A DNA stretch of 42,054 nucleotides from a virus. The DNA is taken from the IMG/VR virus record IMGVR_UViG_3300005515_000015. The stretch is one strand, 5' to 3'. Within the stretch, counting starts at the first letter, position 1, and the number at the start of each line of letters is the position of its first letter. Shown here one piece after another: positions 1 through 42,054 of this stretch. The notes below the pieces were generated by a model. That model saw nothing but the letters and a program-made list of their open reading frames with translations, was not told where the DNA came from and did not search any database. Made by a program: the position numbers and the translations under genes.

Positions 1-120
1 GAAACTGGCTCCCCGGGCCGGAGTTGGCTCCGATGGTAGGGCAAAGCCGAAGTTCATATATTTCAGTCTATTAGGTCCGGCATTCTAAAGTCACTCGTCG
101 CGTGATGTAACCAAAATGTA
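1..120. repeat. Left copy of exact 120-bp terminal direct repeat (attL, or circular-assembly overlap containing the attP region)
   Basis: Bases 1-120 read identical to 41935-42054. The repeat starts and ends exactly at the window edges. Confidence 0.95.
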
Positions 121-132
121 GTCCAAAAAGTA
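111..132 (+). promoter_or_regulatory. Two tandem CCAAAA(T/A)GTA motifs (candidate integrase arm-type sites)
   Basis: CCAAAATGTA at 111-120 and CCAAAAAGTA at 123-132. The same decamer family recurs three times at 41801-41832 next to int. Confidence 0.4.
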
Positions 133-215
133 TTCCGGTATGGCTCCTAGTGGGGGCGCGTTTTTTTGGGTGCGACCGGATGGCGCACCTGACGGCCTCG
201 GACGGAGGCGATTAT

Positions 216-401
216 TCAGTTTGAAGCGATCAGTTTGCGGATGCGGTCGACCGCTTTGCCGCGTTCCTTTGCGGCAAGATATTCGCGCTCCAGGCGGTCG
301 AGTAGAGGCTGCGCGATCGGGCCGCGTCGGTCGACGAGTTCGGCGCAGATTAGCAGCATTTTCTCGATGCGCTCGATCGGAATGTCGTGGGGGCTAGACA
401 T
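216..401 (-). CDS. Hypothetical protein, 61 aa (last gene of the leftward early operon)
   Basis: ATG at 401 preceded by GAGGAGG. The longer ORF-track extension is Arg/Pro-rich and overlaps the HNH gene. No recognisable domain. Confidence 0.6.
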   Translation of the reverse strand: MSSPHDIPIERIEKMLLICAELVDRRGPIAQPLLDRLEREYLAAKERGKAVDRIRKLIASN

Positions 402-763
402 TATGCCTCCTCGCATTCGAATGCCGTGCCGCCGAGCATGGCAGCGGCGCGCGCCTGGTCGCGGCGCTTCTGGTTCTGCTTGTGCGTTACCATCTCGGTA
501 TGTTCGGGGTCCGGATTGACGCAAAGGCGGTTGCGGCATTTGTGGTCGAGCTGCTTCTTGCCGGGAATGTAGCCGTGCTCGTTGGTCCACATGACCAGGT
601 GCACGGCGACCGTCTGGCCGCTCAAGTTCATGCGCGGATAGTTCTTTCCCCGGCCCTTGCTGCCCGATGTCGGGCCTTGCCATACCCAGCAGCCGGTTAC
701 GGGGTCGATAACGACCCTCGCCATGATCTTTTCGCGGATCTCGTCGCGGCGGGTCATCATCAT
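401..763 (-). CDS. HNH homing-type endonuclease (HNH_3/AP2-like), 120 aa
   Basis: GCWVWQG...GYIPGKKQLDHKCRNRLCVNPD...THKQN motif. ATG 763 with GGAGG RBS and ATGA overlap with the upstream gene. Confidence 0.8.
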   Translation of the reverse strand: MMMTRRDEIREKIMARVVIDPVTGCWVWQGPTSGSKGRGKNYPRMNLSGQTVAVHLVMWTNEHGYIPGKKQLDHKCRNRLCVNPDPEHTEMVTHKQNQKRRDQARAAAMLGGTAFECEEA

Positions 764-1287
764 CCGTGCCGCCTCCAAGCCTCGAAGTCGTTGACCAGAT
801 TGCGCCAGCGGGTCGCGGCGTCCTGGTTCTCGTCGAGCTCCCGACGGGAAGTGATGTTGAGGATGGAGCGGACCTTCGTGGCGGCGCGCTCTTTCGTGAG
901 GGGGCGCTGAAGGCCGTGACGTTCCTCGAGGAATTTCAAGAAAGCCGGCTCGACGCACTTCATCGCGCATTCGGCGGCGAACTGCTTGGGCTTCGGCTGC
1001 TGCGCAGAAAGTCTCTGGCGCAAGTCCCGGATCTCGTTGAAGGCGTACTGCAGCAGGAAGTCCATTGCGCGCATGTAGGTCGGCGCGTGCGTCATGATGC
1101 GGCGATCGTCATAGCTGCACGCCGGCAGGAGGTGGGCTATCGGCTCAACCTCTCCAGTCAACACGTCCTTGGCACAGATCTCTGCGCGGCCGCTCTCGAT
1201 CTCATAGGATTCGCACCACTCTTCGCTGGCGAGGCCGAGCAACTGGCGGGCGTCCTGATACTTCTGCTTCGCAAGCTCAAGATTCAT
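760..1287 (-). CDS. Hypothetical early protein, 175 aa
   Basis: Balanced amino-acid composition. ATGA start/stop overlaps on both sides. Confidence 0.7.
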   Translation of the reverse strand: MNLELAKQKYQDARQLLGLASEEWCESYEIESGRAEICAKDVLTGEVEPIAHLLPACSYDDRRIMTHAPTYMRAMDFLLQYAFNEIRDLRQRLSAQQPKPKQFAAECAMKCVEPAFLKFLEERHGLQRPLTKERAATKVRSILNITSRRELDENQDAATRWRNLVNDFEAWRRHG

Positions 1288-1841
1288 GGCTTGCCTCGGT
1301 TATCCCGAGCAGCGCACTCTGCACGGTAGCGCGCCTCTGCCTCCCCCTTCAGGCGCAGCCCGGTTGGGCAGGTGCAGTAGCCTTGCCATTCTCCATCGTC
1401 GGAGCCGCGGACTTCGCCGTGGTCGTAGCAGCCGTAGCAAAAGTCATCGTCTTCCTCGTCGCGGAAATCGAATGACTCCATCTCCTCAAGTTCGCGGGCG
1501 GCCTCCTCGCTCACTCGCTTGATGCATGCGCCGCAAACACGGTAGACGCGGCCGCACATGCCTTCTTCGTAATCTCTGGCGTCGCGGAGATCCTCGGCAT
1601 AGCCCTTGCACCACTCGCACTGCCCTTTGCGATGCTCCTGTGCCTCGTCGCAGCGCAGATATGCGCGGTACTCGTCGAGGCATTCCTGACACATATCGTG
1701 CAGCTCGCATCCGAAGGAGTCTGTTTCGCCTTGGATGCGCGCGATCGCCTGGCGGTCTGGGTGGTCGTCACACATCATGCCGTCCGGAACCTGATGTGAT
1801 GCGCCCGGAAGCGTCGAGATTGGGCCGGTGACTTCGCTCAT
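1284..1841 (-). CDS. Cysteine-rich (multiple CxxC) putative zinc-binding protein with acidic tail, 185 aa
   Basis: CQEC, CEWC, CGAC, CYGC and CTC motifs. Start at internal ATG 1841, which forms an ATGA overlap with the DUF5131 gene stop. Confidence 0.65.
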   Translation of the reverse strand: MSEVTGPISTLPGASHQVPDGMMCDDHPDRQAIARIQGETDSFGCELHDMCQECLDEYRAYLRCDEAQEHRKGQCEWCKGYAEDLRDARDYEEGMCGRVYRVCGACIKRVSEEAARELEEMESFDFRDEEDDDFCYGCYDHGEVRGSDDGEWQGYCTCPTGLRLKGEAEARYRAECAARDNRGKP

Positions 1842-2857
1842 TGGCGGATCTCCGGAAAGCCGTTGTGCTCCACACCATCGAGTAGGCGGCCGGCAGTTTT
1901 CTTTCCGACGTTTCGCATCGCGATGACGTTGCCGGCGTCGCTGGGGTACTGATCTAGCGTGCCGTGCGGATTGGCGATGAGTTCGCCTATTCGAGCCGTT
2001 GCCGGGTTCCAAAACTCAGTCAGCGTGATCTTCTTCGGTGCGAAGGCACCCCACTGCTTGAACAGGAACGGCACGCCGGCGATCGCGCACTGATCGCGGA
2101 GCGAGCGCGCCCAATCGGGATGCATCGGCCGGGCATCGGCGCCGCTCTCGCCGCCGGCGACGACCCAGTCAAGGGTTGCCAACAAATTGGCCTCTGCCGG
2201 TCCATCCCCGGCCCACATCGCATCGACGATGCTAATTGGCCCTAGCAGCGGCTCGGCGCTGATCCAGCGGATGGCGGCTGGGGTGTCGAGCAGGATCGGT
2301 AGGCGCTCGTCGGCGCGCTTCTGATCCTCGACTGAGACGCCGAGCCAGACATTCGGAAGCGGTCTGGCAAGGGCTTCGTGCGCGGTTTCGTAAACCCAGT
2401 CGGGCCGATCGCCGCCCCAGATCAGCGCGCCGTAACCAGCGATGAAGTCCCTGCGCTGCTCCATGCCGCGAATGTAATCGCGCATCCGATCGGGCCGCTT
2501 CGTCAGCACTTGGAATGTATGCTGGGGCGCTAGCGCCATCACGGCGAACACGTTGTCGATCCAGAGTTCGTTGACGCCTTCTGCGAACAAGTCGCCATGG
2601 GCGCAAACGAAGATCGCTCGTGGCTTTGTCCAGCGCAGGGGTTGGTCCAACCACTTCCTGTTGAACCGGATTTCGCCGGTCCAGACCGGGCCGGCCTTCG
2701 TGTTGCGCGTGAGGCCTTCACGGCTCGGGTGGTTCTTCAACCGCGTGCCGGCGAGCTTCATCGCATAGCAGTTGGTGCAGCCGGGGGAGACGACCGAGCA
2801 ACCGGTGATCGGGTTCCAAGTCGCGTCAGTCCATTCGATCGTGGTGCCATCAGCCAT
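1838..2857 (-). CDS. Phage Gp37/Gp68 family protein (DUF5131, three-Cys motif)
   Basis: N-terminus TIEWTDATWNPITGCSVVSPGCTNCYA is the hallmark of this family (C-x6-C-x2-C). Confidence 0.85.
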   Translation of the reverse strand: MADGTTIEWTDATWNPITGCSVVSPGCTNCYAMKLAGTRLKNHPSREGLTRNTKAGPVWTGEIRFNRKWLDQPLRWTKPRAIFVCAHGDLFAEGVNELWIDNVFAVMALAPQHTFQVLTKRPDRMRDYIRGMEQRRDFIAGYGALIWGGDRPDWVYETAHEALARPLPNVWLGVSVEDQKRADERLPILLDTPAAIRWISAEPLLGPISIVDAMWAGDGPAEANLLATLDWVVAGGESGADARPMHPDWARSLRDQCAIAGVPFLFKQWGAFAPKKITLTEFWNPATARIGELIANPHGTLDQYPSDAGNVIAMRNVGKKTAGRLLDGVEHNGFPEIRQ

Positions 2858-3095
2858 TGGCGCTCTCCGGATCGGGAAGGATGACGCCGCCGCTCTGGTT
2901 TACACAGGCAGCGATGAGGGTGGCGAGCGCGCTGACTTGGTCGTCAGGCTGGAAGCCGTTGCTATCGACGGTTAGGACGTCGCGACCATCGGCGTCGAGA
3001 ACAACGCCGCATTCGCTCTCTGACGGGCGGAGCGGGAGCTTCACGCCTTGTTCGAGGAAGGCCTGTTCGAGAGGCGGTGACGTGTTCTTGCTCAT
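2850..3095 (-). CDS. Hypothetical protein, 81 aa
   Basis: ORF coupled by an ATGA overlap to the upstream gene. No domain recognised. Confidence 0.6.
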   Translation of the reverse strand: MSKNTSPPLEQAFLEQGVKLPLRPSESECGVVLDADGRDVLTVDSNGFQPDDQVSALATLIAACVNQSGGVILPDPESANG

Positions 3096-3643
3096 CGCCG
3101 GAAAGCCCTCGGCGCGCGCCGAGCACCCATCGCGATGCTCTCCTCGATCCTCTGCATCGAAGCTTCGAAACGTCCGTCGGCGTCTGTCTCGATGGTGATC
3201 TTTACCTGCTGGGGATCGCCAAGAGCGGCAAGCACCTCGTCCGCTGAAATGCAGATGTGATGCGCCATCAGCGCCATCAGCTCGGGCTCTTCGCCGTCTC
3301 GCGTCCAGATGATCAGGCGCTTACCTCGGCCGGCAAACCAGCCGGCCTCAAGGTGCGCAGATCGGCCGCAGGGCAGCAGCAGGACGCACGTGTCGGCCCA
3401 CTCCATACCGCGAAAGTCGTTCATGTAACCGCGTGCGGCGATGGGGTGCGTCGTCAGCAGTTCGCGATAGCTGGCTGCGGACCAGCCCTGCCAATCCGGA
3501 TCGATCTCCGACCATGCGAAACCCTTGACGCCGTTGGGCGGGTTGCGGAAGTCGTAGACCTGGTGTCCGTTGGTGCGCAGCAGTTCGACGGCGGCGGGCT
3601 GATGCTCGTTGCGCCAGCTCGATGCGAGATAGATGCGGGCCAT
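3092..3643 (-). CDS. Nucleoside 2-deoxyribosyltransferase-like (DUF4406-like) protein, 183 aa
   Basis: IYLASSWRN...GHQVYDF...ADTCVLLLPCGRSAHLEAGWFAGRGKRLII. This is the Rossmannoid NDT-fold pattern common in phage early regions. Confidence 0.6.
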   Translation of the reverse strand: MARIYLASSWRNEHQPAAVELLRTNGHQVYDFRNPPNGVKGFAWSEIDPDWQGWSAASYRELLTTHPIAARGYMNDFRGMEWADTCVLLLPCGRSAHLEAGWFAGRGKRLIIWTRDGEEPELMALMAHHICISADEVLAALGDPQQVKITIETDADGRFEASMQRIEESIAMGARRAPRAFRR

Positions 3644-3798
3644 TATGCCTTCTCCCTGATCAGTTTGATTTTGCGGATCTCACCGGCCGCGATGCCGCGC
3701 GTCTCGGCGAGCTTGCGAGCGGCGATGGCGTCAGGCGCCTGGACGTCGATCGGCGCGGCGTCGGGATCTTGGAGGTGGATGCGGAAGGGCAGCGTCAT
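3643..3798 (-). CDS. Small hypothetical protein, 51 aa (below the ORF-track cut-off)
   Basis: Hand translation gives MTLPFRIHLQDPDAAPIDVQAPDAIAARKLAETRGIAAGEIRKIKLIREKA. ATG 3798 overlaps the upstream stop (ATGA) and its TAA overlaps the downstream ATG. RBS is GGGAGGG. Confidence 0.5.
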   Translation of the reverse strand: MTLPFRIHLQDPDAAPIDVQAPDAIAARKLAETRGIAAGEIRKIKLIREKA

Positions 3799-4148
3799 GC
3801 GGCCCTCCCGGCGCGCTCGTCGAGCGCCTTGACGTGCATGGTGATGCGCGGGAGCGAGATGGGGCGGACGTCATAGCCGCCTCGCTCGCCGCCCTGGCGC
3901 GCGAACACGACGACGCGGCGTTCATCTTCGCGGATGCCGCGCTTCTCAGATGCGCGCCACTGCTCGCAGCGGGCATAGACATAGTCGTGCATCACGTGAT
4001 CCATCACACCGAAGGTCTCAGCGAGGCGGACGATCGTCATGCCGGCAAGGAAGCCGGCGCGCACGGCGGGCTCCTTCAGCATGGCTGGCGAGTTGGACAG
4101 GCTGGCACGCGAGCGGCGAAGGCCGACGACGGGGTGAGACATCTTCAT
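3795..4148 (-). CDS. Hypothetical protein, 117 aa (possible HTH)
   Basis: Start ATG 4148 forms an ATGA overlap with the upstream stop. No confident domain. Confidence 0.55.
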   Translation of the reverse strand: MKMSHPVVGLRRSRASLSNSPAMLKEPAVRAGFLAGMTIVRLAETFGVMDHVMHDYVYARCEQWRASEKRGIREDERRVVVFARQGGERGGYDVRPISLPRITMHVKALDERAGRAA

Positions 4149-4357
4149 GCCAGCACTCCCACGGGCGCGAGCAGGCATGCATGCAGCTGGCCCATGTTGC
4201 GGGCCGGGTCCTGGTCGGGCTGGCGCTCGAAGTAGGCGTGGGCACTCTCGGCAATCGACAGGCAGCAGATCTCCTCGATCGGGCGGTCGAAGACTGCGGA
4301 GATGACGCGCAGCCGCTCTGCGGTCGCGCTATCGATATGAACGGTGATGTGAGACAT
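4145..4357 (-). CDS. Hypothetical protein, 70 aa
   Basis: Strong AGGAGGAACC RBS before ATG 4357. Confidence 0.65.
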   Translation of the reverse strand: MSHITVHIDSATAERLRVISAVFDRPIEEICCLSIAESAHAYFERQPDQDPARNMGQLHACLLAPVGVLA

Positions 4358-4382
4358 GGTTCCTCCTGAGGTCCGCCGGCCG

Positions 4383-4628
4383 TCAGCGGCCGGGCGCGAT
4401 GAAGAGATCGAAGAAGAGATCCTGCAGCAGCTCGCGGTCGATGCCGTTTGCGGCGGCTACCTCGCGAAACTCGCGGTTCGGGTGAACAAGGCACTCGATC
4501 AGGGCTTTGCGCTCGGCGTCGGTGACGTCGGCGTCGGCGAGCTGGCTGAGGACGAAATAGGCGCTGCGGCCGGGTGTGGCGCTGCGTGGTTCCGGTTTCG
4601 GAACGAGGGTGAGGGCGGGCGCAGTCAT
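4383..4628 (-). CDS. Hypothetical protein, 81 aa
   Basis: Internal ATG 4628 makes an ATGA overlap with the upstream membrane-protein gene. Confidence 0.55.
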   Translation of the reverse strand: MTAPALTLVPKPEPRSATPGRSAYFVLSQLADADVTDAERKALIECLVHPNREFREVAAANGIDRELLQDLFFDLFIAPGR

Positions 4629-4936
4629 CGACGGGCGTCCGAAGCGTACTGCCATTCCTTGCGCAGCACGGTGTCGCTGGCGAGGCCCGCGGCGAGCAGC
4701 ATGGACATGCAGAGCACGAGGATAGCGCAGGCGAGGAAGAAGCGGCTCGGGCAGGCTTCGAGCCGTGCCTTGTGATAGCCGGTAAAGCGATCGTTCATGA
4801 CCAGAAAGCTCCAGAGAATGACGAGATGAAGGGGGAGCGACGCGGCGATGCCGGCGAGCACGCCGCGCACGAACCAGACAGGCAAGTCGATTACAGGGGA
4901 CAGCTGCGGTTCGTGGCGGCGGGCTCTCCTCGCCAT
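4625..4936 (-). CDS. Small membrane protein, 103 aa (2-3 predicted TM segments)
   Basis: Hydrophobic stretches VWFVRGVLAGIAASLPLHLVILWSFLV and FFLACAILVLCMSMLLAAGLA. Confidence 0.6.
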   Translation of the reverse strand: MARRARRHEPQLSPVIDLPVWFVRGVLAGIAASLPLHLVILWSFLVMNDRFTGYHKARLEACPSRFFLACAILVLCMSMLLAAGLASDTVLRKEWQYASDARR

Positions 4937-4942
4937 GGCGCT

Positions 4943-5137
4943 TTACGCCGCCTGGGCCATGGCGGTGGCGAGTTCGGTGGCCTTCAGGCCGTGAACCCTC
5001 ACTTCTGCGGGGGTGAAGTCGGCGATCGTGATCAGGTCGCGATCGGTGCAGCAGCCGTGGTCGCGCGTGATTTCAAACATGGCCTTCGCCATGCGCCTGG
5101 TCGTGTTCTGGGTGTTCAGTCCGCCGTTCGGTTGCAT
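4943..5137 (-). CDS. First gene of the PL-like operon, 64 aa hypothetical (N position)
   Basis: ATG 5137 preceded by GGAGAG. The longer ORF extension covers a 12-bp-stem hairpin and is Arg/Pro-rich. Confidence 0.5.
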   Translation of the reverse strand: MQPNGGLNTQNTTRRMAKAMFEITRDHGCCTDRDLITIADFTPAEVRVHGLKATELATAMAQAA

Positions 5138-5174
5138 TGCGATCTCTCCACGTGGGGGTTGGTGAAAACCTCCC

Positions 5175-5214
5175 GGGCGGCGCGGAGACGCTGAACCTTT
5201 GATCCGCGCCGCCC
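5175..5214 (-). promoter_or_regulatory. Perfect 12-bp-stem hairpin in the PL-like leader
   Basis: GGGCGGCGCGGA (5175-5186) and TCCGCGCCGCCC (5203-5214) are exact reverse complements with a 16-nt loop. The hairpin lies between the predicted promoter and ATG 5137. Confidence 0.6.
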
Positions 5215-5234
5215 TTCGACGAGGAGGCACGGAA

Positions 5235-5263
5235 AAAGTTGCACTTTATGCAACTATCGTCAA
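5235..5263 (-). promoter_or_regulatory. PL-like promoter with embedded operator O1
   Basis: On the minus strand: TTGACG (5263-5258), 17-nt spacer, AACTTT (5240-5235). Palindrome AGTTGCA-CTTTA-TGCAACT (5237-5255) fills the spacer. Geometry is identical to the PR-like promoter. Confidence 0.6.
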
Positions 5264-5270
5264 CAAAAAT

Positions 5271-5312
5271 AGTTGCAAGTAATGCAACCACCTTGTTGCA
5301 CGGAATGCAGCA
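5271..5312. promoter_or_regulatory. Two further operator-like palindromes upstream of the PL-like promoter
   Basis: AGTTGCA-AGTAA-TGCAACC (5271-5289) and TGTTGCA-CGGAA-TGCAGCA (5294-5312). Confidence 0.55.
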
Positions 5313-5345
5313 AGATGGAATCAACCGATTAAAATTTGAGGATTG

Positions 5346-5588
5346 TCAGTCTTCGGAAGGCTTCGCGGGGATGCCGCGTGCGTCGAGCACTTCGTTCATC
5401 ACGCTTACGAGAAGGCTGCGCATATCGGCATCGCTCAGGGCACGCGTGAGTTGATCGTCGAATGTTGATTCGAGACGCGCGACAATCTCGGCGGTCATCG
5501 ACCGGCGATTGTCCTCGGCGGCTTGCGAGATCTGCGATCTCAAGGGCTCTGGCAGCCGCAAGCGAAATTGATGGTCCTCTCTGCTCAT
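5346..5588 (-). CDS. Arc/Mnt-type ribbon-helix-helix DNA-binding protein, 80 aa
   Basis: N-terminus FRLRLPEPLRSQISQAAEDNRRSMTAEIVARLE is the Arc-like RHH signature. Confidence 0.8.
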   Translation of the reverse strand: MSREDHQFRLRLPEPLRSQISQAAEDNRRSMTAEIVARLESTFDDQLTRALSDADMRSLLVSVMNEVLDARGIPAKPSED

Positions 5589-5676
5589 GGTGCACAGATG
5601 GCATAAATCAGGTTTGACCGATATGCCTCACGCATGCCACAGATGTTAGCCCCACGGTGGGGCATTGGAGGATGTG

Positions 5677-5838
5677 ATGGATGAAGTGAGAATGTCCGTC
5701 CGGCTGCCAAAGGATGTCGTCGACTTCCTCGGCCGGATGGCAAAGGAGAATTTCACGTCACGGAACGCTGAGGTTATCCGCTCGGTTCGCGAGCGGATGA
5801 AGCGGGTGCAAACGGGGGCGGACGAGGCTGCGGAGTAG
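5677..5838 (+). CDS. Small ribbon-helix-helix (Arc/CopG-like) protein, 53 aa (below the ORF-track cut-off)
   Basis: Hand translation gives MDEVRMSVRLPKDVVDFLGRMAKENFTSRNAEVIRSVRERMKRVQTGADEAAE. GGAGG lies 5 nt upstream. Divergent from the 80-aa RHH gene. Confidence 0.65.
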   Translation: MDEVRMSVRLPKDVVDFLGRMAKENFTSRNAEVIRSVRERMKRVQTGADEAAE

Positions 5839-5889
5839 GGCCTCTGGTTGTTCGCCCCTCCACATTGGGTTTTGCGTTGAGGGAACGGA

Positions 5890-6258
5890 ATGGTTGAGGC
5901 AGGAAAGGGTAGGGGTTTCGGGACGGCGAGAGAGGGAGGTGCCGCCTGCAGGATCTTTGATGGTGCAGAACCCTCCGCTAGCGGCCTTGCGGACCCGATC
6001 GTTACGGCGATCTCTGCCTACCTGGTTGCGATGGATGATTTCAGGCGGAATGCGCCTGAGGATGATGCCGGCGCTGACGCTTATGCGCTGGCGACCTACA
6101 GGCGGCCGCTGCGGGTGCTGGAGCGTTGGCGGCGTCCGGCTTCAACTCGGTCAGGTGCGCTGGCGGCGTTGCGGCTGGCGGTGGAGGCCGAAAAAGACGG
6201 GGCCTTTGACCTCGTTGGCCCGATGCTTCGGGCGGGGCTGGCGTACTTTGAGGAGTAG
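5890..6258 (+). CDS. Hypothetical protein, 122 aa (candidate antirepressor by position)
   Basis: Ala/Asp/Leu-rich natural composition, GAGGGAA RBS, immediately downstream of the 53-aa RHH gene. The overlapping +2 frame ORF is Arg/Trp-rich and looks spurious. Confidence 0.6.
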   Translation: MVEAGKGRGFGTAREGGAACRIFDGAEPSASGLADPIVTAISAYLVAMDDFRRNAPEDDAGADAYALATYRRPLRVLERWRRPASTRSGALAALRLAVEAEKDGAFDLVGPMLRAGLAYFEE

Positions 6259-6266
6259 CTGTCCGC

Positions 6267-6298
6267 AGCGCGCCGCCAATGGTGGCGCGCTTTCCTTT
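6267..6298. terminator. Bidirectional intrinsic terminator between convergent genes
   Basis: AGCGCGCC (6267-6274) pairs with GGCGCGCT (6284-6291), 9-nt loop, followed by TTCCTTT. Confidence 0.6.
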
Positions 6299-6308
6299 GA
6301 TTCGCGGC

Positions 6309-6665
6309 TTAACCGTTGGTTCCGGTCTTGCCATTTTCCTTGAAGAAGATGCGCAGCATCTCGATCGCGCGTTCGCGCTGGCTTTCCGATTTGTCCTGGA
6401 AGAACTTAAGCAGCCAGTCGTCTTCCGGATCTCGGAAGAGGCCATGGACGTCCGTACCGAAGAGTGCGGCCAGTCGCTCGAGATATTCCTGCTTGGGTAG
6501 AGTTCCGCTGAACCAGCGGGAAACAAGCCCCTTGTCGACGCCGAGTTCGCGGCCGACGTCCGCCTGGCTGAGGTTTCGCTTCTCCGCCCACTCCGGAATG
6601 TAGTGGATGCGAACCGGCGTCTTGTCTGAGTGGATGTGCTCAATGTTGTTCATAGAAACAACCAT
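6309..6665 (-). CDS. CI-like XRE-family HTH repressor, about 118 aa, no peptidase domain
   Basis: NLSQADVGRELGVDKGLVSRWFSG is an HTH_3 motif. Divergent from the Cro-like gene across an operator. First ATG at 6665 (alternatives: TTG 6704, ATG 6653). No S24 Ser/Lys motif. Confidence 0.8.
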   Translation of the reverse strand: MVVSMNNIEHIHSDKTPVRIHYIPEWAEKRNLSQADVGRELGVDKGLVSRWFSGTLPKQEYLERLAALFGTDVHGLFRDPEDDWLLKFFQDKSESQRERAIEMLRIFFKENGKTGTNG

Positions 6666-6713
6666 AGACTTTTCGTTAGATGATTTCGTTATGGCGGCGT
6701 GCAACTAGGTGGC

Positions 6714-6742
6714 TTGTCAAAAGTTGCAACTTATGCAACTAC
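6714..6742 (+). promoter_or_regulatory. PR-like promoter with embedded operator
   Basis: TTGTCA (6714-6719), then perfect palindrome AGTTGCA-ACTTA-TGCAACT (6722-6740), then AACTAC (6737-6742). The Cro-like ATG at 6750 has no SD, so the transcript is possibly leaderless. Confidence 0.6.
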
Positions 6743-6749
6743 TGACGCC

Positions 6750-6974
6750 ATGAAACACGGTTCCGCCATCGCTCTGTATCGTGAAGCGCACGAGCTGACG
6801 CTCGAAGCGTTCGGATTGTTGTTTGATCCTCCGGTCGACAAGTCGACGGTGTCGCGCTGGGAGCGCGGCCGGCTCGATGCTCGACGGGCGGTCAATATTG
6901 AGGCGGTTACCGGAATACCCCGGCAGCATCTGTTGCCTGAGGTTTTTGGCGCTCCTTCGGAGGCGGCCGAATGA
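6750..6974 (+). CDS. Cro-like HTH regulator, 74 aa
   Basis: LTLEAFGLLFDPPVDKSTVSRWERG is an HTH. Position is opposite the CI-like gene. Confidence 0.75.
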   Translation: MKHGSAIALYREAHELTLEAFGLLFDPPVDKSTVSRWERGRLDARRAVNIEAVTGIPRQHLLPEVFGAPSEAAE

Positions 6975-7040
6975 CGAAGTTCCCCAAGCAAGGTGCGAGA
7001 AGAACCGGCGTCCTCCTCCCCGCCGGGTGCCTTGCTGCCT

Positions 7041-7089
7041 GGCAGGGGCGCGACATCTCCTCCCGTCGCGCTCCTGCCGCTTCTTTTCT
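7041..7089 (+). terminator. Strong intrinsic terminator downstream of the Cro-like gene (tR1-like)
   Basis: GGCAGGGGCGCGAC (7041-7054) pairs with GTCGCGCTCCTGCC (7065-7078): 14 bp including one G-U, 10-nt loop, followed by GCTTCTTTTCT. Confidence 0.7.
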
Positions 7090-7203
7090 GTCTGCCTACC
7101 CATGTGGCCCTCCGTGACGATGGGCTGAACCTACGCGCGGGCCGCTCGCGCTTCACTGAATCCTTATCCGAATTTCTTTCCTTGCTTTTCGCGGGGTGTT
7201 TCC

Positions 7204-7659
7204 GTGCGTTTTGATGAACCTGTCATGTTCCTGAAGGGTGCGACCGAGGCGAGCTTCAAGCTCGGCGGCGGTCTCACCTCGTTTGCCCTGCTGGCGCGTG
7301 TCGGTGTCTCGACGCTCTCGAAATACGCTTCGGTCAGCGAGGAATTCCGCGACAACGTGATCCCGGTCGATATCGCCGTCGAGGCAGACCGGCGGGCAGG
7401 CTCACCCATCATCATCGGCGAGGCGGCGCGGCAGCTCGGTTTCGACTTGGTGCCGTCGGGTGGAGCGGAGGCGGCAAAGCCGGTGACCGAGGCGGATGCA
7501 CACCGGGTTCTCTATGAGGCGACAGACGTTTCGCGCGCGATCCTCGATGCGAAGGCTGACGGCAAGATTGACGCGCTGGAGCGCAAGAGGATCGCCCAGG
7601 AAGCGCGTGAGGCAATCCGCGCGTTGGAGCAGGTGCTGGCCGGACTGGAGGAGGGGTGA
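7204..7659 (+). CDS. Early regulatory-type protein, 151 aa (possibly CII/CP76-like, tentative)
   Basis: GTG 7204 or ATG 7225. Central SKYASVSE... HTH-like segment and C-terminal coiled coil. Sits at the CII position after the terminator. Confidence 0.5.
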   Translation: MRFDEPVMFLKGATEASFKLGGGLTSFALLARVGVSTLSKYASVSEEFRDNVIPVDIAVEADRRAGSPIIIGEAARQLGFDLVPSGGAEAAKPVTEADAHRVLYEATDVSRAILDAKADGKIDALERKRIAQEAREAIRALEQVLAGLEEG

Positions 7660-7901
7660 TGTTTTCCACCCTCGACGTCCGGATCTCGGCCGAGGCTCGC
7701 GCCTTCCTTCGAACCGTCCGCCATGCGGGCGGTTCTCTGCATGTCGAGCAGGAATGGCAAGTCGACCTGGCGAAGGAATGCGCCCGTAACGGTCTGCTGG
7801 GTTTTGCCGGCGGCTCGATCGGCCGCGTGCCGCCGGTCTCTCGCGTCGAATTGACCGGTAAAGCCTACGCCTATCTCGACCGCATGATGAGGGCGCACTG
7901 A
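7656..7901 (+). CDS. Hypothetical protein, 81 aa
   Basis: Start overlaps the upstream stop. No domain recognised. Confidence 0.55.
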   Translation: MMFSTLDVRISAEARAFLRTVRHAGGSLHVEQEWQVDLAKECARNGLLGFAGGSIGRVPPVSRVELTGKAYAYLDRMMRAH

Positions 7902-8053
7902 TGCCCTCACTTTCCCGCCAGATCCTTATCGAGCGCGTGCTGCAGCTTTGGCACGGCGGGCAACACGACACCTTCGCCATCGCCGCCGAGCTGCGGATCG
8001 AAGAGCGCGAAGTCTGCCAAATCATCGAACAATCGGAAGGACGAATGCCGTGA
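7901..8053 (+). CDS. Small hypothetical protein, 50 aa (below the ORF-track cut-off)
   Basis: Hand translation gives [55 protein letters not shown] overlap with the upstream gene. HTH-like. Confidence 0.45.
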   Translation: MPSLSRQILIERVLQLWHGGQHDTFAIAAELRIEEREVCQIIEQSEGRMP

Positions 8054-8958
8054 GAAAGATTGAAATCTCGCGCGCCGATTTGCGCGCTGATGTGCAAGCC
8101 GGTCCGGCGCCGATGCTGGAATGGATCGATATCGACCGCCTGGTTGTCGACGACAGCTACCAGCGTGACCTGAAGCGCGCGAACTGGACGTCGATCCGGA
8201 GTATCGCCGCCGATTTCCGTTGGTCGATGTTCTCGCCTGTGTTCGTCGCGCCCGTCGAGGGGGGGGCATACGCGATAATCGACGGGCAGCACCGCACCCA
8301 CGCGGCGGCGATGTGCGGCTTCAAACAGGTGCCTTGCCAGATCGTGCAGATGACGCGCGGCGAGCAGGCGGCGGCTTTTGCAGCCGTCAACGGCAAGGTG
8401 ACGAAAGTCACCGTCTGGCAGCTCTTCAAGGCGGCGATGGCGGCGGGCGAGACGTGGGCCAAGGAAGCCGACGAGATCGCGCGCGAGGGCGGGTGCAAGA
8501 TCCTGACCTATGGCAAGAGCCCGAAGGACAAGAAGCCGGGCGAGATCTACTCGATCAAGGGCTTCGTGAAGCTGATCGAGCAGCGCCCGCGCGGGCTGAT
8601 CGTTGCGGCCCTTAAGATGCTGCGCGCGGCCGACGGCTACGGCGACAACCCCGATGCCTGGGGCAGCACGTATCTCATGCCGATCCTCATGGCGATCACC
8701 GAGCGGCCGGTGGCGATCGCCAATCCCGGCTTCGCGCGGGCCTTCGAAGATTTCGACGTCTGGGAGCTGGTCGATCGCGACGACGCCGAGCGGAAGGAAA
8801 AGAAGCGCCAGGGTATCGACTATCCGCCGCGATCGGAGACGCTCAGGGCCGGTGTTCTGGAGTGGATCGACAAGTCATTTCCGGCGCGTATTGCCCTGCC
8901 GAAACCTGCCAGCAAGTCCGAGATCATGGGGCGCATCGCCGCCGTGAAGGTGGGTTGA
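8050..8958 (+). CDS. ParB N-terminal (ParB/Srx nuclease-like) domain protein, 302 aa
   Basis: [16 protein letters not shown]...[13 protein letters not shown] motif. GTG 8050 with GGAAGGA RBS. The upstream ORF extension is Arg-rich. Confidence 0.75.
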
Positions 8959-8959
8959 G

Positions 8960-9316
8960 ATGAGCGAATTCAATCCCATGGCGGTTAACGGCAAGTCGGC
9001 CGCGGCTGGCGATGACACGCCGGCGCCGCGCGCCACCGAGAGGCCTGGCCGCGAGGTCTCCTCCAACCAGGTCGCGCGTGACCAGTTGCGCGCCTTCATC
9101 GAGCGGATCGAGCGACTGGAGGAAGAGAAGTCGACGATCGGCGACGACATCAAGGCCGTCTACGCCGAGGCGAAGGCCACGGGCTTTGAGAACAAGGCCA
9201 TCCGCAAGATTGTCGCGATCCGAAAGAAGAGCCTCGACGACTACAACAACGAGATGGCGGTGCTCGACACCTACCTGGCCGCGCTCGGCATGCTTCCGGG
9301 AGGCGACGATGAGTGA
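8960..9316 (+). CDS. gapR: GapR-like nucleoid-associated protein (DUF2312)
   Basis: [49 protein letters not shown]...[10 protein letters not shown] closely follows the Caulobacter GapR/DUF2312 pattern. Confidence 0.85.
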
Positions 9317-11468
9317 CGGATGGAAGTCGCCTTTTGAGGTGAAGATCGGCAACAGTGACCTGCCGGTCGCATTGCGCATAGGCCAGATCCACGTCGGGCA
9401 TCGCTTGCGCACGGTTGATCAGGCGAAGGTTGATGCTCTCAAGGCCTCGATTGAAGAGCTTGGGCTGCGCACGCCGATTTCGGTGGTTGGCCCGATGCTT
9501 GCAGCCAACACTCCTTTGCAGATGGTCACTCTCGCGGCGGGCGCCCACCGACTCGAGGCGATGAAGCAGCTGGGCCGCGAATACATCGCGGCGATCATCC
9601 GCGACGAGGACGACCTCGACGCCGAGCTTTGGGAGATCGACGAGAACCTTTGCCGTGCCGAGCTTACGCCCGCCGACCGGGCCCTGTTCGTATTTCGCCG
9701 CAAGGAAATTTACCTCATGCGGCATCCGGAAACGGCCCACGGCGCGATTGGCAATGGTCGCGAGAAGAGTCGCCAAGTTGGCGACTCTACAGAAGAGCCG
9801 AAGCGTTTCACCACGGCGACCGCCGAGGCGACCGGGCAATCCGAGCGCGCCATCCAGCGCGATGCTGAGCGCGGCGAGAAAATCTCGGAGAAGGCGCTGC
9901 GCATGTTGCGCGGCACGCGCCACGACAAGGGCACCGTGCTTGACCGGCTGAAGAGCATGCGCGGTGAACAGGAGCAGGAGGTCTATGTCCGCGCGCTGTT
10001 TGATGCCGACAAGGCGACCGAGCATGAATCGAAGCAGATCCGGACCGACAAGCTGGCGACCAAGCGCGCCGTGCGGATCGGCGTCATCAACGCGATCGCG
10101 GAGCACGGCAAGCGCGCAGCGGGCGAGATGCCGCGCGCGGCATATGCCGTCGGGTATGCGGACCCGCCGTGGGAGCAGGAAGCCTGGAGCGACGAGACCG
10201 GCCAAGACAAGGGGCTGATGTATCCGCCCATGCCGCTCGACGATATCAAGGCGCTGTGCGCCGGCGACAAGAGCCCGTTCACGCGCGATGCAGTCCTCTT
10301 TCTCTGGGTCACCACGAACCGCCTTGACGACGGCATTTCCGTGCTCAAGGCCTGGGGCTTCGAATTCGTCTCGGCGGTCACCTGGGACAAGCAGCATATC
10401 GGCATGGGCCGCTGGGTGCGCGACCGGACCGAGCACCTGCTGATCGGCAAGCGTGGCGACTTCCCGGGCCCGATCATGGGGACGCAGCCGGAAAGCCTCT
10501 ATTCCGAGGTGAAGGGCGATCACAGCCGCAAGCCGCTGTGGTTCGCCGAAATGATCGACCGGCTGTTTCCGGAGATGCGGAAGCTTGAGCTTTTCCAGCG
10601 CAAGGCGAGCCTCGGCGAAGGCGATGTCCGGCTGAACGGCATGTGGGACTTCTGGGGCTTCGAGGCCGGGGAGGACTGCCGGGCCGAAACTGTCGAACCT
10701 GTGACGGCCGCCGCACCGGTTGATCCGCTCGCAGAGATTCTGGTCGAAACCAAGCTCGCGCCAAGCGGCTTTTTTCTGCATCTTGATCGAGGCTTGACCA
10801 ATCCCGCGACCTTGGACCTTCCGTCCAGGCTCTTCCGTTTCCCAATCGAATTTATGAGCGGGGAGAGGACCGGCGGCGAAAGCCGGTTGCTGCTGCGGCA
10901 TCCGTTGCTCTGGCAGGTTTCTGACGTTGTCGAGTTTCTAGTAGATGTCGAAAAGAAGACGGGTGTCAGGCCGGTCTGGGAGCCTCTGGACGAATTTGGT
11001 CGCGACTTCGGCGAGGGGTGGCGCTGGTATCACGCTGTCGATCTTTGCAACGATCGGCACTGGCAAGGGTTGATTGAGACCATTCGATTTACCGATCGCG
11101 AAAAGGTCTTCGCCGCTGTGCAGATCGGGCTCGATAGCAAAAGTCTGTCGCTCAAGAACGCACGCGCAATCATGTCGGAGCTGGAAACCACCGAACCGGC
11201 GACGGCTTCAAGCGTGCAGTTGATGCTCGGCAAGGCGCTAATGCCGTACCAGCACGACAAGGGCAAGCTGATCTCGCCGAACATCGCGGTGCGGGACGAG
11301 GCAGGCGCCTGGCTTGTCATCCACGGCCTTGAAGATGGCTTCTTCAACTATGTCGGCAATTACCTCTCGGTGACGCCGGACGGTATGGCGCGCCGCAAAG
11401 CCGCCGTCACTCCTGCCGGCGTCGAGCCGGCTCTTCCCCTCGAATTGGAGAGCAGCGATGAAGCTTGA
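9309..11468 (+). CDS. ParB-domain / MT-A70-family DNA methyltransferase fusion with about 260-aa unknown C-terminal extension, 719 aa
   Basis: N-terminal [33 protein letters not shown] (ParB-like). Central YADPPWEQE...LFLWVT...AWGFEF (MT-A70 DPPW core). ATG 9309 with GGGAGG RBS. Confidence 0.85.
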
Positions 11469-12537
11469 AACGACTGCGCGTATTCTGAAATCCGCTCTGA
11501 CCGTCGTCGGCCGCGTGGTCGACAAGCGCAACACCATCCCGATCCTGAACATGGTCAAATTCGCGGATGGTGCGGTGACCGGCACGGACCTCGATAACGA
11601 GGTATCGGTAAAGTTGCCTTCGAGCGGCTTTGATGGCGCTGCCTGCCTGCCTTTGCATTTGCTCGCGCGCCTGGTCTCGCATCTCGCGCCGGACGAAATT
11701 GTGCGGATCTCGACGACCGACAAGGGGGCGACCATCAGCTTCTCCTCCGGTCGGTACGACTTGCCGACGATCGACGTCGGCGATTTTCCTGAGTTCACAA
11801 TGGCGGAGGCGGCGCCGGTCGTGCTCGACGGCCAGCGCCTGAAAAAGGCTGTTACCTTTGTCGCGCCGTTTATCTCGAACGAAGAGACGCGCTACTACCT
11901 CAATGGCGTGCACATCTCTGAAGATGCGGCGGTGGCGACCGACGGGCACCGCCTCGGCTGGCACCCGCTCGGCTTCGAGGGGGGGGCATTCGGCAAGGCA
12001 ATCCTGTCAAAACGTCTTGTCGATACGCTGATCGCTTCTCCAGCGCCGAAGTCGGCCTTGCTCGGCAATGGCAAGGTCGCATTCGAGATGGAGGGTATGT
12101 CGGTGCGCTCCAAACTCATTGACGGCACCTATCCAGACTATCGACGCGTCATTCCGACCATGTCGGCGAATGCTGCACGGCTGGTAGTGGACCGGCGCGC
12201 ACTCCTGAAACTGATGGCCCGGGTGTCGGCTATGGGGGCCGTTCGCTTCGGATCGGGCGTGACCCTTGCCTGGGATGATGCTCGGATGGCGGTGGCCGCC
12301 AAGTTTGACGGTGGCGACGGCACGGCGCGCGAGACGCTGGCTGTGCTGCAGCCTTCGACGGGCGGCACGTCGACCTATAACTCCCACTATCTCGCCGCGG
12401 CGATGCGCTGCCTGCGCTCAGAAGTCGATGACGATAGTTTCGTCGTGCTCATGCCCATGCGCGGCGCACATGAAGATATCGCGGCGAGCCTCCTGACAGG
12501 GCTTCAGGCGGGGCGTGCAATGGATGAGGCGGCATGA
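11458..12537 (+). CDS. dnaN: DNA polymerase III beta sliding clamp homologue
   Basis: [35 protein letters not shown]...TGTDLD resembles DnaN N-termini. 359 aa is clamp length. Confidence 0.8.
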   Translation: MKLETTARILKSALTVVGRVVDKRNTIPILNMVKFADGAVTGTDLDNEVSVKLPSSGFDGAACLPLHLLARLVSHLAPDEIVRISTTDKGATISFSSGRYDLPTIDVGDFPEFTMAEAAPVVLDGQRLKKAVTFVAPFISNEETRYYLNGVHISEDAAVATDGHRLGWHPLGFEGGAFGKAILSKRLVDTLIASPAPKSALLGNGKVAFEMEGMSVRSKLIDGTYPDYRRVIPTMSANAARLVVDRRALLKLMARVSAMGAVRFGSGVTLAWDDARMAVAAKFDGGDGTARETLAVLQPSTGGTSTYNSHYLAAAMRCLRSEVDDDSFVVLMPMRGAHEDIAASLLTGLQAGRAMDEAA

Positions 12538-12866
12538 CGGGGCTATTGTTGCCGATCGTCGAGGAGCTGCTCGACGCCGCTGATCATCCAGAGCGGGCCC
12601 GCTGGCTTTTGGCTGTACCGCTCGACGTTCTGACACGTGAGCGGGTGCCGATCCGCCAAGCACTGGTCAAGGCCAATTTTCATGAGGGACTTGCCTATCT
12701 CGAAGCCGAGATCGCGGCGATATGCGCCGTTCGCGGCCGGGACGGGCTTGCCCCAACTACCGTGCGCACGACGCGGGAATATGCCCGCATCGGCGTCCAA
12801 GTCATTGCGCGCGGAGGGGCGCCGCAAGCCGAAGGGGACAGACATGATACCGCTCGAACGCGCTAG
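12534..12866 (+). CDS. Hypothetical protein, 110 aa
   Basis: ATGA overlap with the dnaN stop. Confidence 0.55.
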   Translation: MTGLLLPIVEELLDAADHPERARWLLAVPLDVLTRERVPIRQALVKANFHEGLAYLEAEIAAICAVRGRDGLAPTTVRTTREYARIGVQVIARGGAPQAEGDRHDTARTR

Positions 12867-13053
12867 CCAGCGCCGCTCGCGCTCCGCCGCCATGAGCGGA
12901 AAAATGACCGACCTGAAGGCACTTGCTGCCGTGTTTCTCTGGAAATCCGGGCATTTCGACACGCTCGACATCTCTGACGTCCTCGGCGTCGGCGAGGATG
13001 CCGTTTGCCGAACCCTTGCAGCCGCAAGGCATATCGAAAGGGTCGGGCAGTGA
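12844..13053 (+). CDS. Hypothetical protein, about 69 aa (start uncertain)
   Basis: ATG 12844 after GAAGGGGA. Alternative ATG at 12892. C-terminal HTH-like ISDVLGVGEDAVCRTL. Confidence 0.45.
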   Translation: MIPLERASQRRSRSAAMSGKMTDLKALAAVFLWKSGHFDTLDISDVLGVGEDAVCRTLAAARHIERVGQ

Positions 13054-14348
13054 GCATCGCCATCATGTCACAACTGTTTAAGGCGCATCTCGGCTCGACC
13101 GGACGCAAGATGCTCGCAGTGCGCTTGGCGGACTTCGCCGACGACGACGGCAAGGGCATCTGGCCGACCGTCGGGCGGCTTTCGCGCGAGACCGAGCTTT
13201 CGGAGCGCACGGTGCAGCGCATCCTCGCCGAGTTCGTCGACGAGGGAATTCTGGTCGTCGTGAAGAAGGGCGGGAGCAAGCCGGGCGAGGGCACGCGCTA
13301 CGACTTCAACATGGCCGTTCTCGGCCGTCTTCCCTCCTCGAAAATGGTTGCCGACGGGTGTCATGGTGTCACCCATGACACGGTGTCACCCGTGACATCG
13401 GCGACAGCTACGGGTGACACTGACGACGCCGACGGGTGTCACGGTGACACCCAAACCGTAATAGAACCACCAATAGAACCATCAGAGAGAGAGGGTGCGC
13501 GCGAAGCTGATTTGAAGGATCGGGATGATCCGTCGAAGTTCGGCAAGCGGGTGAAGGCGCTGGAGATGGGCTCGGCGAACAATCCGTGGCCGGGAGCAAT
13601 CGCCTCGTCGACGGCATGGGCTCTCCAGCAGTTCGAGAAGCTGACCCCGGAAGAGCGGCGCATGGCGGAAGAGCGCCGCGACGCCTATCTCGCCGAGTGC
13701 AAAGCGCAGAAGGTCAAGAACGTCGCCCTCGGCGTCTACCTGCGGGACAAGAAATTCCTCGACGTGGCGGTGACAGCCAAGGCGCAGGCCTCGACTACGA
13801 AGATCGTTGTCCCTTCGTTCGGGCCTGTTTGGGCCGGGATGCGGGCGCTAGCGCTGCTGAATGGCCCAGAGCATGTCGACGTGCCGCTCGACGTGCGCGA
13901 TCGCGTCAAGCAGACCTTCGAGGCTCTGAGGCGCGCTAGCGAGGCGCGTGCCATGGCCTATCTCGCAGGCAAGGGCATATCCCTCGGTCACGACGGCGAG
14001 TTGATTTTCCCCGAAGGCTTCGTTGCGGCAGAGCGCGGTCGGCGTGAGCTGGAGAGCGGTTATCCAGCCGTTAATCGCTTGCACAAGATGGCGATGGGCT
14101 TCGAACGCGGATCAGAGGATGGGCGCTTCCAGGCGCTCGCCGATCTCTGCGAGGCGGTGCCAGTAGGCTCAGAAGTGTTCGAGCTATGGCGCGATCATCA
14201 CGCGCGCATGAACTGGCCCTTCGTGCCCGATGCGGGCTCGATGCGTGTCGTCTACTTCCCCAAAGGCGGGCCGGCAGGCCTGGAGCAATTCGCAATCGCC
14301 GCACGCGCAGCTATCGCAGAGGATCGGAGCCATGATGATGCAGCATAA
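13050..14348 (+). CDS. Replication initiator / replisome-organiser-like protein (N-terminal winged HTH), 432 aa
   Basis: LAVRLADFADDDGKGIWPTVGRLSRETELSERTVQRILAEFVDEGIL is a wHTH. An iteron cluster lies inside the linker-coding region, as in lambda O. Confidence 0.65.
   Translation: MSIAIMSQLFKAHLGSTGRKMLAVRLADFADDDGKGIWPTVGRLSRETELSERTVQRILAEFVDEGILVVVKKGGSKPGEGTRYDFNMAVLGRLPSSKMVADGCHGVTHDTVSPVTSATATGDTDDADGCHGDTQTVIEPPIEPSEREGAREADLKDRDDPSKFGKRVKALEMGSANNPWPGAIASSTAWALQQFEKLTPEERRMAEERRDAYLAECKAQKVKNVALGVYLRDKKFLDVAVTAKAQASTTKIVVPSFGPVWAGMRALALLNGPEHVDVPLDVRDRVKQTFEALRRASEARAMAYLAGKGISLGHDGELIFPEGFVAAERGRRELESGYPAVNRLHKMAMGFERGSEDGRFQALADLCEAVPVGSEVFELWRDHHARMNWPFVPDAGSMRVVYFPKGGPAGLEQFAIAARAAIAEDRSHDDAA
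13356..13481. promoter_or_regulatory. Putative origin of replication: GTGTCAC/GTGACAC iteron cluster plus tandem AATAGAACCA repeats
   Basis: Eight copies of (G)GTGTCA(C) or its complement within 13356-13452, including the perfect palindrome GGGTGTCAC-G-GTGACACCC (13434-13452). AATAGAACCA occurs twice with 12-bp period (13460-13481). Confidence 0.6.
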
Positions 14349-14991
14349 GGAACTGGTGGGCAGCCCGATCGCGAATGACGGCAGGGACGGCTTCCGCGAG
14401 CGCATGCGGAGAATCACCGACGGCATGCTCGATGAGGGCGCCTTGGTGACGCTGAATTGCCGAATCAACGGCGGGAAGGCGCCTTGGTTCGCTCTCCGGG
14501 TCTGGACAGGCCGGGAGAAGGCTGTGGAAAAGACGCTCGAAGACATGGGTATCCGATCGCTAGTGCCGATGCGGAAAGGACCGGATTACCGTCGTCGCGG
14601 TCGTATTATTCGAGGTGTTTTGGTGCCCGTTGTCCATGGTTATGTACTGGTGCAGCTGTTGCCGAGACCCGAATATCTTGCCGGATTGCAGGGTGTTGAG
14701 CATGCGATTGACGTGCTCGGCGGCTGTGAGCAACCGAGGCGGCTTAGTGATGCAGAAGTCAACAGATTCAATACACTTGCGCGCGGTGGCGAATATGATT
14801 TCGAGCGTCCGACAGACATCGTTGTCGGGGCTGGTGACCGTGTCCTGATCACTGCGGGACCGTTCGATAGGATGCCGGCTACCGTCGTGACGCCGAACAG
14901 GAACAGGCGTGGCGACGTTGTCGTCTCGGTCAGCATCATGGGTGGCGAGGTTCCGGTTACTGTCCCTCTTGCATTGATCGAAAGGTTGTGA
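14332..14991 (+). CDS. NusG/RfaH-like transcription antitermination factor (NGN + KOW), 219 aa
   Basis: PWFALRVWTGREKAVEKTLEDMGIRSLVP...HGYVLVQL is NGN-like. GDRVLITAGPFDRMPATVV is KOW-like. Sits at the Q position just before the late genes. Confidence 0.75.
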   Translation: MMMQHKELVGSPIANDGRDGFRERMRRITDGMLDEGALVTLNCRINGGKAPWFALRVWTGREKAVEKTLEDMGIRSLVPMRKGPDYRRRGRIIRGVLVPVVHGYVLVQLLPRPEYLAGLQGVEHAIDVLGGCEQPRRLSDAEVNRFNTLARGGEYDFERPTDIVVGAGDRVLITAGPFDRMPATVVTPNRNRRGDVVVSVSIMGGEVPVTVPLALIERL

Positions 14992-15161
14992 GAGTCATTT
15001 CGCCATTGGACAAGCTGATGATCCCGTAGTGAGCCTCTGAGAACGCACGAGAGTGCGGGGCGGAAAGCCCGAGGTTGGTACACCGGTCAGCCCCAGCCCT
15101 GACAGTCTCCCAAGCGAGACGCTTCGATTCAGGGCCAGTGCGAAAGCTATAATCAGACGAC

Positions 15162-15186
15162 AGGCGGCCGAGAGGTCGCCTTTTTC
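15162..15186 (+). terminator. Intrinsic terminator between the NusG-like gene and the late operon
   Basis: AGGCGGCC-GAGA-GGTCGCCT stem (7 bp including one G-U) followed by TTTTT. It ends 12 nt before the HNH start. Confidence 0.75.
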
Positions 15187-15197
15187 ATTTAAAGGAT

Positions 15198-15608
15198 ATG
15201 AAGCGCGCAAAGCAGTTTCGACCAGCAGGCGCGCCGACCAGGCAAGAGCAGAAGCGGCAGGCGGATCGGTGGCGGGGCAGCGCAAGCGAGCGCGGTTACA
15301 ATCACCGTTGGTCGAAGGCCAGCAAGACGCACCTCACTCGAATCCCCCTGTGTATCGGCTGTAAGGCCATGGGCCGCATCGAGCCAGCAACGCTGGTTGA
15401 CCACGTTGATCCTCACCACGGCGATCCCGACAAGTTCTGGGACACCAGCATGTGGCAGTCGTCATGCAAGTGGCACCACGACAGCGTGAAGCAGAGGCTT
15501 GAGCAGCTCTATGCGCATCGCCGCATCGGTCTCAAAGACCTGTGGCTCGATAGCGAAGTTGCAATCCGGATCGCGCAGGGCTTGCGATGTGAAGAGGTCG
15601 ACCAGTGA
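15198..15608 (+). CDS. Terminase-associated HNH endonuclease
   Basis: RGYNHRWSKASKTHLTRIPLCIGCKAMGRIEPATLVDHVDPHHGDP...CKWHHDSVK. Position immediately upstream of terS, as in HK97-like cos phages. Confidence 0.85.
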   Translation: MKRAKQFRPAGAPTRQEQKRQADRWRGSASERGYNHRWSKASKTHLTRIPLCIGCKAMGRIEPATLVDHVDPHHGDPDKFWDTSMWQSSCKWHHDSVKQRLEQLYAHRRIGLKDLWLDSEVAIRIAQGLRCEEVDQ

Positions 15609-15761
15609 CCCCTGCATGGGAGGGGGAGGGCGAAAGTCTCAGACCCCTACCGACCTGACCGGCGCCCTAACGACAAAAAAAGCGGCGCTATATTTTTGAC
15701 GATAACTTTTTTTTCGGGACCGGGCGGGGCGGTTGGCCGACAAGCGGATGACTGATCGACC

Positions 15762-16400
15762 ATGGGACGGCGCAAGGATGACCCGTTGTTGCAGGCTGCG
15801 AAGGGCTTTCCCGGTCGCCGTCGTGGCAAGGTCGAAAAGGAAATCGAGGCGGCGGCCGAAGCGGCTGCCGTGCAGCCGGCGACTGCGGCTGATCCGTTCC
15901 CCACTCCGGAAGAGTTCCTGAAGGCGCCGGCTTACTGGTCGGTCGCGATCAAGATCTGGAAGGAACAATCGGAGGTGCTTCGGACTGCTGGTCGCCGTCG
16001 GCCTGGCTACCGTCGAGCGCTCGCCCGCTACTGCATGTGGTCGCAGTTCTTCTTCGCCGCCGGCGAGCAACTGCGGAAGGATCTGCCTAGAGGCGGTGCC
16101 TCGATCAAGGTCAAGAAAGGTGATGGCGAGTGGGTCACGCGCATTCACCCGAACATCGACTTCATGGCGAAGGCCGAAACGGCGCTGCGGCTGCTCGATG
16201 CAGAGTTCGGCTTCACGCCGGTGCGCGACCAGGACCTGGTGCGCGTCGAATCCTTCAACGCCGGTCAGGGCAAGTTGCCGCTCGGCGGCTCCGCCCCGTC
16301 GCAGTCGTCGCGACCGGCGCCGGCAGGACAGCCGATGGCCGATCCGATGGACCTGATGAACGCAAGCGACAGCCCACCGCCTGGCACGCGAACACAGTGA
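15762..16400 (+). CDS. terS: Terminase small subunit (P27 family)
   Basis: ALRLLDAEFGFTPVRDQDL motif and position before terL. Confidence 0.8.
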   Translation: MGRRKDDPLLQAAKGFPGRRRGKVEKEIEAAAEAAAVQPATAADPFPTPEEFLKAPAYWSVAIKIWKEQSEVLRTAGRRRPGYRRALARYCMWSQFFFAAGEQLRKDLPRGGASIKVKKGDGEWVTRIHPNIDFMAKAETALRLLDAEFGFTPVRDQDLVRVESFNAGQGKLPLGGSAPSQSSRPAPAGQPMADPMDLMNASDSPPPGTRTQ

Positions 16401-16409
16401 GGAGCCGAC

Positions 16410-18155
16410 ATGGCCGCGCAATATCCGCTGGCCATACCCTATCCCGACTGGCTGGCAGAGGTTGCCGACGATCCGGCCTACAAGTGGGCGATCTCGGGCT
16501 GGGACCGGGCCGCCGCGGTGCCCGGTGCGTGGTTCGACTACGCCAAGGCTGACAGGGTCGTCGAGCGTTGGCCGGAAATCTTCCGGCTCACAAACGACCG
16601 CTTCAAGGGCGTGCCTTTCCGCCTGGTGAAGTGGCAGGCGATCACGGTTCGATTGCTGGTCGGCTGGAAAAAGCCGATCGAGGTTATCGATCCGGCGACG
16701 CATCTGCCCGCGATCGAGCACGTTCGGGTGTTCAAGCGGCTGGATCTCTGGATTCCGCGCAAGAACGGCAAGTCTGAGTTCCTCGCGGCGATCGCCGTGC
16801 TCTTCTTCGTCCTGGAGAAGGTCAACGGCGCGGAAGCCTACGTCTTCGGGCGCAACGAGGATCAGGGCCGCGTCCCTTTCGGGAAGATGCAGGACATCAT
16901 CCGCGAAGCCGACGGGCTGATGGAGGATGTTCACGGCAACGAACGCATTTCGTTGCACGACAAGACGATCTTCCTGCGTGAGACGACTTCTCTGTGCTCG
17001 CTTCTCACGGGCACTCCGGACGGAAAGCATGGTCGCTCGCCGACAGTCATCGTCGGCGACGAGATCCACGAATGGAAAACGCGCGATCTCGCCGACAACC
17101 TGCGGCAAGGCACCGGCGCCCGGCTCCAGCCGATCGAACTTTACGCTTCGACGGCGGGTCGGAAGCAGAACAGGACAGGCTTCGAGTGGTTCGAAGAGTC
17201 GATGGCCATCATGCGTGGCGACATCGACGACCCGACGACGCTGGTCGTGTTCTTCGGCATCGATGAGGATGACGACTGGACCGACGAGGCGACTTGGCGG
17301 AAGGCAAATCCGAGCCTCGGCCTCACGCCGACGCTGGATTACCTCCGCACCGAGTACAAAAAGGCCAAGGGTCGGCCGGCGCTAGAAGCGATTTTCCAGT
17401 GCTACCACCTCAACCGGTGGGTCGATCAGCTCTCCGGCTGGATACCACGCCCGAAATGGGCGGCTTGCAGCGATCCGTCAAAACCCTGGCGCACGCTCTG
17501 GGCGCAGCACAAGGGGCGGCGAGCCTTCCTCGCATGCGACGTCTCGTCGACGAAGGACATTACCGCCCTCGTCGTCGTTATCCCACCTGATGATCGGCAT
17601 GAAAAATGGGTGATCATTCCGCTTTTCTGGGTGCCCGAGGCGACGCTCGACGAGCGAGCGCAGCAGGACAAGCGGGTGAATTGGAAGCAGTGGGTCGCCG
17701 ACGGCGCGCTTCGGACCACGCCCGGCGACTCCGTCGACCAGAATTTTGTGCTGGAGGCGATCAAGGACGCCTTCGGGCAGTTCGAGGTCCAGGCCTTCGG
17801 CTTCGACCCTTGGAACGCGCGGAAACTTGCCGGCGACCTCCAGCGCGACGGCATGGACCCGGAAGTACAGGTCGAGATGCGGCAAGGGCACCAAACCTTG
17901 TCGGGGCCAACGAAGGAATTCGAGCGGCTCGTCTTCGCAGAAAAGGTCGAGCACGGCGCGCATCCGGTTCTTGCCTGGATGGCGGGGCACTGCACGGTCA
18001 GGTTCGATGTGAACCTGAACTACGTGCCCGACAAAAAGAACTCTTTGGACAAGATCGACGGCATCGTCGCCACGGTAATGGGCGTCGGTCTCGCGATGGG
18101 GGGCGAGGAAGACGGAATGGACGGCTACTTCAAGAGTCTGGCGGGTGCAGCGTGA
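16410..18155 (+). CDS. terL: Terminase large subunit
   Basis: 581 aa. Walker-type LWIPRKNGKSEF, VIVGDEIHEW, and a C-terminal nuclease region. GAGGAG RBS. Confidence 0.9.
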   Translation: MAAQYPLAIPYPDWLAEVADDPAYKWAISGWDRAAAVPGAWFDYAKADRVVERWPEIFRLTNDRFKGVPFRLVKWQAITVRLLVGWKKPIEVIDPATHLPAIEHVRVFKRLDLWIPRKNGKSEFLAAIAVLFFVLEKVNGAEAYVFGRNEDQGRVPFGKMQDIIREADGLMEDVHGNERISLHDKTIFLRETTSLCSLLTGTPDGKHGRSPTVIVGDEIHEWKTRDLADNLRQGTGARLQPIELYASTAGRKQNRTGFEWFEESMAIMRGDIDDPTTLVVFFGIDEDDDWTDEATWRKANPSLGLTPTLDYLRTEYKKAKGRPALEAIFQCYHLNRWVDQLSGWIPRPKWAACSDPSKPWRTLWAQHKGRRAFLACDVSSTKDITALVVVIPPDDRHEKWVIIPLFWVPEATLDERAQQDKRVNWKQWVADGALRTTPGDSVDQNFVLEAIKDAFGQFEVQAFGFDPWNARKLAGDLQRDGMDPEVQVEMRQGHQTLSGPTKEFERLVFAEKVEHGAHPVLAWMAGHCTVRFDVNLNYVPDKKNSLDKIDGIVATVMGVGLAMGGEEDGMDGYFKSLAGAA

Positions 18156-18169
18156 ACATTCTCCGAAAA

Positions 18170-19396
18170 ATGGCAGGGTTTTTCGTTCGCCCGTTGGACA
18201 TCACCGATCCGGGATCGTTTCAGTCGTCGGCAACGCGCGTCGATTCGGGCGAGATCGTCACCGGCAGCAGCGTTCTAGGCCTTTCTGCCGTGTGGGCTTG
18301 CGTCAACCTCCTGGCTGGTACGATCGCCAGCCTCCCGGTCATGGTCTACAAGATCAATGCCAAGGGCGAGAAGGAAGTCGACAAGGCGCACCCGCTCTAT
18401 CGCCTCCTGCACGACAGCCCGAATTACGATCAGACGGCAGTCGATTTCTGGGAATTCACTAGCGCCGCCGTCGAGCTGCGTGGCAACGCTTACGCAAAGA
18501 TCGAGCGCAACGGTGACCGCCCCATCGCATTGCGACCGGTCGCACCACAGATCATGTCGGTTCGCAGGACCGCGCAAGGTCCGATCGAATACAGTTGGAC
18601 ACAGGATGGCAAGTCCTACGTCGAGACCGAGAAGAGCGTCCTACATATTCGTGGTTTCGGTGGCGATCCGCTGGGTGGGCTATCGACGCTGCACTTCGGT
18701 CGCAACACGTTCGGCCTTGCCCAGGCGATCGACAGATCTGCCGGATCGACCTTTCGGAATGGCCTGCGCCCTTTCTTCCAGGTCGTTTTCGAAAAGTGGC
18801 TGACGCCGGAGCAGCGAGAACTGGCCGAAACACGGATGGTTGAAAAGTACAGCGGGGCGGTCAACGCGGGTAAGCCCTACATCGCGGAAGGCGGAGCCAA
18901 ATTGGAGCCGCTTTCCCTAAAACCTGAAGACGCCCAGATGCTGCAATCTCGGAGCTTTTCCGTCGAGGAAGTCTGCCGTTTCTTCGGCGTCCCGCCTTTC
19001 ATGATCGGGCACACCGAGAAATCCAGCAGCTGGGGCACCGGACTCGAGCAGCAGACGCTGGGGTTTCAGAAGTTTACGCTCCGCCGTCGATTGAAGCGCA
19101 TAGAGCAGGCGCTGGAAAAGCAGCTCCTGACGCCGGCCGATCGGGCGAAAGGCGTCTCGATCGAGTTCAGCCTCGAAGGCCTGTTGCGAGCCGACAGCGC
19201 CGGCCGCGCACGGTTCTATCAGATGATGACCGGTATCGGCGCCATGACGATTAACGAAGTCCGGGCGCTCGAAAACCTTCCCGCCGTCGAGGGCGGCGAT
19301 GTCCCGCGCATGCAGATGCAGAACAAGCCGATTACCGAGATCGACGAAGAGGCCGTCCGGCAGCTGATTGCCGAGCAGAGAGGGCAGAGCGAATGA
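18170..19396 (+). CDS. Portal protein (HK97 family)
   Basis: About 408 aa after terL. ATG 18170 (alternative GTG 18152). The ORF-track N-terminal extension overlaps terL and is Arg/Gly-rich. Confidence 0.85.
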   Translation: MAGFFVRPLDITDPGSFQSSATRVDSGEIVTGSSVLGLSAVWACVNLLAGTIASLPVMVYKINAKGEKEVDKAHPLYRLLHDSPNYDQTAVDFWEFTSAAVELRGNAYAKIERNGDRPIALRPVAPQIMSVRRTAQGPIEYSWTQDGKSYVETEKSVLHIRGFGGDPLGGLSTLHFGRNTFGLAQAIDRSAGSTFRNGLRPFFQVVFEKWLTPEQRELAETRMVEKYSGAVNAGKPYIAEGGAKLEPLSLKPEDAQMLQSRSFSVEEVCRFFGVPPFMIGHTEKSSSWGTGLEQQTLGFQKFTLRRRLKRIEQALEKQLLTPADRAKGVSIEFSLEGLLRADSAGRARFYQMMTGIGAMTINEVRALENLPAVEGGDVPRMQMQNKPITEIDEEAVRQLIAEQRGQSE

Positions 19397-20112
19397 CCAG
19401 CTTCCACAGCTTCCCGAGAATGGAAAAATCCGGTGACGACGCGATGCTGAAAGTCGGCGCCTGCGTCGAGGTCAAGGCCGATTCCTTAAAGGAAAGCGGC
19501 GAGTTCGAGGGGTACGGATCGACCTTTGGGGGCAAGCCCGACAGCTATGGCGACGTCATCGCCGCTGGCGCTTTCACTGACACGTTGGCGGCACACAAGG
19601 CCGCCGGGACCATGCCGAAACTGTTTTGGCAGCACGATCCGAGCAAGCCCATCGGCAGGTGGCTCGATGCCAAGGAAGACGGCAAGGGTCTCTTTCTCCG
19701 TGGAAAGCTGAACATGGATGTGCAGCAGGCCCGAGAGGCTTACTCGCATCTCAAGAATGGCGACATCGACGGCCTCTCGATCGGCTATCGCATCAAGGAA
19801 TACTCGGTCGATACCGAGACCCATGTTTGGACGCTTGAGAAGCTGGACCTCAGAGAGGTTTCCATCGTCTCGATCGGCGCGAATGAGAGCGCGACGATTT
19901 CCAGCGTCAAGGCTGTCAAGCAGCTACAGGGACTAACCGAAAAGCTGAAGGCCGGGGACCGGCTGACAGAGCGGGAATTCGAGACTTGGCTCAAGGGCTT
20001 GGGCTTCTCGAATTCACAGGCGGAGCGTGCCGCGCGTCTCCACCTGAAAGGGCAGAGGGAATCTGCCGGTGCGGAAGAAGCGCTTGCCTTCCTGCAAGCA
20101 ATGCGGGGCTGA
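19393..20112 (+). CDS. Prohead maturation protease (HK97 family)
   Basis: GEFEGYGSTFGGKPDSYGDVIAAGAFTDTL...LSIGY motifs. ATGA overlap with the portal gene. Confidence 0.85.
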   Translation: MTSFHSFPRMEKSGDDAMLKVGACVEVKADSLKESGEFEGYGSTFGGKPDSYGDVIAAGAFTDTLAAHKAAGTMPKLFWQHDPSKPIGRWLDAKEDGKGLFLRGKLNMDVQQAREAYSHLKNGDIDGLSIGYRIKEYSVDTETHVWTLEKLDLREVSIVSIGANESATISSVKAVKQLQGLTEKLKAGDRLTEREFETWLKGLGFSNSQAERAARLHLKGQRESAGAEEALAFLQAMRG

Positions 20113-20150
20113 AAGCCTCCACCACCTCAACCACATTTCAGGAGATTCCC

Positions 20151-21473
20151 ATGTTGGGACATAAGCGATACGCCCTCGCGGCGTCGACCCTTGCCGTGCT
20201 CGGCGCCATGACGGCTTTTGAGCGCGCCGCCGGCCGTTACCTCCGTGCACCCGACCACACTTCCGAAGGGACGAAGACCGCCGCCGAGCTCGCGGCCGAA
20301 ATCAAGGCCGATCACCAGAAGGCCATCGACGGTGTCAAGGCCATCGCCGAGGAAGCGCTCGGCAAGGCCAAGGCCGGCGAGACCTTGACGACCTCGCTCA
20401 AGGAAAAGGCTGACGAAGCGCTCGTCAAGATGAACGAACTCGTCGAGCAGGTTGCCCAGGTCGAGCAAAAGATGGCGCGCGGCGGCGGCCAGGGCGGCGA
20501 GGGGGCCAAGTCGTTAGGCGAGCAGTTTACAGAAAGTGAGGGCTTCAAGGCCTGGCAGGACGGTGGTTTCTCCAAGAACGCGCGCGGCGCTGATCTGAAG
20601 ATCAAGGCGACCCTCACCTCAGCTACCACCGCCGCCGCCGGCTCAGTCGGCGATGCCATTGCTCCGACGCGTCTCCCGGGCATCCTGGAACTTCCGCAGC
20701 GGCGCCTTACCGTGCGCGGGCTCATTACGCCCGGTCAGATGGGCGGCAACACGATCGAATATGTCAAGGAAACCGGCTTCAACAACAACGCCGGCATGGT
20801 TGCCGAAGGCGATGCCAAGCCCTCGTCCGATATTCAGTTGGAGCTCGTGACGACCTCGGCGAGGGTCATTGCCCACTGGATGAAGGCCTCCAAGCAGGTG
20901 CTGGAGGACATCCCGCAACTTCGCTCGATGATCGACGCGCGCCTCGATTACGGCCTGGCACTCAAGGAAGAACAGCAGTTGCTGAACGGCGACGGAACGG
21001 GCCAGAACCTGCTCGGTATCATCCCGCAGGCGACGGCATACGCTGCCCCGATCGCGGTCGAAGACATGAGCATGCTCGACGTCCTGCGCCTGGCAATGCT
21101 CCAGGCAGCTTTGGCCGAGTACCCGGCGACCGGCCATGTGTTGCACCCGACCGATTGGGCGTACATCGAGACAAAGAAGGACAATATCGGCCGCTACATC
21201 ATCGGCAATCCGCAGGGCTCAGTTGAGCCGACGTTATGGCGTCTTCCCGTCGTCGAAACACAGGCCATCGCGCCGCGCAAGTTCCTGACCGGCGCCTATC
21301 GTCAGGGTGCGCAGCTGTTCGACCGTTGGGAGTCGCGCATTGAGGTCGGCTATGTGAACGATGACTTCACGAAGAACCTCGTGACCATCCTCGGCGAAGA
21401 ACGCCTGGCGCTCGCGGTGTATCGCCCGGAAGCGTTCATTTATGGCGATTTCGATACGGCCTTGGCTGCCTGA
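20151..21473 (+). CDS. Major capsid protein (HK97 fold) with N-terminal coiled-coil delta domain
   Basis: 440 aa. GGAG RBS before ATG 20151. Coiled-coil region followed by a typical capsid body. Follows the protease gene. Confidence 0.85.
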   Translation: MLGHKRYALAASTLAVLGAMTAFERAAGRYLRAPDHTSEGTKTAAELAAEIKADHQKAIDGVKAIAEEALGKAKAGETLTTSLKEKADEALVKMNELVEQVAQVEQKMARGGGQGGEGAKSLGEQFTESEGFKAWQDGGFSKNARGADLKIKATLTSATTAAAGSVGDAIAPTRLPGILELPQRRLTVRGLITPGQMGGNTIEYVKETGFNNNAGMVAEGDAKPSSDIQLELVTTSARVIAHWMKASKQVLEDIPQLRSMIDARLDYGLALKEEQQLLNGDGTGQNLLGIIPQATAYAAPIAVEDMSMLDVLRLAMLQAALAEYPATGHVLHPTDWAYIETKKDNIGRYIIGNPQGSVEPTLWRLPVVETQAIAPRKFLTGAYRQGAQLFDRWESRIEVGYVNDDFTKNLVTILGEERLALAVYRPEAFIYGDFDTALAA

Positions 21474-21493
21474 TCTCTGATCGGCTCAGCAAG

Positions 21494-21520
21494 GCGGGCG
21501 GCAATCGCCGCCCGCTCTCT
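21494..21520 (+). terminator. Stem-loop after the capsid gene (attenuator/terminator-like)
   Basis: GCGGGCGGC-AATC-GCCGCCCGC: perfect 9-bp stem, then TCTCT (weak U tract). Confidence 0.5.
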
Positions 21521-21540
21521 GAACCGATGGAGAGTCGATC

Positions 21541-21765
21541 ATGTCTAATCTTTTTGAGTGGAAAGTCCTGCGGCGCCACGACGGTGACCGCCTCTATGAT
21601 GAGGGCGAGGTCCGCATCGGCACCAAGCCCGATCTGGGCCACCTGTCTCCCAAAACCCTGCAGCTGATCGGCCCGGCGCGCGCGCGCAAGGCAGACGCTT
21701 CCCCGTTGAACAAGGCCGAGCGCGCTCCTGCGAACAAGGCCAGCACCGGCCGCAAGGCCAAGTAA
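21541..21765 (+). CDS. Hypothetical protein, 74 aa
   Basis: ORF with a basic C-terminus in the head module. Confidence 0.5.
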   Translation: MSNLFEWKVLRRHDGDRLYDEGEVRIGTKPDLGHLSPKTLQLIGPARARKADASPLNKAERAPANKASTGRKAK

Positions 21766-21796
21766 AGGCCTGCGGGCCGAGAAAGGAAGACCGAAC

Positions 21797-22171
21797 ATGA
21801 AACGCTTTAAGGTGACGGTTACCACGGCCGCCGACGGAACCGCGATCGGGTACACCCCGCGTACCTCCGGCAAGGTCCATCAGATCGAGTACGTCAAGGA
21901 CGGCGCCAACGGGTACGCAAACGGCGTCGACTTTACCGTGACCGGCGAGGCGACCGGTGTCGGAATCTGGGCCGAGAGTGACGTGAATGCTTCCGCCATC
22001 CGTGCTCCTCGCCAGCCTACCCATTCGCAGGCGGGCGCCGCATCTCTGTACGCGGCCGGCGGCACGGGCGTCCAGGACAAGATCGGCATCGCCAATGATC
22101 GCGTGAAAATTGCTGTCGCTCAGGGCGGCAGCGCGAAGGTCGGCGTTTTCCACGTCCTGATTGATGGCTAA
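21797..22171 (+). CDS. Hypothetical head-module structural protein, 124 aa
   Basis: AAGGAAG RBS. Beta-rich composition. Lies between the capsid and connector genes. Confidence 0.6.
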   Translation: MKRFKVTVTTAADGTAIGYTPRTSGKVHQIEYVKDGANGYANGVDFTVTGEATGVGIWAESDVNASAIRAPRQPTHSQAGAASLYAAGGTGVQDKIGIANDRVKIAVAQGGSAKVGVFHVLIDG

Positions 22172-22781
22172 CCAAATGCACCGTCCCGTTCTTGTGACTC
22201 CGCCTGCCGATATGGCCGTGTCGATCGAGGAAGCGATGCGGCAGTGCCGTATCAGCGCCGACAACTATGATGCTGTTGGGTTGATGGAAATTCAGCAGCT
22301 GCTCGGCGCCTATATCCTTGCCGCGACAGAGCTTCTCGACGGCTGGACCGGCATTCTGGGGCGGTGTCTGAAAACGCAGGTGTGGCGGCAGGATTTCGAC
22401 GGGTTCGGCCGTTGCCTGCCGCTCGGTCTCGGGCCGGTCAGCGCGATCGGTTCCGTGACGTGGCGCGACGGCGAGGGGCAGCTCTCGACCGTTGGTCCTG
22501 CCGACTATGCGTTGGCGACGGATGGCGGCGGTCGCAGCACCGTGCGCTTCCGCAATGCCTGGTCGATGCCCGGCGATCTCTATGAGTCTGCCGCCGTTTC
22601 GGTGACCTATACGGCCGGTAGCGCCAGCGTGCCGGTTCCAATCCAGCAGGCGATCCTGCTTGCGGTCGGCGCCTGGTACGAGAACCGGGAGGAGACCGTG
22701 ATCGGGACGATCGCCTCCAGCCTGCCGGCGAGTGTTGCGATTGATCGGTTGCTGGCACCTTATCGGCGGACGGGTCTCTGA
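22164..22781 (+). CDS. Head-tail connector (gp6-like) protein
   Basis: Position and N-terminal VSIEEAMRQCRISADNYD...LLGAYILAATELLDGWTG pattern. Confidence 0.7.
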   Translation: MANQMHRPVLVTPPADMAVSIEEAMRQCRISADNYDAVGLMEIQQLLGAYILAATELLDGWTGILGRCLKTQVWRQDFDGFGRCLPLGLGPVSAIGSVTWRDGEGQLSTVGPADYALATDGGGRSTVRFRNAWSMPGDLYESAAVSVTYTAGSASVPVPIQQAILLAVGAWYENREETVIGTIASSLPASVAIDRLLAPYRRTGL

Positions 22782-23101
22782 TGCGCGCCGGGAAACTGGA
22801 CAAGCGCGTCGCCATTCTGCGCGAGCAGGAGACCGGCCGTGATGAGGTCAATCAGCCGATCATTGAATGGGTAACGGTTGCCACCGTGTGGGGGCAGCTC
22901 GCGCCGGATCGCGGGGGCGAGCGCATTGAGGCGCAGCAGCTGACGGGCGCGGAGAACGCGACATTCCGGATCGGCTATCGTGGCGATCTCACGGTGAAGG
23001 ACCGGGTCACCTGCGAGGGGCGAGCCTGGGATATCCGAAGCGTGCGCGAAATCGGCCGCCGGGTCGGCACTGAGTTCGACGTGACGGCGAGGGCGGATTG
23101 A
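22781..23101 (+). CDS. Head closure / head-tail adaptor protein
   Basis: MRAGKLDKRVAILRE...WVTVATVWGQL...FRIGYRGDLTVKDRV pattern of SPP1 gp16/HK97 gp9-type adaptors. Confidence 0.75.
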   Translation: MRAGKLDKRVAILREQETGRDEVNQPIIEWVTVATVWGQLAPDRGGERIEAQQLTGAENATFRIGYRGDLTVKDRVTCEGRAWDIRSVREIGRRVGTEFDVTARAD

Positions 23102-23553
23102 TGCGGACGAAGGTCAAGGTCGAAGGCCTGCGCGAATTGGAAAAGGCTCTCCGGGATCTCGGCAAGGTGACCGCCCGCAATGTCGGGCGGCGGGTGCTAA
23201 CGAAGGCGGCGGAGCCGATCGCGGATGCGGGCCGGGCGAATGCCCCGCTTGGACCGACCGGGAACCTCAAGGATTCCTATGGTGTCGGCACGAAACTGAC
23301 ACGGCGGCAATCGAAGCTTAACCGGAAGCAAAGCCCCGTCGAGGTCTATGCCGGGCCGAACGATCCCGCCGCAGTCCAGACCGAATTCGGCAACGAGCAC
23401 CAGGCGGCAAAACCCCACCTTCGCCCCGCGTGGGATGCGAACAAGGACCGCTCGCTCGACATCATCAAAACCGGTCTCGTGACCGAGATCGAAAAAGCCA
23501 CGGCCCGCGCGCAGCGCAAGGCCGAACGCGAAGCGCGAAAGCTCGGCGGTTGA
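23101..23553 (+). CDS. HK97 gp10-family tail-completion protein
   Basis: VKVEGLRELEKALRDLGK...TGNLKDSY pattern. ATG 23101 (TGATG overlap). Confidence 0.75.
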   Translation: MRTKVKVEGLRELEKALRDLGKVTARNVGRRVLTKAAEPIADAGRANAPLGPTGNLKDSYGVGTKLTRRQSKLNRKQSPVEVYAGPNDPAAVQTEFGNEHQAAKPHLRPAWDANKDRSLDIIKTGLVTEIEKATARAQRKAEREARKLGG

Positions 23554-23557
23554 TCCT

Positions 23558-23947
23558 ATGGAAGAAGCATTGACGGCACTTCTGCTTAGCGATGCCGCCG
23601 TCAAGCGGCTGATCGGTACGCGGTTGCATTGGGGCAGGGCGCCACAAGGCGAAAAGCCAGACTATCTCGTGCTTCAAACGATCGGCGGCAGCCCTTCCTA
23701 TCACATGCAGGGCGCATCCCTCGTAGACCAGCGCGTGCAGTTCGACGCTTACGCCGAAACCTATCTAGCGGCGAAGCGGATCTCCGAGGCGGTGTTGCAG
23801 CTGCTCTCCGGCTACCGCGGCATTATCTCGGGCGTGCGGATCAAGGGCGGATTTGTCGACAATATCCGCGATCTCCCGACCGAAACCGACGTCAAGAAAC
23901 TCTTCCGCCGGTCGGCGGACATCATCATCTGGCACTCACGCCTCTGA
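23558..23947 (+). CDS. DUF3168 (gp11-like) tail terminator-type protein
   Basis: LLLSDAAVKRLIGTRLHWGRAPQGEKPDYLVLQ pattern and position. Confidence 0.7.
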   Translation: MEEALTALLLSDAAVKRLIGTRLHWGRAPQGEKPDYLVLQTIGGSPSYHMQGASLVDQRVQFDAYAETYLAAKRISEAVLQLLSGYRGIISGVRIKGGFVDNIRDLPTETDVKKLFRRSADIIIWHSRL

Positions 23948-23960
23948 AAGGGAGCCTGTC

Positions 23961-24650
23961 ATGGCAGACACTGAAGCATCCATTGGTTACGGCATCACTT
24001 TCGAGATGGCCGATCTCGCAACCCCGACGGTGTTCACCTACATCGCCGAGCTGAACGATATGACGCCGCCGTCGGAAGAAACCGACCAGGTCGACGCGTC
24101 GCATTTCCAGAGTCCGAACCGGACGCGGGAGTTCATCGAAAGCCTGACGGATGCCGGCGAGGCTTCCTTCGAGATGAATTACGTTCCGGGCTCGGCGTCC
24201 GACAAGGCGCTGATCGCCTCGAAGGGCAAGCGCAAGTGGTGCCGCATCACGTTCCCGAACGGTGTGCAGATCCTCTTTGTCGGTAGCCGGCAGACCTATG
24301 AGAAGGCGGCGCCGCTCGACGACAAGATGACGGCGACCGTGACCTTCAAGGTTTCGGGCGATCCGATCCAGACTGATCCGACCGCGCCGCGCAACATCGT
24401 CGCGCCGACGGTCACCGGCACGGCCAAAGTCGGCGCGCCGCTGATCCTTGATCCGGCTATCTGGGCCGGCGCCGAGACCTTCACCTTCCAGTGGAAGGTG
24501 GCCGGAGTTGCAGTCTCTGGCGCGACGGGCACCTCTTATGTGCCCGTTACCGGCGATATCGGCGATACCATCACCTGCGAGGTCACCGGCGCGAACGACA
24601 ACTTCAACACGATGGTTGCGACCGCCGCGACCGGCGCCGTTGTCGCCTAA
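23961..24650 (+). CDS. Major tail protein with C-terminal Ig-like extension
   Basis: GGGAG RBS before ATG 23961. Position before the chaperone pair. C-terminal repeat-like TGTAKVGAPL...VSGATGTSY. Confidence 0.8.
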   Translation: MADTEASIGYGITFEMADLATPTVFTYIAELNDMTPPSEETDQVDASHFQSPNRTREFIESLTDAGEASFEMNYVPGSASDKALIASKGKRKWCRITFPNGVQILFVGSRQTYEKAAPLDDKMTATVTFKVSGDPIQTDPTAPRNIVAPTVTGTAKVGAPLILDPAIWAGAETFTFQWKVAGVAVSGATGTSYVPVTGDIGDTITCEVTGANDNFNTMVATAATGAVVA

Positions 24651-24659
24651 GGGTTGGTC

Positions 24660-25031
24660 ATGACGAACAGCGTTAAGGGCGTCGTCACCCGTGAAATCGA
24701 CGGCAAAACATATGGCTTCCGGCTCGGCACCAACGAATGGTGCGAGCTGGAGGATGCGTTGGGCAAGAGCACGACAGCCATCGTGCGCGATCTGGAGGCG
24801 ATGGCGAAGGGCAAGGACGTCGACCAGCGTCTCTTCCGCGCCATCTTCCGGGCGGCTCTCAGCTTCTCCGATCCCGAGGCGACCGCGCACGACGCCGGCA
24901 ATATGATGGAGTCCATGGGCCTTGAGGCTGCCGGTCTCCTCGTCGTCGAGGTCGTACAGCTCGGCATGCCGAAACAGACGGCAGGGGCGAAGCGCCCCGC
25001 GGGAAAGCCGAAGCGGGTGGGGCGCCCCTAG
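24660..25031 (+). CDS. Tail assembly chaperone (G-like; GTA g10-like)
   Basis: Position between the major tail and tape measure genes. TREIDGKTYGFRLGTNEWCELEDALG pattern. Confidence 0.8.
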   Translation: MTNSVKGVVTREIDGKTYGFRLGTNEWCELEDALGKSTTAIVRDLEAMAKGKDVDQRLFRAIFRAALSFSDPEATAHDAGNMMESMGLEAAGLLVVEVVQLGMPKQTAGAKRPAGKPKRVGRP

Positions 25032-25339
25032 ACTGGGACGCTCTGCTCGCATCCTGGGTCGAGGTTGGGCAGGACCCCGCGCTCTTCTGGAATCTCACGC
25101 TTCGCGAAATCGACATCATCGTTCGCGGTGCAGTCGCCGGACAACGCAAGCGGCAGAATGAACTGCTGACCGCTGCCTGGTTCATGGCAAAGCTCAATGT
25201 CTATGCGCCGCAAAAGGCCAAAGACTTCGTCAAGCTGGAGAAGATCCTTCTCCGCGATGCCCCCTCGAAAGCCGCAAAACCCCACTGGCGCGACGTGCTC
25301 GCGAAGATGAGCGGCTGGGCGAAGCCCAAGCAAGGATAG
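24660..25339 (+). CDS. Tail assembly chaperone -1 frameshift fusion product (GT-like), about 226 aa
   Basis: Slippery heptamer G GGA AAG in the zero frame at 25001-25007. The -1 frame is open from 24926 to the TAG at 25337-25339 and has no ATG/GTG/TTG before 25184. It encodes ...DPALFWNLTLREIDII... (rcc01693/phiE125 gp8-like). Confidence 0.7.
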
Positions 25340-25342
25340 TCA

Positions 25343-27253
25343 ATGAACTCCGTCATCGGTGCGCTGCGCGTCGTGCTCGGTCTCGACACGGCGGCATTTG
25401 AAAAGGGTGCTGCCGGCGCGCCGCGCACGCTCTCGAAACTCGGAAAGAGCCTGCAGAACTTCGGCGCGTCGATGACGACCTATGTCACGGCGCCGCTTGC
25501 CGCAGCCGGCGGCGCCATCACGGCGGCGCTTTCCGGTATCTCCAGCGATATCAGCCAGCTCCAGAACTCGGCGAAGGTGGCAAATGCCGGCTTCGAGGAA
25601 TTCCAGAAGCTGGCCTTTGCCGCCAAGTCCGTCGGCATCGAAAGCGACAAGCTCGGGGACATCTACAAGGATGTGAACGACAAGGTCGGCGACTTCCTGC
25701 AAAACGGCGGCGGGGAGATGGCGGATTTCTTTACCAACATCGCGCCGAAGGTCGGCGTGACGGCTGAAGCGTTTCGCAATCTCTCCGGCCCGCAGGCCTT
25801 GCAGCTCTACTATGACAGCCTGCAGAAAGCCGGCCTTAGCCAGGCGGAAATGACCTTTTACATGGAGGCGGTTGCCGACGAGGCGACGGCGCTCATCCCG
25901 CTGCTGCAGAACGGCGGGGCTGAGTTCACGCGCCTTGGCGATCGCGCTGTCGAACTTGGCGCGGTGTTTTCCGGCGATACGGCTGCGGCTGCGGCGAAGT
26001 TCAACACCTCGATGACCGAACTGGGCGCCTCATTGCGCGGTCTTGCCGTCGTGATCGCCAATAGCGGTTTGATCGAATGGGTGACGCAAGCGGTGCAGGC
26101 GATCACCGTCTTCGTGCAGCAGCTCGCGCAGACGAACCCGGAAATCGTGAAATGGGGGGCGATCGTCGGCGGCCTCGCTGCCATCATAGGTCCCGTCGTT
26201 GCAGCGCTCGGTCTGATGGTCAGCGCGATAGCTGCAATCGGGGTTCCTATTGCCGCCGCCGTGGCAGGGATTGTGGCTCTGACGGCGGCGATCGTCGCCT
26301 TCTGGCCAGAGATCCAGGCGGCATGGGACTGGGTGAAGAAGATCACCGCGGCCTTTGTCGAACTGCATACCCAGGCGCTGACGGCGGTCATCCAGAAATT
26401 CGGCGAACTGCGGACGGCGATCATCGCGGCGTTGGCCGGTCTCGGTCAGGAGATCCTTGCGACCTTCCGGGCCTTGCCGGCGCAGATGATGCAAATCGGT
26501 TCGGACATCATCAGCGGGCTCTGGCAGGGCATCAAGAACAAGTGGGAGGAGCTGAAGGGCGGCGTCGCCGAGATCGCCTCTGGCATCAAGGATACCTTCA
26601 CCGGCTTCTTCGACATCCATTCGCCGTCTCGCGTCATGCACGAGGTCGGCACCAACATCATGCAGGGCCTCGGCAACGGCATGAGCGACATGCAAGGCAG
26701 TGTCGTCGGCGTCGCCGGCGGTGTTGCAGGTGGCATCAAGTCCGCGTTTACCGGCATCAAGGATGTCGGCGCCGGCGTCGGTCAGGGCATCAGCGGCATG
26801 TTCGACGGCATCGGCTCTTCGCTCGCCGAAGCCATCAAGGGCACAAAGGATTGGCGCGACGTCGCGCTCGATGCGCTCCGCAGTATCGGCTCCAGCCTCT
26901 TGCAGACGATGAGCTTCGGCGGCGGTTTCGGTGGGGGCCTTCTGAAAGGGCTGCTCGGTGGGCTGGTCGGCTTTGCCAATGGCGGCTCGTTTCAGGTGGG
27001 CGGTGCGGGCGGCATCGACAGCCAGCTTGTTGCGTTCCGAGCCAGCCCTGACGAGACGGTCAGCATCACCAAGCCGGGGCAGACTGCACGCGGCGGCGGA
27101 TCTTATTCGTCGGTCTACAACATCGACAACCGTGGCGCTTCCATGGAGGCGGTCGTACGCCTGGAACGTTGGGTGGCTGAGCGAGATCGGACTGAAAGCA
27201 AGCGGGTGGCTGGTTATCAGCACACCTCGCAGACGCGAAGCACGAGGGCCTGA
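25343..27253 (+). CDS. Tape measure protein
   Basis: 636 aa, Ala/Gly-rich with hydrophobic central segments. Follows the chaperone pair. Confidence 0.9.
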   Translation: MNSVIGALRVVLGLDTAAFEKGAAGAPRTLSKLGKSLQNFGASMTTYVTAPLAAAGGAITAALSGISSDISQLQNSAKVANAGFEEFQKLAFAAKSVGIESDKLGDIYKDVNDKVGDFLQNGGGEMADFFTNIAPKVGVTAEAFRNLSGPQALQLYYDSLQKAGLSQAEMTFYMEAVADEATALIPLLQNGGAEFTRLGDRAVELGAVFSGDTAAAAAKFNTSMTELGASLRGLAVVIANSGLIEWVTQAVQAITVFVQQLAQTNPEIVKWGAIVGGLAAIIGPVVAALGLMVSAIAAIGVPIAAAVAGIVALTAAIVAFWPEIQAAWDWVKKITAAFVELHTQALTAVIQKFGELRTAIIAALAGLGQEILATFRALPAQMMQIGSDIISGLWQGIKNKWEELKGGVAEIASGIKDTFTGFFDIHSPSRVMHEVGTNIMQGLGNGMSDMQGSVVGVAGGVAGGIKSAFTGIKDVGAGVGQGISGMFDGIGSSLAEAIKGTKDWRDVALDALRSIGSSLLQTMSFGGGFGGGLLKGLLGGLVGFANGGSFQVGGAGGIDSQLVAFRASPDETVSITKPGQTARGGGSYSSVYNIDNRGASMEAVVRLERWVAERDRTESKRVAGYQHTSQTRSTRA

Positions 27254-27975
27254 TGGCGAGATTGATTTCGATGCCGGTTGGCCTCGTGCCGCGCGCCATG
27301 ACGCCGCTATCCGGCCCGCGTGCGGTGGGCGGCGGGGGCAACACCTCGATCGGCAACTTCATGCAGACGGTAGCGTCGCCGTTCGGCGCCTGGCGCTGGC
27401 AGTTCACGTTTCCGGTTTCCAAGGATGCGAAGTTCCGGCGCTATCGCGGCTGGGTTACGGCGCTGCACGGCGGCGCCAATGCCACGCGGGTCCCGTTTGG
27501 CGATCCCGACATGATCACGCTGCTCGAGGCGGGGCTTTCCGCTTCGCCTGCGCAGGAGCGTTTCGGACTGCCATGGGGCAATGGCGAGAGCTGGTCGAAT
27601 GATCAGAACTGGCAGATGACGGCGCCGAACGTGAAACTGGCAGCGGACGCCGCCTTCGACACCACGATCATACGGCTCGACGATCAGTTCTGGGGGCACC
27701 AGCTTCAGCCCGGTGACTATCTCGGGTTCTTCCCGCTGCATTTCGGGCTCTACACGGTGACCGAAGAACGGGGCTACGGCGAGTATCGGATCTGGCCGCC
27801 GTTGCGCAAGGCGCTGACGACAGACGATTTTGCGACCCTCTACCCCACGATGGCGATGCGTCTGGAGAGCGAGGATGCCGCCTCGGCAACGCGAAGCGTC
27901 GGCTATGCGGAAGAGGCGACCGTGACCCTCGTCGAGGTCTTTGATTATGACACACGGGACTATTTTGCGGACTGA
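27253..27975 (+). CDS. Distal tail / tail-tip protein (position-based)
   Basis: First ORF after the tape measure gene, with ATG overlapping its TGA. Confidence 0.6.
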   Translation: MARLISMPVGLVPRAMTPLSGPRAVGGGGNTSIGNFMQTVASPFGAWRWQFTFPVSKDAKFRRYRGWVTALHGGANATRVPFGDPDMITLLEAGLSASPAQERFGLPWGNGESWSNDQNWQMTAPNVKLAADAAFDTTIIRLDDQFWGHQLQPGDYLGFFPLHFGLYTVTEERGYGEYRIWPPLRKALTTDDFATLYPTMAMRLESEDAASATRSVGYAEEATVTLVEVFDYDTRDYFAD

Positions 27976-27977
27976 CG

Positions 27978-28562
27978 ATGGCGAACCTGTTTTCGGCTGA
28001 TGAGATCGAGTTTCTTCGGCGTCCGCATATCGCTCGCGCGTGGTTTGCGGATCTCGATCTGCCTTCCGGTCGCTGGCGGTTGCACAATGGCGTCGGGCGG
28101 AAGACGGTCGGCGGCTATGAGTGGCGCGGGGTTTCCGATCCGGCCGGGGGGCAGTTGGTGTCGATCGGCGCCGTCGAAGATCCGCGTTTCGGTCAGGCGG
28201 CGAAGATTGATGTCGTGCTTGCCGGGGTCAGCATCGCCTTCTTGCGGTCGGTAAAGGACCAGGGGCGGCAGATGGAGGGGCGCCAGGCCGATATCTACTG
28301 GTGCGCCTTCGACCAGGAGACACAAGAGGTCTGGGCGTCGGGTCTGAAAAAGATGTTCCCGGGCTACCTGTCATCACCGAAGATCCGCTGGAGCGGCGTC
28401 AGCGTCCGCACCGTATCCTTCACCATCGAAAGCCTTTGGCACTCGCAGAACTTCCCCTTCGGCGGCAAGTGGACGCCGGCGGATCAACAGGCGCGCTATC
28501 CCGGCGACAAGGGCCTGGAATTCGTGGGTGTGAAGGTGCAGGAGATTATCCGTGCGGACTGA
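27978..28562 (+). CDS. Tail-tip (hub-like) protein (position-based)
   Basis: Second ORF after the tape measure gene. No confident domain. Confidence 0.55.
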   Translation: MANLFSADEIEFLRRPHIARAWFADLDLPSGRWRLHNGVGRKTVGGYEWRGVSDPAGGQLVSIGAVEDPRFGQAAKIDVVLAGVSIAFLRSVKDQGRQMEGRQADIYWCAFDQETQEVWASGLKKMFPGYLSSPKIRWSGVSVRTVSFTIESLWHSQNFPFGGKWTPADQQARYPGDKGLEFVGVKVQEIIRAD

Positions 28563-28956
28563 GCTTGCCGATCTGCTGCGCGCCCATATTGATGCCGCGC
28601 AGGAAAGCGAAAGTGTGTGGGGCGTCTCCGATTGCTCAAAATGGGCAGCGGCGTGGGTGGAGCAACTTTATCCCGACCGCAAACTCGCACTGCCGACCTG
28701 GTCCAGTCGTGACGAAGCGCACCAGCTGATCGCGGCGGCCGGTTCCCTGGAGCAACTCTGGTCCGAGGCACTTGCCGATTTTCGGCTGTTCGAGACTGGC
28801 CGGCCGCAGCTCGGCGACGTCGGCATCATCGACACCGGCCGCTATGGGCAGGTCGGCGGCATCTTCCTTCATGGGGAATATTTTGCGTGGCGAGCTGAGA
28901 AGGGCGTCGCGTTCCTCGTTCCCCGAAACATCGTCAAGGGGTGGTCGATCGAATGA
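28552..28956 (+). CDS. Tail-associated NlpC/P60-like cysteine peptidase (tentative)
   Basis: WGVSDCSKWAA (candidate catalytic Cys) and GDVGII...GGIFLHG. Same slot as the GTA g14 peptidase. Confidence 0.5.
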   Translation: MRTELADLLRAHIDAAQESESVWGVSDCSKWAAAWVEQLYPDRKLALPTWSSRDEAHQLIAAAGSLEQLWSEALADFRLFETGRPQLGDVGIIDTGRYGQVGGIFLHGEYFAWRAEKGVAFLVPRNIVKGWSIE

Positions 28957-31142
28957 CCTCCATCAGATTGTTGTTTGCCAGCGGCGCCTCGTTTGTCGCA
29001 ATGGCGACGGATGCGCATGCTGACCCGGTGTCGCTGATCGCAACGGCGATTCATGGCTTTCTGTTGTCGAGCACCGCCGTCGCGGCGACAGCGGCCGGCA
29101 CGATCGCAACGATTGCCGCCAACGTCATCGTCGGTGGCGCGCTGGTTGGTCTCTCGATGTTCGGCGCCCGGCAGCAACGCACGGGCACAGTGAAGGCAGC
29201 GGATGCCAAGGGCACGTTTGAAAGCGGCGAAAGCTCTGTCATCGAAGGTCTCGGCCGCGTGCGCGTCGGCGGTCTCAAGGCATTCGGCAACACGGACGGG
29301 TCGACCCGCTGGCGATTGATCTGCCGGCTCCAGGGGCCGATCGACGCGGTCGAGGCTTACTTCGTCGGTGGTCGTGAAGTGACCGTCGATCCGGGTGGCA
29401 ATGTTTCCTCTCCGCCCTGGGCAACGCCTGGCGGTTCGTGGATGAAGTGGGAGGATAAGAAGGGCACGGGCGCCGAAACCGCATGGCCAGCGCTGGTCTC
29501 CGCCTTTCCGACGCTCTGGACCTCAGCGCATCGGGTGCGTGGCATCGCGCAATCGCTCCTGACTTTCTTCAATCCCGGCCTCACAGAGCCGAAGTACCTG
29601 ACCCTCTACCAGGGCGGTGTGCCGGATACGGAGTGGGTGGGGCGCGCCTCGCTTGTCTATGATCCGCGCGACGAAGCACAGAACGTCGACAACCCGGCGA
29701 CGTGGAAATGGAACGAAAACGGTATCCTCGGGCTGGCGCATGTGCTGCGCCGTGATCCGGCGTTCGCCTCCGATCGCTTCGACTGGCCGTTGATCACCAC
29801 ACAGGCGGTCAAGGCTGACATCAACGTGACGACAAAGACCGGGACCGAAAAGCGGGCGCGGATCGGCGGCATGTGGGCGTGGGAAGGTGCGCGACGCGAC
29901 ACCATGCAGGACATGCTGCAATCCGTCGGCGCCGAGATCCGCATGACGGCGGCGGGGAAAATCTGGTTCGAGTTGATCGACGATGATCCACTGTCGGAGA
30001 TCAGCCTGACGCCGCGCGACTTTCCGGAGCTCGAATGGGCGTTCGGGCCCGAGGCGGTGGAGCGGCCGAACATCTGCCGCGTAAAGTACTATTCGCCGGA
30101 GCGCAATTACGAGCTTGCCGACATCGATATGACCGGCATTGCATGGGCGAGGATCGACGATGAGGTGACGCGCTACGGCCCGAAGTACTTCGATGTCGAA
30201 TTGCCCTTCTGCCCTTCAGCAAGCCAGGCGCAGCGCATTGCCCGCCGGAGCTTTCTGCTTGCCCGCGGCGATACCGGAATCGCTGTCACCAATATGGTGG
30301 GGCTGGCGACTTGGGGCGTCTTCTACGGCGAGGTCGAATTGCCGGATCTCGGCGACGTCGAGAAGGTACGGTTATCACCGCCACGCGTGGATGACGGTCG
30401 CGGTTCGGTCGAAATTCCGTTCATGGTCTGGCCGGCGCTCACGCCTTGGAACCCGGCGACCGACGAGGCCGACGCTCCCGACCCGATACCGGAGATGGAA
30501 TACGAAAGCACGTTACCGACGCCCTCGGCGCCGACGGCGGCGATCCAGATCACCTATCCGGTTGGCGGGGCCAAAGAGCTTCGCATTGCCTACGCGCTGC
30601 CGTCCGTGCCGCGCACGGCGATCGAGGCAAACTATCGCGTATATTCCGGTGGCTTGCCCGGCTCCTGGCTGGGCATGACGGAAGCCTTCAACTTCGCCTA
30701 TGGTCCGGCCGATGTGCTCGGCGCCGAGATCGACGCGCGCGTCCGCATTTTCAATGGTGACGACGGCAGCTATTTCTCGCCGTTGCTGCATGCCACCGTC
30801 GGCGTCGACAACACGCCATGCGGCCAGCCTGTCGTGCTTTCGGGCGGCACGAGCGGCAGCACCGGCGTCGGCGCGCTCAATGTTGTGGTCGAGGCTTTAG
30901 AACTTTGGTGCGCGTCAATCCGGCTCGATCGTCGCGTCGACACTGGTTCCGGCTACGGCGCTTGGGTGACCATCAGCGAGCAGAACGCCCTGCCAGGGCA
31001 GGATCTGACGTTCAACAATAACTATTCGAACTCGTCGAGCTCGCAGCACACTGTCCAGTGGCGATTGATTACCAGGACCACCGGCGGTGTCGACGGCACG
31101 CCGCGCACTTACACGCTGACCGTCTGGGACCCGCCAGACTGA
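28953..31142 (+). CDS. Host-specificity / central tail fibre protein (J-like, GTA g15-like)
   Basis: 729 aa. Hydrophobic Ala/Gly-rich N-terminus. ATGA overlap with the upstream gene. Position after the peptidase-like gene. Confidence 0.7.
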   Translation: MTSIRLLFASGASFVAMATDAHADPVSLIATAIHGFLLSSTAVAATAAGTIATIAANVIVGGALVGLSMFGARQQRTGTVKAADAKGTFESGESSVIEGLGRVRVGGLKAFGNTDGSTRWRLICRLQGPIDAVEAYFVGGREVTVDPGGNVSSPPWATPGGSWMKWEDKKGTGAETAWPALVSAFPTLWTSAHRVRGIAQSLLTFFNPGLTEPKYLTLYQGGVPDTEWVGRASLVYDPRDEAQNVDNPATWKWNENGILGLAHVLRRDPAFASDRFDWPLITTQAVKADINVTTKTGTEKRARIGGMWAWEGARRDTMQDMLQSVGAEIRMTAAGKIWFELIDDDPLSEISLTPRDFPELEWAFGPEAVERPNICRVKYYSPERNYELADIDMTGIAWARIDDEVTRYGPKYFDVELPFCPSASQAQRIARRSFLLARGDTGIAVTNMVGLATWGVFYGEVELPDLGDVEKVRLSPPRVDDGRGSVEIPFMVWPALTPWNPATDEADAPDPIPEMEYESTLPTPSAPTAAIQITYPVGGAKELRIAYALPSVPRTAIEANYRVYSGGLPGSWLGMTEAFNFAYGPADVLGAEIDARVRIFNGDDGSYFSPLLHATVGVDNTPCGQPVVLSGGTSGSTGVGALNVVVEALELWCASIRLDRRVDTGSGYGAWVTISEQNALPGQDLTFNNNYSNSSSSQHTVQWRLITRTTGGVDGTPRTYTLTVWDPPD

Positions 31143-31198
31143 TCTGACGGCTCCAACCAGCCAGCGATACCAAAATTTTTCAGAACCCGGAGAATGGA

Positions 31199-33883
31199 AT
31201 GTCTCTTTTCACGAAGACGGCAAGCGACACCTTTGCGCCCTATGATATCGCCGGCACTCCGCGGCCGATCGTGCCTCAAGACGCGCAGGTCTGGGGCAGC
31301 GAAGTAGAGCGGGTGTTGCTGTCTTTCCAGGCTGGCGGCGGGCTGATCTATTCCTCCAGAGACGGTCTTTACGCTGACCTGGGCAAACCCGCTCACGCTA
31401 TGGCTTGGGTGCTGGGCGATCCCATCGTGGATCGAAACGGGGTCTATGAGAAGATTGGTGCCAGTGGCACTGGTAGCTGGCTGCGCCTCGGGGACTTGCC
31501 CTATTCGTTTATCATCGCGACCGACGTTGGCGCCGGCACGGCGAACGCGATCCAGGTGACGACCACCATTCCGGTGAGTAGCTCCGCGCTCATTTGGTCG
31601 AACGTCTTCGAGGCGAACACCGCCTCTCCGGTGACGATTGCCTTCAATGGTGGCGCGGCGCTGACGATCAAGACCAATAGCGGGGCTGACGTCGTGGCTG
31701 GCGGCCTCGTCGCCGGGATGATCCTGCTCGGCATCGTCAGCGGCTCGACATTCCGTCTCCTCAGCGATCAGGCGAGTGCAGCATTGCTTGCTGCGGTGGA
31801 GGCTGCGAAGGATGCAGCCGAAGCGGCGCGCGACGAGGCGCAGGCTGCGGCGGCCATCGCAAATGGCACCGTTCCGGTGGTTAACCGGGCCGCCCTCAGG
31901 GCGCTCGATACCGCAGTGAAGAAGGCCGCGATCCTTTATGGTGAAGGCGGCCGCAATGGCGATTTCGCGTGGGATGGATCGAACCTTTCGGCGATCCTTT
32001 CGCCACTCTCCGCTACCAGCTCCGCTGTCAACAGCTCCACCGAGACGATCACAGCGAACAATCACGGCCTTCAGACGGGGCAGGCCGTCTATCCGACTAC
32101 AAGTGCGAATGGTCTCACGGCCGAGACCTTCTATTATGTAATCCGTGTTGACGCGAACAACTTCAAACTCGCGGCGTCCTATGTCGATGCGGTCGCCAGC
32201 ACGGCGTTCAACCTCACCGGCACGACGAACTTTACGGTCAAGCTCTATATCGATCCGCTGGAAATCCTCTACGTCGTCCCGAACGGCAAGGCTCGCGACG
32301 GCTCGCAAGGGGCGTGGAAGCGCGTCTATGACGGGGCGGTGCAGGTAGTTTGGGCGGGTGTCGATGTTCCACTCGAAGCGGTAGTGGCGGCTTGTACAGC
32401 GGTCGCGATCTCATCGACGCACCTTTCGGCCGGCCGCCTGTCTTTCTTGTTCAAGGATGGCATCACCCTAAACTCCGGCGTGACCATTCCCAATGCACAG
32501 ATCTGGGATGGCTACGACGCCGGCAATGGGCTGGGCATATCGTTCGCGGCATCGGTCGGAACCTGTGTCACTGTCATCGGTTCTGGCGCCGCTCTTCGCG
32601 GCTTTGATATGAAGCAAGTCGGCACGCCGACGTCGTCGACGGGTGTGCAGGTCGGTAATGGCGAACAGGGCTATGCGCCGGTCCTCCGGGATTTCGTCGT
32701 TCGCGGTTTTTCCACGAACATCAAGCTTCGCTCCAACGTCGTGACGAAGTTGGACAATGTGACGTCGGTTGATGCAAAGGATTATCACTTCGTTATCGAA
32801 AATGTCGCGCATCCAGACAGCGGCGACTGGACCCTCTCGGGGGTTACTTATTCATCTTCGGCGGCTCGGTTCACCGGGTATATCAGCGGAACGACACTGA
32901 CAGTGATGTCTGCATCCGGGGGTGTTCTGGAGGTTGGCCAGCACGTCAGCGGTGCGGGCGTAGCCGATGGCACAAAAATCACGGCCCTCGGCACAGGCGT
33001 CGGAGGAACCGGCACCTACTCGGTCAGTCCATCACAAACTGTCGCATCAGCCGTAGCTCCCGCAAGCTTTGGCTCCGGCGCGAAAGCGGGCGTTTATTAC
33101 CGGAATTCTGGCGGGGGTAAGATTGTGGCCATGAAGGGCCTCGGCGCCCAGATCGGCCTGTATCTTTCCATCCCGGACGTTCCCGGCGCTCCTGGTGGCG
33201 GGGTCACTCAGGATTTGCAGATCGTCGGTTCTTCCTTTGAGAACCAATCCGTCGCCGGCATGAAGTTCGAGCGCACCACTGGTTCCACCACCGCCGCGTT
33301 CGGTTTGATCACTGTGGTCGGGTCAGAATTTGCGGGCCATCCGATTAGCATTTGGTTCGGTGTCGGGATTACTGGCTCCTTCGTGGGAGGGAATGCCCAC
33401 GGTTCGGGCATCGATGTGCCCGTGCAGATCGAAAACGGTGCGACCAACATCGTTGTCGGTCTCAGCTCGTTCCAGAGTGCGGAATACATTAGGGATAACA
33501 GGAACAACTTCGACGAGACTGGATACCTAGATCGTCGCGACACCTGGTCGATCAATTCTGGTAGCAATTTGGTGTGGAACACCGCGTTCCAGGTCCAGAT
33601 TGGTCGCCACGGTGGCGGGATCGTCGACGTCATCCTTGAAGGTCTTGTCCAGGGTGCGGACTCGTTCGTGGTGTATCGCAAGCTGAGCATCCGCTACAAC
33701 GGAACCTCGCTCTCGGTTGTCACCGTCGCTACCTCGAATGACGGCGCGGCAATCGGCTTCCAAGTTGCCACTTCCGGTGATACAGCCAGTATCCAGTATC
33801 GCTTAGGTGGTTCGGGCACGCAGTTGCAGGGAACTGCGACTATTGTGCCCGACGGAAAATTCAAACGGGTTGCGAGAGGCTAA
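31199..33883 (+). CDS. Tail fibre / tailspike with probable beta-helix distal domain
   Basis: 894 aa. Coiled-coil [28 protein letters not shown]. Distal repetitive beta-rich segments. GC falls sharply in the distal half. Confidence 0.8.
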
Positions 33884-33884
33884 C

Positions 33885-34859
33885 GTGCAGTCAGCGGGAC
33901 GTCTATCGGCCGGAGGGCTTTCAGCCTCTCAAGTTGCCTGGATCTTTCAACTTCTCTTGGAACGCGAGCCTTCCCAGGACGAAGTTGAAGCGAGGCTCGA
34001 TCGCTATGCCGACGTGCGCCAGGTTCGAAACGAGATCATCCGCTCGCCCGAGTATGTGATAAAGAATGGCGGGAACGTCGCGTATCGTGAGGCGCAGAAC
34101 GTCTTTGCTGACCTGGCGCCCTATGGCGTTAACGGGCTCCTTTACGCCAACCTATCCGACTACATTGGGCTAAGCATCGTCAATGCTCAATACGAGCTGG
34201 AGGAGGTGGCTCTTGTCAGGGAACGGGTGAAGCCGGGCTACACCTTCGTGGATGTAGGTGCGAACATCGGCCTCTTCACCATCCTTGCGAGCGATCTCGT
34301 CTGGTCAGGGGGTAAGGTTTTTGCTTTTGAGCCCGTGCCGGCCACGCTCCAGTATCTCAGGAAGAGTATTGCCGCAAACCGGTTCTGTCTGAACGTCACT
34401 GCCACACAAGCCATTGTTGCCGATCGGTCCTGTGATGACTTGGAGATCGCGTACCAGCCCATCGAGGAAGGATCCGGTAGTTCGGGGGGCTCGTTCATCG
34501 TTGATAAACGTGACGAGCTTCCTCCGCATCTGAAGCGCGAGGCGATCAGGGCCGAGCCGTTGGATAAGCTGGTCCCTGAAGGCGAGAAGGTTCACTTCAT
34601 TAAGGTCGACATCGAGGGCGCTGAGCCATTGGCCATGAAAGGAGCGGAGCGTATTCTTAGCGCGTACTCGCCGCTCGTCATGTCAGAGGTGCACCCAGCG
34701 CAACTGAAAGCGGTCTCGAAGATCGATTGGCGCGGCTATTTTGATCTCATGAAGGGGTATGGTTACAGCCCCTTCTTTTTCCAGGGTGGCGAAATCACTG
34801 ACGAGGTTCAGCACCTCGATGACGGCAACGTCTATAGCGTCGTCTTCGCCAAGAAGTAG
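33885..34859 (+). CDS. FkbM-family methyltransferase with DUF4214-like N-terminal segment
   Basis: FVDVGANIGLFT...FAFEPVP...IKVDIEGAEPLAMKGA are FkbM motifs. GTG 33885 after GAGAGG. Confidence 0.8.
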   Translation: MQSAGRLSAGGLSASQVAWIFQLLLEREPSQDEVEARLDRYADVRQVRNEIIRSPEYVIKNGGNVAYREAQNVFADLAPYGVNGLLYANLSDYIGLSIVNAQYELEEVALVRERVKPGYTFVDVGANIGLFTILASDLVWSGGKVFAFEPVPATLQYLRKSIAANRFCLNVTATQAIVADRSCDDLEIAYQPIEEGSGSSGGSFIVDKRDELPPHLKREAIRAEPLDKLVPEGEKVHFIKVDIEGAEPLAMKGAERILSAYSPLVMSEVHPAQLKAVSKIDWRGYFDLMKGYGYSPFFFQGGEITDEVQHLDDGNVYSVVFAKK

Positions 34860-34895
34860 TACTTTCGTACCTCTAAAGAACTGAAATCCTTATGG

Positions 34896-34919
34896 AACCC
34901 CGCCCACCGGAGCGGGGTT
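34896..34919 (+). terminator. Stem-loop after the methyltransferase gene
   Basis: AACCCCGC-ccaccgga-GCGGGGTT: perfect 8-bp stem with no clean U tract. Confidence 0.45.
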
Positions 34920-34951
34920 ATCTGTTATGCGTAAGCTGTGTGGAGCGAAAC

Positions 34952-35086
34952 ATGACCGATAAAGAGAAAACTGCTCTTGCGATGCTCTCGACCGGATCCT
35001 CGTATAAGGAAGCTTCGATGCTCACCGGCATCAGCGTCGAGCGCCTGATGGAACTCTGGCGCGAAACCCACAAGAGCGCCGCGTAA
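34952..35086 (+). CDS. Small HTH-like protein, 44 aa
   Basis: ATG 34952 after GGAGCGAAAC. SSYKEASMLTGISVERLMELW resembles a LuxR/sigma region-4-type HTH. Confidence 0.45.
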   Translation: MTDKEKTALAMLSTGSSYKEASMLTGISVERLMELWRETHKSAA

Positions 35087-35206
35087 AGCCTAACATACAA
35101 GGCCTGCTGCCAAGCGGGCTCATTGGCACGGGAACCCGCTTTCCCGTCGCCCTCAAAGCTCGTTGTCTGAGCTGATCCTTCCCATCGTAAAAACTTGGAG
35201 CATTCG

Positions 35207-36181
35207 ATGAGCGTCATCACCGCGCAGCAAATCCGCTCGGCCGCGAAAGGGCCAGTTAACGAAAGCAATCTCAATTCCGTCCTGGTCGCGCTCGATCGCT
35301 ACGGCGACATGTTCGGACTCGATAGGCCGCATCGCCTGGTTCCCTACTTCTCGCAGCTCGGGCACGAAAGCTCTGACTTCCGTTTTGATCGCGAGATCTG
35401 GGGACCGACACCGGCGCAGCAGCGCTATGACATCCGCGTGGATCTCGGCAACACACCGGAGCGCGATGGCGACGGAAAGAAGTATGCCGGCCGAACGGCC
35501 ATGCAGCTGACCGGAAAGTACAATTACCGGCTCTTCAGGGACTGGTGCAGACGGCAGGGGCTTAACTGCCCGGACTTCGTCGCTGATCCGGATGCCGTCA
35601 ATCGCGATCCGTGGGAAGGGATCGTGCCGATCTTCTACTGGAGTGAGCGTGACCTCAACCAATGGGCCGACCAGGGTGACGTCGAGACGCTGACGAAAAA
35701 GATCAACGGCGGCAAGAACGGCTTTGCCGATCGTGTCGACCGATATGCGCGCCTGGCGCTAGTCGTGCTCGGCTACCGGCCGGACAACGTCATGCAGTTT
35801 CAGTCGGACAATCGCCTTGATGTCGACGGCGATGTTGGACCGAAGACGCGTGCGGCGCTGCACAAGGCGCTGGTGGCGCTTGTTCCCGGGGAGGCGGCGA
35901 AGCCGGAGATCAAGCTCGCGCCGGTAACCGAAGAAAAGCCGGTCCCGGTTCCAGTGCCGGTGACGCCGCCGAGCCTTGATGCGCCTTGGTGGAAGTCGAA
36001 AGAGGTCATTGTGCCGGCCGTCAGCGGCGGCGGTGCGTCTATCCTGACCGCGATCGGCGGCATTCCCTGGCAGAACCTGCTGATCGTCCTCATTGCTCTC
36101 GTCGGCATCGCCGGCTTCCTCTACTGGCGGAAGAACGCCGACCGGAAGGCCGTGGCGAAACAGGTCGAGAGGATGGCCTGA
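35207..36181 (+). CDS. Endolysin: GH19 (chitinase-like) domain + PG_binding_1 + C-terminal transmembrane segment(s)
   Basis: YFSQLGHESSDF...YAGRTAMQLTGKYNY (GH19). LDVDGDVGPKTRAAL (PG binding). C-terminal ILTAIGGIPWQNLLIVLIALVGIAGFLYW. Confidence 0.85.
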   Translation: MSVITAQQIRSAAKGPVNESNLNSVLVALDRYGDMFGLDRPHRLVPYFSQLGHESSDFRFDREIWGPTPAQQRYDIRVDLGNTPERDGDGKKYAGRTAMQLTGKYNYRLFRDWCRRQGLNCPDFVADPDAVNRDPWEGIVPIFYWSERDLNQWADQGDVETLTKKINGGKNGFADRVDRYARLALVVLGYRPDNVMQFQSDNRLDVDGDVGPKTRAALHKALVALVPGEAAKPEIKLAPVTEEKPVPVPVPVTPPSLDAPWWKSKEVIVPAVSGGGASILTAIGGIPWQNLLIVLIALVGIAGFLYWRKNADRKAVAKQVERMA

Positions 36182-36465
36182 TGTTCAGCCGAATTTCTCT
36201 GGCTGCCGGCGCAGTTGCCGGCGGCCTCGTCGTCTTCCTCGCCATGCAGGCAGTAAACGCCATTTGGCTACTGCCTGCGGCGAGGAGCGAAGGCAGGGCG
36301 GCCGAACGCGTCGAAGTCCAGGCCGCCACCACGAAAGCAATTGGAGAATTGACCAATGCAGCGGATCGCGCTCGCGTTAACCGTCGCCTGTGCCGTGAGC
36401 GCGGCTGGGTGTACCTCAACGGCGCGGGTCAATGCGTCGAAAGAGCAACTGAACCTGGCGGCTAG
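36181..36465 (+). CDS. i-spanin-like protein (N-terminal TM), 94 aa
   Basis: ISLAAGAVAGGLVVFLAMQAV is a TM segment. ATG overlaps the endolysin TGA. The lipoprotein ORF starts inside this gene. Confidence 0.65.
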   Translation: MFSRISLAAGAVAGGLVVFLAMQAVNAIWLLPAARSEGRAAERVEVQAATTKAIGELTNAADRARVNRRLCRERGWVYLNGAGQCVERATEPGG

Positions 36466-36607
36466 GGCGGTGGTCGGGGCTTCGCTTATCGGCGCGCGAG
36501 GGGCGACGCCGGCCGACCAAGATAAGATCGACGACACAGTCGCGGGGCTATGCGGCGCCCGCGTCTGGACTAAGGAAGAGTGCAGCGCCCACGACGCTGC
36601 GCAGTGA
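36356..36607 (+). CDS. o-spanin-like lipoprotein, 83 aa
   Basis: Signal peptide with lipobox: MQRIALALTVACAVSAAGC. Overlaps the 3' end of the i-spanin gene in another frame. Confidence 0.7.
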   Translation: MQRIALALTVACAVSAAGCTSTARVNASKEQLNLAARAVVGASLIGARGATPADQDKIDDTVAGLCGARVWTKEECSAHDAAQ

Positions 36608-36657
36608 TCAGCAATTTTGCATTCGAGGGGCAAAGGGTGAGCAACGGGAACGAAGAG

Positions 36658-37026
36658 ATGGTCAGCGTTCGAGCACCAGCCTGGAAATGGGAATGGAACC
36701 TCAACACACTCGTGATCGTACTTGGGTTCATCGGCGGCATTGCCGCTTGGGGGATGACCTGGGAGCGGTTGACGGCCAATCAACAGGTGCACGCCGAGAA
36801 CATCGACAAGCTCGACAAGCGTGTCACCACCCTCGAGGCGTCGATGCGCTTGCTCGACAACCACGAACTCCGCATCACAGGCGTCGAGAAGCAGGCGGCC
36901 GAGGCGGCCACGTCGATGCGCGCCGTGGAAAACACGTTGAACAGCTTATCGGTCGATACCCGCGTCATGCGCGAGATCTTGCAGCGAATCGAGGCTGGGC
37001 AGCGCGAAGGTCAGCTTCGACGCTGA
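36658..37026 (+). CDS. Membrane-anchored coiled-coil protein, 122 aa (lysis-associated; holin role unproven)
   Basis: One TM segment, LVIVLGFIGGIAAWGMTW, then a long coiled coil. Start ATG 36658 (alternative GTG 36637). Confidence 0.5.
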   Translation: MVSVRAPAWKWEWNLNTLVIVLGFIGGIAAWGMTWERLTANQQVHAENIDKLDKRVTTLEASMRLLDNHELRITGVEKQAAEAATSMRAVENTLNSLSVDTRVMREILQRIEAGQREGQLRR

Positions 37027-37048
37027 ACAGCGTACGAATCGACTGCGG

Positions 37049-37894
37049 TTAGCTGAATACATTGGCGACGTGCTCGATTGTGAAATCTTCCCCAATCCGA
37101 TCTCGCAACCAAGCAATGATCCCCTTCGATACGTGGTCGTCGATTACAAAAAGGTTTGCTTCGTTTCGTCCGATCGGACTTAACTCGACGCCCACCACAT
37201 CCTTAAGGAACGGCCGAATGGCCGTCTGAACATCTTTGTCGGGTGCCGTATTCTTTGATTTCACCCTAAATTTCTGCATCGGTTGTTCGTGTCGAGATGA
37301 ACGTGGAGTGGTGCCAGCTATAGCAAACTCCAGCCGTTCGAGCCGGTTCGCGATCAAGTCTACTTCCTGTAGAAGTACCTGATCGGTCGGGGAGGCGTTT
37401 TGTGCGATTTCAAACTTCCCCCGGGAGAAGGTCACTGGGTTGTCGATCTTGTGGTCAGGATCGATTGCTATAGCGACTGCCTCTTTGAGCGCCTCGCGGG
37501 CTCTTTTTAGGTCGCGAGGCCATTTGCGCTGGAATTTGATTGACCGGAAGGACGCGATATCGAAGGGAATCCTTTGTCCTTCAAGGTGCATATGAATTAT
37601 GGGCTTTTGAACCGTGTGGCGAATTCCGATTTCGTAAAATGCATTTGGGTTCAGAGTCGTGAGGTCGGCAATCACTAGTTCCGCCTCGAGAAGCGCGGTA
37701 ATAACTTGCGCATCAATGCGGCCGGGATCGGAGATTTTGTCGGCGCGCTTTACGTCAAACTCCGTAAAGCTCTGCCCAAAAACTGGCAGAATGATTTCCT
37801 CCAAGAGCCAATCGGCGTGGTTCCGATCGTCGCTGTCGTCGTCTCCGATCGGTCCAACTACGAAGCAGAGTTTCTTTTTTGCCGACCTTGCCAC
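37049..37894 (-). CDS. NDT/TIR-like Rossmannoid N-domain protein with unknown C-terminal domain (candidate effector)
   Basis: KKLCFVVGPIGDDDSDD...AELVIADLTTLNPNAFYEIGIRHTVQKPIIHM. GTG 37894 after AGGGGG (alternative TTG 37963, giving 304 aa). GC about 48-50%. Confidence 0.6.
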   Translation of the reverse strand: MARSAKKKLCFVVGPIGDDDSDDRNHADWLLEEIILPVFGQSFTEFDVKRADKISDPGRIDAQVITALLEAELVIADLTTLNPNAFYEIGIRHTVQKPIIHMHLEGQRIPFDIASFRSIKFQRKWPRDLKRAREALKEAVAIAIDPDHKIDNPVTFSRGKFEIAQNASPTDQVLLQEVDLIANRLERLEFAIAGTTPRSSRHEQPMQKFRVKSKNTAPDKDVQTAIRPFLKDVVGVELSPIGRNEANLFVIDDHVSKGIIAWLRDRIGEDFTIEHVANVFS

Positions 37895-37994
37895 CTTGTT
37901 TCGCCCCCTGTCATCCAAAGTTGCAGCTACAAATACAGAGTGTGCATGGTTGTGCAATATCAATAGATGACCGTTGCAACCGACCAGTGACGAG

Positions 37995-38243
37995 TCAGCG
38001 GTAGATTTCTAGGAACATAGAGCTGAGCTGCGGAGAGTTGATCCCGCATCGGTCAAATTTGCTGGCCCTCACATACCTTGGGCAGGTCATGCCTAGGCTG
38101 GCAATAAAGGTCGCGATCGGCATGTCGGAGCCCCATTTCTCGATCAGCCGCGAAACCTTGTAGCGGCCCTTGCGGTCGCAGTTGGCGCACTCGATCTCCA
38201 TGAAAGGCTCTTTGAATTCTCGAAGTGTCCGATGGGTCGACAT
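37995..38243 (-). CDS. Small Cys4 zinc-ribbon-like protein, 82 aa
   Basis: ATG 38243 preceded by AGGAGG. ECANCDRKGRY...MTCPRY...FDRCG. The longer ORF-track start would run through the promoter. Confidence 0.65.
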   Translation of the reverse strand: MSTHRTLREFKEPFMEIECANCDRKGRYKVSRLIEKWGSDMPIATFIASLGMTCPRYVRASKFDRCGINSPQLSSMFLEIYR

Positions 38244-38259
38244 ATTGCGCACCTCCTTC

Positions 38260-38293
38260 GTTCTCAATATGTTCTCAAGAGTGAAAGAGTCAA
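38260..38293 (-). promoter_or_regulatory. Sigma-70-type promoter overlapped by a GAAC-N7-GAAC (LexA/SOS-box-like) direct repeat
   Basis: Minus strand: TTGACT (38293-38288), 16-nt spacer, CATATT (38271-38266). Plus strand: GTTCTCAA-TAT-GTTCTCAA, i.e. GTTC(38260-63)-N7-GTTC(38271-74). Confidence 0.5.
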
Positions 38294-38308
38294 CGTGTCC
38301 TGATTTCG

Positions 38309-38602
38309 ATGACAGAGCCGTATCAGCCCCGCTACCAATGGCGCCGCACGCAACTCGATGAGCACGATCCGCCAAGCGATCTCGATTGGCTCGGCTTTGA
38401 CGGCGTGGGCTACATCGGTCGCATCAGAAAAGAGACCGGCGGACCGACCGCCGGCCGGTGGCACTGGGCAGGATCAACCCCTCGCACCTTCAGGGGCGCT
38501 CCGCCGACGCCGAACCAAGGCTATTGCGATACCGCGCGCGAAGCTACCGAGATGGCTGAAACCTATTGGGACTGGTGCCTCGCGCGAATGAAGGGCGAGT
38601 GA
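38309..38602 (+). CDS. Trp-rich hypothetical protein, 97 aa
   Basis: Natural composition. GYIGRIRKETGGPTAGRWHWAGS...YWDWCLARM. Directly upstream of the ligase gene and co-oriented with it. Confidence 0.6.
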   Translation: MTEPYQPRYQWRRTQLDEHDPPSDLDWLGFDGVGYIGRIRKETGGPTAGRWHWAGSTPRTFRGAPPTPNQGYCDTAREATEMAETYWDWCLARMKGE

Positions 38603-38634
38603 GACGTTTTCGCCGTTCTGTGCGTTAATGCGGA

Positions 38635-39606
38635 ATGGCTAAAACACTTACGGAGAAATCACCGCCAGCGCCGCCGGCAGATCCGATGCCCGCCCGCGTC
38701 GACCCATGTCTTGCGACCCTGGTTGATACACCTCCGAAAGGGCCGAACTGGGCCTTCGAAGTGAAATGGGATGGCTATCGCGCCGCGCTCCATATCGAGC
38801 CCGGGCGCGTCCGCGTCCTCACGCGCGGCGGCCATGATTGGACCGATCGCTTTCCCTCCATTGCAGCAGAGGCGCCCCATCTCGGGGCACAATCCGCGAT
38901 CATCGACGGCGAGGCCGTTGTGCTCGACGAGAAGGGCCGATCCGACTTCGGCCTGCTGCAACGCGCCCTCGGGCGCCGGCCGGGCGAGCATGGCCCCGGT
39001 GAAATCCTCCTCCTCGCTTTCGATCTTCTCTACCTCGACGGTCGCGACCTGCGCAGGCTGCCGCAGTCCGAGCGCCGGCAGTTGCTCGTCCAGCTTCTCG
39101 CCGGCCGCGACGGGCCAATCCGCCTTTCCGAAGAGGTCGACGCGGATGGGGCGGAGTTCTTCCGTGTTGCGTGCGAGTTGGGACTCGAGGGGATTATCGC
39201 CAAGCGGCGGGACATGCCCTATCGCATCGGGCGCCGGCCGGAGTGGCTGAAGATCAAATGCGCGCGTCGCGACACTTTCGTGATCGTAGGTTTTCAGCCG
39301 TCGACCGTGCCTGGCGCGATCGGCCGGCTGCTGCTGGCGGCCAAAGAAGGAGAGGGGCTTGTCTATGTCGGAGGCGTTGGGACGGGCTGGAGCGCCAAGG
39401 TGTCGCGCGATCTACGGGAGTTGCTGGAGGCGATCGTGACGCCTACGCCGGCGGTGAAACTGTCGCGGAAGGGTGCGGTGTTTATAGAGCCGGTGCTGGT
39501 CGCTGATGTAGAATACCGAGCGTGGACGCAGGATAAGAGGCTGCGGCATCCGTCGTTCAAAGAGGTGCGAAAGGCTGATGAGAATGCGCACGTCTTCGAG
39601 GTTTAG
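38635..39606 (+). CDS. ATP-dependent DNA ligase (LigD ligase-domain type, stand-alone)
   Basis: Motif I EVKWDGYR, III IIDGEAVV, IIIa FDLLYLDG, IV EGIIAKR, V WLKIK, plus an OB domain. Confidence 0.9.
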   Translation: MAKTLTEKSPPAPPADPMPARVDPCLATLVDTPPKGPNWAFEVKWDGYRAALHIEPGRVRVLTRGGHDWTDRFPSIAAEAPHLGAQSAIIDGEAVVLDEKGRSDFGLLQRALGRRPGEHGPGEILLLAFDLLYLDGRDLRRLPQSERRQLLVQLLAGRDGPIRLSEEVDADGAEFFRVACELGLEGIIAKRRDMPYRIGRRPEWLKIKCARRDTFVIVGFQPSTVPGAIGRLLLAAKEGEGLVYVGGVGTGWSAKVSRDLRELLEAIVTPTPAVKLSRKGAVFIEPVLVADVEYRAWTQDKRLRHPSFKEVRKADENAHVFEV

Positions 39607-39636
39607 CGCCCCAGGGTTCGGCTACTTCTTGGGGCG
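39607..39636. terminator. Weak stem-loop between convergent genes
   Basis: CGCCCCA (39607-13) pairs with TGGGGCG (39630-36) across a 16-nt loop. Confidence 0.3.
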
Positions 39637-40020
39637 GTTGACCACGACAAATGCGGATACGACGGATCCTATCACTCCGCCGCCCAAGATCACCGCGGCC
39701 CATTGTGCGCCTACCGATATTGCATATCCGCATAGGCCAAGTGCCACGAGGACGAAAAGGAAGGCTAGGATTTTACCGAGGATGGCATCAAAGCCTGTTA
39801 CGAATAGATCTCGCGCTTCAAGCCGATGCCGATGCTGGGTTTCTGCTTCCCACGCCGAGAATATTCTCTCTGCCCCATTATCAACTACATGGTTGAAATC
39901 TTCGAGGATAGACGGCGGGGGGAGCGGTCCCGACCATTCGGCCGCAACAACGGCTCGCGCGGCCGCCCGCTCGTCTGCATCAGCTGTAGGGGTTGGGCGT
40001 CTAGCGGGTGGTTTTTTCAC
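39622..40020 (-). CDS. DUF2335-family membrane protein
   Basis: WSGPLPPPSILEDFNHVVDNGAERIFSAWEAETQHRH followed by two TM segments. Confidence 0.75.
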   Translation of the reverse strand: MKKPPARRPTPTADADERAAARAVVAAEWSGPLPPPSILEDFNHVVDNGAERIFSAWEAETQHRHRLEARDLFVTGFDAILGKILAFLFVLVALGLCGYAISVGAQWAAVILGGGVIGSVVSAFVVVNRPKK

Positions 40021-40249
40021 GCTGCATTACTTCGGCTGCAGCCTTTCTCATATCCATACCGATGCGAACAAAATCGCCTCTGAGCGCCTTGTTGGAGTTT
40101 TCCACCTTCGCGCGCATGGTAGGCTGATGGGGCGTTGAGATTGTCAGGAGGGAAGCGAGACCAGTCACAACGCCGTTCGCGATGCCGCGCACGCGGCGCT
40201 TCGTCGTCAATTTCGTGTGGTAAACTGTTTTCTTCATCGTTCTCACCAT
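40001..40249 (-). CDS. Small basic hypothetical protein, 82 aa
   Basis: GAGG RBS before ATG 40249. Its 3' end overlaps the DUF2335 gene start by 20 nt. Confidence 0.5.
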   Translation of the reverse strand: MVRTMKKTVYHTKLTTKRRVRGIANGVVTGLASLLTISTPHQPTMRAKVENSNKALRGDFVRIGMDMRKAAAEVMQREKTTR

Positions 40250-40435
40250 GTCAGCCTCATATACCGACAGAACGTAAAGGGCAAATTAAGGTTCATTCAC
40301 ACTTTGGTCAATCGTCGCTTTAGGCACGCGACATTGCGTGACGCGCCTTGCGCGGGCGTTACGTTCCGCGCCCACATAGTTTTGAATATCGCTCATGTCA
40401 ATAATTGGGGCTTGTTTCGCGAGGCATGACCGAAG

Positions 40436-41770
40436 TCATGCGCCGGCAAGATCTGGCCATGCGAACATGATGCCTTGTAGGAATGCTTGCCGGCGCTTCA
40501 TCTCGGCGCCGTCGCCGTATCGGGGGCGCCCGAACTCGTGCCCCATCAAATCGGCCTGCATCCGATCCGAGCAGTTGGCATTTTCGATACGGTCCTGGAA
40601 GCTATGGCGCAGCGAGTAGACGGTATGATCGTCTGTCGGCATCAGCCCGTTGTTTCGCAGGACCTTGTTGATCAGTGCCGACGCTGAGTCGGCGTTGTCC
40701 TGGTATTTTGCGAACCCCTGCGGCCTTTGTCGCATCGCCCATAGCGACACGCCGACGAGCGGCACGCGACGGATTGAGTAGTCGCTTTTCTGCCGCCGAT
40801 CGCTGCGCTCCGCGACCTCTATGTGCGGCACCTCGTCATCGAGGCGAATGTCCTGAGGTCTGAGGTTGCAGATTTCGCCGAGCCGCGCGCCGGTCTCAAC
40901 CATCGTGTAGACGACCAGGCGGGCATCCGCGTCGAGCATATCCATGGCGCCCGGCAGCAGGATCTTGCCTGTAATCCATTCGCCCGCGAATGGAGGCCTG
41001 CTGCGGCCCTTGGTGGCGTTCGTTTCCTTGATCCGGGCCTTTTCCCATACCGCGTGGTAATTCGTGTGCAGGGCGGCGTCTATGGGCGTGAGCATGCCCA
41101 TGATGTCGCTGAAGGATCGATTAGCAGTGTCGGCCTTCAGGCCCTCGTCGATTATCTTGTCGGTCCACCACTGGCGGAACTTCAGCACGTCCGGTCGCGC
41201 GATCGCACCGAGCTCCAGGTCTCCCATCACATCGACCGCGTAGGTGATCGCTCGCTCTCGCGAGATCTTGTGCTTCCTCAGCTGATTCTTCGACATCCCC
41301 GTAAGTCCGGCGGCGTTGTGCTGCTCGTAGAGCGTCCAGACGTTGCTGAGGCGCGGCGAGGGTTCGTCGACGGTTCCGGCAACGGCGTCGACGATTGTTT
41401 GCGAGCGATCGAGATTCTCTGCGACGACGGCCAGGCGCCTCTCGATCTCGTCTAGCGGAAGCGCTGCGACATCGGCGGCTGGCCGGTAGGTGAAGCCGAG
41501 CGACTGGGCAAGCTTGACTGCGGCTTCGTACCGCGCAAATGCAGTTTCGTTGTCGTTGCCGGTTAGGAGTGCGCGCCAAAGGCTCTCCGCGGCGTCATGG
41601 ACCGACTGCGCTTTTTCCAGCGCGTCCTTCAAAATCTTCGTTTTCAGGGACTGTTTGACGTGCGTGCGGTTGTCGAGGTGGGCAACTTCGGTCGGCACGC
41701 GTCGATAATAGCGGTAAATTCCGCTGACCGGATGCTTTACGACATAACGGGAGAGATCGTCAGATCCCAT
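40436..41770 (-). CDS. int: Tyrosine recombinase / phage integrase
   Basis: C-terminal catalytic region ARLGEICNLR...YSLRHSF...LMGHE...RYGDG. Internal ATG 41770 preferred over the ORF-track start at 41842. Confidence 0.9.
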   Translation of the reverse strand: MGSDDLSRYVVKHPVSGIYRYYRRVPTEVAHLDNRTHVKQSLKTKILKDALEKAQSVHDAAESLWRALLTGNDNETAFARYEAAVKLAQSLGFTYRPAADVAALPLDEIERRLAVVAENLDRSQTIVDAVAGTVDEPSPRLSNVWTLYEQHNAAGLTGMSKNQLRKHKISRERAITYAVDVMGDLELGAIARPDVLKFRQWWTDKIIDEGLKADTANRSFSDIMGMLTPIDAALHTNYHAVWEKARIKETNATKGRSRPPFAGEWITGKILLPGAMDMLDADARLVVYTMVETGARLGEICNLRPQDIRLDDEVPHIEVAERSDRRQKSDYSIRRVPLVGVSLWAMRQRPQGFAKYQDNADSASALINKVLRNNGLMPTDDHTVYSLRHSFQDRIENANCSDRMQADLMGHEFGRPRYGDGAEMKRRQAFLQGIMFAWPDLAGA

Positions 41771-41800
41771 GGGATTTGCGCCTTTTCGTTCCCCTGTGGT

Positions 41801-41832
41801 CCGAAAAGTAGCCAAAATGTAACCAAAAAAGC
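41801..41832 (+). promoter_or_regulatory. Three tandem CC(A/G)AAA(A/T)(G/A)(T/G)(A/C) decamers with 11-bp period (candidate integrase arm-type sites)
   Basis: CCGAAAAGTA 41801-10, CCAAAATGTA 41812-21, CCAAAAAAGC 41823-32, between the int start and the repeat. Confidence 0.45.
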
Positions 41833-41903
41833 AAGGGTACAAAGCGGGCGGCGAGGGCGCTTGCGTTTAAGTGTGCTTGTAAGCCGTTGAAATCCCTAAA
41901 TGA

Positions 41904-41933
41904 AAAGGCCCGCACCGTGAGGTGCAGGCCTTT
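41904..41933 (-). terminator. Intrinsic terminator (minus strand) between the repeat and int
   Basis: Minus-strand AAAGGCCTGCACC-TCAC-GGTGCGGGCCTTT stem (one mismatch) followed by TTTTCATTT. Confidence 0.65.
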
Positions 41934-41934
41934 A

Positions 41935-42054
41935 GAAACTGGCTCCCCGGGCCGGAGTTGGCTCCGATGGTAGGGCAAAGCCGAAGTTCATATATTTCAG
42001 TCTATTAGGTCCGGCATTCTAAAGTCACTCGTCGCGTGATGTAACCAAAATGTA
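41935..42054. repeat. Right copy of the exact 120-bp terminal direct repeat (attR or circular overlap)
   Basis: Identical to 1-120. The int start codon lies about 165 bp away. Confidence 0.95.

Follow-up and report, generated by a model that had tools for sequence, protein, structure and literature searches.

The window examined here, a stretch of viral DNA taken at its full length of 42,054 nucleotides, carries two open reading frames in tandem on the minus strand, which we call gene 1 and gene 2. Both had been described in an earlier note made from the sequence, and we confirm them, together with their placement in a slot between a lysis cassette and an integrase: Lysis genes lie on one side of the pair, and a ligase and the integrase on the other. 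The layout of this part of the window is as follows.

35195-36181: endolysin-like open reading frame with PG_binding_1, upstream of the gene pair
36580-37026: DUF2730/DUF1515-type open reading frame, upstream of the gene pair
37027..38012, no strand: insertion of 986 bp relative to related prophages, recognised from blastn, GC content and the length of gene 1
37049..37894, minus strand: gene 2, 281 aa, GTG start, stop included; candidate stand-alone NDT/TIR-like defence gene
37995..38243, minus strand: gene 1, 82 aa, ATG start, AGGAGG at 38252-38257
38635-39606: ATP-dependent DNA ligase, on the other side of the gene pair
On the same side as the ligase and integrase: a DUF2335 protein
40436-41842: integrase, on the ligase side of the gene pair

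The open reading frame of gene 2 spans positions 37049-37963, and we favour the GTG at 37894 as its start because aligned homologues begin with MAK..KKxCFVVGPIG. The gap between the genes, given earlier as 31-100 bp depending on the choice of start, is 31 bp with a TTG start and 100 bp with this GTG.

In 300-bp windows, GC content falls to 50-55% across positions 37050-38250, as against 60-68% in the flanks, and the segment at 37027-38012, with 51.1%, is the lowest 986-bp window in the entire 42 kb (mean 61.7%, sd 2.8; 0.18% of such windows are as low), which bears out the earlier description of a low-GC cassette. This signal belongs to gene 2, whose GC3 is 0.58, whereas gene 1 has a backbone-like GC3 of 0.735 (backbone genes, 0.69-0.79). 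The same boundaries emerge from blastn comparison with two related prophages (L001 and L002), in which the sequences corresponding to positions 36323-37026 and 38013-38228 of the window are contiguous. Lying between them in our window are gene 2, 100 bp of its upstream sequence and the codons with which gene 1 now ends, and gene 1 is shorter here than in its homologues. Judged from these comparisons, the 3' end of gene 1 is evidently cut off by the insertion, and gene 2 appears to be a recently inserted, stand-alone gene. The horizontal acquisition that the earlier note had proposed for the whole cassette is thus supported for gene 2, and the best explanation for its presence is that it entered a variable cargo slot in this rhizobial prophage by insertion.

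Gene 1 had been credited with a C-x2-C...C...C pattern suggestive of a zinc ribbon, and the alignment upholds this pattern, in that all four cysteines (C19, C22, C54 and C66) are invariant in nine of nine homologues. Its product has no significant family match in Pfam, PADLOC, NCBIfam or PHROGs. One candidate homologue, p55 of phi3LM21, which occupies the same slot in the closest phage, was ruled out (E 11). Gene 1 is resident in this prophage group, and its product is C-terminally truncated in our window. A promoter scan and a motif search placed two features just upstream of it, with a joint span of 38260..38293.

38266-38293, minus strand: promoter-like site, just upstream of the gene 1 ribosome-binding site
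38260-38274, minus strand: GAAC-N7-GAAC motif, overlapping the promoter-like site

The GAAC-N7-GAAC sequence, which we take to be the alphaproteobacterial SOS box, is possibly a LexA-type operator at this position. It is common to our window and a close relative (L003) and is absent from L001 and L002. In the window as a whole the motif occurs three times against an expectation of 1.36, a count reached in 15 of 100 shuffles and therefore within chance.

These features bear on the reading under which the two genes were first noticed, namely as a two-gene operon encoding a defence or induction module. In such a module, the zinc-ribbon protein would serve gene 2 as a sensor, a regulator or an antitoxin, and SOS control would be possible. 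In favour of this reading, both genes point the same way with 100 bp between them, the scan that located the promoter-like site upstream of gene 1 found no terminator-like site between them, a GAAC-N7-GAAC motif sits at that promoter, and the identical pair is found again on a few contigs from the same phage. However, gene 2 is absent from all seven other contexts of gene 1 (L001-3 and L097-100, prophage), and in the reverse direction tblastn found a gene 1 homologue in none of 83 loci with relatives of gene 2 (0/83, out of more than 90 such loci in all). Nor did further Pfam-annotated contexts of gene 2 relatives show a small zinc-ribbon neighbour, and across 80 genome loci, with neighbour clustering and with Pfam and PADLOC applied to 144 flanking open reading frames, the relatives of gene 2 had no conserved neighbour of any kind. 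Also against a pairing are the backbone GC3 found in gene 1 but not in gene 2, the truncation of gene 1 by the insertion, and the chance-level count of the motif.

Because the homologue, context, tblastn and neighbour-clustering searches show no conserved pairing, we reject the two-gene reading. Conserved synteny, which had been named as a check on it, was found across neither the gene 1 nor the gene 2 loci; the pair reading is largely refuted by this result, and we regard a two-component module as highly improbable. Gene 1 is unrelated to gene 2 and is not its partner, and the annotation is corrected such that the neighbouring zinc-binding gene is not to be counted in the module. For an SOS-controlled antirepressor role, we found nothing direct; the sole hint of SOS control is the one GAAC-N7-GAAC upstream of gene 1. 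Read-through from the gene 1 promoter may be a source of gene 2 transcription. A candidate promoter for gene 2 itself, TTGATA-N18-CTGTAT, can be discerned by eye upstream of 37894.

The protein encoded by gene 2 belongs to a family that is large and uncharacterised. It matches phrog_3634 with an E-value of 2e-44, the PHROGs entries being families of unknown function only; the family comprises 22,399 clusters at 50% identity (E <= 0.001) and ranges from Alphaproteobacteria to phages of Firmicutes, and our literature search found no paper characterising it. Pfam and NCBIfam returned nothing significant for the product of either gene, and no named defence model reached threshold. An AF2 model of the gene 2 protein (pLDDT 86.8), together with conservation among its relatives, divides it into the following parts.

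37460..37894, minus strand: N-terminal catalytic-type domain, residues 1-145, modelled as five beta-alpha units with a flavodoxin-like/NDT-like fold
37616..37651, minus strand: signature motif N82-P-N-A-F-Y-E88-I-G-I-R-H93, from conservation in 82 relatives
37631-37633, minus strand: codon of E88, the putative catalytic glutamate
37316..37519, minus strand: helical stalk, coiled-coil-like, residues 126-193, with modelled helices at 126-143, 153-166 and 169-193
37055..37282, minus strand: C-terminal ferredoxin-like domain, beta-alpha-beta-beta-alpha-beta in the model, residues 205-280, about 90 aa; hypervariable, proposed sensor

Several lines of evidence support an NDT/DNPH1/TIR-like assignment of the N-terminal domain. 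The PADLOC model PDLC00733, 'Effector, TIR', which describes a domain and not a system, matches the gene 2 protein with an E-value of 2e-11, although only over positions 252-367 of its 388-position profile (the TIR part), and it also matches nine of ten distant relatives. Foldseek matches of the N-domain in the PDB include NDT 8qc0, DNPH1 8rpt, 7o62, BcmB 4jen and MyD88/SARM1 TIR (E-values of 1e-4 to 5e-3), with similarity at the level of the fold (TM about 0.3 by query and 0.5-0.67 by target), and the best match in BFVD is annotated 'CMP/hydroxymethyl CMP hydrolase' (E 2e-13). A PDB sequence search with the whole-family profile returned nothing for the N-domain. Within the domain, CFVVGPIG and LVIADLTxLNPNxFYExGxRH are near-invariant among 82 relatives from many phyla, with N82 and N84 conserved in 100%, E88 in 98%, and R92 and H93 in 96-97%.

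The best structural matches of gene 2 are thus members of the superfamily that contains NDT, DNPH1 (Rcl) and the CMP N-glycosidases MilB and BcmB, and both the NDT/DNPH1 fold and the glutamate after the third strand are present by Foldseek and hhalign. The segment LVIADLT..NPNxFYExG aligns with VVVAEVT..SLGVGYELG of DNPH1, including the catalytic glutamate, such that E88 falls on DNPH1 E104, in an hhalign alignment whose probability is only 25%. Two other DNPH1 residues appear not to be conserved: in this alignment D80 pairs with V64, and Y24 belongs to an N-terminal segment outside it, where by eye the family has an invariant Cys10. Moreover, gene 2 is below the curated threshold of the corresponding Pfam family, PF05014. 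The protein itself has no match, seven of 66 relatives match weakly (best E 0.0099), one relative scores 17.5 bits where the cutoff is 28.8, and all matches in the family are far below the Pfam thresholds. Gene 2 further differs from NDT and DNPH1 in its additional stalk and variable domain, and in occurring in mobile-element rather than metabolic contexts.

Taken together, the profile match and the predicted structure show an NDT/DNPH1/TIR-like N-domain with a putative catalytic glutamate at the position of the superfamily's nucleophile. The suggestion of an NDT/TIR-like Rossmannoid fold with a conserved YE.G glutamate has therefore survived comparison with PADLOC, Foldseek and DNPH1; the PADLOC and structural checks that the earlier note had proposed returned a TIR domain model and NDT/TIR folds, though no named system. 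A receiver domain had also been considered for this region, given its flavodoxin-like fold and an aspartate that ends strand 3; we rejected it because 66 members gave no Response_reg match at E <= 0.1 and NDT/DNPH1/TIR fits better.

Beyond the N-domain, the C-terminal half, in which nothing recognisable had been seen before, is not featureless, since the AF2 model shows both the stalk and the ferredoxin-like domain. The stalk gave only weak coiled-coil matches when the PDB was searched with the family profile, and the C-domain, modelled and searched separately, gave only generic RAM/ACT/HMA/PII-like Foldseek matches (E >= 2e-3). Among 238 close relatives whose N-domains are at least 42% identical, the C-terminal tails fall into 154 unrelated clusters, and in some relatives the tail is a GerE/LuxR HTH, a sigma-70 region 4 or a Tudor domain. 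From this variability and the modelled architecture, we infer that the C-domain may act as a sensor.

The same tails admit a different interpretation, in which gene 2 encodes a regulatory or signalling protein without a role in defence, its flavodoxin-like N-domain taking the input, in the manner of a ligand-binding or receiver-like module, and its variable C-terminus giving the output. The DNA-binding, sigma-70 and Tudor ends are what such a protein might carry, the Foldseek list includes response regulators and flavodoxin-like proteins, and one clade (P0035) adjoins a MarR regulator, lying between MarR and YkuD in a chromosomal locus that is conserved and surrounded by housekeeping genes. 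Frequent toxin-antitoxin neighbours extend this interpretation to an addiction-module toxin. However, no member of a set of 66 matches Response_reg or another receiver model at E <= 0.1, the conserved motif fits the NDT/DNPH1 catalytic segment and the defence-effector model, and a toxin is opposed by the lack of any conserved antitoxin-like neighbour. We consider a regulatory protein or an addiction toxin doubtful.

The genomic distribution of the family offers a further view of its role. Across diverse phyla, most relatives lie outside phages, on chromosomes or plasmids. Many of the flanking genes in the 80 loci belong to ordinary metabolism, which, like the chromosomal locus of P0035, counts against a role in defence. 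Other flanking open reading frames include DUF4062, HEC-06, PDC candidates and type I restriction-modification specificity subunits. In one prophage (L006), the same slot as in our window carries a TIR-caspase-TIR operon and ApeA along with a gene 2 homologue, the TIR genes being convergent to that homologue and in the separate TIR-caspase operon. Elsewhere, homologues adjoin SIR2+DUF87 (L005) or HicAB (L004), or stand amid PIN/Phd and RES/ParD modules, DUF4145 and an SMC-like ATPase (L090-92), and in temperate phages of Staphylococcus and Streptococcus they occupy counter-oriented or lysogeny positions. These contexts show that gene 2 travels as a single gene, in prophage lysogeny or cargo positions and beside toxin-antitoxin and defence genes. 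The contexts make the proposed defence or abortive-infection role plausible for gene 2, and the two-gene form falls away.

A possible alternative explanation for carriage by phages is that the enzyme benefits the phage rather than protecting the host, for example as a counter-defence that destroys the signalling nucleotides of TIR, CBASS or Pycsar systems, or by hydrolysing (h)mCMP/dNMP and so adjusting the nucleotide supply for the phage. Phage enzymes of the NDT superfamily are indeed annotated as CMP/hmCMP hydrolases and NDTs, the gene 2 family is represented in PHROGs and in many temperate phages, and the L006 homologue lies beside a TIR-caspase operon. This explanation fits poorly with the preponderance of relatives outside phages, and where phages do carry the gene, it is found at lysogeny or counter-oriented cargo positions rather than within operons for replication or nucleotide metabolism. 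In addition, it is sensors, and not metabolic enzymes, that typically combine a constant enzyme with a hypervariable C-domain, and we think a phage-beneficial enzyme unlikely.

Comparison with known defence systems places gene 2 near several of them and within none. TIR effectors of CBASS and Pycsar (Cap12/PycTIR-like) resemble it through the TIR part of PDLC00733, and some of its relatives carry names of this type in UniRef. In contrast to these effectors, gene 2 is without a nucleotide-sensor domain; ten distant-relative open reading frames of 351-590 aa, some of them perhaps over-extended, likewise have no known sensor domain ahead of their NDT-like domain. Pfam found no cyclase among the neighbours in the window, and there is none among the families listed by Pfam and PADLOC for the 144 flanking open reading frames of the 80 loci. 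In the window, gene 2 has no Thoeris TIR partner close by, and TIR neighbours were seen only in L006. The Retron-Eco1 (Ec86) NDT-like effector and ThsI of type VIII Thoeris, which has a CMP-hydrolase domain, are nucleotide-depleting proteins that are inactive until triggered, and they have the NDT superfamily in common with the gene 2 N-domain. Both need partners (a reverse transcriptase and msDNA in the former, a TIR signal producer in the latter), whereas gene 2 has no conserved partner; a reverse transcriptase is found neither among its neighbours in the window nor among recurrent neighbours across the 80 loci.

The closest resemblance in design is to Swarozyc (KpSwz) and Evangelion (Eva01), single-protein DUF4062 defences that act as NADases or by abortive infection and combine a TIR-like core and a stalk with a divergent auxiliary domain at the C-terminus, by which a phage protein is sensed. 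Like them, gene 2 is a single gene whose product has an N-terminal core of the TIR/NDT superfamily with a catalytic glutamate (putative in gene 2) near residue 87-97, a helical stalk in the AF2 model, and a short C-terminal domain that is highly divergent by the variability of its tails, and all are carried by mobile elements and in defence islands. However, their core is DUF4062 (PF13271), which neither the gene 2 protein nor 66 relatives match at E <= 0.1; their motif is acidic-S-Y-T/E-Y and that of gene 2 is NPNxFYExGxRH; and their C-domain is a winged helix instead of a ferredoxin-like fold. By these sequence criteria, gene 2 appears analogous to Swarozyc and Evangelion and is not a member of their family.

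Most likely, gene 2 functions by itself and encodes a phage-defence protein that belongs to the cargo of the prophage. More specifically, its sequence, modelled structure and analogy with known systems suggest that one protein is both sensor and effector and aborts infection by cleaving N-glycosidic bonds in NAD+ or nucleotides, a proposal for and against which we see the chances as evenly balanced. In a lysogen, the gene 2 protein would be made in an inactive, probably oligomeric form. The variable C-domain would recognise a phage-derived protein or ligand, and this recognition would be passed through the stalk so that the N-domains are re-arranged or clustered. The N-domains might then act as N-glycosidases on NAD+ or a (deoxy)nucleotide, and its depletion would stop phage replication, through abortive infection or growth arrest. 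More tentatively still, the family as a whole could be a very large and unnamed group of single-protein immune receptors, in which the core is an NDT/DNPH1-fold N-glycosidase and not a canonical TIR or DUF4062 domain, with specificity set by cassette-like exchange of the C-terminal sensor of about 90 aa and with a target that is possibly a (deoxy)nucleotide and not NAD+.

If this proposal is true, a widespread single-gene family would be added to the NAD+- and nucleotide-depleting branch of bacterial immunity, and it would represent a third sequence-distinct core, beside TIR and DUF4062, that follows the same design of enzyme, stalk and exchangeable sensor. The very high turnover of C-domains on a conserved enzyme would then constitute a natural library for the evolution of phage-recognition specificity. 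For the rhizobial hosts, the prophage slot between the lysis genes and the ligase and integrase would be a defence hotspot, with relevance to the phage resistance of inoculant strains.

Gene 1, an 82-aa ORF with four cysteines, and gene 2, a 281-aa ORF whose N-terminal domain resembles nucleoside 2'-deoxyribosyltransferases (NDT) and TIR domains, were located by an ORF scan among the following features. Because homologue N-termini (MAK..KKxCFVVGPIG) correspond to position 37894, the start of gene 2 was set at the GTG there.

33807-34859, plus strand: FkbM-family methyltransferase, downstream of the tail-fibre genes
35195-36181: endolysin-like gene, on one flank of the two ORFs
36580-37026: DUF2730/DUF1515-type gene, on the same flank
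37049-38243, minus strand: the two ORFs together
37049-37894, minus strand: gene 2 (ORF opens at 37963)
37995-38243, minus strand: gene 1, ATG start 7 bases after AGGAGG
38260-38274, minus strand: GAAC-N7-GAAC direct repeat, between a promoter-like site and the gene 1 ribosome-binding site
from 38309, plus strand: 97-aa ORF, on the other flank, before the ligase
38635-39606, plus strand: ATP-dependent DNA ligase (PF01068 and PF04679)
39622-40020, minus strand: DUF2335 membrane protein, adjoining the integrase
40436-41842: tyrosine integrase, beyond the DUF2335 gene

The 97-aa ORF and ligase (38309-39606) are divergent from gene 1, with about 65 bp separating the starts, and several related prophages keep this plus-strand pair beside gene 1. 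The methyltransferase and the DUF2335 protein are further cargo-like prophage genes.

The earlier note had regarded gene 1 and gene 2 as one module, a view that their distributions contradict. A homologue search recovered nine relatives of gene 1, all in related rhizobial prophages; the seven contexts fetched (L001, L002, L003 and L097-L100) all show it at the corresponding location, close to the lysis genes and the ligase or integrase, and gene 2 is absent from every one. Nor did tblastn find gene 1 in any of 83 loci carrying gene 2 relatives. When the ORFs lying up to about 4 kb from 80 such relatives were clustered all against all, only the family itself and its antisense shadow ORFs came out, and scanning the 144 closest flanking ORFs with Pfam and PADLOC revealed no family common to more than two loci. 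The two genes are not a pair, and a two-gene system is very improbable.

Their proximity has another origin. Window positions 36323-37026 and 38013-38228 sit adjacent in the prophages L001 and L002, and so 37027-38012 is an insertion; it contains gene 2, which travels as a single gene. Inserted sequence now forms the 3' end of gene 1, which has lost the conserved ...APFTEEY... tail and is 82 aa long vs 96-111 aa in full-length homologues. The low GC content noted earlier exceeds chance fluctuation: at 51.1%, 37027-38012 lies below every other 986-bp window of the 42 kb (mean 61.7%, sd 2.8). Codon composition also sets the two genes apart, GC3 being 0.58 in gene 2 and 0.735 in gene 1 (backbone genes, 0.69-0.79). 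Neither gene is present in the closest sequenced phage, Sinorhizobium phage phi3LM21, which aligns at 82% identity to roughly half of the final 12 kb. Since a scan of the window found no terminator-like site between the genes and there is a promoter-like site upstream of gene 1, read-through transcription into gene 2 is possible; this follows from the landing site of the cassette and is no evidence for a common function. A terminator-like hairpin occurs within the gene 2 coding sequence (37330-37346, minus strand), such sites being at chance level (3 found, 2.2 expected).

In gene 1, four cysteines (C19, C22, C54 and C66) are invariant in the homologue alignment, making a zinc-binding fold plausible for this small protein; searches of Pfam, NCBIfam, PHROGs and PADLOC gave nothing significant. 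The upstream GAAC-N7-GAAC repeat, which has the form of the alphaproteobacterial LexA box, occurs three times in the window (1.36 expected), and its copy before gene 1 is identical in the closely related L003 only and absent from L001 and L002. SOS control is a lead suggested by this motif, not a finding.

The AlphaFold model of gene 2 (pLDDT 86.8) has three parts:

residues 1-145: five-stranded beta/alpha domain (the N-domain)
residues 126-193: stalk of three helices
residues 205-280: beta-alpha-beta-beta-alpha-beta domain (the C-domain)

The NDT/TIR-like character ascribed to the N-domain is upheld by profile and structure alike. A PADLOC effector model hits the domain through its TIR part (E 2e-11), and structural matches (E 1e-4 to 5e-3) are to nucleoside 2'-deoxyribosyltransferases, to human DNPH1 and the CMP N-glycosidase BcmB, and to the TIR domains of MyD88 and SARM1. 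The residues conserved among 82 relatives that span many phyla are C10, F11, P15, G17, R24, D28, R50, D52, G58, D77, N82, N84, Y87, E88, R92, H93, P110-F-D112 and R117. By pairing LVIADLT..NPNAFYEIG of gene 2 with VVVAEVT..SLGVGYELG of DNPH1, hhalign (E 8e-4, probability 25%) puts E88 on the catalytic E104; the numbering of the DNPH1 sequence used fits the PDB mutant names Y24F and D80A/N. Because D80 of DNPH1 is not conserved in gene 2, a substrate cannot be inferred. Sub-threshold PF05014 matches occur in 7 of 66 relatives, and none of the 66 matches DUF4062 or a receiver domain. The top viral structural match (E 2e-13) is annotated as a CMP/hydroxymethyl-CMP hydrolase; that gene 2 is a phage-side nucleotide or counter-defence enzyme nevertheless seems improbable to us.

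Modelled alone, the C-domain (pLDDT 84) gives only generic ferredoxin-like matches (Lrp/AsnC RAM, ACT, HMA and PII; E >= 2e-3), and its most informative property is its variability. Of 249 close relatives with N-domain identities of 42-100% (median 55%), 238 have tails of 50 aa or more, and these fell into 154 clusters without BLAST similarity to one another; only 11 have the tail type of the window, and the tails of some relatives are GerE-type HTH or PcrA/UvrD Tudor domains.

The family is very large: a profile built on 66 relatives retrieved 22,399 clusters (50% identity) at E <= 0.001, of which 3,250 reach E <= 1e-30. Its members span Alphaproteobacteria, Actinomycetota, Bacteroidota, Planctomycetota, Chloroflexota, Cyanobacteria and Clostridia, and one contig that carries a relative was binned with an archaeal MAG (Candidatus Nitrosocosmicus). 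The family corresponds to phrog_3634 and phrog_10872, two PHROGs with no assigned function, and we found no publication on it in the literature searched. Some temperate phages carry homologues too, both those of Staphylococcus (SA13_16 and relatives, 40% identity) and those of Streptococcus:

L008 3998-4648: SA13_16, Staphylococcus phage SA13
L009 3965-4744: SpyM3_0974, Streptococcus phage 315.2

The former is counter-oriented inside early genes and the latter has the orientation of the repressor and integrase; cargo expressed during lysogeny usually occupies such positions. Homologues 37-40% identical to the N-domain are present in 46 records of Gram-positive temperate phages, all annotated hypothetical and lying either counter-oriented among early genes or in the lysogeny module. 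In ten distant ORFs of 351-590 aa (L047, L060, L073, L081, L082, L084, L085, L087, L088 and L089), the NDT-like domain lies near the C-terminal end and neither Pfam nor PADLOC matches the N-terminal parts; these ORFs represent either a reversed architecture or over-extended ORFs.

Several relatives keep company with defence genes. In the related prophage L006, the corresponding slot beside the DUF1515 gene contains ApeA and a TIR-caspase-TIR operon together with a homologue of gene 2; elsewhere homologues adjoin SIR2 and DUF87 with an integrase nearby (L005), HicAB at the end of a related prophage (L004), or, on a S. meliloti plasmid/island (L090-92), Phd/PIN, ParD/RES, DUF4145, HTH-Peptidase_M78 and a large SMC-like ATPase. 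Flanks of the 80 loci include DUF4062 (twice), PIN, HEC-06, PDC-M19B, PDC-M04A, PDC-S35 and type I R-M specificity subunits, and likewise ordinary metabolic genes. A Rhizobium clade (P0035, on about 25 contigs; 7001-7858 in the chromosomal loci L093-L095) holds a conserved site flanked by MarR and YkuD L,D-transpeptidase genes, amid housekeeping genes, which does not look like a defence island. A regulatory or toxin protein without a defence role is still, in our estimation, an unlikely identity for gene 2.

Comparison of the window with L001, L003, L006, L007 and L097-L100 marks 36580-40436, from the lysis-associated DUF1515/DUF2730 gene to the ligase/integrase, as a variable cargo slot of this prophage group: besides the L006 content given above, L001 has nothing extra, phi3LM21 another 99-aa gene, and L099 and L100 a 90-aa gene following gene 1. 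Downstream of the closest gene 2 homologues, P0011 and P0093, on the same strand, lie a small ORF, which is DUF4145 in L090-92, and an HTH_3 plus Peptidase_M78 (ImmA/IrrE-like) gene (L004 7164-8861; L090-L092 8099-10785); both are absent from the window.

We judge the chances to be about even that gene 2 is a single-protein sensor-effector that aborts infection. A phage component would be bound by the variable C-domain, with the stalk relaying the signal or allowing oligomerisation; hydrolysis of NAD+ or a nucleotide by the NDT/TIR-like domains would follow. Direct observation covers the domain anatomy, the conserved glutamate, mobility as a single gene, the hypervariable tail and the contexts. 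For activation, substrate and phenotype, this proposal draws on analogues: Swarozyc/Evangelion, which may work alike although gene 2 lacks the DUF4062 that defines them, the NDT-like effector of Retron-Eco1, and ThsI, the CMP-hydrolase effector of type VIII Thoeris. Gene 2 has the fold and catalytic glutamate of the NDT/DNPH1 superfamily but misses its sequence thresholds, and the defining partner genes of CBASS, Pycsar, Thoeris and retrons are absent around it. Gene 2 is a credible, testable candidate for a widespread defence protein with an unusually variable putative sensor module, and would be a further member of an already familiar design.

Follow-up and report, generated by a model that had tools for sequence, protein, structure and literature searches.

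A predicted LexA operator fused to the promoter of an accessory zinc-ribbon gene in a phiLM21-like temperate phage

The window analysed here, the whole 42,054-nt stretch of IMG/VR virus record IMGVR_UViG_3300005515_000015, is laid out as a temperate phage, in which leftward early genes come first and an immunity region at about 5.3–7.7 kb encodes Arc-like proteins, an HTH protein and a 186 CII-like protein. Replication and methylase genes come after the immunity region, structural and lysis genes follow, and an accessory region precedes the integrase gene at 40436–41842. The region matches the Sinorhizobium phages phiLM21 and phi3LM21 with 72–80% DNA identity, and the 82-aa zinc-ribbon protein encoded in it has homologues in Ensifer sp. 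PDNC004, BR816 and IC3342. From this phage and protein homology, we infer that the host belongs to the Sinorhizobium/Ensifer clade (Rhizobiaceae). This clade is reported to use GAAC-N7-GAAC, and the LexA-box form given in the original prediction is thus that of the inferred host clade rather than a different SOS box. The promoter unit described below, whose features are collected in Table 1, belongs to an accessory region of phiLM21-like prophages that undergoes recombination; this region is att-proximal and has the lysis genes on one side and a divergent DNA ligase gene on the other.

Table 1. Features of the accessory locus and the candidate repressor, with positions in the window
Feature	Position	Strand	Basis or remark
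Predicted LexA operator, minus-strand letters GAACATATTGAGAAC, plus-strand letters GTTCTCAATATGTTC	38260–38274	-	Matrix score and half-site conservation
8-bp direct repeat, GTTCTCAA at 38260–38267 and 38271–38278	38260–38278	+	Read from the sequence
-10 hexamer CATATT, within the spacer of the LexA box	38266–38271	-	Promoter scan; CATA invariant in 10 aligned promoters
-35 hexamer TTGACT	38288–38293	-	Promoter scan; TTGAC invariant in the aligned promoters
Ribosome-binding site GAAGGAGG, 8 nt 5' of the ATG	38252–38259	-	Read from the sequence
82-aa zinc-ribbon protein (C19, C22, C54, C66)	37995–38243	-	First and conserved cargo of the promoter; homologue alignment
TIR-like 304-aa ORF, likely GTG start at 37894 behind AGGGGG	37049–37963	-	PADLOC TIR effector model; phrog_3634
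Phage-specific insertion of about 980 bp, carrying the TIR-like gene	37027–38006		Homology to L003, L004, L007 and L009 stops at about 37026 and restarts at about 38007–38013
97-aa ORF, phrog_12188	38309–38602	+	At least 20 other viral contigs have a member of this family immediately after the boxed promoter
ATP-dependent DNA ligase, LigD-type ligase domain	38635–39606	+	PF01068 and PF04679
131-aa candidate immunity repressor whose sole domain is HTH_3 (S24 self-cleavage domain absent)	6309–6704	-	Assigned by position

The intergenic region between the leftward zinc-ribbon gene and the rightward 97-aa ORF (38244–38308) is 65 bp long. Its plus strand reads GTTCTCAA-TAT-GTTCTCAA, an 8-bp unit present twice with a period of 11 bp, and the repeat contains GTTC-N7-GTTC as an exact match to the SOS-box direct repeat. 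On the minus strand, TTGACT is followed by a 16-nt spacer, CATATT, GAGAAC, the ribosome-binding site and, 8 nt further on, the ATG at 38243. This TTGACT-16 nt-CATATT arrangement was the sole sigma-70-like site that a promoter scan returned on either strand between 36900 and 40500, and the heptamer TTGACTC, formed by the -35 and the next base, occurs a single time in the 42-kb window. The coordinates of the CATATT hexamer place the -10 within the predicted box, a position where bound LexA could block RNA polymerase. The original prediction had described the 8-bp repeat with its 11-bp period, the GTTC-N7-GTTC pattern and a minus-strand promoter with its -10 under the repeat, all of which were found again, and its distance of 35 nt to the divergent 97-aa ORF corresponds to the 34 nt that we count between the box end and the ORF start.

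The protein encoded by the first gene behind this promoter belongs to a family of 602 cluster representatives (E < 1e-3), fused and duplicated forms among them, in which R24 and G26 are invariant besides the four cysteines and all of whose members are named 'hypothetical' in their sources. The 82-aa protein itself had no match in Pfam, PHROG, NCBIfam or PADLOC. Its AlphaFold2 model (pLDDT 76.5) shows a zinc-knuckle beta-hairpin and then helices; a Foldseek comparison of this model with the PDB gave nothing with E below 1, and a PDB profile search with the protein gave spurious ankyrin matches only. The C-terminus of the window's protein is unlike that of its homologues, and the segment of about 980 bp, missing in all relatives, took the place of the 3' end of the zinc-ribbon gene. 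The 304-aa ORF carried by this segment matches the PADLOC model PDLC00733 ('Effector TIR') over residues 43–159 with an E value of 2e-11, and it gave no Pfam TIR match and no meaningful PDB sequence match; on the PADLOC match, TIR-like describes it better than the earlier label NDT-like. The insertion breakpoints suggest that the 'operon' consists of the conserved, SOS-boxed zinc-ribbon gene and a recent TIR-like insertion behind it, and the 304-aa gene was ruled out as an ancestral part of the operon, since the segment is unique to this phage among its relatives. Between the two genes, the promoter scan detected nothing resembling a promoter or a terminator, which makes co-transcription of the TIR-like gene with the zinc-ribbon gene plausible, and the two are probably transcribed together. 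The accessory operon as originally proposed is thus not supported: its conserved part is the zinc-ribbon gene, and the downstream gene is a lineage-specific insertion with predicted co-transcription.

We then scored the site with a LexA weight matrix, as the original prediction had proposed. The matrix was built from 24 cleanly transcribed 15-mers, all published LexA boxes of Caulobacter SOS promoters (PMC12700426 S3 Fig), with length-garbled rows left out, and is therefore a Caulobacter rather than a Rhizobiaceae matrix. With it, the site at 38260–38274 scored 22.3 bits, as compared with a minimum, median and maximum of 14.8, 19.1 and 25.0 bits for the training sites, and this score was reached by none of 200 composition-preserving shuffles of the window. 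The second-best 15-mer in the 42-kb window scored 11.2 bits, under every training site, indicating that the window has exactly one strong predicted LexA box, which lies on a -10. GTTC-N7-GTTC, or GAAC-N7-GAAC on the other strand, is the reported alphaproteobacterial LexA motif, R. etli and S. meliloti included (PMC3323433, PMC2248561), and the site with its flanks also resembles ttggAACacatagagAACaga, the motif predicted from alphaproteobacterial lexA promoters (PMC2248561 Table 5).

The bare GTTC-N7-GTTC pattern had been expected to occur about once by chance in the window, and indeed it is not enriched: we found three matches against 1.46 expected, 19 of 100 shuffles held at least three, and the remaining two matches (20984 and 41362), whose spacers are rich in G+C, fall within long ORFs. 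The case must thus rest on other evidence. Both this result and the coincidence of the -10 with the A+T-rich core of the box would agree with a chance match on an ordinary constitutive promoter, in which the GAAC flanks are conserved merely as promoter parts. Against this, the GAAC half-sites belong to no sigma-70 consensus, and the shuffled windows failed to reach the matrix score; two further observations, from orthologous promoters and from a permuted control, are given below with the results concerned.

For a phylogenetic footprint, we next collected the DNA upstream of all homologues of the 82-aa protein that could be retrieved, and aligned 10 promoters from this set at the -35. In genome contigs, a scan with a close alignment gave no match, and one with another alignment gave two loci, both in Ensifer. 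The invariant columns were TTGAC, G.AACATA and GA.C, and both the leader and the 13-nt stretch separating the -35 from the box varied freely. Among the orthologous promoters, the box is strong in 8 lineages, degenerate in 3 and absent in 3. The strong boxes, scoring 19–22 bits, are those of the window, L003, L007/8, L011-13, L009, L006 (GAACATAGTTAGAAC), L010/L016 (GAACATAGCTAGAAC) and Ensifer sp. BR816 (GAACATATTCAGAAC), the last of which precedes a protein only 44% identical to that of the window, so that GAAC-N7-GAAC, the -35 and the -10 are retained across 8 diverged orthologous promoters. In L009, two additional small ORFs have been inserted and separate the zinc-ribbon gene from its boxed promoter. 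One half-site is degenerate in L156 and in L157 (14.9 and 13.1 bits), and in Ensifer sp. IC3342 the box has decayed and the gene is frameshifted. L004/L005 retain a TTGACA...CATATC promoter without the half-sites (1.4 bits), and the distant orthologues L153-L155, which adjoin a tRNA/att site, have no such promoter and no box. LexA control would therefore be frequent, yet not obligatory, in this gene family. The L004 promoter, which exists without half-sites, also argues against the idea that the GAAC flanks are conserved as parts of the promoter. Some of the conservation could stem from a single promoter cassette that spread recently by recombination, and not from independent selection.

The same alignment bears on the extent of the recognised element. 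The first repeat unit reads TTGAGAAC, ATAAGAAC, ACGAGAAC, CGTGAAC or CATGAAC in the different lineages, with GAAC invariant, and the full 8-bp extension is common only to the window and its closest relative. Since the TTGA extension of the promoter-proximal unit varies among the orthologous promoters, the 8-bp unit was ruled out as the recognition element; the conserved element, as read from these alignments, is (A)GAAC-N7-(A)GAAC, the form that LexA would require, and the extension to an 8-bp repeat appears to be a local coincidence. The original prediction had put its weight on the extended repeat and on the exact promoter placement, and the latter, with the -10 embedded in the box, is conserved, whereas the former is not beyond (A)GAAC.

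This variation also speaks against the reading that a DNA-binding protein of the phage itself recognises the 8-bp unit TTGAGAAC and uses the repeat as an operator or iteron, without any part played by LexA. An exact 8-bp direct repeat with a period of 11 bp, or one helical turn, would suit such a protein, several small DNA-binding proteins of the Arc-like and HTH types are encoded in the window, and GTTCTCAA occurs four times against 0.99 expected. However, the other two copies (9186 and 33237) are single and lie inside long ORFs, the immunity region of the window has no further copies, and the same box is found in viral contigs of quite different gene content, including one in which it precedes a Y-family polymerase gene. 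A single such site and a single TTGACTC in the window are more in line with recognition by a host factor than with a set of phage operators, and we regard the phage-protein reading as highly improbable.

The promoter and operator together recur as a unit well beyond the orthologous genes. The pattern TTGACT-N13-GAACATA-N3-AGAAC, with 20 specified bases, was found in at least 119 IMG/VR contigs, whereas 3 matches were obtained when the half-sites were permuted in a control pattern that retained the -35, the CATA and the base composition. On this last count, in addition to those given above, a chance match on a constitutive promoter appears very unlikely. Among the 119 matches listed, TTGACTC is present in 116 loci, the commonest box is GAACATAATAAGAAC with an embedded CATAAT, and the median G+C content is 57.5%. 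A DNA ligase gene is divergent to the boxed promoter in 50 of these 119 loci, and in 45 loci among the matches listed the ligase is 49–74% identical to that of the window in alignments of more than 150 residues. On the convergent side, 17–19 of the loci listed have lysis genes as neighbours. Divergent ligase and convergent lysis genes are the window's own layout, and this recurrence and shared layout suggest that the site in the window is one copy of a widespread SOS promoter cassette of the phiLM21-like accessory locus.

The cargo of the cassette varies from phage to phage. Recurrent downstream ORFs were counted on the promoter's strand among the 119 matches listed: a CEHPGC zinc-finger protein (phrog_29777) in at least 72 loci, the zinc-ribbon family in at least 35 loci by HMM and at least 52 by BLAST clustering, a 65-aa GFTRGW family in at least 45, a 99-aa YRFQSGRW family in at least 25, phrog_12188, the family of the window's 97-aa ORF, directly behind the promoter in at least 20, and an SNase-like nuclease in at least 12. 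In one contig among the matches listed, the cargo is a Y-family polymerase (impB/mucB/samB, PF00817, E 2e-23). Polymerases of the impB/mucB/samB type are a classical SOS gene class, and this cargo thus independently supports the view that the cassette responds to LexA. Through its recurrence in at least 119 contigs, the cassette draws attention to a group of small proteins without annotation, whose expression is probably SOS-induced.

We therefore consider it very probable that 38260–38274 is an operator for the LexA protein of the Sinorhizobium/Ensifer host, fused with a sigma-70-type promoter. The LexA-box reading of the original prediction is thus supported in silico by the matrix score, the inferred host clade, the footprint and the Y-family polymerase cargo. 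In a lysogen, a LexA dimer on the direct repeat would cover the -10 and thereby keep leftward transcription of the 82-aa zinc-ribbon gene off, and the inserted TIR-like gene behind it would probably be off too. Upon DNA damage, activated RecA would trigger the self-cleavage of LexA, and the promoter would fire. All of this is predicted from the DNA sequence: LexA binding, repression, a transcript shared with the TIR-like gene, and the direction in which the promoter responds.

Both the alphaproteobacterial type of LexA box and the borrowing of LexA by phages are already known. As compared with the SOS boxes of recA, lexA and uvrA in R. etli, S. meliloti, Rhodobacter sphaeroides and Caulobacter crescentus, the site in the window has the same GTTC direct repeat, the same 7-nt A+T-rich spacer, the same T before the second half-site and the same overlap with the core promoter, and the Caulobacter boxes GTTCTTGATATGTTC and GTTCTGACTATGTTC are like the window's GTTCTCAATATGTTC. 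Unlike those boxes, however, the predicted box of the window lies on a prophage and before an unannotated zinc-ribbon gene instead of a repair gene, and it has the -10 built into its spacer. In the searchable literature, we came across no account of LexA control in phages of rhizobia, and a survey of phiLM21-like prophages, in which neither lambda nor 16-3 operators could be recognised, makes no mention of LexA or SOS (PMC12429752). DNA-damage sensing by rhizobial prophages is barely described, and a single strong predicted operator on an accessory promoter offers a directly testable handle on it.

The location of the box in a divergent intergenic region raised the question of whether the same single LexA site also controls the 97-aa ORF and the ligase gene, so that the phage-borne ligase would be SOS-inducible. 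SOS control of a repair ligase is biologically plausible, the end of the box is close to the 97-aa ATG within the 65-bp region, and both the frequent divergent ligase among the matches listed and the phrog_12188 family directly behind boxed promoters elsewhere would fit such a link. However, no sigma-70-like promoter was found on the plus strand of the intergenic region, either in the scan or by eye at four loci of the same arrangement, and in the commonest arrangement the box lies 54–68 nt 5' of the ligase ATG, beyond any -35. Furthermore, phiLM21 and phi3LM21, which have no zinc-ribbon cassette, carry the 97-aa/ligase pair without the box, and the conserved neighbourhood may be merely inherited. 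Control of the ligase side by the box is thus possible but doubtful.

As to what the LexA-controlled zinc-ribbon protein might do, one extension of the LexA-operator explanation, which does not replace it, is that this protein acts as an antirepressor or activator coupling the SOS response to prophage induction, in the manner of 186 Tum or the Gifsy antirepressors. Since the phage repressor would be unable to self-cleave, such a coupler would be required. The candidate repressor is indeed an HTH-only protein of 131 aa, the S24 motif G[DNE]SM.P is absent from all six frames of the window, and a 186 CII-like gene (PF06892) adjoins the repressor gene, whereas in phi3LM21, where the zinc-ribbon cassette is missing, CI is a 268-aa protein that contains the self-cleavage motif GDSM. 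The only predicted site of the window is remote from the immunity region, and the same holds for the single LexA site of tum in coliphage 186. The zinc-ribbon family, moreover, lies behind boxed promoters at 35–52 of the 119 viral loci among the matches listed. The use of LexA by phages at antirepressor promoters has been reviewed (PMC9437464, PMC3121763), and the window shares with 186 tum and with the antirepressors of Salmonella Gifsy and Fels-2 (PMC3121763) a single predicted LexA site on the promoter of a small gene, its distance from the immunity region and a repressor without a self-cleavage domain.

Several observations nevertheless weigh against such a coupler. Unlike the antirepressors of that group, the zinc-ribbon protein has no homology to Tum, GfoA or any known antirepressor, as neither sequence nor fold similarity to known antirepressors was detected in Pfam, PHROGs, NCBIfam, PADLOC, PDB sequences or Foldseek against the PDB. 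Also unlike 186 tum and Gifsy, one zinc-ribbon lineage lacks the box: the good, unboxed promoter of L004/L005 would mean constitutive expression of an antirepressor. Homologues 55–78% identical to the candidate repressor were present in 11 viral contigs, none of which was among the module or zinc-ribbon contigs listed; this comparison, made with narrow protein patterns, gives weak evidence. In addition, the size of the family, with its fused and duplicated forms, suggests a more general role, and the neighbouring cargo (ligase, SNase-like nuclease and polymerase) is DNA-repair-flavoured. A coupling function of the zinc-ribbon protein, although the most appealing proposal for the cargo, is unlikely. 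Otherwise, the cargo would have an SOS-timed accessory function, as a damage toolkit together with the ligase or, for the TIR-like gene, in defence.

In a wider and still more speculative reading, which we also hold to be unlikely, the boxed promoter would define a conserved, SOS-inducible, att-proximal island of rhizobial temperate phages, whose small unannotated proteins provide either a route from damage to induction or a damage toolkit linked with the ligase. If so, the zinc-ribbon CxxC...C...C, phrog_29777 and 65-aa GFTRGW families would constitute a new class of LexA-controlled antirepressors or activators, serving alphaproteobacterial prophages whose repressors cannot self-cleave. The borrowing of host LexA to time accessory cargo is shared with the SOS-inducible morons of mobile elements reviewed by Fornelos et al.; unlike the morons reviewed there, the present case involves one compact promoter/operator cassette with exchangeable cargo in at least 119 viral contigs. 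The TIR-like gene of the window, as the sequence suggests, illustrates how a defence-type gene may become damage-inducible by simple insertion behind such a promoter.

The compact promoter/operator cassette TTGACTC-N12-GAACATA(A/T)T(A/G)AGAAC, which combines the promoter with the predicted LexA operator, recurred in at least 119 viral contigs of IMG/VR, versus three contigs for a permuted control pattern. Among the matches listed, the cargo behind the cassette was swappable between contigs and without annotation, and included the phrog_29777 CEHPGC zinc-finger, the zinc-ribbon family, 65-aa GFTRGW, 99-aa YRFQSGRW, phrog_12188 and SNase-like types, with a Y-family polymerase in a single case.

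In the window, the zinc-ribbon protein owes its truncated, rewritten C-terminus to an insertion of about 980 bp that carries a TIR-like gene and that also removed the Cys70 of the homologues. Another, different TIR_2 gene lies on the opposite side of the equivalent promoter in locus L010. Within the family, the zinc-ribbon domain is tandemly duplicated inside a single protein in members P0014 and P0017, and fused to a longer C-terminal region in P0125 and P0140.

In the more distant orthologues of the zinc-ribbon gene, the box is separated from the RBS by a conserved leader of about 70 nt. This leader includes a G+C-rich hairpin, GGCGC...GCGCC, with CGACATGCGGCTTGTTGAAACCTCGATCGAGGAGG after it, and might act as an attenuator or RNA-stability element. 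The window and the homologue loci L003, L007 and L011 are without it. In Ensifer sp. IC3342 (L015), where the zinc-ribbon gene carries a frameshift, the box has decayed to GAAAATATCAGAC, apparently by a 1-bp deletion and a substitution. Judged from these sequences, the operator and the gene appear to have been lost jointly.

As for the immunity region, its repressor candidate is HTH-only, and no S24 peptidase motif was found in the entire window. The phage phi3LM21 carries two weaker LexA-like boxes (16.7 and 16.3 bits with the Caulobacter matrix), one of which, GAACCAAAGGAGAAC, lies in a divergent intergenic region close to the immunity genes and covers part of the p15 RBS. Despite these two boxes, phi3LM21 CI has the GDSM self-cleavage motif. 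Elsewhere in the window, the phage encodes a ParB_N and MT-A70 methyltransferase fusion and, after it, a homologue of the DNA polymerase III beta-clamp.

Features of the window and related loci
Feature	Location	Strand	Detail
Immunity region	window 5346-7659		
Arc-like gene	window 5346-5588	minus	
Arc-like gene	window 5665-5838	plus	
Repressor candidate	window 6309-6704	minus	131 aa
186 CII-like gene	window 7204-7659		PF06892
ParB_N/MT-A70 fusion	window 9012-11468		818 aa
Beta-clamp homologue	window 11458-12537		
Insertion with TIR-like gene	window 37027-38006		PADLOC TIR effector model, E 2e-11
Cassette copy	window 38260-38293		
Conserved leader	L004 3520-3610; L006 890-960; L010 2470-2535; L014 2415-2485; L015		
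Decayed box and frameshifted zinc-ribbon gene	L015 2380-2760		
LexA-like boxes	phi3LM21 (L139) 6944-6958; 41374-41388
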